In this document: one piece after another, positions 1 to 64,000 of the stretch | Numbering within the stretch: position 1 is the first letter of the stretch | Layout of the letters: every line of letters starts with the position of its first letter | DNA from: the human T2T-CHM13v2.0 reference genome, Homo sapiens | Direction: 5' to 3' (one strand) | DNA length: 64,000 bases | NCBI RefSeq assembly: GCF_009914755.1 | Contig: NC_060932.1 | The notes under the pieces: model-generated | Databases searched by the model: none | Told to the model about the DNA's origin: nothing | What the model saw: only the letters and a program-made list of their open reading frames with translations | Translations under genes and position numbers: made by a program

Positions 1-94
1 TGTTGGCCAGGCTGGTCTCTAATTCCTGACCTGATCTGCCTTCCTCGGCCTCCCAAAGTGCTGGGATTACAGGTGTGAGCCACCATGCCAGGCC
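1..94 (-). mobile_element. Alu (5' end, truncated by window edge)
   Basis: cctcggcctcccaaagtgctgggattacaggtgtgagccacc. Confidence 0.95.
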
Positions 95-733
95 TGAATT
101 TTCACTTGCAAAATTATCAGTCAGTTCTTAAAACTTGAGGAAGGGAGGAGTCAAGAAAATGAGGTGAATGAGAAGGCTGTTTAGACTGTTTTTATTGTCT
201 TACAGTCCCATTTTTGTCTTTCACTCTTCCTTCTCTCTAATGGCTGGGTTTTCAACAATAATACAGGCAAGCATAAAAGTTAGCAAATGAGGGCTAACCT
301 AGAATTGCAAATTTGATTGGGTTTCATGTTGGTTTTCCTTAAATAAATCAACAGTTTTAACAGGGTGGCATTTAATTATATTTGTTTACAGAAATATTTT
401 TATATTTGAATTTCTTTCATAACAGTGTTTATTGTGGTCAAAGGATGGGAGGGATGAGGAAATAATATTTGAAGACCACAGGGGCATTCCTCACCTCTGT
501 AGTCTTATTATCTGGCCTTGAAACACTACGACATTCTTTAACTGAATTTATTAGGGGCTAAATACCAACAACATAAGTCAGAAAAGGGTTTACATTGACC
601 CCTTTGGATTCTAAATATTGTAATAAATATTATTAGTTCCGAAATATCATATCTGTTTGATTTCCCAAATGATTGCAGAAATGCTTTGATCTTTTTAGTC
701 CTATGATATTGTAGAGATATCTCACTAATGATG

Positions 734-844
734 TTTTTTTTTTTTTTGAGATGGAGTCTCGCTGTGTCGCTCAGGCTGGAGTGCAGTGAGCCATGTTTGT
801 GCCACTGCACTGTAGCCTGGGTGACAGAGCGAGACCCTGTCTAC

Positions 845-876
<32 letters not shown>

Positions 877-880
877 AGAA
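734..880. mobile_element. Fused 3' ends of two oppositely oriented Alus
   Basis: Poly(T) plus minus-strand Alu 3' end (to 788) joined directly to a plus-strand Alu 3' end with an A/GAAAA tail. Confidence 0.9.
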
Positions 881-2443
881 ATGTAATTCACTTTCTTCTG
901 GTCAGCAGCTGACAGGATAGAACACATTGGACTAGAAACCTGTTGTATTCTTACTTTTACCCATGACATGGCTTCTTTTAGAATACAAACTGTTTAGAAC
1001 TAAGACAGGAAAATTTAACAAAGCATTAGATATAAAAATGTTCACAACATGTATGGTCTATTCTTTAATTTGAGAATATTTTAAGAAAATTTGTGGTTGA
1101 AAGCTATTGCTGTCATTGAGGTGGTGTTACAACACAATCGATCTTTGAAAAAGTATTGGCTTCACCAGGGAAACACTAGACCTCTACCCCAGTGACTCCT
1201 GCTAAAGAGGTCTTTGCCATCGCTGCCCTTTCTGATACCTTTGTGTGTGCTCAGATTGGCACACTGATTAATTTCAGATACCATCAGCAAAAATGGAATA
1301 TGCTGAACAAGCACTTACAAAGTAGTGGTTCTTCATAGAACAGAGTTGTAGCCCTTCAGTAACAAAGAATGAGTCAGAGGAAATGAGTTAATTTAACAAA
1401 TTGCTAGTTGCCTACCAGATATCATAGCAAGGAATGATATATGCAAGGTGTGTTAAAGGCAATGTTTCCTTAATTTCTTCTTTCTATCTCCCATCTCCCA
1501 ATGTCCTCTGGGGAGGCCGTAGAGGTGGGAGGGACATATTAAGTAAAAAGTGTGACCACTTGCTGAGTAATTTTTAGTGATTTGTTGAGCTGGATTAAGT
1601 GAATTTAGAGTTGAATCTTCAAAATGATCATTTCCTTTTTTTAAGAGTTTATATTCTGGATATTTTCATTTGAAGAGCAGTGATAGTATCCGGCTAAGGT
1701 TTACTAAATTGTTCAAGTGAGTTTGCAGAAGACTAAGTGAAACAACTTCTGTATAATGAACTGGAAGATTAATCTGCATATCACATAAGCAAATAAAAAA
1801 CAAGCAATCATATATTTTATAATGGAACAACCGTAAGATAAACAAACAAAAGGCATAGTTAAAAATCTGTATGAAAAAGCAAATTCTTGGTTTCCCAAGA
1901 ATCCTTGGTTTCCCAAGGCTCAAGAATTTTATGATTTGAGAAAAATACTTAAGTGTTGCCTGCACTTCTGTGCAATAAATCTCATTATTTCATACTTTAT
2001 TGCCACTACTGTCATGAAATTAATGGATCACATTTAAGTATTCCTTCTTGGAAAAATATCACTAAAATGTAATGTTCCTCAAGTCATAGTGCAAACAAAA
2101 TTATATTTATCATTTACAGACAGGTTTTATTGGTCCTGGTGCATTCATCTGCTGATGGCCAATAAAAGCTATACAAAGTCTCATCAATGAAATTAGTAAT
2201 CTGTGGGGACAAACATGCCATTAGTGCCTGTCATTCGAGATTTGTGATCATTGACGTGCTTTTTATGGCATCTGAAAATATTAGTTTGACTTTAAAAAAT
2301 GTAGAGTTGTTTCTATTGTTGGATATATTTATAAAATTCTGAACATAAAAATGCTCTTTGGTAGCCACTTGAATTTTTAAAACTATATTTAATAAAATAC
2401 AGCTTTTAGGAATAGCAATCAGCATGGGATAGGTGACAATGAA

Positions 2444-2742
2444 TTTTTTTTTTTTTTTTTTTGAGACGGAGTCTCGCTGTGTCGCCCAGGCTGGAGTGCA
2501 GTGGCGAGATCTCGCTCACTGCAAGCTCCACCTCCCGGGTTCACACCTTTCTCCTGCCTCAGCCTCCCGAATAGCTGGGACTACAGGCTCCAGCCACCAC
2601 ACCCGGGTAATTTTTTGTATTTTTAGTAGAGATGGGGTTTCACCATGTTAGCCAGGATGGTCTTGATCTCCTGACCTTGTGATCTGCCCGCCTCGGCCTC
2701 CCAAAGTGCTGAGATTACAGGCGTGAGCCACCGCGCCCGGCC
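2444..2742 (-). mobile_element. AluY-like element
   Basis: Full-length, CpG-rich, with gcaagctcc/ttagccaggatgg diagnostics; TSD core GTGACAATG at 2433-2441 and 2745-2753. Confidence 0.95.
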
Positions 2743-5700
2743 AAGTGACAATGTATTTTAAGTAGCCTCTGCTATCCTTGACGAAATGTGCTAAAGTGGC
2801 AAAATGTTTGCTTTAGAGATGTACAAAAGTAGAAAATTTGTGAAGGACATTAGGTGTTTCTCCACTTTGAGAGGGGATCTCCTCTTGATCTACTCTTTAT
2901 TTCCCATCCCAGAGTGAACAAGGTACTAGTTGATGAATTCGAATCAGGATACTTGAAATTAAGACTTAGATGTAGCACTTTGTGATCTGTAAAAATCATA
3001 TCAGATCTTAAATATGAAAATGTTTGAGTTTAGCCAAAATCACCAGCATCATTGGTGTATATCAAGTTTAATCCTATCCTTGGAATAATAGAACTTCAAG
3101 GTTGGAAGATGAATCTTGAATAGTTTGAAGTTAAACCCTACCTGCCGTTGCAATGAGTCCCATTGAAAAACATTTCCTACATGTCCTCGACAAGTCTTTG
3201 CTTTCTTTAGTTACAAGGAATTGCCCAACCTACCAAGGCTTCCCCATTTTATCTTTGACTATTTCTATAAATTTCTTTTTAAAAATTGTGGCCATATTTT
3301 AAGACACAGAGGGAGGGTAGACACCTAGATCTAAAGGATATTAATCTACTTAAGAGGAATTTGCTTATGGAAAGATGATCTAGCAAATGAGATAAACTGG
3401 ACTGATAAAAATTATCCAAACTCAGGTTTAGATGCCTATAGCAGTTTCACAAAAACTAAATCTTTGTCTCTAATGGATCTGAGCTGATAGCAGTGTAGTA
3501 GAGACCAAAGGTCTGTGACTGTCGTGGAGAAGCCCCTTTTGGATGAAGCTTTACGGAGGATTTTCAAATGTTAATTATATTTACAAACAGATCAGATGTA
3601 GGCATAGATATATTAGAATACTTTATATCTTCTCTCATTTATTTTTCTACTGCTAGATAAATGGGACTTATAAGTAGCTGAGTAGGCAAACAAGAAAGAA
3701 TGCATACAGTTTTATCAATTTATCTGAGATTTTGTGATAAGCTACAGACCAAGTCAAATGGACTAGTTTTGGCAGGGGCTTGCTGTCCATATGATGGTCA
3801 GTTAGCTTTTTTCTGAGTTAAACTTGAAAACTAAGAACTTTAAGAAGTGCATGGGTATATATAGGTGTGTGTGTGTGTGTGTTTGTGTGTAATTTTACAA
3901 GACTGTAGAATTATAAAATGACATTTGTTTTAAGGAATATTTGATTGACAGTTTCACTTACCAACGTTAGCCTCTAATTATGACACTGAGGATACCCAAA
4001 TTTAAAAATTTCCTTTATAATGGTCCCTGAGACCTGGTGATTGAGGTCATAAAAAAGGAATGGTAGTTTTCTTTCAGAATTTTAAATTTTCTCAAATAAT
4101 ATTTCACCAAATATTAGCCACACTTGTATACTTTGACTCTGTTGGTCGTTAAAATGTATAGTCATAATTACTCCTATGGAATAGGGATTTCAATAGAAAG
4201 AAAGCTTTAGAAATGAATCTTCTTTGCAGATAAATGCTATTTAATTTTCAGAGTTAATATAATTCAAATTATTTAGAAGTTTACAAGATTCTATTATAAA
4301 GCCAGTTTATTTATTTTTTTAATTCCATTATCATCTGAATATTCTAAAAAATGTAAAAAGAAATCTATTTGTAGAGAAAACAATGCCTTTTAAAGAAAAA
4401 TGTATTTTGTGCTGGGCTGCAGTCTTATTCATCACTTGATAAATGATGCTTTTAATTCAGATAATTAGAGTAATTTGTAACAAATTATTAGATATAGCAG
4501 ACTTGCCATTCCATTTCTATAAAATAAAAATACATTGTAATGTTTACATTGATGAGTAATAATAACAACACCTTAGTAGTTGTAACAATATATGACCTAA
4601 AATCAGTGGTAATAATGTCCTATGATAAGAAGATTGTACAAACTTAAAAGCTAGATTTTCTTTCAAATCTTTTGTCATACTCCTGAGAGAAAGATATGAG
4701 GGGAAAAAAGTCACTATAGCAAAATGCCTTCTCAGAACTGTTTCAGAGCAATTGAGGGGAGAAGGAAAGAATCAGTCAGAGATTGTTTCAAATTTAATAT
4801 GAAATAAACTGTTACCTTTAACTATTCAGCAATGACACAGTTATATTTCATTCCAAAGGTGTTTACAATCATATGAGTGGGTTTCTGTATTCAATGTTAC
4901 AATAAGTCAACTTGGAATTTCCCATTAAATATGATATTAATAAAAGATTTAGGTACAGTCCCCTGGTGTGTTTGAAGCTGTGCACTCTGCAAACACATAA
5001 ATAAAAATATATCTAATTGGTTTGTGGCATTTTGAGATTTTTTTTTCAGAAGGAATGTACTTAAAAAAATTAAATTACTGCAGTTTTCTTTCAGAAAATT
5101 GGGCTTTTGTATTAAATAATGCTAGTCCAAACTTAAAAATAAGAATATTTAAGCCTGGTAAGCATCTTTGTTCTCTCAATAAAAAGAAAAAAATTAGAGA
5201 CTCTCTTTCTCCCTGGCCTCATACCCCCATCATCTTCTGAAGTTATATGTATGAAGTATTTTTTTTAATCTACAGGGATACCTTTTAAATAAAATATTCC
5301 TTTATTATCATAAATAATCTGTAAAACAAAATAATAGTGGCAGTATTTGTAATAAAGTCCTAAAAGTTAAATCATCCTTATTATACTTAACATAATCCAA
5401 AAGACTCCTAATTAAGTTTTCCTTTCCTAACTTATATTATCTTATGATGATCTACAATAATTTTGATGATGTTCTCAAATGTTCTTATATCTGCTTCTGA
5501 AATAGTTAAACAGATTATTGAAAAAGACCTCTGAAACAAAGCAAATAAAATAATGCATAGAAGGAAACAGCTTTTAGTCTTATCTCTAATGGAATCATGT
5601 TATTGAGTTTTCTAAATTATGGAAGATGTCAAAGGTCATTTAGAGCTAGACTTCATGTGAAGAATTCTTAACTTGAATTGGCTTCAGAAAAAGAGGTCCA

Positions 5701-5829
5701 TGAAACTCCAAAATTGTATGCTTGGTTTTTATTTGTACATGTAAACAAAAATTGATAGCTTTCCCCAAATTCTGAAAGGAGTCCTTAGCTCTCAAAATAC
5801 TGAGAACCTCCATTGAATAAGACATTTGA

Positions 5830-6030
5830 GTAGGGACTTTGTGGTCAGAGATCTGAGTTTGAATCCCAGCTCTGCTATTTTCCACCTGTAGGGTCTTGGC
5901 AAACTCCTAATCTGTCTGAGATATTGTTTACTTTCTAATAAGTGCAGGTAAATAATACAGAATTTACAGGTTATTGTGAGAGCCTATGAGATCATGTGTA
6001 TTTTTGCCCTGGCATGTTGAAGTCACACAA
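5830..6030. mobile_element. MIR relic
   Basis: ctgagtttgaatcccagctctgc...aataatac...ggttattgtgag MIR core; boundaries approximate. Confidence 0.7.
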
Positions 6031-6705
6031 TAATTCTTTCCTTTCTCTCGGTTTCTCTCTTTTAAGATGACAGGAATGGTTAGCTAAAGCAACTGAGTGT
6101 TAACATGAGGGTTCCTGCTCTATTGCTTGTTATCACACATGGGTACATATAACAGTGACTGCCTATAGGAAGAAGTCATTACCCCGGGACAGCTTTCACT
6201 GGTGGATTTTTATGATGGAAAGCAACCGCATTAACTGCAATATGGCCCAGGGTGACACTTGACATCTGTATGTTTTATTTTTATTAAAAAAGTAATTTAA
6301 ATTATTGCCTTTTCTTTTTATTATGGAAGAAAATGTAAGAATGTTGACTGTTCACTAAGCCGAAGATTCCCTTTTTGCTTTCAAAGCTTTTCTCAAGGAC
6401 ATTAAACACTCTTCCTAATTACTTTTTATTGATTTCTTGACATTTCTACTCAACATTGACTGCTTATTTTTAGGAAACAAAGAAGCCTAAGTGAAAAATG
6501 TTAATGGTGCATTTGAAACTACAAAGTTCAATATTTTAGTCACGCCTCTTATATGTAATTGTAGGTAAAAACTATATAATATTTTTGCCATGTGCCTCAG
6601 CTCTCTTATCACCGAAGTAAATAGAAAATTCTGTGATTCTCAGATTTCTTCCATAGCTTTAACTTATTTTGAACAAATCTGTGACTTACCTTGCTATATT
6701 TCAAA

Positions 6706-7026
6706 TTTTATTTTATTATTATTCATTTTTATTTTTATTTTTTTGAAACAGGGCCTCACTCCATTGCCCCAGCTGGAGTACAGTGGCATGAACTACAGCC
6801 TCAATTTCCTGGGCTCAAATGATCCTCCCACCTCAGCCTCTCAAGTGGCTGGGACTATGGGCCCATACCACCATGCCCGGCTAATTTTTAAATTGTTTTA
6901 TTTGTAGAGATGGGGTCTGGTACTACTATGTTGCCCAGGCTGGTCTCGAACTCCTAGGCTCAAGCAATCCTCCTGCCTCAGCCTCCCAAAGTGCTGGGAT
7001 AATAGGTGTGAGCCAATGAGCCTGGC
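6706..7026 (-). mobile_element. AluJ-like element
   Basis: ctgggctcaaatgatcctcccacctcagcc; ggctcaagcaatcctcctgcc. Confidence 0.93.
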
Positions 7027-10000
7027 ATATTTTATTATATATATATTTTTTGTCTCAAGAGGTTCTGAGAACATGTGTGCCTGTATTTCAAATTTTAAAT
7101 GAGTGAAGATAAGGCTTGGCATAGTCAATTGAATAAAATTTAGTAAAAAATCAACGGAATACTGAAGAGACTGATGAAAATTACACAAATTAACTCACAT
7201 TTTACATTGTTCTTCCAATTTTGCAGTTATTTGCCATTAGTAAACACTTTAAATATGTCTGCCACTCTGATTTTTAGCATTATTTTTGTTAGGAGTAACT
7301 ATGTAAAGCAAGTCTGATTAGATGATCCTCATATGTAATTTAACCAAACGAAAGATGTCTTATGTTAACTATTTAGAACAGCCCATTTATTTAAATGTTG
7401 CTCATTTAAATTACTTGACAGTCAGGAATTAACTTTTAATTAAGGAGTGCTACCATCAGACCTATTTTTAAGAGTTTCTTGTGTGTGATTTGCATGTTAT
7501 ATACAAATGAGGTTAAAGAAAATTACAAGTCAACAAAATGAACCTAACATCAAATGTCCCTGGAGATAATTTTTTTATTTTATGTAATTTATCTGCATCT
7601 CTTATAGAAATACTTTTTTTGTCTTTTCTCCCTATCTCTTTGTTGTGTACAATCAGCTTTTAAAGGATCCAGTGGTATTAATTTTGCATTGCGGTCAATC
7701 AGAGATCTTATGCAAATATTAAATATTGCACAGGCATCATAACTAAATTTAGCGTTTCATTTGGAATAGTTCCTTGTGCCATAACTCCCTGATGGTGTTT
7801 ATAACTCAGCATATTTATATTTGTATGTGCATTTTTATGTATATGCATTTCTCTTTGGTCTCATAAAAAAGTAAAGTGTGTATTTTTTTCTAACTCTACA
7901 GTCATTACTAAATGAAAATTAAGTTGTTTTTAAGGCATATTTTTTAAAAGGAAAATGATGTTAATCTGAATGAAGGTTAAATAGAATCCCTTATAACACT
8001 CTGGCACTATGTGGTCACATCATTGAATTTCTGATAACTTTCATATTATACTTTAGTCTAACTACTCAAGATCAGTTTAGTTTTCTAGTGTTTAGGAAAG
8101 CTTAATGAAAAATATAAGACAACAGACAACTAGAAAACTAGACAGATAAACTGAAACAGACAACAGAAAACTAGATAATATAGACAGAGCGTTTTCCGTG
8201 AATGAAAACTAAAATGCATCAGTTTGACTCACAGTGGCCTCCTGCCTTCTGCTAAGTATGCACAACCTAAAGGTAATATTTTAAGTCTCATTCTCTGACA
8301 ATGTAGTTTGCAAACATAGAGAAATATTCAGATGTAGAAGAATATGGCTTCTCTAATGGCCTTGTTTGTTTTTAGCTACAAGGTGACATATATAGTTCTG
8401 GAATGAAAGAGGCGTCATCGGGCAGAATATTTCAGTGGCTGTATTATGGGCCTAGCAAGTAACCTGCCTTGGAATTCCTCTTTATTATTTTGAGAACAAA
8501 GGCATGCCATTTAACTTTTTTCAGCCTCAGTTTTTTTTTTTTTTTTCCAACTGTGAGAAAGAGAAAGTGTCACCTATTTCTTGTTAAGGACTAAAGGTGT
8601 TAAAATGCTAGAATGTCTGGCACATAGTAGATATTTAATGAATGTCAGTTTATCTTGTCTTAGCTAAGAATTTTCATGCTTTACTATACAGATAACTCTT
8701 GGATTTTATCTGCATTCATTTCTTCTCCAAAAAAAGGGAACCAGGAAGAAGAGAAGCAAAAGACATAACTTTACAATGCCTAGCTAACATTATCAATGCC
8801 AAACACCTACTGGTCGTGGTAAAAATGATTTCTACTTCAAAAGACAAGATTGCTGTAAAAAATCATTGCTACACTATGAAGTTATGCTGTAATGTTACGC
8901 TATGAATTTGTTGTGCTATAAAGAGGAAAGAAGATGTTTAAGAACAAAACATGCTATCCAGAGCACACCTCCATTTTTGCAATTACAAAATGTCTTCTTT
9001 CTTTGCTTCTCATTTCTCCAGTTCCTCCCTCGTGACCTACCTTGAAGATCACCTATAAGCAGAACATGATAAATAGCATGCCCAGTAGAAATGGTAGTTG
9101 TGAGCACATTTAAAGTGCTCTGTGATGTTTTACTCTCAGCTGTATTGAAATATAGTTGGTGATGACTCATTCTAGAAATATGACTATTAAGAATGAGTAC
9201 ATTTATTTCTTCAATAATAAGAAAACCAACAGAATGGTAATCCCAGAATCTTAGTTCTACTTTTAACATTTCACACCCAGTAAGTTGGATAACGGATGGC
9301 AGAGTGAGCCTGCGTAGGTAATAACTTATTATTATTACCCTTACCGTACATGGCCCTTTTCCTTGTACTTTTCTCCTTGAGCCAATAATGACTTTGATGG
9401 TTCAGTCTTTCTGCACTTTGTAGAAACCATATCCCAAACAGTATTTTCTAGACATCAGTTCTAGCATGTGAAAGAATCTAGACAGCCTCTCCGATTTTCA
9501 TGCTTCTGGGACAGAAAAGTATTTATCACAGGTAATGATGATAATCCAGTTAAATTTGTTATGCCTTTCCTTACTTTCAAAGTTAATTTCCATTTTTCCA
9601 TTTTGGATGCTGTGTTTTATGGAAATTGTCTGTAAAGAGTCTACTAGCCTTACATGTAATGGTCAGCAGACATATTTGATACCTTTCTTTTTCCTTTAGT
9701 AAAAGGAGTTGTAAGTAAGGAGCAAGTGAAAAGTGAAGGGGAATTTAGTATGTCTCCTATTTGGCAGCAACTGCGCATGCTATTCAATCTTTAAATAATT
9801 TTTAAGGAACTTGTCTCTTATTGTAAATTATGTCTGGAGAATTAGAAGTGCTACACATAAAAATTCTGTCTTTGGAATCAGTACAGATCCATGTTAACCT
9901 CGTTAAAATGATGACTTCTCATCTAACTTCAAATATTCATTTTTACCTTATTAAGTCATAGAGTTTAGCTAAGCACTGAGGGTATGTCCTTTTTGTTATT

Positions 10001-11107
10001 TTGATTCTGAAATCCTCCTGATGGTTTTTAGGGTAGTTATGGTTAAGATTTTGGTGCCACGCCTGATATTTCCTACCATTACTGTGGTAGTGATGGATTT
10101 CTTCTGTCTGGACCTCCGCTTCTAGTGGTTCTCTGATCTAAGCATGGTTGGAACTTTGTACTGACCTCATACTATGCCTAGTCACAGAGCTTGTAAAATA
10201 CAGCCAAAATTTTATTAATTCAGCTATATCTCTTATCTCTAGAATTGGATCATCCATGGCTCCTCTGTCAGAGTTGTGAAAATGGTCAGCTTTGTTACGT
10301 TGAGCCTGAAGCACTGATCCCACAAATCAAAAGACCACGTGACTCAATTCCTAGCTCAGTCATCTTTTCTCTTTCGACCTTTGTGTATATACTTAGTGTA
10401 CCTGTCTCTCGAAAGTGATTCCAGCAACATAGATTACATACCCCACTTAACAGATTAAATTTCATTAGACTTATCAACGAAGATCCTTTGTTGCCATATT
10501 GCTGCTATGATAGTCCTATATAGGAAACTCCAGCTTCCCATCAGGATTTGAAGCTAGACTTTACCATAAATTGCAACAGCTGCCAGCCTGTTGACCCAAG
10601 AAATGTGGTGCATTCAAAAAGAAGGAACAAACTCAGACAAGTAACCAGCTCTGTACATCAAAAATCCTTCCGGTTTCGGTAAACTATCCTGTGACTATCT
10701 AACTTTAGTCCCTGAAGGGTATTACGCCTTATTTACCTTACAAAACTGGCATCCTAGACCTTCCTAATTGAGTTGAACTTCAAATTCATTGTCTAAATCC
10801 TAAGAAATGTTGAATTTTCACAAACCCCATTTCCTGCCTGCTCTCTCCTTTTCTCCCATACATCCACCATCAGATTTTTTTTTGTTTACTTTCTCTCTGA
10901 TAATTCATGAGTAAGTTTAAAAAAAAAAAAATGTGTGGCCAGAGTTTTCTGTTTTCTGTAGATATTGCTGTGGGTTTGCCCATGCCTAGTTCCAACTTTT
11001 AAATAAATATATATAATAATATATTTATGTTATAAATATATAATATATTTGTTATAAATATATTATATATTTATATAATTAAAATCTTATATGTAATTAT
11101 AACATAA

Positions 11108-11432
<325 letters not shown>

Positions 11433-12289
11433 AAAAGAAATATTTTGATGCTATGAATGCATTTGTCATTTCTATTCTGTTTCATCCATGTGTTCTTCTT
11501 GTTTACCTTTGTAGTAGTCATTTACAGTGAAAATAATTGACAAATGACATGGTGTTATGTTCTTGAAAACAAACATACAAACAAAAACAAAAAATGAAAG
11601 CAGACAAATGAACAAAATGGCCAAGTAGGTGTTTAAAGGCTTAAATTGAGCAAAGAATAAAATGGTATTTTTTAAATGTTAAAGAATGATGATGTGTTTT
11701 AATAGTATTGTTAACTATTGAATCAATTTATGTTTAGTCTGCTTAAAATTATATTTGGATTCAAGATGGACTACTGCTATCAATTGATTAGATTGAAAAC
11801 AAGCAAGCAAGAATCTAGACAACACAAATGGGGGAAAAAATAATGAGATGTATTGGACACTTTCCTGGCTGTAGGAAAAGAGCTTTGATAAAAGGAGTGA
11901 TGAGATATAATTAAGCACAAAGTAACCTACATGCTTATTTATCAGTGAATCTTTCAGTTCCAGATCATTTCTTCTACAAAAAACTAAAGAATAAAAATCA
12001 GTCTTTCAGTCACTGGGTGACAGGATGCACTTTGATTTTTCCAGGAAAGGAAAGCCAGGATCACAGGCATGCGCATGCACACACACACAAACACACACAT
12101 GCACACTCACACATACACACACAAGCTCAAGTGCGTGCACGCACAGTACTTTGGCAAGTAGAGTGTTAGCTCCCCAAGCATGAGCTTCAGGCCAGACTCA
12201 GTGGCTGTGATAGACCCATGCAGCCATTTGACAGATTTTGATAACCTTTTTATTCAAAGCAGCATGAAGGGCCAATGAAGGATTGCTGA

Positions 12290-12563
12290 TTTTTTTTTAA
12301 GACAGGATCTTGCTCTGTTGCCCAGGCTGGAGTGTAGTGGCACAAACATGGCTCACTTTAACTTTGAACTCCTGGACCTCAGTTTCCCAAGTAGCTGGGA
12401 CCACAGGCACGCACCACCATGCTCAGCTAATTTTTAAAATTGTTGTAAAGACAGGGCCTCACCATGTTGCCCAGGCTGGTTGAACTCCTGTGCTCTTGCC
12501 ATCCACCCGCCTCAGCCTCTGAAAGTGCTGGGATTACACGTGTGAACAACTACACCCAACTGG
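12290..12563 (-). mobile_element. AluJ-like element
   Basis: Alu match; flanking GATTGCTGA target-site duplication. Confidence 0.92.
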
Positions 12564-12947
12564 ATTGCTGAATTTTTATAACATGTCTCTGGTAACTAAG
12601 ATCCTTTGAACTATGACCATTGAATTCCTAGGACTTGTGTGATCTCAGTAGAGCAATGACTCACTTCCCTCAGGTTTTCAGACTTAGAGGAAAATCCAAG
12701 GATCAGTCTGTAGTATAATGCTAGGCATGAAAGGCATGAGGAAATGATGGGAGCCTCCAGACAGAAAAGGTATCCCACTGGTGACTGATTTCTATTCAGA
12801 GACAATGCCATCCCTGTGATTGAAGCTACAACACACTGAAAAGGTGTGAAACCAAGAAAAGTCTCTCTTTCAATAAAAGTTTTCCATATTTCAAAAATTT
12901 TCAGAAGTAAGGATTTCTTAAGGGAAAAGCCATGAATAAATCAGGCC

Positions 12948-13247
12948 CTTTTTTTTTTTTTTGAGACAGAGTCTTGCTCTGTCGCCCAGGCTGGAGTGCA
13001 ATGATGTGATCTTGGCTCACTACAGCCTCCGCCTCCCTGGTTCAAGTGATTCTCCTGCCTCAGCCTCCTGAGTAGCTGAGTAGCCTCCTGAGGCGTGTGC
13101 CACCACACCCATCTAATTTTTGTATTTTTAGTAGAGATGGGGTTTTGCAATATTGGTCAGGCTGGTCTTGAACTCCGAACCTTGTGATCTGCCTGCCTTG
13201 GCCTCCCAAAGTGCTGGGATTACAGGCGTGAGCCATCGTGCCTGGCC
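12948..13247 (-). mobile_element. AluS-like element
   Basis: Alu match; TSD taaa(t/c)caggcc. Confidence 0.95.
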
Positions 13248-14085
13248 TAAACCAGGCCTTTTTAAAGAATAGGATCAGAGGTCTGGTTTCTTCTTCTTAG
13301 CAAGGTCTTGTTTTCCTGGTAAGGCCTTGTTTTCTGCTTAGAGGCATCACTACAACCAGCCTGTCATCTGCGAACTCTTCCCTTGGTGGGATTCAGAAGT
13401 GTAGCTCCTGCATATGTCTCTCCATTATGGGAGTCACTGGATTCTGTGGTTATTTAATTAGAACATGCCTCACTAGGTGTTGGCTACACCTATTTGAGCT
13501 GAACTAGAAATGCAAATTCCTGCTACACGTATTTTGCATTACAAAGTGTTCTACTTTTTGAAAGCTTTTGAGTAAATGGCAAATCTCAACTGAAGACTTT
13601 GACTCTTCTACAGGAACTGCATGGAAATGTGAGGAACCGAATTGGAAGAATGAACACAGCCTACCATTTGGTTTTCAATGCTTTGATTTTTAGGTGGCTT
13701 TGTAGTAATGGATGGAAAGAACAAAGATCTGTATTAAACACATGCTTGCAGCGTCTACAAAAATGGTTTATGTTTTAAAAGAAGCGGGGGAAGACCTCAG
13801 TCATTCTGAGTTATTACAGCTCCAGGAGATGGAAGTGTTTTATTAGCCCATATATATATAGATAGATACAGTGCTACCAGGAAAAAACTAATGAATTATA
13901 ACTAAGGTCCTATGTATGGACCTTAATATTCCTTGTGTCTGACGATGCAGGAATTTAGCCAGGCAAGCTGAGATAAGGCCCTAACCTTTGCTCTACTTTT
14001 CTTTTTATGATCTTCTTCCACATGCCCTTTTTTGGTTTAAATATAACCAAGATGATTTCCATTAGATTTTTCTAACAACTGCATG

Positions 14086-14149
14086 ATGTGTGTGCGTGCG
14101 TGTGTGCATGTGTGTGTGTGCATGTGCGTGTGTGTGTGTGTGTGTGTGC
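14086..14149. repeat. Imperfect (TG)n microsatellite
   Basis: Seen directly. Confidence 0.95.
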
Positions 14150-16299
14150 ATAGCAGCAAAGCCAGATGATGATAGCAGGATGCAGAACCCCAATTTTTTT
14201 TAATATTATGTAATGTAGAAAAGGAGTGTGCACACCTGTTTGCTTCCTTCCCATTGAACAACATTAGGTTGAAAGCCAACAGTAGAAAAACAGGTGCTTG
14301 TTATGTTTGAGTGTGGAGCCCCAAAAATGGAAAAAGAAGAAAAAGAAAAAGCACCGGGTTTTAGGGAAGGCTTCTTTAGGCATAATGTAAAGTTAATTTA
14401 TCATTTTGGCCCTGTTCCACTAAAGACACAGAATTTGCAGCAATACTACCTCCCCATGGCCTATTTCTCTGAACTAAAATGTACATTTTCTTTAGAGAAG
14501 CAAGAACTATTATGACCAGCTAGTCCTGGTTTTGGGTGGCGGGGGTGGCAAGAAAAAAAAGGAAATCGTTTTCTTTAAGTAAAGCACTTAAAATTATATG
14601 TTTTTTTGAAACTGGTTTTATTCCTGTTCAGATTGGTCATGAGTGAAATGACGTAGAGTACTTTAAAAAGTTAGATTTTCATGTGTTATTTGGTTACCAT
14701 AGAATTTGTACTGGAAACCTAACAGCAGATATACATTTAATAACACAATGTATTACAGGGAGACATGTTTTGCTACTCTGATCGTGAACTTGGGAACAAG
14801 GAACTCCTGGGAGTTGTGGGAAAATATATGGACTGAAATTAGCCAAGTGTTATGGAGCAAGATTCATATGCTCAAACCTACTTTTACTGCTTCGTTGCTT
14901 TCCGTGCAGCAATTTCTGGCCTCAGTGAGGAAAATGTTGTGTTTGTGGAAACATAAACTGGCTATTTATGTCCACAACCATCACACAAACACAGAACTGC
15001 AGTGATTTGGCTAAATGGTATATAGCAACGTGCAGTCTGGGGTTTTAGAGAGGCGTGTTTCAAGCTGCATGGGCGACATTCTAAGGAATATTAGGCTTTT
15101 TACCTGCAAAGCCACTGTTCAAAGAGGCCTGGCTCAAACCCGAAACACTTGGAAGATTGTGTCTAAATCCTAGAACCCACTTTTTGCTACACTTTTAGGG
15201 AGGCTCCTTGCCTCAAAGTACTGAAAGTTTAGATTGTTTAAAACATTTGTCAGAAATCATTTCCTGGAGTGAAGATGCTTCTATAACTCATAGGCACATC
15301 ACTGCCTTCATCATCTCTGTAAAAAACATATCATTTCAAGCCAACTATGGTATTGTCCATCTTAATGGGATCCTTTATATCAACAGACACGTAGTCTAGT
15401 GAGATTAGGAAAGCACAGTGACAGCTTTACCTGTAACAGACGTTTTAGTGTTACCGGTGAGTATTGCATATTGAGAATGGGCCTCAGTTCCTCTGTTAAC
15501 ATGATGAGTGTTTCCTAGATTGCGTGAAGAGTAATGAGAAAATGTGTGATAAGCAGTTTGAATGCCTTTGAAAGAGGTGTAGTACAAGGTGTGAAATACA
15601 AAGGAACTCCAGCAGTTAGCTCTTCTCAAATTTTCATGTATATAAATATAAAGTAGTGTCATTTCCTGAATATGATCCCTATTCTTTTTCCATCATTTTC
15701 TTGCAAACACTGTTATCCTCAAACCCTCTTCTACTCTCACCTCCTTCACTAGTCTCATCTCCATGTTTTCCCGTTCCAAAGGCTGCAGGAGAGACCATTA
15801 GTTTCATTAATTATGGCCCTACTCAAAAGCCTAACTCTCTTCATGGCCTACATATTAAACATTAATTCCAACCAGATTATCAATGGCTTCTCTGGTATGG
15901 TTGCATTATTATTTTATAGCTTCATTAACTTCACCTCCTTATTTATAATCCATGTCCTAGTCAAATTGAACTGCTGCCTCTCACCACCAAACATGACATT
16001 TACTTTCTTACCTCCGCATTTATTTGTTTTTTCCCTTTAGTGGAATGCCATCTTCTCCCACAACCATAGGCCAAATTCACCTTCTTAATATATGACTCTT
16101 TTAATATAGTTCCCATTCTCACATTTATTGTTAAATTCATGCCTGACTGACCTAACTGATTGATATTTTCTGTTGCTGCTGTGAATATGATCACATTATT
16201 TCACTGGGTTTTCTTGATGGTTACTACTGGTATCCAACCATATCATCTCCAGATCGTGATTATTTTATCTTCTCATCTTCTAAAGCTGTATCATAATTT

Positions 16300-17450
16300 T
16301 TTTATTCCTGCCTTACTGCATTGATTAGAACTCTTAAGAGCAATGCTGAATAGTAGCACTGATAGTCAATATCCTTTACTTGTGTTTGACAGTCATGGAA
16401 ATCTCCCCTAGAGTTTCACTGTTAAGGATCATTTAGATTATTAGCTAAAAGCAGATATTCTTAGTGATACAGAATATCATTCTAGTTTTACAATATAAAG
16501 ACATGTTTTGAAAAACCTAAAATCATTATATTTTTGCATTTTTAAATTTTAAATATAAATATAAGCATATATTTAAACAAGTACATATATAATATCCATT
16601 TAAACATGCATATTAAAAACCTGAAAATACAAGGGATTGTGTAATGAATCTCCATGTAGCCATCACCCACTTCAGCCGTTATCAGTTTTGTTTCATCTTC
16701 ATCCCAGTCATTTCCCTTCTCTCTTACTATTTTATAGCAAATCCCAGACATCTTATCATTTAATGTATAAATATTTCAGTATGTATCTCTAAAAGATAAG
16801 GACTCTTCTATTTTTAAATATATCCATAACATGTTTGACACACATAAAAATTAATGATAACCCCTTAATATTATTATTCATTATCTAATCCATGATCAGA
16901 TTTCCTACATTTGTAACTGTTTGAATCAGGATCTGAATAAAATTCACAACCATTTTGATTGGTTGCTATATTTCCTAATGCTATTTTAAGTGTTGATATT
17001 CGAATTTTTCTCCTTTTTTCACTCTTTGTTTGATTCTAGCCCTAGCTCCCTTTGTCTCTTTTTTCTACGTTTAACTTTTTTTTAAAGAAACCAGGTTGTT
17101 TGTCCTGTAAAGTTCTCTGGGTTTTATTGCATCCCCTCTTGATGCCACTTAATTTAGTCCCTGTTGGTTACATGTATGTGGATGTTTGATTAAATTCAGG
17201 TTTGATTTTTAAAGATAATACTGAATAGTTTTACAAAAATTGACTTTCTAATTTCATCAAAGGTTGATTCGGTATCCATTGAAATGACCATATGACTTTT
17301 ATTTGTTGATGTGCCATGATGTTTTTTTTTAAATTTGTTGAATAAGATAATGAATTTACCTTATGATTTCTCTCTTTTGACCTTTCAGCTACTTTCATTT
17401 CTAAGTGGGCTTTAGTTGGTGAATAAATTAACATGTCATTAAATGTCACA
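16300..17450. mobile_element. Old L1M-type fragments (an L2 relic lies just upstream, about 15700-16230)
   Basis: ctgaatagtagc...gatagtcaatatcctttacttgtg...; agcaaatcccagacatc...aaatatttcagtatgtatctctaaaagataaggactc are typical L1ME/L1MC 3' sequences; boundaries approximate. Confidence 0.6.
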
Positions 17451-19308
17451 TGGTAATTTCAGTAGCTTGTTGAATAACTGAATCCTTGATTCTTGTTGGA
17501 TGTTCAGTCCTCTTTGTTTTGATTTGTTTTGCTTGGTACGAAAGATTTGACTAGTTTGGAAAGTGACAGGTTAACATTTTCTACATTGACTTGACCTTCT
17601 TCCACCCAAAATGATCCTGGTAGAAAATGCAGAGTATAGTAAAGAATGTGTGCCTTCCACATTTAGCCTGGTGAGGTCTATAAATATATCAAATTAAGCC
17701 AGTCAGATGGCCTGCTGATATTTGCTTTGCAGGCTAGACGGATTGTACTCCTTTAGAATCTAAGTATTGATGGAAAAAGATTCAAGGGACAGCTTGAAAG
17801 TTTGTGGACTCCGGCTATGGAAATTTTATACTCATATAAAACTGTCAGTGATTAGTAGAAAATATGTAGCAGAACTGTGTTTCTGGAATTGGCTTCTCAG
17901 CTAAGAAAAGATTATTGGCTTTGTGAAGAAGAAAATGTAGCTTTCTTGTAACTCCATTTAGTCAATTATCCACTATGGGAAGATACTTTTCTTCTTCTTT
18001 GGAAAAGCTATGACATCCTCCATGGTATTCGTATCATTGAGATGTTTCTCCTGAGAAATAGTAGACTTAGGATGATTAGACTGTGCCATGAGTAAAATGC
18101 ACTGTCTGAAAAAAACAGAAAAAAAACAGCAACTTGTAGGTTTGAAAAATAACCTTTCCTGGCAATCTTATTATTCTAAGGATAACACTGTCTAATGACA
18201 CCAAATCATTTGCTCAGCCACTGCTGGGAACTTAGAATCTGCTTTCTGTTTAGCTACAAATGAGATCAGTGTTACAACAAAAATTATAATTTTGTTTTAT
18301 CAGGAGAAACACCCAAAGGTCACTTTTCATTCTGCTGAATAGGAAGAAATGATATCAGGGTCTGCCCAGAAAGCTTGTAAGGGAGAAAGGAATCTTACCC
18401 ACTTAGGAAGCATTTTCTAATTCACTTATGTGACCTTGGGCAGCCTTCCCCTGTGCACTTTTGTGAATTCTTAGCTAGAGGTATTTTATTAAAGACTGCA
18501 GAACTATTCTTTTGAGATGATCTGTATCCTCCTTTAAAATATAGGATAAACTATAAAATGTGCTAAGATCCTTGATAGTCCTATCATTCTATATATGTTT
18601 GAACAATGCCAAAGCCCAAGTTCATCAGTTAAACCAGTTAATCTCCATTGGCCCTTGGTGTCAACTTGTTCTTTGGACAAAGTGTCACCTTGTAGGAAGT
18701 CTACAAACCTCTAAGTGCTCCCAGCGTATTAGCTAAGTCCTGAGCTCCATGGAGTTGGATGCCCTAATTCTGCTTTAGAAAGTCCTGGTTCCATTAACCG
18801 TCTCCTGAGAATTCTCCTGGCTTCCCTTTTTGTTTCTTGAGCAGAGTTCAGTCAAGGAGAGGTCAAGAGAGATGATACATTACTTCCAGTCACTGTGTTG
18901 GCTCTGGGAACCTCCAACTCTATGCAGGTTCTTTGATCTCCTCTGGCCACTTTCTTTCTTTTTCAAGTACATATTTGCTATTCAGCAAAGGATTGAATGA
19001 CTTCTCAGGAAAAAATGCCAACCCAGAATGACAAGGCTTCCGTGGTTCTGAGCCTGGCTCTGAACCTTTCCTTTGGAAAACTAATGACTCCACCTATCAT
19101 TCCCTTGGCATCTAGAGAAGCTACATTAGGTGGCACAGCTCTTTCTGCTCAGCTTCTGCTCCAGAGCTTCATCTTCAGGAACCACCTAAGCATTTTTTTC
19201 CCCAGTAGGAGTTCAGTCTGCTCATTATACCTAATTGCAAAGGAGCTATATTCAGAGCAAGAATAATAATTTCAGATTTTTTAACTGGACTTCAAAGAGC
19301 AGGAAAGT

Positions 19309-19348
19309 ATGCAGATTCCTAAACACATAAGCATTGAAGATATTACAG
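19309..19348 (+). CDS. NRG1: Coding part of an alternative internal first exon, MQIPKHISIEDIT(A); splices in frame to the EGF exon (Ig-less, CRD-less N-terminus)
   Basis: agtATGc with A at -3; in-frame TAA upstream at 19282-19284; strong donor CAG|gtaagg at 19349. The phase-1 end (G) completes GCT with the CT that starts the EGF exon. The peptide matches my recollection of an annotated NRG1 isoform N-terminus (ndf43c-type / myeloid class VII). Confidence 0.85.
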
Positions 19349-20706
19349 GTAAGGTTAAAAAAAATCTGTAATTTTGTAGTGACTAGCAGTTTAATATTCA
19401 AACATTTAAAATGTGCATATTTTATTAAGCAAATGGCGTAGAGTTATTTGGTTTAATTTTCTGTAAGTAACTCCTAAAGAATTGTCCTAAAAGCTGTGGG
19501 TGAGGACTAATTCATTCAAGGGAAACAGGATCTAATGATTGCTTTGTGAGGTATATATACACTGTATACTCATGCTAATTCCTGCTAATTGTCAAAGAAG
19601 AATAGTGGCTTTTTATCAGCAGTTTGCATTTGTGTAATGGTCCTGGTCTACTGGTTTTGTCTACTTCACTGATAAGGAAAACACCACTTAAAACAAGCAA
19701 GAAAAGCAAGCCATCCTTTACAGTATTATTTTCTTTTTAGCCTGTCTTGAGAAGAAAAAAACCTAGCCTTCTACAGGAAATACTGTTTGATTCCATGGGA
19801 AAATATTTAGTAACAAGCAGAGAACACTTGATTATTTCTCAGCTATTTATTCTGAGTATTTACAAAATGGGCAATAGTATTATTTCCAAAATCTTAAGTT
19901 GTAAACGAAGTTTATATTACAGTCTACATGCTATGGATATGACACTATTTTAAAATATTTTATACTTTAAAAAATTGTTATAACACATAATACATAATAT
20001 TGTAAGTAAGTTTAATTCTTGTAATTTGGAAATTCAGTCAGAAATATTAAAGAATTATGTAGATCTTGAAAGGGTAAAATAATCCTGCATTTATGATATT
20101 AATTTCTCTTAAATTGTTCAATTTTATTTTATAAGGAAATTAAGTGGTTATACATTTTTGACAAGTAGTTTTGATAAAGTTAAACACAGATTATTGATAT
20201 TTACTTAATGCTTTATAATCACTCAATGATTGTCACTCCAAATTAGGCCATCTTTTTTCACATTTTGCAGAAGAATAATTTCCTAAGAAACAACTATTGA
20301 GGCTTGGTTATATATGTAACATTTCAGTCTGGGCAGAATTTCTTTTTTTACTTTTGTTTGCTCAATATTTATGTCATTAGTAATAGTAACAGTATCATAT
20401 ATTTGTGTGCAGTGTTGCAACTGACAAAGTGTTTTAATAAACTTGGCAACAACCCTTTGGTATCTCATTTTTGCAGCTGAATTTTCTAAGACAGGTAGAT
20501 AGAGAGAAGTCCCACAGCTAATAATTGGAAAATTGTGCCTTGGACCTGATTCTTCCCAGCCAACTTCAGTGTTCATTTCAGTACATTTTATCTATGAAGG
20601 GTTTCTTCTAGGGAGAATTGGTCATGGTCTTACAATTTTTAACCCCAGTGATTTTGGTTGTTATCATTATGTCTTGCACATAATAAACAGTCACTAAAGA
20701 ATTGTG

Positions 20707-21187
<481 letters not shown>

Positions 21188-21337
21188 CTAAATGATAATA
21201 GTAGTCCCCCAGTTCTCAGCTATTTCAGAGAACTGTCCAGCTTCCCCAGCAATGATCATTTGTCCTGACCTTTTTTGCCAAGGCAAACCAGGTCTAGAGT
21301 AAAATACTACAAAATACATTCTCTGGTATTAAAAAGG

Positions 21338-21376
21338 AATGGCCAAAACCGTAATTACTTTTGCACCAACCTAATA
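21338..21376. mobile_element. Solo Hsmar1/MADE1 mariner terminal inverted repeat
   Basis: aatggccaaaaccgtaattacttttgcaccaacctaa-TA matches one arm of MADE1 with its TA target. Confidence 0.88.
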
Positions 21377-22767
21377 GTAAGTTTCTGCTTTACCTTATAC
21401 TTTCTTCCTTATAATACTGTAGTTGTTGACATACCAAGGAAAGTGTGTTTAGGATAAAGTGGTCACATAAATGGCAAACATCAAAGTAATGTCAGATTTT
21501 GTAGTGTTTATAATTGCTGTTCATTTTGTAGTCACTAGAAGACAACTTACAAATTGTGAAAAACTAGTCATAAATCAGAGGGAGACAAGGTTTAGTGAGA
21601 TCCAGTTCACCTCCTTCCTGGAACAACTATTGGGGGGTATCATCTTTTATATATTGAAACATATTTTATCTTCCAAATCTTTAGTTTACCTTTAATACAA
21701 CTCCTCCCAGCCCCCCCAGAAAGAATGCTGTTTGCTCTGATTGGCATAGGACCGGCTTTGTCGGTTTCATTACATCCTGGTTGAATTACCAAATGGAAAC
21801 TGATTTAGGAATACTGAGTGTGTACGGCACAGAGAAAAAATATCACTGCGAAATTTATAGGCCTGTGTAAGACTGTCAGGGCCCTGTGTTCAAATAAAGA
21901 GAGCAAAAGGAAACCTGGCGAAAATCACCATCTCCATCCCGGCTTCTTCCGACAATTACAACTTATTCCTGTGCTTGGCTGCTGGTTTGGAGCAGCTGCA
22001 TCCACTCAGGTAACACTTCGCATCACCTGGGAGCTCATTGTTGCCTTACAATTCGTGATCATTTTTTGATCTCACTACTGCTAAAGGATAAAAGTGCTAA
22101 GCATAATAATCCATAACTGTATGAGATACTTGCTACTTCATTTCCCTCCAAGAATCATTTTGCTATGAAATATCCCATTACTAGTTTCAGGTAATGATCT
22201 AAGAATTTTTTAAATGACTATGTCAGAGCTAGGGGCTTCAGGATAGCATTACAAGGATAATCATTTCAGAGAGTTATATTTTTAAGGCCTTTTAAAAAGA
22301 GGGTTGTTTCTAGTTTTTAACATATTTGTTAATCTTATTTTGATGATCTCATAAAATCAGAGTCTAAGGAAGAGATGTGTCTATGTGTTGCTTATGTCAC
22401 TGCTTTTTTTTATTGTTTACATTTTATAAGGAGTGTCTACATTTGGGGGGGAGGTGGAATGTTGGTTTTGTTGTTTTTAGCAAAAGCCTTGGCATTTGTC
22501 CTGAGAGAGCTCATGCAGTGTTTGCTGTTCAGGTTGCATGAAGGGCAATCTTTAGCAACCTGTCAGAGATGCAAAGGCCACTAGGGTCTGCTTGAGGTTC
22601 AGAGTTCCTCTGCAGGACTGCGTGGTGACAGCACACCACAGGTGGCCCATTCAGCACTGTCATCTGGGACAGCAAGGATACCCTGCTCCATTTGTCATCC
22701 TATGGAATTCTGTCAGCAGTTGAAAGCCTTTCAGCACAAAACCTTTAACATTCGAGGCAAACTTCCT

Positions 22768-23084
<317 letters not shown>

Positions 23085-25259
23085 CATTTCCTGATATTTT
23101 TAAAGGCAATTGCCGTGGATGAAAATATTAATACATAGCACCTAAATAAGTAGTTTTTTACATGAAAGGATATTATGTTAAGATTATATGCTGTGTGATA
23201 TATAGAAATGTTGTATACTCCATGATTTTACAGACCAAACAATGCAAATCATGTTTCCCCTCTTCTTAATGAAGATGTTAAAGTATAACTGATAATTGAT
23301 GGTAAAAATCACCTGTCTACTCATTCTTTCTTATTCCTTTTGTTTAGTTTGTTTGCTTTGTAAGCCTGGAAAAGATGCCTTGAAATGTATTTTGAAAATA
23401 GCTTTTTGTTGGAGTAATAAAAAATTAGTCCAATTCTTATTTATCCATAGTAATGATTCCAGAATAACATGCACATCCTTAGGAATAAAGTTCTCCTTTA
23501 AAAAAATAAATAAATAGCATACATCTTTGAAGTCCCCAGATTTCCATTGTCAAGATTTTTCTCTCTTATACATACCCAAATTAAGAGCCTTCCCTGCTTG
23601 CCCATTAATATTTGCTATTATTCATTGAATGCCAATTTTTTTTTGCCAATTCCTTTATCTAGATTATTTATAACCTCTACAGAATTCTGTAAGAGTGCCA
23701 TTACCCCTCTTTTCTTAATGGGAATATTGAGCATCTGAGTGGTTAAATGACTTATTCAAAGCCAGTAGGAGACAAGACTTGAACCACATCTGTCTCCAAA
23801 TCCAAGTTGTTTTGAGTGTCTTTTGCTGTTATTCGAAAAAGCCATGCTGAGATCAATGAAGGGGGTCCAAAAACATGCCTTAGACAGGATAATAAGAGGT
23901 AAGCAAGGCCATGAGTAATTCAGAAATGGAATAATCAGATATTGAGTATTCCAGTCAGATAGAATAAAAATCAAGCAGGGGAGAAGACAAAATTAGGTTA
24001 TGTGTCACAACAAAATGTAGACTTTCGAAGGAAATGAACAGGAAAGGCAGAAGAAAATGGAAAAGTAATACATGGCAGGTCAAATAAAAGTAAACAAGGT
24101 CATATGAAACTCACATGCAAATAATAAAGTAGAAACTAGTAAGGAAGACAGAAAGGAATTAAAAAGGAATTAAAAATTCATAAGAATGTTATCAGTAGAC
24201 AAGACAAAAAATTGCCTCTAAAGATGGATTTTTTTTTTTTTCCTAAAAGAGTATATAGAATCTGTACTGGCTTGATATACTGGTTTTGCTTTTCATCCTG
24301 AAAATATCATTGATAAACATTGTGTATATTAGACTATTTTTGGTTGGGACTGAGTATTGCCCATGGTGTTCCCAATGATATGAGAAGAAACATCCTGGTA
24401 CTAAATGCCCTGGTGGCCTGGGGCTGAGAGCTTTGGCTTTGTATAATTCATGCACCCACTTTCATGTAACATGAAGTTTGACAAGTGAATATTAAGTTCA
24501 TTATATGAAGGTGTTGCAAACCAAACTTGAAACTTATTTCTACCTCTCATTCTAAATGGAGATATTTTGTAGTGCTTTAGTCTACATTTACAGTGATATT
24601 AGACTCTTTCCATTTCCTTAAAAGTATGATGGCGTTTGGACATTCAACCGTGTTCCTCTAAGAAATTAGAGTAGAAAAGAAATTTAGAAGAGAATGGCTT
24701 CTAATCTGCATGTTGATATGTATCTGACTAATAATCTATAATGTTTTCATTTGGAACAAATAAGCCAACTTGTGTTTCTTTTTCAATATATACATCATGT
24801 CTAAAAAATGTAAAGTCAATAGGCATGTAAAACATTTCAAAAATAAATAATTTTATCAATTGATTGCCATTAAAAATAGATGTCTAAATTGAGCTGCACT
24901 GACATGACTTTATACCATTACCTTGAACCTTCCTGAGAAATGTATTTTGCTTAATGACAATAGAGCTTCTCTTTTCCAACTACCTGGAAGATAAAATATT
25001 GGTTAAAAAATGTTGAGCCTCTTTTCCTATTTAGTTATAGTAAAATTAGTTAACTCTATAATTCTCTCTTTTATAATTTGATTCTATGTAGTGAGACCAC
25101 AAACAGCTTAACTTCTCTGCTATTGTTTGTAAGGTCTGCAAGTTTAGTGAAATCTGTACCTTATATGAACTCTTCCTTTTAGGATAATTTAAGATTAAAG
25201 GCTGCTTAGAAGGGGAAAAAAAAGTCAATGTTAACCTTTCTCCTTTCTCTCCTCTTCAG

Positions 25260-25389
25260 CTACATCTACATCCACCACTGGGACAAGCCATCTTGTAAAA
25301 TGTGCGGAGAAGGAGAAAACTTTCTGTGTGAATGGAGGGGAGTGCTTCATGGTGAAAGACCTTTCAAACCCCTCGAGATACTTGTGCAA
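25260..25389 (+). CDS. NRG1: Common EGF-like domain exon (130 nt)
   Basis: Polypyrimidine tract tttctcctttctctcctcttcag|C; encodes TSTSTTGTSHLVKCAEKEKTFCVNGGECFMVKDLSNPSRYLC(K); donor AA|gtaaga. Read-through gives AAG TAA (gamma-type truncated isoform). Confidence 0.98.
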
Positions 25390-26093
25390 GTAAGAAAAGA
25401 AATCCTGTGTGTCGCTTATGTCTATAACTCCTTGTTTCAGATGATTCTATGTCTCATGATGTATTGTTGCTTTTTTTCCAATTTTGTTGCATCATGTTGA
25501 ATAATGCTGTTTTATATGTAGAGTGTTTTAAAACATTCACACCATTCGTCATCACTCCTCTGTCATATGCAGAATTGTTTTTTGCTCTTTTCAATGTGTG
25601 TGAGGTGTTTTTTGTTTTTGTTTTTGTTTTTTGCCATGTTATTTATAGTGTTGCTTTCCTTGTGGTTTTTCTTGTTGTTATTCAGAAAAGATGTGCAGAT
25701 ATCACAGAGGCCTATAACTTTTGGTATCTACTTCTACATCCAATGTATGAATTAAGCTGTAAGATAATGTTGCTTTCTTATCCCAGTGATCACCTGCCAA
25801 ATGAATAAGACAACAAAGAGAAGCAGAAGGGCAGAAGATTATTTACTGACATATATCTATTACACTTGGGATTGTCTCACTGTTGCATAACTATTTTTTA
25901 AACGGAGTTTAGTTTTATATTGCTAGTAAAAAAAGAGAAAAAAGTAAATTGCATATATTTGGAAATACATTGTATGTAGCATCCCTGTGGGTGACAGCAG
26001 TGTTCTTTCATTTGTCTATAGATATATCTAGAATAGCACTGTCTTTCCAATGACCTGAAGGAGTTGATGCACCATTAAGAAGTATCCAATTTA

Positions 26094-26465
<372 letters not shown>

Positions 26466-27396
26466 TTAAATATTTAAACCTTGTAGTAAAAACTAATAGG
26501 ACTCATTAAAAAGTATGTTTATTTTGCCATGCATTTTAAGTTTACTGTTGATATTTAGTCTACATATGGTATATGGACTTAAAATTTGATGTGGGCATAA
26601 AAATATATTTAATATTTTATTGAAATGATGAAAATACACCTTTGTTTTCCTCTTTACCAACAGCTATATCCCAAAAGCAAGGTATTTTAAAAGTCGTTCC
26701 TTAAAAAATGTAATGTAGAACATCTAATAAATTTTGCCAGCAGTCCCCAGCGAAAACATGCAGTGGGGACATTATTCTAAAGCAGCAATGCTTGTTCTAA
26801 AGGAGGGAAAACCATTTTGTCACAAAAACTGTTTTCTGCTAGAATATTGGCGTGTGACTTAAATCTTGACAAGGAAGAACAAGTCTGTTAGAGAGGCAAT
26901 TGAACTGATAGGAGCAATTAGCAAAATGAAAAAGGCACCAGAAATAGTCAACAAAGCCATGTCCCTTTTACATCACAGAAATACTATATAAATATTTAGG
27001 TGCCAATTCTAATAAAATCTTAATTATATTTATAAGTAAGGAAGTGCATCTTAAAAAACATATGTTTTAAAGACAAAAAAAGCAACGATCGAAAATGCCA
27101 TTTTGTAGGCCATGTTTTGCTGCTCTCTGAGCTGTGGTAGATTGGGCGTGTCTGTAGCGTGCCTGATGGGACCTCATGGCTCTGAACAAGCACCTTCCAG
27201 AACTTCTCCTTTGTTGCACTCTAAAGCTCTTCTTTGAAAAAAGTAGATACAGTGCCAAGACAAGTGTTGGTGGTTGTATAGCTGATTTTATCAAAGACAG
27301 ACAATTTGTAAAAGTAAATGTAATCTGTTAGAGTGAATAAAAGACTTAGAGCCAGAACAGTAAAATTCTAATCTCAATTACTAAACATCTCTTTCA

Positions 27397-27837
<441 letters not shown>

Positions 27838-30085
27838 TCATACGACTATGTTTATTGTTTAAAAAATAATCTTAGAGATTCACTTCTTGGTCACTAAAAT
27901 ATTCAAATCTATATGCTTGCAGCAGAATAAAAATCTGTCTGATTTAGTCTTTAGTTCTGCTGACTTGCTGTGAATACAGCACAAATATGAGACATCCCCA
28001 TATTTATCATAGCAAATTGGGATGAACCAGGTTTTTAGTTTGTAAGGTTTTCTCTGATCAAAATAGAAAATGCCAGAAGCTGAGAATTGTAATCTATAAA
28101 ATATGAGGTTCATTTGTTATATGGGGAAACCTTGTTATTTTTTCCTAATCTTAAGCATACAGTGTAATTGTATTTTAATAAATCTCCTTGAAAAAGCATT
28201 TAAATTATAGGTCCTTAAATTCTTCTCCTTTTTAAACAGTGTACCCATATTATCTATGTCTCATATTTTTACTTCTTCAGAAAAGCATCTGAGACCACTA
28301 TATTTTAATTATAGTAATGAAATATGATCATTTTTCATCATCACTTAGCAAAGATTTACAAGCTGAGTGAGTGCATATGATAGTTTCTGCATACCTCTAA
28401 GGAACCAGGGCAGTTCTTTTCCACATATTAATTTCAGCTATTCTTTAGCCCTCCCACGTCCAATACAAAACATGCAATCGCGTAAGTGCTGTTCAGTTTT
28501 TTCATTTTAATATTGTGCCAACAACTGCAATTTTTCTTCACTCAACACAGTTTCTCATTAAATCTTAAGCCTAATCCAGTAGTAAAAACGTGCTATATTT
28601 TAAAAATCTTGAAGTGAAACATTTGTTACTCTTCTGATAATTATTAAAGCCCCAAGCCATCCTCTGAGCTAATTGTCTAGTGGATCATTCTTGCCTTCTA
28701 GTTCTAAGAAATTACACCTTTTTTTTTTTTTGTAATTAGGATCTTTTAGGTAAGTTATTTAAATTATTACTGGATCTTATCAGAAAGAAAATCTTTGACA
28801 TCTATGATTTTGATAACTTCCCCCTCCTTTGAGATGGTGACTTTATTCACATATTAAAGCAAGCCAGAACCTTGAGGGAAGAATTGGAGAGTATATTTTA
28901 CATCCAAAATATTTCAAACCTTTCTCGTTACATGAAACTGTTTTTATTTTTTTAAATCCTGTATGTAAAATATGTATAGCATTAAAAATAATCACTAGTC
29001 AGAATTTAAACAAAGACATAATATACTAGGTCTTATGATAATACATTGTTCACTAGACCACTTGAATAGAAACAGAAGACATAAAAATATTGCATTGGCT
29101 CATCATGGTCCTGTCTATGAAGCCAGTTCATAGTTTCCATATGGTCTATCTGTCTAGAGCTAAGCATTGCTGAAGCATGAGCCACATCATTGAAAATCAG
29201 CTTTATCCCTGACTAAAGACATGACTCAGAAACACCACAAGCATGGAAGTTTCCAAGTAGTCTCTCTGGTCACCTAATCTGCTGTTGTCTTCTTGGGAGT
29301 TGAAGTAGAAGATGTTACAGCAAATCTCTTTTGTCTCTCTGCTTAGAGAAAGGTGTTTCGAATGGATTAAACATATTAACAGTGAAAAACTTCTCTGAGG
29401 AGAGGTTTCCGGATTGCTTGGACCTCTTCCTGGGGACTGTGTGGGAATTTCAGTGGTAGTTCTCATCTTTTATATTTTGTTTCTCTACAGTAATTTAAAA
29501 TTTATTCTGTGGAAAAAATAGTTACTATTCCAGATTATAAAAAGATGAGAAAAGAATCATTCCATTTTGTACCCTCTGATGCTTTATGTAGTCCTGTGGT
29601 TCAAAGAAACAAGACACATGAAATCAAACATGAAATTGTCCAGATTTCCTCTTGCATCTTTTCTCTATTCTTGTGTATCTGTTCTTCTGAACAGTTTCAG
29701 TGGAGAACTACTTTGGAAGATGTTGATGTGATTTTTTTTAATCTAAAAATTATTTTATATCAGGCTGTGCTTATAAGTCCAACATGTTGTCCAGTGGACA
29801 GATGTGCCTTCATCTGGAGGGGATTAGAGTTTTAAACTACCAATTTTGGTGAACAGTCTTATGTCCTTTCACTTCAACTCTCTGGACAATATATTTATTT
29901 ATAACATGAAGTTAATATGTTCTCCAAATTTCTTCCCAGGGAGTCAGTGAAATTAAATGAGTTCATTTCTGCTAAAGTACTTTTAACTCTGGGGAAGCAA
30001 AATTTATTTTTCCTTATAATAAAAAGTAAATGGTAGTATTACATTCTCTCAGTAGACATTGGAAAAATATATACACCTGTTTTAA

Positions 30086-30433
<348 letters not shown>

Positions 30434-30810
30434 TAATTCTTTATTTTACTTAAGAGTAGCAGTTTTATTTGGTTTGTTGGGACCACCAACTATCTTTATA
30501 ACTTTTCTTTGACAGATCGTTTAATATTTCTGATCATTAGTTTCCTTATAATGCAAAAACAACAAAAAACAAACTAAATTTGGAAAGATGGAAGGTATCT
30601 GTAAACATAGACTTTTATAATTTTGTATAATGAATGTTTATGAAGCCATGTAGGGCCTTATTATATTATACATTATTATAAGAGACAGGTATGAAAAACA
30701 TAACTATGGGAGACAAAATCACAGCAAATATAATACTTTAAGTTTGATAGATAAAATATTTATCAAACATATTTGATAATATATATAATGTAAATGAAAT
30801 ATTTATCAAA

Positions 30811-30939
30811 TTATGCCTGAGGTCGCAATTTTTTTAATTTTTGCAATCAGACCTTGGCAATGACCTTGAGCAGTAGGGTATTAAAATCTTCCACAGGCTT
30901 AGCGTCCCAATAATGGAACACTAAGCATAAATGGATTAA
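30811..30939 (-). mobile_element. MER85 non-autonomous piggyBac element
   Basis: ttatgcctgaggtcgcaatt...cagaccttggcaatgaccttgagcagtagg...gcttagcgtcccaataatggaacactaagcataaatgga-TTAA; TIR-like ends and TTAA target at 30936-30939. Confidence 0.88.
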
Positions 30940-32474
30940 CATTTGTTTATAGAACAGCTATTTGCCAGGCACTTTTTAAAACACAGAGAAAATATAAGGA
31001 ATGGTGTCTGATCTCTGGGAACTCAGTCTGTTAAAGAAAATGAAATTGCTAAAATAGAAAATCAATGAGTGAATATATGCCAAATGGTACAATGCTGACT
31101 ATTAAGGTAATACAAATTTAAAGAAGGGAAAGAAAAGACTGAAATAAGTTAGAGAAGACTTTTTAAATATAATCATCATTTATAGAGTCTTTCCTTTATA
31201 CCAGGAAGGCATTGTGGTTGTAGGAATTCTTTCTCTGAGACACGGTAACATGCAGCTTAATTCTAGGAAGTAAAACAAACAAATGAACAAAATAAAAGAA
31301 CTAAGTTAAACAGTGGAGCCACTTAATGACCTCTGAAGGTCAGGCAGAGGACTTTGGGTATTGTAATAGCTAACAGGGAGCCATAGTAACATCTGGAGCA
31401 GAAGAGTGGCACCATAGACATAGCAGATGTTTAGGGAAGCGAGTCTTCCTTACAGGCTAGAAGAAGTCTGGGGACTAAGTAAGATGGAAAGAGAAAGTCA
31501 AAGACATCAAAGGCACTAGCTAAGGTTAACATTTTATAAAATACTGACATAATGATGCTGATGATAGTAACTTTTATAATATGTATTAGTAGCTGAATTA
31601 ATATAATTAAACAAGGGGGCAACGGTACAAACTCACAGTTGTGTCCTGCAGTCTCATCATCATGGCTGCAGAAAGAGAAATTTGGAAAAAATAAACAGGA
31701 CTGGGTTAGAACTTCCAGTCTATAAGAACACACTTTTGTTGTATTTGTAGTATTTGTTGTATTTGTAGTATTGCTGCTAACACCAATACCAGCCTAGAAG
31801 AGTTCTTTCTTTAGAATCAGTGTTACACTTGCCTGTGGTACTTCTCTGTTCTTGAATATTGTAACATTTAACAGATATAGACAGCATTTGTGAGAGCAAG
31901 TGGTGGGACTCATGTGGATCTAGATAGTGCGCTCTTCAGACGACTGTGTCCTCTATTTCTTTCATGTCCTCATATATCTAGAATCCTACTATGTGCTTAT
32001 GAGGAATTTATTAACTCATTTAGACTTTTAACTCACTGAAGTAGGGTTGAAGAAAATTCTTTAGTTTTTATAGGATTCAGTTTAGGTGTAGTTTTACCTA
32101 AAATCAGGTGCATTGTCTAAGTGTTCTGAATAGCTTCATTCCTCACTTATAAAAATCAGTCGAGCAGCCATGTACATTTATTGAACTCATATGAGACAGG
32201 CTCTGTGCTCATGCTACAGACAAAGTAGTGAACAAAACCATACTGGTCTTTGCCTGATGGAGTCTGTAGGCTACTGCAAGTAACAATCATGTTTCATGTA
32301 ATTAATTGAATTATAAATCACAGGTTTGCCAAGTGCTATGAAGGATATTAATTGAGCTAAGGGAATGTACAATGAAAGACCTAGTCAGAGGCTGACTCTG
32401 CTCTGTGGAAAAAAGAATAAAAAAAGAGTATGCAGTCATACTCTTCAGATGTATATAGAGTCAATTTAAAATAT

Positions 32475-32735
32475 TTCATTGTGTATATATACCACATTTT
32501 CTTAATCCATTCATCTGTTGGTGAACACTTAAGTTGATTTTATAAGTTGGCTATTGTGAATAGTAGATTTTTTTATAACTTGGCTATTGTGAATAGTGGA
32601 TTTTATAACTTGGCTATTGTGAATAGTGGATGAATATTTTAGCTAGATTGATTTAATTATTCAACGTTGTATTCATAAATCATAACATCATTTTCTACCC
32701 CATAAATGTATACAAGTACAAATTGTCAATTTACA
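32475..32735. mobile_element. Internally inverted L1 3' fragment with a 3x ~30-bp tandem repeat at the junction
   Basis: Minus-strand L1 3' sequence (ataccacattttct..atccattcatctgttg..ttggctattgtgaatagt), then a plus-strand L1 3' terminus (acatca..ttctaccccataaatgtatac..ttgtcaatt). Confidence 0.7.
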
Positions 32736-34582
32736 GGAAAACGAATACACAATTTTGAAATATTTATATTGAATGATTTAAGGAAAAAGTGAATATTTAG
32801 ATGTTTTATCACAGAATGAGGCTGGTGAAGTGGATAAGGCTATAAAGCCCCTCAGAACCCCTAAGCTGTTTGACGAGACAGGGAAACTTCCTCAAGAGAG
32901 GAAAACCAAACCACAAATTAGCAGTCGATATGTCATTGTGTCACAATGACGTGGAGATGTATGGGATGTAGATTGATCCCACATCCAATGAAATTGTTTG
33001 ACCCCCAACTTAAGGATTCATCATGTAGAGTAAACATGGGCAGGGGTTTTAGTCTTTCTGCAGATGAGCATTTCAGAGCAAGCTGTGCCAACAGAGATTT
33101 AGGAAGGGCACCAAGGTTCAAACAAGAAGTTAATTCACAAACACCGCCACCCTCATTATTGGGATTATATGTCCTGGACATTGAAAAACAACATTTGAAA
33201 AGGCAGGACAAGTTAGGTTTGGTTTGGTTTTGTTTTTTTCTCAGCATTTACCCATGAGTCTAGTGTGGCCACTCTATGTATCCTCTTATCTCATGGATTG
33301 GAAACTAGTCCCCAGATTGTCATTAAAAAAAAAAATGGAGGATATATACTGTCTGAACAGTGGTGGTGAGATATAGGTTGGATCTGAAGGAAACATTACT
33401 GGAACATTTTATATTTAATATTTTCTTTAATGATGTTAAAGAAGGCATTCCCTTGGGGAAATAAATGTCTTTTGCAGATGATGCTAGAAAGAACGCTAAA
33501 ACACAAATTAGAAAAGCATATGCAAACCTCAAGAAACTTCACTTAAAGGTAGATAACAGAATGAGGTTCATCTTGGAAAAATGCAGACTAATAGTAACAA
33601 TACCTTTGGGAAAGAATAATCTACAACACAGATACTCAGCCAGTGAGTGGGCGAGTTCTGGGCAGAATGCTGAGCTGGCTAAGAGGTGAGAAAAGTCAAT
33701 GTTTGCAACACGATACTGTAGGAAAACAGACCAGCATAGTTGGAGCTGACGTAGACACTGCCACCTCGAGTTTACACAGAGAGAGAGCAAAGGCTTTGGT
33801 GTCTGATACTTTCTCACCAATATTCCTTGATAGAGATTTGTTGATATTTCTATCATTTAATATTTGTAAACATAGGCATCAAATAATTTCAAATACCACA
33901 GCTAGTATTGAGGAAAAGCAGACAGATAATAGGGACTTTTCATTTTTCGACAAGGTATTTTTTAAATTGTCCAAATATTTCACTGTGGAATGATGACTAG
34001 AGAGAGAGGAAATATCAGCTGTATTTTTTTTTCTTCCTCTTGTTCCTGATCAAGGGAGGGTTTGATGAAAATGAAGCTGAGAAGAGAAAGGATGTCTAAG
34101 GATGGTTTATAAATTGACCATAAATGTGTGGTTTATAAAATTAGCCAACCCTAACTAGAAGTTTCTTGGGGTCCGTGAATATCTATAAAAACGTCTAGAA
34201 TCTCCACCAAGAAAAAATGGAAAATAATTTATTCAATTGGAATATAAAAAATACACCAAGCATTAAGTTTATTTCAAAATACATACATCTATGATTGATT
34301 ACATAGTAAGCATATCAGGATATTAACAGTATATTGAAGTTATTATTAACCACAGTTTTTATTATACTGGTGCTGGGCAGAAGTTTGGTTAGTAGAATGC
34401 ACTGCTTTATTGAATCTGAAGTAAACTGGTATTTCACTAATAGTATTTAAATTCAAGATAACAGACTTACTTTTAAAGAATCAAAGAATCTTTTCCAAAT
34501 TGCAAACATGATGTTAAAGGATTTTATTGGAGGGAGGGAGACTGTGAGAAGGATACTGGGAATTTCTGTAAAAATTATTTGA

Positions 34583-34881
34583 GGGCAGGCACAGCAGCTC
34601 ATGCCTGTAATCCCAGCACTTTGCGAGGCCAAGGCGGGTGGATCACCTGAGGTTCAGGAGTTTGAGACCAGCCTGACCAACATGGCAAAACCCCGTCTCT
34701 ACTGAAAATACAAAAATTAGCTGGGCATGGTGGTGCATGCCTGTAATCTCAGCTACTTGGGAGACTGAGGCAGGAGAATTGCTTGAATCTGGGAGGTAGA
34801 GATTGCAATGAGCTGAGATCTTGCCACTGTACTCCAGCCTGGGTGACAGAGCGAGACTCCGTCTCAAAAAATAAAAAAAAA
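34583..34881 (+). mobile_element. AluS-like element
   Basis: Alu match. Confidence 0.95.
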
Positions 34882-34989
34882 TTATCTGGGAGTCCACAGA
34901 GGAGAGTGTATCATAAACTATAAAAATAACAGACAGATGTTCAAGATTGACCTGTGCTTGCAAATCAATTAACTGTATGACAATCTTCC

Positions 34990-35287
34990 TTTTTTTTTTT
35001 TTTTTTTTGAGATGGAGTCTCGTTCTGTCACCCAGGCTGGTATGTAGTGTTGTGGTCTCTGCTCACTACAACCTCCGCCTTCTGGGTTCAAGCGATTCTC
35101 CTGCCTCAGCCTCCCAAGTAGCTGGGATTACAGGCGCCCACCACCACGCCCAACCAGTTTTTTTATTTTTGATAGAGCCATTCACCATGTTGGCCAGGCT
35201 TGTCCTGAACTCCTGGCCTCAAGTGATCAGCCCACCTTGGCTTCCCAAAGTGCTGGGATTACGTGTCTTAGCCACCACACCTGGCCT
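34990..35287 (-). mobile_element. AluS-like element
   Basis: Alu match. Confidence 0.95.
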
Positions 35288-36539
35288 GAAAGTCTCCTTT
35301 GATACAATTGTGGATCAGATACGGACGCTGTGGTCTGATCTTAAGTTCATTTTCACGGACATTTTGTGAGAGCCTATTATGAGCCAGGCATTGTGCTAGG
35401 CATTAGAGATACAAAATGATCAGAATGTGATCATTGTCTGACAGAATGTGATCAGTGTGTCACAGATCATCACAATACAGATAAGTGCAGTAAAAGAGGT
35501 CAGGATAGGGTGCAATACAAAAGGCAAGGAGAGAATTCTCCCCAGAGCATAGAAGTGGGTGATGGGGAGGTGGAGGACAGGGAAAGAGTGATGCCTAAGT
35601 TCAGAAAAAACTGTGAATTTTCACCCCATTAATAACAAATATAGAACAAACATGATCATGTTAAGAGCAAATACTAAAATTTTTAAAAACCCTGATTTCC
35701 ATCTTCTAATCTGATTAATGAAACGAATGGTATATACATACACACACACACACACACACATATGTATATATATTTAAAGCTACAACAAGTACTTGTTATT
35801 CAGATCCTTAGATTGTTCTCAGACATAAAATTCTTGGAATTTGCTCAAACTCATGCCAAAGCTTATTGTTCAAACTCAGGTTTGATTTACTGTTATTCTT
35901 ATCTTCCAGGAAAGTGATGGATTGAATGTTTAACATACAATGTTGATAATAGAAATGTATCAGAAGCCAGTCTCCCTAGTCTGTTAGAAGTAATTCCACA
36001 GAATTTCACAGAGCTTATAGATCAACTGGGTTTTCATTTGCATGTGCTTTCTCTACACAATCAATGCAGTGTGCAGTTTGCATATGCAGAAACTATCTCA
36101 GTTTCTGCTTTTCCCTTCCATCTCATTTGGCAACAAATTTAGATGTCTCTGAAGGCTACATCCTTTTGTTGCTGAACACTTGAGTTGCTTGGGCACTTGC
36201 AGTTTGTTTTACCTCAACGATTGTCTTAAAAATCCATTTTATCAAGAAGGATTTTTAGAAGTCATTGAGTTCTGTCGTCCCTGACTGGTAATGCATTCAG
36301 AAGAAATGATGTTGGGGTTTTCTAGCAGTGATTCCATGTGTTAGAATAAGTATCATTTCCCAGAACCTTAGTGGGAAAAGAGGTCTTTGATAATCACTTA
36401 ATTACATTCCTTCATTTTATCACTGAGGAAAATGAGACCCCGTAAAGCAAAATAGCGTGTCCATGTGCAAACAGCAAGATACCACAGTGCCGAGAGAGGG
36501 CGTTTGCCTCCCTTTTCCCAGTTCAGGGCACCTTACGTC

Positions 36540-36685
36540 TTGAACTTTAATCTACATCCACATCTCTTAGGGATCTTGTTAAAATGAAGCTTCTTATTCC
36601 ATAGTTCTCGGCTGTGGCCTGCGTTTACACTAGCACACTCCTAGGAAATGCTGATGCTGTCAGTTCTAAGTAATAACAGGGTCTT
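36540..36685. mobile_element. MER5A-like hAT relic
   Basis: gggatcttgttaaaatg...ggctgtggcctg...ggaaatgctgatgctg. Confidence 0.6.
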
Positions 36686-37495
36686 ATAACACTAAGAAAC
36701 AATGCTGAGAAAATTCATCTCCCAAATGAAGACAAACACTAGCAAAAGGATAGTTCTGGTTGAGAGGTAGCTGCTATTTCCAAAAAATGACTTGCATACC
36801 TCAAGTAGTTCTGGTGTTAGTGCACCCAGTTTTCCGTATGATTTTATGATAGAGATAAGCCATCATCTTATGCTAGCTTCCTAGGAAACATCATGTTAGA
36901 AATTCATAGCAGTTAGAAAATTGATTGGGTAGGATTTCTGACTCCCTTTACCTAGTTGTCTTGTGCCTTCTGATCACAGAACTGGTTATAAGATGCCTAA
37001 TGACAATTTCCTTATAAATGCCTTCCTTCTCTTAAGGAACTCGTGATTCCTTAGCTATTTGTTAATTTAATGATTCTTACTAACGTAAGGGCATTTCCTG
37101 CCTTGAGCAATTGTGTGGTGTGTGTGTGTGTCTCTCTTACACATACACAGAGTGTTCACATATCTTATACTATGTTCTTTTGTAAGAAACAAATGGATTA
37201 TTTGTGCTCAATATGAGAATTTTAACTTTTATCAAGAATTCAAAGAAGCAGGATGGAATGATAATTACTGAATACATCATTAATTCTGGAAACACCTGCT
37301 TTAATTATAGGGTTTGTCTATATGAACTTATAGTCCTGGTAGAGAAACAAATAAAAACCCTATTTACTTCAGAAATAATTTTGTCAAATAAGTTATATGA
37401 AAAAAGTTCCCATGTGTTTTTTCTTATATACGTTCAGTAAGAATGTGAAGACATTCTTATTGAAGCATATGAAATGGCGTCTTTTTGAGAAATGA

Positions 37496-37812
<317 letters not shown>

Positions 37813-39323
37813 AAGCTTATACTTCTTATTGACATGTTTCTCAAGGTAGCTCTTCCTCTATTCCCTGCAGCAAAAATATTCTAAACAAAAATAATCCGTT
37901 TACTTATATGAAGGTGTTTCCAAGAGTTTGAAAGAGCTGTGTCAATATAAGATGTTTGTTGTTTAAGCTTAAACACATACTCACAGGGCAAAAAATCTGA
38001 AACTGCTAGTATTTTATCACGCAGGCTATTTTCATAAAGTAGGAGAATTACATATACCAAGTCACTTGGTGAATTGGTTTGAAGGGAAATGAAATTACCC
38101 CTATATTGGTAACAAGGAACAGTTTTGTTCATATCTCTTTGATGCCAAAAATATAGTATGTATTCTTATTTACTCTGTAGTGAAAAGGGTTGTGTAAAAA
38201 TCACTAGGGATGAGCTACCAGAGCTAACTTGGATAGGCTCTTTGCTTGATGGTTGCTGTATAGATGAACTATTAATAATAATTATGATGATGGATGTTGA
38301 GGATTCAAAATGATGGTCTTTCTATCTGTAAGTATATTGCTTCCTAGAACCTTTCAGTGGCCCTTTTTATTAGAGGATATACTGGTAAAATCAATCCTAC
38401 TTAAAATGCTTTAGTTATTAGAGTAACAGCAACAGCAACAACAAAAAAGTGGTAATTATAAAGAGCTTCCATATTTAAGCACAGCCCCATTGCATGACCT
38501 TAAGAACAATATTATATCAAGATTCTAGAATTTTGATAGTTAAATATATGTGAGTGAATAACATGAAAAATGTTATACAGTTTTAAAAATAGTTTTTCCT
38601 TAAATGCAAAATGACATGTATTAAGTAATTCTGCATAAGAATAACTGATCTAAATTTTAAAATGTATTTGTCTTTGATTTGGGATAATGCAATTAAGTGA
38701 AATTTGTCTTGATAAAAATCTGCTTCTAGTATCTTTGAACATTAAAAACAAGAGTTTATTTGTAATGTCTTTTTAAAAAACAGGGAATGTAGTTTTTCTT
38801 GTCAATAATCATTATAGTGTGAAAGTACTTGACTTCTATTGTTTAATGACTTAACTTGTAACATAAAACACCCATGAAATAAATACACAATTGAAATAAG
38901 TATATAAAAGAAAAAGCTCAAGATCATTTATTGATAAGAGACAGGGATGGAATCATGTTAGCGCTTATCAAAACCAGTGTTTCAACATAGTGAGAATCAA
39001 TGATCAGTGGCAAATAGGGTCATGCCAAAGGGAAATTGACAGCTCTCCGGGCCATGCTGCCTCTTATTCCACATTTCAACTTCACTCTAGTTAAATTTCA
39101 GTTAACCAATCATTTGAAGACTGAAGCAAACAACAACAAAAATCTGTAACCCACAGTTTTCGTGGGACATGGTTTTCTAAATGTTGTGTCTTTTCTTTTC
39201 TTTATATTGCTTGGTACCAGATCATTTTTAGGAATCTCCATATTCCATAGGAGGAAAATTGCCAGTCTGAAAGCTCAGTGTCTTTAGCATTTTTTTTTTG
39301 CTTACCACATTTTTGCCCTCTAG

Positions 39324-39391
39324 GTGCCAACCTGGATTCACTGGAGCAAGATGTACTGAGAATGTGCCCATGAAAGTCCAAAACCAAGAAA
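39324..39391 (+). CDS. NRG1: EGF alpha exon (68 nt)
   Basis: tttttgccctctag|G TGC CAA CCT... encodes CQPGFTGARCTENVPMKVQNQE; donor A|gtatgt. Confidence 0.97.
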
Positions 39392-39990
39392 GTATGTCAA
39401 AATAATCTGAAATTTGCTTTCTCCCCCAACTACAGCAACAATCACTACCACTTGGTGCTTTTACAGCTCAGTCGTAACTGATTCATTTTGTTCTAATTAT
39501 GGCTTAACCTCTCAAGGCATAAACCCATTCAGTGTTACCTTATTTAACTGTCTCTCAAAGTGGGTCCCTAAGTCATCAATTTACAAGAATGGCCAGTCAC
39601 GATGGCCCGTGATGCTGACAAACTATTGCAGGCAAGCCAACCGAGAAATATTTTCTTCCAACGTGTGTGACCAAAGCCATCATATGGAAAACTGAGATGA
39701 ATAAAACATCGGATTTCATTTTAAGGGGTTCCCTTTGAAAGAAGGCAACCACTTAAAGTGCTGGGATCTTTCCACCATACCAACTTAAGAACTGCATTCT
39801 GTCCAAATTTTTAACCATTTGGGGGAAGTGCCAGAGCCTGAAAGCCATGATCAGGGCAAAGATTCAGTTCCTGAGGGTGAACTCACCAAGTTTCAGTCAA
39901 ATGACACTGAAGGAGCTTCTTTCTAGCATATATTCACCTCTTCTCTTTTTCTCTGTTTTTCTACCATTGTTTTTTTGTTTCTTCTCTCAG

Positions 39991-40049
39991 GTGCCCAAAT
40001 GAGTTTACTGGTGATCGCTGCCAAAACTACGTAATGGCCAGCTTCTACA
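39991..40049 (+). CDS. NRG1: EGF beta exon (59 nt)
   Basis: Long pyrimidine tract cttctctcag|G TGC CCA AAT... encodes CPNEFTGDRCQNYVMASFY; donor A|gtacgt. Confidence 0.98.
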
Positions 40050-40084
40050 GTACGTCCACTCCCTTTCTGTCTCTGCCTGAATAG
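40050..40084 (+). CDS. NRG1: beta3 read-through extension STSTPFLSLPE-stop (non-transmembrane isoforms such as GGF2/SMDF/HRG-beta3)
   Basis: Reading past the beta donor gives AGT ACG TCC ACT CCC TTT CTG TCT CTG CCT GAA TAG, with the stop at 40082-40084. Confidence 0.95.
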
Positions 40085-40348
40085 GAGCATGCTCAGTTGG
40101 TGCTGCTTTCTTGTTGCTGCATCTCCCCTCAGATTCCACCTAGAGCTAGATGTGTCTTACCAGATCTAATATTGACTGCCTCTGCCTGTCGCATGAGAAC
40201 ATTAACAAAAGCAATTGTATTACTTCCTCTGTTCGCGACTAGTTGGCTCTGAGATACTAATAGGTGTGTGAGGCTCCGGATGTTTCTGGAATTGATATTG
40301 AATGATGTGATACAAATTGATAGTCAATATCAAGCAGTGAAATATGAT

Positions 40349-40537
40349 AATAAAGGCATTTCAAAGTCTCACTTTTATTGATAAAATAAAAATCATTCTA
40401 CTGAACAGTCCATCTTCTTTATACAATGACCACATCCTGAAAAGGGTGTTGCTAAGCTGTAACCGATATGCACTTGAAATGATGGTAAGTTAATTTTGAT
40501 TCAGAATGTGTTATTTGTCACAAATAAACATAATAAA
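40349..40537 (+). terminator. Poly(A) signal cluster of the beta3 terminal exon
   Basis: AATAAA at 40349-40354, 40385-40390, 40523-40528 and 40532-40537, downstream of the beta3 stop. Confidence 0.7.
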
Positions 40538-40886
40538 AGGAGTTCAGATGTTTTTCTTCATTAACCAAACAGTTTGCATTGAGGCATTTTTTTAAAAAAG
40601 CATCAAGTAGGAAAATTAAAAACAAACATTTCACAGCAAATGAGATATCCTGGCTTCTGTTTACGTTGCTTAGGGAACAAGTAATTCAGGCACTAGTTTA
40701 AACAATTATTTATTTATGTTACCATTTCTTTATGTTAGTTTCAAAAGTAACTTAGAATAAAATAGTTACTGTTATTTGTTTAAATATTTATTTTGAGATA
40801 TAACAACTCAACTATAGGATAAATATGTGTTTGTATATATATATGTGTGTGCGTGTATATACATATATATATAAAACTTAAGGCAA

Positions 40887-40888
<2 letters not shown>

Positions 40889-40922
<34 letters not shown>
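40889..40922. repeat. (TA)n microsatellite flanked by duplicated aacttaaggcaaaac
   Basis: Seen directly. Confidence 0.93.
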
Positions 40923-40926
<4 letters not shown>

Positions 40927-41147
40927 TTAATAACTTAAGGCAAAACTGGGAAGTTTGGATAGATGTTCGTGGCTTCCTGAAGTTTTGAACATCATTCCTA
41001 AAAGACCCAATTCACATTGTACATAATTATATAAACCAAACCATGTATTTGTCCTATTGTGAACTGGGTTTATAACTTCTGATCCTGGAGCTTTCAAAAT
41101 ATTGCATTTAAAATGCATATCATGTAGTTATCCTTGTAGATGAAAGA

Positions 41148-41350
41148 ATGGCAATTTTTTTCTGTAAAGGTTCGGAGAGCAAATATTTTAGGATTTGTGG
41201 TGACACCATCACTGTCACAACAACTCAAACCTACTATTGTAGCATGAAAACAGCTGTAAACAATGCATAAAACTGATGTGCATGGGTGTGTTCCATTAAA
41301 TCTTTATTTACAAAAGCAGACAGTGGGCTGGATTTGTCAACCACTGATTT
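41148..41350. mobile_element. MER58A-like hAT-Charlie element
   Basis: ttttctgtaaagg...aaatattttagg..ttgtgg...ctgtcacaacaactcaa...gtgttcca.taaa.ctttatttacaaaa.caga..gtgggctggatttg. Confidence 0.75.
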
Positions 41351-42999
41351 AGATTGTCAATTGCTCACCCCGAAAAATATGTCACATAGCTTACTGCAGT
41401 TTAAATTCACCTAACATAAGAAACAGTGATGTAAGTTGGTTATTTAGGGGTCCTAAAAGAATCAGATTTACCCTTGTTCTGATGCATGCAGAGAATAAGT
41501 TTCTGTAATTCCTGTTAACATAGAAGTTTCCAGAATAAATTCTATAATGTATAATGTTAAGATTAGACCCGTAATGTGCAATCATTTATTTAGGGAGGTA
41601 GTATTTATTTATTTACATAGGCTACATATCAAAGACAACTTCGTAGGCCATTTTCTGTTGTGAAAAATTAGTAAATTGGCATTGCAAAATTTCCAAACAG
41701 CCTTCACTTTATTCACAAACGTTTAAGTAATATGCATTTAGTAGGGAGAATTTTTCTATCCACAGCTAAAGCAAATAGCTTGATTTAATTTTTAAGTTAA
41801 TTTTTTAAAGCTAGGATAGAAAATAAAAATAAAAGGGAAAAATAGAATGTTATTTAATACCTTAAAGCATTTCTCTTAGAAATGTGTATTTGTATTTAAA
41901 TAACATAGACTCAGCAAATCCATGTGGCTAGATAAATGCAGTAAAATCATATTTTAGATTTTAATGACAATTCTGATCACTTAATTAAGTTACACTTACA
42001 TTTTTGGTGTTAAGAGTTTTACTGTGCTTTGAAGGCAATGTTCAGGCACTATATAAATAAAAGCATTAAAAATGAAGCTATTTCCCAGCATAATTATGTA
42101 GTTAGATCTGACAGTAGTAACCAGAGAAAATATTTTCAACTTCTCTTTTAGACCGTTTGCTTTTTCAGAAGATATCATTTTAAAATAACCACTATGTGTT
42201 TGTGAAGTTCAGAGTGTGATTCCTTAAATAACTTCTTTAGTATGCTTTCAATGCCACTTTTGGACGACATCCAGGAAAGCAGCATTCATATTTAACCTGA
42301 TTTAACAAAGATTGATTGCACATTTATGAACAATATATGTAATGGCTGTGCAACAGAGATGCCTCATGTCTGGAAAAGCAAGAGCTTCCAATCAGAAATT
42401 GCTTTCCAGTGTTGTCTTACCGAGAGTTTTTTCAATTTTTATCTCTGCAAACCCCTACATAGAAGTCAGAAAAATAAATTTGTGCTGCTCTAAGAACTTT
42501 ATATTCAAGTAGCAGTGAAAGCCAGAATAAAGATAGAGAATGTCACCATAGTGACCGTTTTAAAATTTAATTGTTTGTAGTCTTAAAGTCTAGAAAACAT
42601 AAATTTTGAACACAAACTAGGAAAAGATAGTCCCCAGCTTCAAAGAGAAACATTCAAAACTTACCAAACTGCATTTTCAGTTGAAAAATAACATTCTAAA
42701 GAATAGATAATTTTTTAAGTTTATTAACATAAAACTTACATTATTCAGACTTGATACAGTGATTCTGTTCAGAATGTCCAATGAGCCATTTACTGATTTA
42801 TAAAAACTGACTTAAAATATGAAAGAGAGGGACAAATGTATATTTTATAAGGCAGTCATTTGCCTTGAAATAAAACATTATATTTATAGTACTTTCTAGG
42901 AAAATATTGTCAAGGTTAGTCAGCTTCAAATTTGACCTAACTTGACACAGAATTCCTAGTTGAAAAAAATTGTGTTCATCGATATGTGGTGTGTGGGGG

Positions 43000-43035
43000 G
43001 TGTGTGTGTGTGTGTGTGTGTGTTCGTGTGTGTGT
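43000..43035. repeat. (TG)n microsatellite
   Basis: Seen directly. Confidence 0.95.
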
Positions 43036-44639
43036 CCACACGTATGTGTGTGTATACAGGCACTCCATAATCAATGTACAGATTTTAGGGAGGAAAAAAG
43101 AAAAAGCACCCACACTTTCAATAGTTAGGGGCAGTACAGAGCAGGTATGTCATATATAAACTAACATAATAGGACCTAATTATAGAATAGCTCAAATTTA
43201 GAATATTTTAAAAGATTGTAATTTTAGAACTTTTAGGAATATTCTCACACTGAGTAAATTTAGCAGATATCCTTAAAAGTAGTTTTGAATCACAGGTTAC
43301 TAGTGCATCCATCATTTGCATGGATTTCTAAATGCAACCTGTTGAAATTATTCTTGTTCGTCAAACATGTATCTTGCTAAAAGTAGAATAGAGGAACACT
43401 TCACCTGTGACAAAATTGCCATAAATTCCAGCCAAGTGTTAGTGAGATTTTACTGTGTGTGTGTTTGTGAGTGTGCTTATGTGCACATGGAATTTGAAAC
43501 TTAAGGAGAAAGTCTCCTGTTAACATTTCAAAGGGCCCAGTGACACTACGGATTGGCATATGTGAAAAAAAACAGTATCTCCATTTTATAAAGGTAAGTC
43601 TAAAATTAAAAGACAGACACTAAATTGGTCCTGTTTAGAATTGGCATTGACAGAACTCCTTTCGAAATCTCAGCGGTACAGAAAGTCAAGACTTTAAGAT
43701 TTTAAGTCTTTGAAATGATTAGCATAAACAGGCCCAAGATGTTAAAGAGAAAAATCCTAAATGTCTTCAAATTTTAACAGGAACCACAATTGCATGGATA
43801 TATAATTTTTGTAAAAGAAAGTTGTTCTATTGTTCTTTCCTTTAATGCAATTGAAAATTTAAATTAACCTACAGGTTAATCAGTTTTCCTCAAGCAATTA
43901 TAAAATCCTAAGACAAAGGATTCGTGAGTCAATATTTAATAGTTTCTGAAGACTTTTAGATTTAAATTAATTTTTTATATTGCTCAGAGCACAGCAGGAA
44001 ATCACATGTAGAAAAGGAAACTAGATTGTTTACAGTAAACTTTGTGTTTTTGAATTATTAATTTAATTTGAAAAATGTAGTGGCTAGGCAGAAGTTCAAT
44101 AGGAAGCATGTGATTCTTAATGAGTCCAGGCCAACATTAGATTAAGTAGAACAGATAGAAAGTAATAACCTTTTCATAAAATGAAAAGTGTTCGTGTATT
44201 CTGCTTTTTTTTTTTTTTTTTTTGACTTACAATGAAAGAAATGTAGCTACCAATAGTAAAAATGAATTAGAGCATTATTTGCTCTGGGTCTAGTATGACT
44301 GATGCATGTTCCCTCTGCTTGTTTCCTTGTTAGGGCTTATGGCCAGAAGAGATTCCAGTTTTAAGTACCAATTTCCCATTGAATTATTTGAAATTGGAGC
44401 TGCCTGATATGAATGACTTCCCGTGAAATGAAATTATAGTTAGGCTGACAGACTTACCTATAAAACTGTAAATGCAGTAATATGTATGCATGGGCATGCT
44501 ACTAATTTTATTGAAGACTTAACCAAGCTTTCTATGCAACTAATATAGATCATGAGCAGTGTTCATGTAGGCATGGAGTCCTGACTCTCTGGAAAGAGTT
44601 TCTGTAGACATCGCTTGATTTTAACCCTTAAATTATTAC

Positions 44640-44716
44640 TGACTGGTAGGAGAAAAAGGCAAGAGAAGGGAGGGGGCTCTAGAAAGAAAATCTGGGTCCC
44701 ACCTTCATGGAAATGA
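44640..44716 (+). pseudogene. Non-functional counterpart of the rodent beta4 juxtamembrane linker exon (pseudo-exon)
   Basis: With two +1 shifts it reads (M)TGRRKRQEKGG/ALERK/LGPTFMEM(K), versus recalled rat NDF-beta4 MTSRRKRQETEKPLERKLDHSLVKESK. It is preceded by TAC rather than TAG and followed by A|gtaagg, and lies between the beta and linker-1 exons. Confidence 0.75.
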
Positions 44717-45061
44717 GTAAGGAAATTTATTATTGACTTCCTTGGAAAATGAATGTTTTCACGTGGATGTTCCAAAGTTTGTATTAAGAAAGCAAATGGG
44801 AAAAAAAATGACCAATTTTTGACCAATTGAGTGTTGCACGGAGGCAAGAGAAATTTATCTGGATTTGAATAAATTATTTTGCTGTGAATATTGTGCAACC
44901 AAGTTAATCGTAACTAAATCCCCTAGCTTTTAATTTATGAAAAATATAGCTTATTTGCTTGTGTACACTGGACCCAAGGCAGAGGAAATTATTATATATA
45001 GTGCTTCCCATTATCCTTGTTATGCAATGTACTTTTTGATATATGTGTTTGTGTGCATATA

Positions 45062-45103
<42 letters not shown>
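45062..45103. repeat. (TG)n(TA)n microsatellite
   Basis: Seen directly. Confidence 0.95.
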
Positions 45104-45104
<1 letters not shown>

Positions 45105-45661
45105 TTTAAAAAATCTGGGGAGCTTTATTTCCTTAAAGGGCAGCAAGTTTTTAAGTTTTCAAGTATCCCTGGAGCTTACAGAGTTTTTCTGGCTAGTTAA
45201 CGAGAATACAGTAAGTGGCCCAGGGTACATCTCTTGATGTGTCTGCTACCCAAGCTGTTAAACCCTTCTGCTGTTTGCCAACATATTTCACGTCTCCTTT
45301 ACTCCCCAGGCATGCCCAGTGAGGCATGTGTTTGCATAAGAAATATTTTGTTAATGAAAAATTAACATGTCCAAAGTCACTAAAAAGTTCCACGGCAGAG
45401 GCAGGACCCGAAACCAAGATGATTCCAGCACACTCATCTCCTGCTTTTTCCCTCTCTATATGAGGTACTTTTTCCATGCCCAAATGCAAGTTTTTGTAAG
45501 AGAAACACCCCTCCACAGCATTTTCTTCACACTTAAGAGATACCTTGCCATATCATTGAATAGCCCTTGTATCTCTCGAGGCAGTGATCAAAGAAAGAAA
45601 ATATAGATCTCCATTGATATGCTGTCTCTCCTTCCAACCTGCTTCTTGACCACACACATAG

Positions 45662-45682
45662 GCGCATGTACACGCGCGCGCG

Positions 45683-45750
<68 letters not shown>
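45662..45750. repeat. Compound microsatellite (CG)n(CA)15(GA)15
   Basis: Seen directly. Confidence 0.97.
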
Positions 45751-45753
<3 letters not shown>

Positions 45754-46643
45754 AGGAAGTCCTAGAGCCTTCCGCATCATGAAATTTGATTATCAGTTTT
45801 GGTTTTGAGAATGAAAAGTGTCATCCCTGGAGATTTTTTATTTTTTTTATTTTTTTGGGGGGCTTGTTTTCCCCCACTTCCTCAATGGAGCCTCTGCAGG
45901 TTCTGCTGTTCTTGCAATCCTGGAGTCTCTGGAGTCCCAGCTGCCAGGATTGCTGGCTCTTGGCTCATACCTTTGAGTCCACTTCCCTGGGCAGCCCTGC
46001 AGGTCCTCCAAGTGGCTGTGTGCATGGGAGTCCAGCATTCTGGAGAAGTGATTTCACTGGCTCTCTGTGATTTAAAGGAGTAATAAGATGAAAAACCCTA
46101 GGAATTGGATCTTTCCCACTTATTTTTTTCCTTACAGTTTGAAAAAAGTGAGGCGTAGAATTGTCCTATGCCATACAGAACTTATATGAGAAAAACTAGA
46201 AGGAGTCTCCAGTGTCCCAAGCCCCTGTTTGGGGTTTTGGGGCAGAAGCATTTGTTGCTTTCTGTGAATGAAACAGACAAGTGATGAGGAAAGTGGAAGA
46301 TTAGAAGAAGTAAAAGAGATACAGCTAAGAAAATAATTACATAACCAATGAGCAAGAAGTATTTGAGGCCAGCTACCCACATTCAAAAATCCAAGTCCAA
46401 CCTGATAACATTTTCAGACCAAATTACCATCCTCTTGGCTTCTGCTCCTGCCTCTGCCAATGGGTGTCTTTGGGTAAAAATTAATTAATTAATTAATTTA
46501 ATTAAATAAAATTCACCTCCTTGGAACTTTGCTTCTGCCTTTTAAAAAAAGGAATGAAATAGTATCAAATGCCTTTTCTGATTATAAAGATAATCTTTCC
46601 ATTCCCACACAAGGAAATAATTTAGGGGATAGTTCAGCGACAG

Positions 46644-48499
46644 AACTTCTCCCTCAGTAAGGTCTTTTAAGGGTTAATAAAGACACAGTGTGCTGGTATT
46701 TTGCACACCTCATAAAAAGAGACGTTCCCTATGTGAACTCACAGAGGCGTACCTGAGCACTGCTTCTTAACCACACACCATTTGTCTGGTTCAATGTGCA
46801 TGCACAGAGAGCCATAATAGTCATGTGTAATGTGTTTTGGAGTGCAGTGTATTGCTCTTTTCTGAAACTTTTTCCCTTTCTTTCTTTTTTTTGTCAACTT
46901 TCTGCATTGGCAGAGCATCTTGGGATTGAATTTATGGGTATGGACCAATCATCATTCCTTTTAGCCTGCAGAATTTAGAGCCTATGAGCTGAAATCTTTT
47001 TCCCTTCCTACTCTTACCTTTCAGTTCCTAACTAATTTCCTTTTTCTTTAGAAGGGATCATACAGCTATAACAATGATTTCTCTGCCTTCAATCTATGAT
47101 TAGTTTACTGAAATGTTACTGAGTGCAGCAGGTTTTAGATTCCTAAGCATCCTTCACTTAGAGTTTAAAAGTACCCTACCTGCTGCAAATTCACATATAT
47201 CCCACGCTGCTTAACCCACTGATTGGATCTAGCTCTGCTGTTATATAAAAGCTGGGGTAAGTAGTAGTAGCACATAAAGGATACAGGGGAAATCCACTCA
47301 GAGACCTGAGAACAAAGGCTTTTTAAATCCATCTGCTTAAAAAACACACAGCATCTTAGCCTGGTAGGATTTTTGGCATACAATGTAAAAATCATCTATT
47401 TAATATAAGCAATGTAATGTATATAGAAAGCCCTTACGTTACAACACAATATTAAATGCACAGACTTGAATTACTCAGATTTTCTGGAGATACTCAAGCA
47501 CCACCCTAGTCAACTTCATTATCTTATAAGAAGGAAATAGAAAACAGAAAGAAAGCAGCCTTGTGCTATTTTAGGTGGAGATTCCAGTGGTAATGGAATT
47601 AAATTTGAGTCATGAAGATTATCCAGACAAGTAATCAAATAGAAAATTTCACACTGTCAAAGTAAAAGAAAAATATATGAGTATACAAAATTTGGACACA
47701 CTTTTTTGGAAGGCCTTCATCCTACATAGTTGGGATTGAAGACCAGTCTCTGGGGAGTAAGGAGCTGTGCTACCTTCCCAGAGACTCCACAGGGCCAGGC
47801 CAGTCAGTCTTTTTCAATGCTGCCTGCAGTCCCGGACCATGGTTGGGTCAGTGACACAATGTCCTGATTCACAGAATATCTGGTCCCCATCCAGCTGGCT
47901 TCAGGGACATCATGCAGCAGGGGCATCCTACAGCTGCTGCCTTCTTTTGGATGATAACATCACAGGCTGGACATAATGTAGTTTCCAGACTTTGCGGGAA
48001 ATGAGGCAGTTGCAAGCTCTAGCAGCTACAGGGATTGCTCAATGGGTTGCCCATTTCTTCCTCAAAAAAAAAAAAAAAAAAAAAATCAGGAGTAAACTAC
48101 CAATTTGATGAGAAGCCCCCAGGTGCACGTGAATGGGCCTTTGTGCCTCGCAGAACATCTCCAAAGAGGGAGAAACACAAGGGGGAGCACCTCTATTACT
48201 AGGGAGCACGTTGTGTACTGAGGGGAGCTATCTATTGGAGTTTCTTCCCTCAGGGAAAAAAAAAATTGTCCCACTTATGAAATGGATTATTGGCCTATCC
48301 TGCAGGGAGGGAAAAAATTCTACCATTACCCCAAACCCTTCTATCCTTAACAGCATATTTCTCATTTTTATAGCTGGAGGGTCTGACTATAGAATGTATT
48401 GTTTCTGTCCCCAACAGTAAAGTGAAAGACAGTTGAGATATATAACTTCCCCCTCAGTAAGATCTTCTATGGGTTAGAAAAGACACAGGGGGCTGCTAT
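46644..48499 (+). repeat. 56-bp direct repeat pair (46644-46699 and 48444-48499) flanking the linker-1 microexon
   Basis: Ungapped manual alignment, 47/56 identical. Confidence 0.9.
46914..46937 (+). CDS. NRG1: Linker-1 microexon (24 nt; KHLGIEFME of beta1/alpha1 isoforms)
   Basis: tctgcattggcag|AG CAT CTT GGG ATT GAA TTT ATG G|gtatgg; symmetric phase 1-1. Confidence 0.96.
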
Positions 48500-50685
48500 C
48501 CGCATGCTTCTCAAAGGTACAGTTTCCAGAGGCTCATAGTTCCAGGCTTGCCGGTGTACTAAACCAGAACATTGCATCCTTCAGGAAAATCAGACCTTAA
48601 AGGTCAAGTACAACTCAGAAAGGTAAGGTCTCTGTTTCTTGGCCAGGCCAGATCAGACTGAAAAATGTGCTTGATCTGGAAACATGTTAGTCCAGCCAAA
48701 CCATGAAGACTCTGGGGCATTTGTGCTCATTGAGAGACAGACCCACCGATCGGAATGACAGACTCTTGTTTTTAGCCCTGTCTGTCTCTAATTTGCTCTT
48801 CCCCAGTTGACCTGACACATAAGAAAAAAATTAATATGGGGAAAAAAGAGGTTAAAGAATCCATTGTTTGTATTATTTTTCACCAAGTATTTTTCCTTGA
48901 TCACATTCATAGTGTGGGATCACCTGATTGAGCCAAACCATGAAAAATTCAAATAGCAATGAGGATAAGGGTTGTAGTGCATCTGGTCAATGCTGATGTG
49001 AATATAAGATTTTAATCCCACGTCTGTATTCTATGGGCCTTCGCTTGAATCAGCTCATTCTAGTGCTGTTACATTACCCTTTGGCCTTTACTGAGCTACC
49101 TCTTTATTTCCATGAAATGATCATTTTACTGGAAAATGTGTGTCTTCCTACACTGCATAGAAAGAATGCACCCGTCATCATGCACCATATGTTTCCAAAC
49201 GCAGCTCAATCTATTCTTCTGTAATTAACAACAACCAAAAGACAACTTGTCCCAAGAATCCCTGAGAGTATGCATGATTCCTTTTTCCCATTTAGCCCTT
49301 GTCCATGTCCCCATTTTTGAAGTCTGCAGAAGCAGTTTCCTAGCTTCTTTCTAAAGATAGGATGTTAAGATGTCAGTAGACAAGAATAACCACAGACTTG
49401 CCCATCTTCAAAGAAGAAAACAATAGAGGACGGAAAAGAGGACAATCATACAGGGCCTTCATCTCTTGTCAATAATACCTACACTCCTATTTCTTCACCA
49501 ACTCATCACAGCCCAGGGAGCTGTGCTCTGCATCCTGGGTCCCAGGGAGAGAAGGACCAGTGGGGTGACAGCTTTGCTTCTTAGACATGTATCCTAAAAC
49601 CTGATCAGGATACCAAGATCAGGAAGAGAGGCTACAGCAGCAGCTTCAACCAGATAACACCCCATAGAAATTAATTCCCTGTCCTGTGGCTATGGGGGAG
49701 GGGAGGCAGCAGACATATGCAATTAACATATAAGCACTCACATTCCATGTCCTCATCTGACTTTTGCTGCACACAAAATCCGTGATACCAACTCAATATC
49801 TCCTGGTACATTGTTTCACCGCAATGCACCAGCCGCTTCGCTTTCTAATTGTGGCTTCCACATGACTGCTAGATTAGGAGTTATGCTGTATGGAATGACC
49901 CTTCCAACTTTGCATCCACCTTTTCTTCCCACCCAAGCATTTCCTCCCTCTGGTTTTCTTTTCTTTCTTTATTTTTCCTCCCTTAGTATCAGGCATGCTG
50001 TGCCAGGGACTTCAGATGGCTCCTTAACTTTTAACCTTGTTTTCCCTTCCTCGGTCTCTCTGTCATTCTGTCAGTCTGTCTGTCCTCTTGGTTTGTTTTT
50101 CCTTTCCACCTCCAACCCTTTTGATTTGTTTTTGTATACTCTATGCAGCATTCTAGTCCTTTACCCACTGACTTCTCTTTTCCTTCTCCTCCTAATAATC
50201 AGTGCTATATTAATTTGATTTGACAATGTTCTTGACCTGTTTACTGGAATTTGATTATCATGGGCTCGGCTTGTAGGAAATGTTTTGTTTCATGATAAGG
50301 TCCACTGTATCCTAGAAATTAAAATTCACTTTTTCATTTCAAGAAAACTTCCTGCAAGCTGCCCTCTCTCAAAAGAGAAAAAGGTGTAGTTAAAGGTGTA
50401 GTTGTGCCACTGCAGATATAATATGGAAATATGCTTTGAGGTTCCCTTGTTGATGTCCAGAATAGTCAGCTCTGTTTGTACAGTATTCCCCAGTTCTTGA
50501 CCAATTTATTGATCATAATGGCAAGTGAACAGCTTACACTGCTTATTTCATACCAGTTGAGTTCTCTTTCTGAGTGAACTTGTGAAGATCTTCCAATAAA
50601 TGTAATTAGACTCACTGGAAGCTCAGGTCCTTAGGGATCAGAGTCCCTATTAAATCAGCAAATCTTGTTAAGAACCTGACCTACC

Positions 50686-52285
50686 TTAGTATAATCAACT
50701 TATCCCCCAAAGAAACTAACTCGCAAATAGAAAAACTTCTATGAATTAGAGACTGATCGCATTTTGGGTGCAGTAGTATCTTTGGTTCAAAGTTCTAAGT
50801 GTCACATTTCCTTAGTATAATCTACATTAGCTCATTTGCCAAGTTGGCCAACGTAGGAATGTGCACTCTATTCCAAATCACACATCATTTGTACTGGTGA
50901 CCTCTTTGGACAAATAACACTTGTTCCTAAGTACAATTGGTGGAGTAGTTAGAATTGTCTTCCAAAGGACAAGTCACCATTTGGGCCCATAACTGTCCTA
51001 CCCATCACATAGGATTTTCTTTGATACAGTGCCCTGCTACCTCATATTGTATTGCTTCTTGTGTTCACATTTTACTGTTAAATCACAGAGAGCCTGACTC
51101 AATTTACTAGTTAACTACAAGCCAAGTTCATGTTTGCAAATGTCTTTGAATTTAATATATTTAAGTTAGAAATGACTCTTTGTAAAGACCACTGGATATA
51201 AAGTGATGATATAAAATATCTGGGAAATACAAAAAGGCCAGGGGCTGGGGGATAAAGAGGGGAGGAAGGAGGAAGTGGGGGGCGCCCAGTGATGCCAATT
51301 CCATCTCCTTTAATTGGTGTTGATTCCTGTTGTCTTTGCAAGAGCTTTTTATATTTTATTTTGCAAGAGACTACAAAAAAAAAATAAAACTACAGAGTTT
51401 TAACCAAATAGTTATTTTATAATTAATGTTTATGATTTCCAATTTACTATCAACTATATATATCTCTATAGCTTATAATTAGAAGTAATTTCTGAGTATA
51501 ATATTTGTATTGTAAATGGCCCCAGCTGGCTTTTTTATATTTATGTTCAAAGCATAGTGCAGAGCATGTTGTACCTTAGCTATGTGTGTAAACGTAAAGA
51601 ATTGTCATGTATTTATTTTCTTGTGAACATGGACAATGTCATGCAGCATGCCCACTGTTTGGTTGTAGTCAGTCCTGGCAAGTGGAAGTGACCTGTGATG
51701 ACATCTGCTCTCATCCCTTTCCAGAGGCGGAGGAGCTGTACCAGAAGAGAGTGCTGACCATAACCGGCATCTGCATCGCCCTCCTTGTGGTCGGCATCAT
51801 GTGTGTGGTGGCCTACTGCAAAACCAAGTAAACCTTCTTTCTCCATGCCTTTCTCTCTCCTTCATGCAGAGACAGCTTAGATGGCCAGGGCTTTGCAGAA
51901 TCTGAGCTCCACAGCCTAGTCTTGGGGATAAAAAAAAAAGGAGGGGCAGGGGGAGATTATTTCCTCTGAATAATCCATTTTGAGGATGTCTCCTAAACAC
52001 AGAAATAGAAAGCTGTTTGCCTATTCATGTAAAGATTTCTGTTCAATGACCACAGCCCCTGAGTGGATAAAGGCCTGGAGGGACAGGCTTGTATGGAAGG
52101 TATGTGTGTGGGTGGGACAGAATGAAGGCACCTCATTCTAAAAGGAGAGGGAGGGTACCAGAAGTCCATTTGAGGGCTTTAGTATAATTAAGTTATCCCC
52201 AAAAGAAACTAACTTGCACCTAGAAAAACTTCTATGAGTTAGAGACTGACTGCATTCAGGGTGCAGTAGTACCTTCAGTTCAAAG
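50686..52285 (+). repeat. 107-bp dispersed direct repeat pair (50686-50792 and 52179-52285) flanking the TM exon
   Basis: Ungapped manual alignment, 93/107 identical. Confidence 0.95.
51725..51827 (+). CDS. NRG1: Transmembrane exon (103 nt)
   Basis: ccctttccag|AG GCG GAG GAG... encodes AEELYQKRVLTITGICIALLVVGIMCVVAYCKT(K); donor AA|gtaaac. Confidence 0.98.
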
Positions 52286-53089
52286 GACTACTGAGAACAA
52301 ATCCAATTTACACTGAAAATTACGAGATAAAGGAAACCTTTCGTGGTATCTGAAATGCAGTTTTCTGAGTTATAGTGATTATTATTATTATTTTTAAATT
52401 CTATCTAATTAGGTTGCCAGTATGAATGCTCTCACAGCCTGAGATGTAAAAAAGGAATCTCAGGGGAGGAAAATGAAGCAAAACTTTCTTTGAAAACATA
52501 AGAGAGAAAACATTAGAATAGATTTGGGTTCCCTATGTTCGGTCTTGAAGTTTGGTCCGTATTAACAAATTCAATTACTATGTGACATGGATTCTCTTCA
52601 CTTTTCTCTCCTACATATAACTTACATTTCAAGCCTAATATGTTAAATTAACAAGGTTTTTGAAAAAATGTTGCTGCACGATACTCTGTTGCCAAACCAT
52701 CCATGGGAATATTTCATAATCTGAATGTTGCATTGAGGAAGAAAAATAATATGCTTTTATGCCACAAAATCCAAAGCATGGATTGTATTTTGTCAATATC
52801 CCATGATTTAGTGTGTTGCCAGAATTAAGGGATAGAGATAAGCCTTCCTGGAGTCGACCTGGTGAGTCTCATTAGATTCCATCTCAATATTCGCTGCCTA
52901 ATTGCACAAAAAGCGTTACCAGAGTAGGAACATGTTACGATTGTGCCAAAATCCGCTGGCAAAATATGTCCACATTCTCACGCATATACATGGGATACAC
53001 TCACAAACATGCTAACTGTGTATATTCAAAACTCAGTTCATTTTCTTAAGAGACCCCAGGAAAAGCTATAAATGAAATCACTCTTATAA

Positions 53090-53393
<304 letters not shown>

Positions 53394-53754
53394 CAGCACA
53401 AATTATTATCTAAGACAAATAAGTGTCCATTTGTAAGACTTAGGCAAAGATGGATTGATTAGGAAATTTGTGATTTTAGTCAATTATCAAGTTATTTGTG
53501 TTATCCTATTTTTTTCTTGTCTCTCAGTAAAACAGCTAAATTTCCATAAGAATCCCAGGTGGCTTTTAAAATCTGTTTGGTAAGGATGTGTGGTTTCACT
53601 TATTCTGGGATACAGTGGACATACTCCCTTCCCTCTTCCTCATCACCAGTCTACTGCCTTGAGCTACTCATAGGTGTTGGTAGAATAAAGACTTGGCTCT
53701 ACTATGAAATGAAAATAATCAAAAAAAAATAAATGCTCCCTTTCTTATGTCCAG

Positions 53755-53881
53755 GAAACAGCGGAAAAAGCTGCATGACCGTCTTCGGCAGAGCCTTCGG
53801 TCTGAACGAAACAATATGATGAACATTGCCAATGGGCCTCACCATCCTAACCCACCCCCCGAGAATGTCCAGCTGGTGAAT
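53755..53881 (+). CDS. NRG1: Cytoplasmic exon 1 (127 nt)
   Basis: tccag|G AAA CAG CGG... encodes KQRKKLHDRLRQSLRSERNNMMNIANGPHHPNPPPENVQLVN; donor |gtacgt. Confidence 0.97.
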
Positions 53882-55646
53882 GTACGTTGACTCTGGCCAG
53901 TGGAAAAAACTGAGCCTCTCTCCTTTGTTCAGACGCCTTGAAGTTTATTTTCGAAAGCTCTTAAGCTTTTAGCTGCTGCCATTAATCACCATGGCTTCCA
54001 GGAATCCAGGTTTTTGCCAGGAGAAAATAATGGGAACATTTTTAAAAGTGGATTTGGTTACTGTAAAATCAGCACATTTCCTCTTATAAAGTGTTCATTA
54101 AGGGGTTGGAATAATAGTGTTGGGTTTGTTCTGCAAGGAGGCCATAGCTGGGGCTTGCGTGGAGAGAGTGGGGAGAAAACAAATTTAATAGTACGATAAT
54201 CAAAAAGAATGTTTTCATATATAACTTGGAAATACAGGCTACTCCATTCTGTAACTGATTAGTACAGATAACCGAGCAAAGAGCTTTAGAGTTATTTTCT
54301 TAGGGCAATTCACAGTGCCTGATGATTTACTGGTTATGATTTCCAAAGGATTCTGATTTCCTTTAGGGCGTGGAAAGGTCAAGTGACTTATCAAACACCC
54401 TTCTCAGTAGCAAAAGAAGAGTGTCATGCCAGCTTCTTCCCTGGCCCTTTCTAAATGATGTCAAGCCCTCCAGATGAAATATATCCATAATCATTAAAAT
54501 ATTTTTTTCATACTGTACCAAACACTCAGCATTCAGTTTTTTAAATACAACTAGATCATAGAATATTAGGTTCTGGAGAGTTTGAAGATATTATCTTTCA
54601 AATCTCTCTTTTTCTTTTTACAGATAAGGGCCAGAGCCGCACCATCTCTTGGCTTTTGGAGTATTGCTCTTTATATTCCAGCATCATCCTTCTTATTTTC
54701 AAATTATTGCTCTGATGTATGGTTTTTTTAATACACAAAGCTTGAAGCTTATATTGTAGTACCATTTTCTATCCTATAGAAAAAGGCATATTTTGAATGG
54801 AACAGATATATCATAGACCCAACTACAGAGTTGGTGGTTACTAAACTATCAGCAAGTCTTGTAGCAAAAACCTTCAAAACTTTGTTGGAGCAAGGTGCTT
54901 ATAGGTTAACACACTCTGTTGCCTTTTCACCCTCTAACAGTGTTCATCACAATGTTCTCCACATTTGATAACGATATTCACTACAAAAGGAACTATAATC
55001 TGTCACTCTGCATGTTATAATATATAAACGGTAGAATGACTGCCTAGATTACATTTACTGCTCACATTGTGCATCTTTGGGCTTTAACTTTTCTCAACCT
55101 TATTTCTTCAATATAAAAACAGACCTAAAAATAATACCTACTTCAGAGACTCCTTGTGAGCCTTAAATAAGGTAATTTGCATAAAACACTTAGTCTAGTG
55201 GCATTTAGTGAGTGTTCAATAATTGTTAAGTATTTTTTTCATTAGATTCACTGAGCTTATGTTGCCTTCCAAAAAGCAATAGTGAAATGGTTCAGGGACT
55301 GGAAGTAGGTCACTGTGTATCCTTTCCTTAAATCAAGCTAGCTGTACTTCCCAGGAAGATCCACATGGAATAGCCTTTCCACTAAGAGAACCAGCTAGAG
55401 TTTCAAGCATAATTCAAGCTGTATATTTTTGGATCTCCCTGAATATATTTAGAGCCCGCAGACCGTCAGATTATAAAGTGCCTTATTTCATCAAAGAGTA
55501 TTCCTTTCTATTGGTTTTCCTATTATTTAACTCAATTTGGTATAAATACTAACAGCAATTAAAACACAACTTCAAAAAGGGGCCTCCCTCCCTAATAGAA
55601 ACAGTAAAAACTACTGTGGTTTGCTGATAAAAATAAAGTAGACTCT

Positions 55647-55927
55647 GACTAGGCATGGTGGCTCACACCTGTAATGCCAGCACTTTGGGAGGCAGAGGTG
55701 GACGGATCACCTGAGGTCAGGAGTTTAAGACCAGCCTGGCCAACATGGTGAAACCCCATCTCTGCTAAAAATACAAAAATTAGCTGGGCATGGTGGCATA
55801 TGCCTGTAATCCCAACTACTCGGGAGGGTGAGGCAGGAGAATTGCTTGAACCGGGAGGTGGAGGTTGCAGTGAGCTGAGATTGCACCACTGCTCTCCAGC
55901 CTGGGCAACAGAGTGAGACTCCATCTC

Positions 55928-55958
<31 letters not shown>

Positions 55959-55960
55959 AG
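55647..55960 (+). mobile_element. AluS-like element
   Basis: Alu match; TSD aaagtaga(c/a)tct. Confidence 0.95.
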
Positions 55961-56659
55961 AAGAAAAGAAAAGAAAGAAAGAAGAGAGAAAAGTAGAATC
56001 TACCTGCATTAAATAGAAATGTCCTCCATATATTATGTGCTTTGTCAAGATGTGTGCATTGACAACAATTGTTAAGTCCCTTATCAGTAGCCTTGTTAGC
56101 CCTACCACTGCTAACAAGTTAAACATTTCAGTGACATTAGTAGGGCAACATGGGCACTAGGAAATGGAAGGAGAAAGGTAGGCCCAACATATAGAGATTC
56201 TGAATATTTTTTTCTAGTGCTTTGAAATTTGAAACTATACAAATCACCTGTCTGCTTCTATTTCAAATAGCATTTAGCCTTCTTCACCTTGCAATACCAT
56301 GAAACAAATGAATGTTGGATGGATATTTGTATGGAATTCTAGTCATTAATTTAAAATAAAATAGAAGAAATAGGACTTTTGCTGATAAAATGTAGTTGGG
56401 ATGATGGGCCGTACATTGGATGCACATCCAGAGAGTATTTTTTTTTTTAACTCTATTCATCTAATCTAAAAGCCACAGTAGCCAGGACAGGATTTTCCAC
56501 CTGGCCATTGGGGAAATGGAATTTATTACAAATCAGCTGTACAAAAATAGATTTGTGTGTTTCTGACAGTGTTAACGTTTTTATTTACATGACAATATTA
56601 GTGCTTTGATTGACATGAATCTACGTGAATCTTCAAGTTGTGTCTCTTTGTTTATCCAG

Positions 56660-56790
56660 CAATACGTATCTAAAAACGTCATCTCCAGTGAGCATATTGT
56701 TGAGAGAGAAGCAGAGACATCCTTTTCCACCAGTCACTATACTTCCACAGCCCATCACTCCACTACTGTCACCCAGACTCCTAGCCACAG
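56660..56790 (+). CDS. NRG1: Cytoplasmic exon 2 (131 nt)
   Basis: tttatccag|CAA TAC GTA... encodes QYVSKNVISSEHIVEREAETSFSTSHYTSTAHHSTTVTQTPSH(S); donor AG|gtatga. Confidence 0.97.
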
Positions 56791-57553
56791 GTATGAGAAT
56801 TTAAAAATTCCACGGCTTTTCTCTCAGAATGAATTGTTGCACATTGCCTTTTGATATCCCTGCCTAAGAAAGGAGGCAGTGAAATGGATGGTCTTTGGGC
56901 AGCAACAGATTTTGAAAATCAACTGGCTTTGCCCTTAATTCCTGCATAAATTTGAACCTCAATTAGGTAACTCCACAGGGCCGTTGTTTCCCATTCCTGA
57001 GATTGTCTTTACTCATGCCCTGCTACTCACCGAATTGCTACACTGGGACAAGTCTGTCTTTGGCTCTGCAAAATACTTAGAAGTCAATTTCTTTCAGTAA
57101 TTGGATTGCCCTGGGAAATGCACATGAGAATTGGTTAAATAGTGGAACCCTAAATTCTCAAATGCCCTGGTGATCCCCACCTGAGTGCACTTACTCTACC
57201 AAGACCAACACTAGATCTCCAAATGTAGCTCATACAAGGAAATGTTTCTTTAATCTAAGCCACTCAAGAACAGAGAGATTATAATTATATACTGAGGAGT
57301 GGCATTCGAAAATATTTATTGAATGAGTGAACAAGTGAATATACTGTATCCTTACAAAGCCAATCTGAATCAAGATCCTCTCTATAGCAAATTACCTTTG
57401 TGGCGATTCTATTCGGAGACAAGTGATGTTACAGTGAGCTCCGGGTGCATCAGTAGTTTGAAACATTTGTCAGAATCCATTCCTTTCATTTCCATTTTTT
57501 TGCATATAATTTTTGCACGAAATATCTGATTGTCTCTCCCATTTCCTCCGCAG

Positions 57554-57760
57554 CTGGAGCAACGGACACACTGAAAGCATCCTTTCCGAAAGCCACTCTG
57601 TAATCGTGATGTCATCCGTAGAAAACAGTAGGCACAGCAGCCCAACTGGGGGCCCAAGAGGACGTCTTAATGGCACAGGAGGCCCTCGTGAATGTAACAG
57701 CTTCCTCAGGCATGCCAGAGAAACCCCTGATTCCTACCGAGACTCTCCTCATAGTGAAAG
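57554..57760 (+). CDS. NRG1: Cytoplasmic exon 3 (207 nt); read-through AGG TAA (stop 57762-57764) yields the c-tail
   Basis: ctccgcag|C TGG AGC... encodes WSNGHTESILSESHSVIVMSSVENSRHSSPTGGPRGRLNGTGGPRECNSFLRHARETPDSYRDSPHSE(R); donor AG|gtaaaa. Confidence 0.97.
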
Positions 57761-58319
57761 GTAAAACCGAAGGGCAAAGCTACTGCAGAGGAGAAACTCA
57801 GTCAGAGAATCCCTGTGAGCACCTGCGGTCTCACCTCAGGAAATCTACTCTAATCAGAATAAGGGGCGGCAGTTACCTGTTCTAGGAGTGCTCCTAGTTG
57901 ATGAAGTCATCTCTTTGTTTGACGGAACTTATTTCTTCTGAGCTTCTCTCGTCGTCCCAGTGACTGACAGGCAACAGACTCTTAAAGAGCTGGGATGCTT
58001 TGATGCGGAAGGTGCAGCACATGGAGTTTCCAGCTCTGGCCATGGGCTCAGACCCACTCGGGGTCTCAGTGTCCTCAGTTGTAACATTAGAGAGATGGCA
58101 TCAATGCTTGATAAGGACCCTTCTATAATTCCAATTGCCAGTTATCCAAACTCTGATTCGGTGGTCGAGCTGGCCTCGTGTTCTTATCTGCTAACCCTGT
58201 CTTACCTTCCAGCCTCAGTTAAGTCAAATCAAGGGCTATGTCATTGCTGAATGTCATGGGGGGCAACTGCTTGCCCTCCACCCTATAGTATCTATTTTAT
58301 GAAATTCCAAGAAGGGATG

Positions 58320-58329
58320 AATAAATAAA
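58320..58329 (+). terminator. Poly(A) signal of c-tail transcripts (overlapping AATAAA pair)
   Basis: AATAAATAAA about 555 nt after the c-tail stop, followed by GT-rich gggtggtttt (58361-58370) and a G-run cluster. Confidence 0.7.
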
Positions 58330-58584
58330 TCTCTTGGATGCTGCGTCTGGCAGTCTTCACGGGTGGTTTTCAAAGCAGATACTGCCTTCAAGATGGCCCT
58401 TTATTCCAGAATGTTTTGGCTTTCCTTTGGGGAGATTGGGTTGGGTTGGGGGAGTTATAGCAAAGGTAAAATGAAGAATGGAGGAAAGTAAACAAAGAGA
58501 TATTAAATAGTAATATTGAATTCATAGATTCTCTTTCTCCATTTTCACCTGAGCTGGAAGATGACCAGTATTTCTAGCCCATCA

Positions 58585-59508
<924 letters not shown>

Positions 59509-60572
59509 TTTCCCTGCAACCAATCTATGAAAAAGTAGGCAGGGTTTAAACTGTTTTAAAACTTTAGTCTTAAATTCATATTTTTTTAATGTATTAAGGA
59601 AGTCTATCCATTCTGTTTCAATCGTTTTTTGAAACATGAAAAGGAAGTTAGAGATGAAATCATTCTTCATCACTACAAGTGATATTTATCCTTAAATGTT
59701 GACATTTCCCCACTGTGCTGGGCTTCTAGATGATATCTAGGACTACGAAATATTCCTGAACCTAGAGATTATGGAGAGAAAAGATGAATCACTTTTATAT
59801 GTTGGTTGAATTTAAATTAGCATTTCTCAGAGAGCTTAATTTAAGTACCCCCAAAGCCAAAAGTTTGAAGGCTCAAGGCCCACATATTTCAATTTCTCAG
59901 GCACGTTCCCAGTTTAGAGGCAGCTAGCTCTCACGTCTGTATCACTGTGACTCCGGGAGAAGCAGGGAGGTTCATACGTTTTCCGTTCCTGTTAGCAAGA
60001 GTTCAGATGATGGCATTCCATGTCATTTCAGGTCACGTCAAATTAGACTCTGTGAATGCCAGTGTGAAGAAAAGAGTCATTTAGTGTTGTGCGTTGGTAA
60101 CATTTTTTATCAAAAGCTGAGAAATGTGACTCTGAATAAGCCACGTCTTCCTCAGTGCCAAAAGTCAGGACTTCTTATACTGGGGGAAGAAAGCATGGTG
60201 TGGTGAAAACAGTGTGCTCGGTGGCCTAATGGCAAGAGTCACTGAGCATTATCAGACATAACATGATAGAAGGTAACAGGGTACAGCCAACCCTTGAGGC
60301 ATCATGAAAGAGATTGACCAAAGACTGATATAGCTGTGGGTTTTGGAAGAGAGATAGACCAAAGATTGGACATAACCTCCATTGTGGTAACTGTGAAGCC
60401 AAATTAGGTTCTCTCAGGCTTACCTTTGACTGTGTTTGTTGGACACTGGGATGGATAGTTCCAAATTGAATGTTAACTAGTTGCATTTCATGGAAAAAAT
60501 GAAAAGCACACAAATGTATGACACTGTTGTCAGGAATAAATCTAAGTTACTATGCTCTTTTTTTTTCATAAG

Positions 60573-60693
60573 ACATAACCTTATAGCTGAGCTAAGGAGA
60601 AACAAGGCACACAGATCCAAATGCATGCAGATCCAGCTATCAGCAACTCATCTTAGATCTTCTTCCATTCCCCATTTGGGCTTCATTCTCTAA
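60573..60693 (+). CDS. NRG1: b-tail exon coding part (whole exon 60573-60714, 142 nt)
   Basis: ttttttttcataag|A CAT AAC... encodes HNLIAELRRNKAHRSKCMQIQLSATHLRSSSIPHLGFIL-stop; donor AAG|gtatag at 60715. Confidence 0.93.
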
Positions 60694-61102
60694 GACCCCT
60701 TGGCCTTTAGGAAGGTATAGTATTTAAGTAATACTTCTTTCCCTTCCGAATCCCTGAGCCTTGGTCCTTATATAAGCTGAGAGGTTTCCAGGACCTAATG
60801 CCTTCTTGTCTTGGCTCATATGCCATTATTTATAATTGTGATGAGATTGAAAATCCCAAAAGCTTTGATGAGCTAGGCAATTTAGCTGATCTTTGCATGC
60901 ACTCCTGTGAGGAAACTCTTGGCTACCTAAGTTTCGATTCCAAGGGTGTGGAATTTCCTAGCCTAAATAATTAAGCAGCCTACAATGAATAGAAATTCTC
61001 TGTTCTCTGATGATATAATACCGTGAACTCTGTCCCCTTACCTTCCCTGCTATGTGCCTCTTATTGCACCACACTTATGCAGGGTATTCTGTGCTCACAC
61101 AG

Positions 61103-61757
61103 GTATGTGTCAGCCATGACCACCCCGGCTCGTATGTCACCTGTAGATTTCCACACGCCAAGCTCCCCCAAATCGCCCCCTTCGGAAATGTCTCCACCCG
61201 TGTCCAGCATGACGGTGTCCATGCCTTCCATGGCGGTCAGCCCCTTCATGGAAGAAGAGAGACCTCTACTTCTCGTGACACCACCAAGGCTGCGGGAGAA
61301 GAAGTTTGACCATCACCCTCAGCAGTTCAGCTCCTTCCACCACAACCCCGCGCATGACAGTAACAGCCTCCCTGCTAGCCCCTTGAGGATAGTGGAGGAT
61401 GAGGAGTATGAAACGACCCAAGAGTACGAGCCAGCCCAAGAGCCTGTTAAGAAACTCGCCAATAGCCGGCGGGCCAAAAGAACCAAGCCCAATGGCCACA
61501 TTGCTAACAGATTGGAAGTGGACAGCAACACAAGCTCCCAGAGCAGTAACTCAGAGAGTGAAACAGAAGATGAAAGAGTAGGTGAAGATACGCCTTTCCT
61601 GGGCATACAGAACCCCCTGGCAGCCAGTCTTGAGGCAACACCTGCCTTCCGCCTGGCTGACAGCAGGACTAACCCAGCAGGCCGCTTCTCGACACAGGAA
61701 GAAATCCAGGCCAGGCTGTCTAGTGTAATTGCTAACCAAGACCCTATTGCTGTATAA
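61103..61757 (+). CDS. NRG1: a-tail terminal exon coding part
   Basis: cacacag|G TAT GTG TCA... encodes YVSAMTTPARMSPVDFHTP...IANQDPIAV-stop (inside ORF 61023-61757). Confidence 0.98.
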
Positions 61758-64000
61758 AACCTAAATAAACACATAGATTCACCTGTAAAACTTTATTTTA
61801 TATAATAAAGTATTCCACCTTAAATTAAACAATTTATTTTATTTTAGCAGTTCTGCAAATAGAAAACAGGAAAAAAACTTTTATAAATTAAATATATGTA
61901 TGTAAAAATGTGTTATGTGCCATATGTAGCAATTTTTTACAGTATTTCAAAACGAGAAAGATATCAATGGTGCCTTTATGTTATGTTATGTCGAGAGCAA
62001 GTTTTGTACAGTTACAGTGATTGCTTTTCCACAGTATTTCTGCAAAACCTCTCATAGATTCAGTTTTTGCTGGCTTCTTGTGCATTGCATTATGATGTTG
62101 ACTGGATGTATGATTTGCAAGACTTGCAACTTTCCCTCTGTTTGCTTGTAGTAGCACCCGATCAGTATGTCTTGTAATGGCACATCCATCCAGATATGCC
62201 TCTCTTGTGTATGAAGTTTTCTTTGCTTTCAGAATATGAAATGAGTTGTGTCTACTCTGCCAGCCAAAGGTTTGCCTCATTGGGCTCTGAGATAATAGTA
62301 GATCCAACAGCATGCTACTATTAAATACAGCAAGAAACTGCATTAAGTAATGTTAAATATTAGGAAGAAAGTAATACTGTGATTTAAAAAAAAACTATAT
62401 TATTAATCAGAAGACAGCTTGCTCTTACTAAAAGGAGCTCTCATTTACTTTATTTGATTTTATTTTTCTTGACAAAAAGCAACAGTTTTAGGGATAGCTT
62501 AGAAAATGGGTTCTGGCTTGCTATCAGGGTAAATCTAACACCTTACAAGAGGACTGAGTGTCACTTTCTCTCTGGGGGAATGATCCAGCAGCTTATCTAG
62601 TTGACAATCAAAACACGGCTGATAAAGGTGCAATCATTTCTGACATGTATTTTTCACTGATTTTGAAGCTAGTGATTGGTTGTGTCTTCTTGGCTCAAAA
62701 AGAAGCATATTACGGCACAAAAAGCCCAGCCCAGACAGCACATGCAGCATTTTGTCTGAAATACTTCTAGAGTCAAACGTGCCTGCTGTACATAGCGATG
62801 ACTTGTCATCATAGGGAAGTATTTCCATCGTAGAGTGTTCAGAAGGAGTGACTGTATAGGTGGAGAGAAGCTTAGTGACTCCGTTGAAATTTTAAAATGT
62901 GGATGACCACCCCTTTCTCCCCCTTATTTTTCTTTTATCTTTCCATGTTGCCTTGATCAGGTCATAACTATGCATGAACATTTTTTATCAGGAATGGCCG
63001 ATGTGTATGTGATTTGTAATCACAAGTAATGATTCATCAGGAAATGTCAATCCTGTTGGAAAGATTGCACCTTTACTTGCAGAAGTGACCCCCACCTGTG
63101 TCCTGACCTCTCCATTTACAGGCTCTCTCACCCATTTCCCCCACCTCCTTTAATTTTTGCTTTACTGTCATAAAGTAGGACTAAGATTGGTCTAAGCATT
63201 GCATGTTCTTTTGTGATGGTAAATCCAAAGGAAGGCCTATAAGTATTAACATTTGAAATAACTGCTAATTCAGGAAAATGGAAGAAAAAAAATTATTTGA
63301 AACACAGAACCCATTTCATGGCCTGCCTGATATCTGTGAAATCAGGGCTGGAGCTTTACTTAGGATTCACATGGCCTCCTAGGAACCATGGGACAAATGG
63401 GAAACAGGTTATCGGGGGATTCATGAAGTCAGTGAGAGTAATTGCTTCTTTTTTGCGGGTGAACTGAATGTATTTCTTCACCAAATCTTGATGTTAACAA
63501 TTAAAAAGAAGAAATGACATGCAAGTAGGTCTTAGCAGAAAAATGCAGGCTGGGCATGAGTCATGTTGTTACCCTCCCACATGCTCCTACAATCCACAGA
63601 GATGCCTGTCTGCAGGTTCTTGAAGTTATTGTTAGTATTTGGTATCTCAAATTTTTCGTCACTGTTCACATGCCACTTTCTCTGTGCACAGTGGTATCCT
63701 CATTTGCTTTTTAACCTACACTGAGGAGTCTTTGTCAGGTTGCACTGATTTTCCAATTCTGCAGTAATGAGTAAGCTCACGGCATGGGGAAGAAGACAGT
63801 CAGTCCAATGAAGTTCTCTAAATTATTTTAACATTGCCTTTGAAGGCCTTGACTCATCCTTAGCTATTTCAATGAAGAAATTCCTACCATGAATTTAAAA
63901 CCCTAAAAATTCTGTTTCAAATTCTTTGGGCATTGGGGTACTCAGATATCCCATTGTGGAAGAATTTTAAGAATAAATAGAAGTTTCTGTTGAGAACCAT
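61758..64000 (+). other. NRG1: 3' UTR of a/b-tail transcripts with proximal poly(A) signals; probably extends as a long UTR
   Basis: AATAAA at 61764-61769, 61804-61809 and 63972-63977; AU-rich sequence with no recognisable interspersed repeat. The distal extent is inferred. Confidence 0.7.

What the first reader, a model, noticed from the sequence alone, without database searches (positions are those of the whole stretch)
44620..44722. Fossil (or proto-) beta4 linker exon: human copy of a rodent NRG1 exon with a dead acceptor and frameshifts
Seen: TG ACT GGT AGG AGA AAA AGG CAA GAG AAG GGA GGG [G] GCT CTA GAA AGA AAA [T] CTG GGT CCC ACC TTC ATG GAA ATG A|gtaagg. Joined to the phase-1 A of the beta exon and the AG of the TM exon, it spells (M)TGRRKRQEKGG-ALERK-LGPTFMEM(K). 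Recalled: the rat NDF-beta4 linker is MTSRRKRQETEKPLERKLDHSLVKESK, which implies a 78-nt phase 1-1 exon. Both predicted boundaries fall in the right place. A donor consensus follows the final A (44717), while the acceptor position reads TAC (44637-44639) instead of TAG, and the length is 77 nt. Inference: the beta4 stalk, with its furin-like RRKR motif that could allow shedding without ADAM17/BACE1, was either lost in the human lineage or exonised only in rodents. A C>G change at 44639 would create an out-of-frame poison exon.
Basis: partly seen in the sequence, partly recalled or inferred. Interest (0 to 1): 0.8.

Follow-up and report, generated by a model that had tools for sequence, protein, structure and literature searches.

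The report
Dead human copy of NRG1 beta4 exon
An intron of the human neuregulin-1 gene holds a broken, unspliceable copy of a small alternative exon that rats, mice, a beaver and a lemur are annotated as using, so humans probably lost one variant of this growth factor's membrane-side linker.

Summary
Window 44640-44716 (77 nt, + strand) lies between the NRG1 beta exon and stalk exon 1. Read in three frames, it spells a near-complete copy of the rodent "beta4" juxtamembrane linker.

Homology is only marginal with mouse and rat queries. It is decisive with two newly found forms. The beaver stalk scores 71 against shuffles of 35.9±3.2 (0 of 500 reach it). The lemur stalk scores 60 (0 of 500).

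The human copy has AC where the acceptor AG should be, and a good GTAAG donor. It carries two +1 frameshifts, one lost codon and an in-frame TGA, and no RefSeq transcript uses it.

Beta4-type stalks were found in 24 database proteins from 16 species: 14 muroid rodents, Castor canadensis and the primate Eulemur rufifrons. So the exon is not rodent-only, and the human copy is more likely a fossil than a proto-exon (about 0.7). That polarity rests largely on one predicted lemur model, and no non-human genomic DNA could be read.

The furin-shedding idea is untested, although R-x-K/R-R is kept in 21 of 24 stalks. This is an exon-loss case of moderate interest.

The parts
44640..44716 (+). Pseudo-exon body: the human counterpart of NRG1 stalk exon 4 (beta4 linker). 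It is 77 nt long, against 78 nt inferred for murids and beaver and 81 nt for the lemur (lengths inferred from the protein stalks).
   Evidence: Sequence. Frameshift-aware alignment to the Castor, Eulemur, rat and mouse stalks. Single copy in the human assembly.
44637..44639 (+). Acceptor position reads TAC, where a spliced exon needs AG at 44638-44639. The upstream 22 nt are 64% pyrimidine, interrupted by A runs.
   Evidence: All 10 internal annotated acceptors compared in the window end in AG.
44717..44722 (+). Retained donor-like site, TGA|GTAAGG. It matches CAG|GTAAGT at 5 of 9 positions, the same as the real beta and stalk-1 donors.
44642..44665 (+). Segment 1, in the frame the beta exon would set: T G R R K R Q E. 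This is identical to the lemur stalk and matches beaver at 7 of 8. The R-R-K-R codons are at 44648-44659.
44667..44699 (+). Segment 2, shifted +1: R E G A L E R K S G S. The extra base lies somewhere in the G/A run 44664-44675.
   Evidence: beaver MEGLLERKSGH.
44701..44715 (+). Segment 3, shifted +1 again: T F M E M. One codon is missing relative to rodent F-M-K-E-M and beaver F-I-Q-E-M.
44714..44716 (+). TGA that would be in frame if the 77 nt were spliced after the beta exon.
39991..40049 (+). NRG1 beta EGF-variant exon. It ends TAC A, which would give the A of the ATG codon at the start of the stalk.
   Evidence: the hub's annotation table, and the rat protein mapping.
46914..46937 (+). NRG1 stalk exon 1 (HLGIEFM), downstream of the pseudo-exon as in rodent beta4+1 isoforms.
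51725..51827 (+). NRG1 transmembrane exon (AEELYQKR...), the normal 3' partner.

Best explanation
Window 44640-44716 is the human orthologue of NRG1 stalk exon 4, the cassette that gives the "beta4" juxtamembrane linker of rat NDF-beta4a and mouse Nrg1. In species that use it, the exon is spliced in phase 1-1 between the beta EGF exon and either stalk exon 1 or the transmembrane exon. It inserts about 26 residues that begin M-T-x-R-R-K-R-Q.

In human it cannot work. The acceptor AG is AC. Two +1 frameshifts and a one-codon loss break the frame. Any inclusion would stop at a TGA in the last codon.

A beaver and a lemur are annotated with an intact version, and the human N-terminal eight codons equal the lemur's. 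The exon therefore most likely existed in the common ancestor of primates and rodents and decayed on the lineage to humans. It is a fossil rather than a proto-exon, and it has no present function.

Shown: the homology, the position, the lesions and the species distribution of annotated forms. Inferred: the ancestral state, the loss on the human lineage and the lack of any current role.
For: - The sequence and its three frames are.
- The rat and mouse stalks come from the database and match the recalled peptide.
- The position and order (beta, then 4, then 1, then TM) follow from isoforms carrying both 4 and 1 and from exon-by-exon mapping of the rat protein onto human chromosome 8.
- Significance: rat 1 of 1000 and mouse 19 of 1000 shuffles. 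The muroid profile gives 8 of 400 window-wide and 1 of 400 within the intron. Castor gives 0 of 500 (71 against a null maximum of 49) and Eulemur 0 of 500 (60 against 55).
- The alignment is end to end, 44639-44721, with the donor at the homologous place.
- AC replaces AG while all real acceptors compared are AG, and the donor is as good as real neighbours.
- Conceptual inclusion gives a TGA.
- No RefSeq exon lies here (hub table).
- Distribution: a profile search ranked 1840 NRG1-like proteins. Among the best 120 listed, 24 beta4-type stalks come from 16 species: 14 muroids plus Castor canadensis (Castorimorpha) and Eulemur rufifrons (Strepsirrhini).
- The beaver and lemur models are full length, contain no X, and are 94.5% and 92.8% identical to rat outside the stalk.
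- The frame is preserved in the Muroidea, beaver and lemur forms: stalks of 27 aa (29 in cricetids), 27 aa and 28 aa.
Against: - No non-human genomic DNA could be read, so the ancestral acceptor and the indels are not polarised directly.
- Outside the mouse-related rodents, the case for an old exon rests on one predicted lemur isoform. Whether transcripts support it is unknown, and it could be a homology-driven model.
- Many well-annotated species in the lists show only beta1 or beta2 stalks. These include other lemurs, monkeys, apes, squirrels, guinea pig, rabbit, carnivores and ungulates.
- Only the best 120 of 1664 and of 1840 hits were visible, so further beta4-like forms may exist.
- The stalk evolves much faster than the rest of the protein. 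Identity to mouse is 70-85% in cricetids against 95-96% elsewhere, and beaver to rat is 15 of 27 against 94.5% elsewhere. That is typical of young or weakly constrained exons.
- Cricetid queries alone are not significant window-wide.
- No counterpart was detected in the paralogous NRG2 interval, so there is no sign of deep antiquity.
Confidence: 0.7

Rival explanations
1. Proto-exon. The stretch was never a working exon on the human lineage. An ancestral purine-rich intronic segment with a ready-made donor was exonised independently, or once in mouse-related rodents and separately (or only on paper) in a lemur. Human then simply shows the unexonised state after neutral drift.
For: Annotated use is confined to 16 species, 15 of them rodents of one clade. 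The stalk evolves fast. Cricetids have even moved the donor by two codons, to ...RKE, which shows that the splice sites are labile. The abstract of bioRxiv 10.1101/009282 (search listing) states that most new mammalian exons arise from unique intronic sequence. Three indels in 77 nt is about what neutral human-rodent divergence would give; this last point is an inference from recalled rates.
Against: The same boundaries, phase and N-terminal M-T-G-R-R-K-R-Q are seen in lemur, beaver and the human relic. The frame is preserved in three clades. Independent creation of the same AG at the same place is unlikely. Human-to-beaver identity is 18 of 25 codons (72%), against 15 of 27 stalk positions (56%) for beaver to rat.
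Confidence: 0.22
2. The element still does something in human. It could be a conserved intronic splicing regulator (a purine-rich or G-run element), or an exon used through a cryptic acceptor such as the AG at 44648-44649.
For: The similarity to beaver over about 77 nt of intron is high. The donor is intact. AG dinucleotides exist inside the element, giving 67-nt, 64-nt and other products.
Against: No RefSeq transcript uses it (hub table). The internal AGs have poor pyrimidine tracts (0.05-0.55), and most give lengths that are not a multiple of 3. The 67-nt version shifts the transmembrane exon out of frame. There were no Rfam or Pfam hits on the element itself.
Confidence: 0.06
3. Chance resemblance between a purine-rich intronic tract and a K/R/E-rich peptide.
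For: Plain tblastn gives only E = 0.2 for 9 residues. Vole and hamster queries are not significant window-wide.
Against: Castor and Eulemur stalks give 0 of 500 shuffles, at about 11 and 6 standard deviations above the null. Rat gives 1 of 1000. The strand and intron are correct, the match is end to end with a donor at the right base, and the region is single copy.
Confidence: 0.02

Closest known systems
Rat NDF-beta4a / mouse Nrg1 beta4 juxtamembrane linker (stalk exon 4), e.g. P0125 (rat, 662 aa) and P0123 (mouse, 663 aa)
   Same: It sits in the same intron, on the same strand and in the same order relative to the beta, stalk-1 and TM exons. The start is the same (A|TG ACT ...). The donor is at the homologous base. 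The motifs RRKRQE and LERK are shared.
   Different: The human copy has AC instead of AG and is 77 nt rather than 78 nt. It needs three frames and has an in-frame TGA. It is not in any RefSeq transcript.
Predicted beta4-type isoforms of Castor canadensis (P0142) and Eulemur rufifrons (P0143)
   Same: These are the closest sequences to the human relic. MTGRRKRQ is identical, and beaver LLERKSG matches human ALERKSG.
   Different: They are open, in phase and annotated as coding. They are computational models whose transcript support I could not see.
Human NRG1 stalk variants 1, 2 and 3 (beta1, beta2, beta3)
   Same: They use the same splice junctions of the beta and TM exons. A truncated product from the pseudo-exon would resemble the beta3 type in lacking the TM domain.
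   Different: Those variants are used and annotated. The pseudo-exon is not.
Lineage-specific gain and loss of alternative exons, and mutation-activated pseudoexons
   Same: This is a short cassette with one surviving splice site in unique intronic sequence. The abstracts seen in search listings (bioRxiv 10.1101/009282; PMC3606458) describe new exons arising from unique intronic sequence, and pseudoexons sitting one mutation from inclusion.
   Different: Here the likely direction is loss rather than gain. No activating human variant is known to me.

Membership tests
NRG1 stalk exon 4 (beta4 linker cassette) | Lies between the beta EGF exon and stalk exon 1 on the coding strand | tested here: met
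   44640-44716 lies between 39991-40049 and 46914-46937. Rodent isoforms with 4 followed by 1 fix the order.
NRG1 stalk exon 4 (beta4 linker cassette) | Sequence homology to the beta4 stalk peptide | tested here: met
   Shuffles reaching the observed score: Castor 0 of 500, Eulemur 0 of 500, rat 1 of 1000, mouse 19 of 1000.
NRG1 stalk exon 4 (beta4 linker cassette) | AG acceptor at the 5' boundary | tested here: not met
   TAC at 44637-44639.
NRG1 stalk exon 4 (beta4 linker cassette) | GT donor at the 3' boundary | tested here: met
   TGA|GTAAGG at 44714-44722, a 5 of 9 match to the consensus like the real neighbouring donors.
NRG1 stalk exon 4 (beta4 linker cassette) | Phase 1-1, length a multiple of 3, and an open frame | tested here: not met
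   The length is 77 nt. Three frames are needed. There is a TGA in frame at 44714-44716.
NRG1 stalk exon 4 (beta4 linker cassette) | Included in mRNA | not testable with these tools
   No RefSeq exon here (hub table). No RNA-seq access.
Proprotein-convertase (furin-type) site R-x-K/R-R | Motif present in the linker | tested here: met
   RRKR is encoded at 44648-44659. The motif is present in 21 of 24 beta4-type stalks and absent in Cricetulus (2 proteins) and Arvicola (1 protein). The consensus itself is recalled knowledge.
Proprotein-convertase (furin-type) site R-x-K/R-R | Actual cleavage by a convertase | not testable with these tools
   No paper on beta4 processing was found in the held library.
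Poison exon or cryptic exon in human | Spliced at some level, introducing a premature stop | not tested
   Only the conceptual product was computed. No splice predictor or expression data were available.

The most novel reading that the evidence does not exclude
The RRKR-bearing beta4 stalk may have been an ancestral, convertase-cleavable release module of NRG1 in early primates and rodents. Haplorhine primates, humans included, would then have lost it. If so, rodent models can release a form of NRG1 by a route that humans lack.

The human relic also keeps its donor and sits one base (44639) from regaining an acceptor. Splicing there would yield an EGF-beta ligand with a 25-residue tail and no membrane anchor, or an NMD target. 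That makes it a candidate cryptic exon in disease or tumours.
Probability: 0.15. Interest if true: 0.6.

Novelty: new member of a known kind. Interest (0 to 1): 0.4.

Why it matters
NRG1 is a heavily studied ligand in myelination, the heart, schizophrenia genetics and cancer fusions. Its juxtamembrane linker is said to set susceptibility to sheddases (PMC7297728, passage seen).

Rats and mice can make a linker variant that the human gene can no longer encode. That is a concrete species difference to keep in mind when rodent data on NRG1 processing are carried over to humans.

The locus is also a clean, datable example of alternative-exon decay. The donor is kept, the acceptor is lost and the frame is broken, all in a major disease gene.

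Beta4 appears to be a minor isoform, and its linker evolves quickly where it is present. The practical weight is therefore modest.

Tried and rejected
- A 25-aa query was too short for the protein search. I used the EGF exon instead.
- Plain tblastn was only marginal (E = 0.2), so I wrote a frameshift-aware aligner. Its first profile run timed out and was rerun faster.
- Vole, hamster and lemming queries truncated to 27 aa did not rank the locus first. Cricetid 29-aa queries rank it first on the + strand but are not significant window-wide.
- Mapping the whole rat protein onto the human genome found the flanking exons but not the stalk, as expected for a frameshifted relic under a strict first look.
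- The NRG2 EGF-to-TM interval (17 kb) shows nothing above chance: 203, 93 and 46 of 300 shuffles reach the observed score.
- There were no Pfam hits for the + strand 43-aa frame or the 116-aa minus-strand frame.
- There were no Rfam hits on the element. Sub-threshold mir-297-like hits fall on a TG/TA microsatellite about 320 nt downstream of the pseudo-exon. There is no tandem repeat in the element.
- Literature: ten searches found no paper on a human beta4 exon or its loss. The only beta4 hit was a rat NDF-beta4a bait construct (PMC2156184). An apparent NRG1 hit in PMC2711938 was only a journal DOI string.
- Three look-ups of recalled ids for older NRG1 papers were not held. The original rat cloning paper and the shedding papers were therefore not read, and supplements were not consulted.

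Full report
**1. The observation**

One search shows the quoted sequence at the stated place. The candidate exon body is 44640-44716 (77 nt). It is preceded by ...ttattac, with TAC at 44637-44639, and followed by gtaagg at 44717-44722.

Searches give the three forward frames: LTGRRKRQEKGGGSRKKIWVPPSWK*...GALERKSGSHLHGNE* and ...NLGPTFMEMSK. No single frame is open across the element.

The flanking real exons read as expected. The beta exon ends TAC A|gtacgt. Stalk exon 1 is AG CAT CTT GGG ATT GAA TTT ATG G. The TM exon starts AG GCG GAG GAG.

**2. Is the recalled rat peptide right?**

A search with the window's own EGF exon showed that the protein database holds named vertebrate NRG1 isoforms. 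It returned 1664 hits, of which the best 120 were listed.

Among those 120, one mouse protein (P0073) carries MTSRRKRQETEKPLERKLDHSLVKETK between ...MASFY and AEELYQ. A further 49 carry KHLGIEFME (beta1), 20 carry K (beta2), and 50 have no such junction.

A region search with that stalk returned 22 proteins from 24 candidates, all muroid rodents. PMC2156184 (passages) uses "NDF-beta4a 290-662" as a bait, which matches that length.

Mouse and rat isoforms P0130, P0131 and P0133 contain the stalk followed by HLGIEFME. The genomic order is therefore beta, then 4, then 1, then TM. The human element sits in exactly that interval.

**3. Is the match more than chance?**

Plain tblastn gives only LTGRRKRQE against MTSRRKRQE, E = 0.2. 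I therefore wrote a local protein-to-DNA aligner using BLOSUM62, frameshift penalties of 8-9 and gap penalties of 12-13. I ran it on both strands of the 64-kb window.

| Query | Score at the locus | Next best in window | Shuffles reaching the score (window-wide) | Within the beta-to-exon-1 intron, + strand |
|---|---|---|---|---|
| Rat | 52 | 37 | 1 of 1000 | - |
| Mouse | 49 | 37 | 19 of 1000 | - |
| Acomys | 46 | 38 | - | - |
| Peromyscus (27 aa) | 46 | 38 | - | - |
| Muroid profile | 41.1 | 33.25 | 8 of 400 | 1 of 400 |
| Cricetid 29-aa queries (four runs) | 38.8-46 | 34.2-39 | 110, 82, 21 and 58 of 300 | 3-6 of 300 |
| Castor | 71 | 36 | 0 of 500 (null 35.9±3.2, max 49) | 0 of 500 |
| Eulemur | 60 | 35 | 0 of 500 (null 37.6±3.7, max 55) | 0 of 500 |

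- Lemming, hamster and vole queries cut to 27 aa did not rank the locus first.
- Cricetid 29-aa queries put their best + strand hit here, but they are not significant window-wide.
- The decisive result came after the beaver and lemur forms were found (section 5).
- The beaver alignment runs end to end, 44639-44721.
- The 221 nt around the element are single copy in the human assembly.

**4. Anatomy of the lesions**

Against the beaver stalk MTGRRKRQDMEGLLERKSGHIFIQEMK, the human element reads as three pieces:
- TGRRKRQE at 44642-44665.
- After one extra base in the G/A run, REGALERKSGS at 44667-44699.
- After another shift near 44700, TFM-EM at 44701-44715.
- GTAAGG follows.

That gives 18 identical residues out of 25. 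Relative to a 78-nt exon, the simplest account is +1, +1 and -3, which makes 77 nt. Other placements are possible without DNA from other species. One example is an extra TCC codon plus a 2-nt loss.

Splice sites:
- The acceptor dinucleotide is AC. All ten internal annotated acceptors I compared are AG.
- The upstream tract is 64% pyrimidine, at the low end of the real sites (0.55-1.00).
- The donor TGA|GTAAGG matches the consensus at 5 of 9 positions, the same as the real beta and stalk-1 donors.

Conceptual splicing of the 77 nt after the beta exon gives ...MASFYMTGRRKRQEKGGGSRKKIWVPPSWK and then TGA at 44714-44716. Whether it would actually be spliced is untested.

An internal AG at 44648-44649 would give a 67-nt out-of-frame product.

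**5. Fossil or proto-exon?**

I built a profile from eight muroid segments, each made of the beta-exon end, the stalk and the TM-exon start. I searched the longer proteins with it, so that every beta-type NRG1 became a candidate and was ranked by its stalk. This gave 1840 hits, with the best 120 listed.

The ranking was:
- Twenty muroid beta4 forms at 129-137 bits.
- Castor canadensis isoform X15 at 110 bits.
- Eulemur rufifrons isoform X3 at 100 bits.
- An artificial tagged construct (P0001) at 105 bits, which I ignore.
- Two aberrant rat models at 62-63 bits.
- A plateau of beta1 and beta2 forms at about 57 bits.

The new stalks are MTGRRKRQDMEGLLERKSGHIFIQEMK (beaver, 27 aa) and MTGRRKRQEMEEGVLGRKIGISIPKQGK (lemur, 28 aa). 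Both models are full length (662 and 664 aa) and contain no X. They are 94.5% and 92.8% identical to rat outside the stalk. Taxonomy confirms Castorimorpha and Strepsirrhini.

So beta4-type stalks occur in 24 proteins of 16 species, and one of those species is a primate. The human TGRRKRQE is identical to the lemur's.

The same boundaries and phase are shared, and the frame is preserved in the Muroidea, beaver and lemur forms. This makes one old exon with later loss on the human lineage the simpler history. I put it at about 0.7.

Evidence against, told in full:
- The primate evidence is a single computational model whose transcript support I could not see.
- Beaver belongs to the same large rodent clade as the muroids (recalled phylogeny).
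- Many deeply annotated mammals in the lists show no beta4 form.
- Only 120 rows per search were visible. A very diverged stalk would hide in the 57-bit plateau.
- The linker evolves fast. Identity to mouse is 70-85% in cricetids against 95-96% for the rest of the protein, and beaver to rat is 15 of 27.
- Cricetids have shifted the donor by two codons, to ...RKE.
- The paralogous NRG2 interval has no counterpart.

No non-human genomic DNA is reachable with these tools, so the AG/AC change and the indels are not polarised directly.

**6. How it works, and does not work**

In rodents the cassette adds a basic, fast-evolving linker. Its most conserved part is M-T-x-R-R-K-R-Q. An R-x-K/R-R motif is present in 21 of 24 stalks and lost in Cricetulus (two proteins) and Arvicola (one protein).

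That this motif is a proprotein-convertase site is recalled knowledge and was not tested here. A review states that the linker exons set susceptibility to sheddases (PMC7297728, passage seen).

In beta4 forms without exon 1, the HLGIEFME segment is absent. A different release route is therefore plausible, but this is inferred.

In human the element is, on present evidence, inert intron.

**7. Novelty and literature**

Ten full-text searches found nothing on a human beta4 exon, its loss, or a pseudo-exon in this intron. The library lacks most subscription papers. The original rat cloning paper and the shedding papers could not be read.

The phenomenon itself, lineage-specific exon gain and loss, is well known. 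The abstract of bioRxiv 10.1101/009282 was seen in the listing.

**8. Verdict**

This is a new example of a known kind of event, of moderate interest (0.4). It matters mainly as a human-rodent difference in NRG1 linker repertoire and as a neat, datable case of exon decay.

Noticed in passing
window 45039-45103: A TG/TA microsatellite about 320 nt downstream of the pseudo-exon gives sub-threshold Rfam matches to mir-297 and mir-1277 (41.8 bits against a gathering score of 90). This is most likely a repeat artefact.
   Followed up: partly
window 44563-44913, minus strand: A 116-codon stop-free frame runs antisense across the pseudo-exon. It has no Pfam match and is probably chance in this composition.
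   Followed up: partly
proteins P0135-P0141 (cricetid rodents): Cricetid beta4 stalks end ...K-E-[MTI]-R-K-E, two codons longer than murid ones. Human read-through of the donor gives E-M-S-K-E. Cricetids therefore seem to have lost the murid/human-type GT and to use a donor 6 nt downstream.
   Followed up: partly
proteins P0129 and P0134 (Peromyscus, 663 aa): The stalk joins the TM exon as ...RKEELYQKR, which lacks the usual A or EA of AEELYQ. This suggests an alternative junction at the TM exon acceptor in these models.
   Followed up: no
proteins P0126 and P0127 (rat UniProt models, 638 aa): The beta4 stalk follows aberrant residues (..YLFIRRVNIV.. and ..YLCNPRDNIV..) in place of the alpha/beta EGF exon. 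These are probably mis-predicted models.
   Followed up: no
four stored proteins, stalk KHLGIEFMDSSCLAAQSVLSE: A different, longer stalk variant extends stalk 1 in four database proteins. I did not map which species carry it.
   Followed up: no
protein P0001 (metaclust, 285 aa): An artificial tagged construct with two copies of the human NRG1 beta1 EGF domain, a His tag and linkers sits in the protein database. It ranks high in searches.
   Followed up: no
window 60573-60714: The hub table lists two alternative ends (60712 and 60714) for this exon. With 60712 as the end, the next bases are not GT, so 60714 looks like the end with a canonical donor.
   Followed up: no
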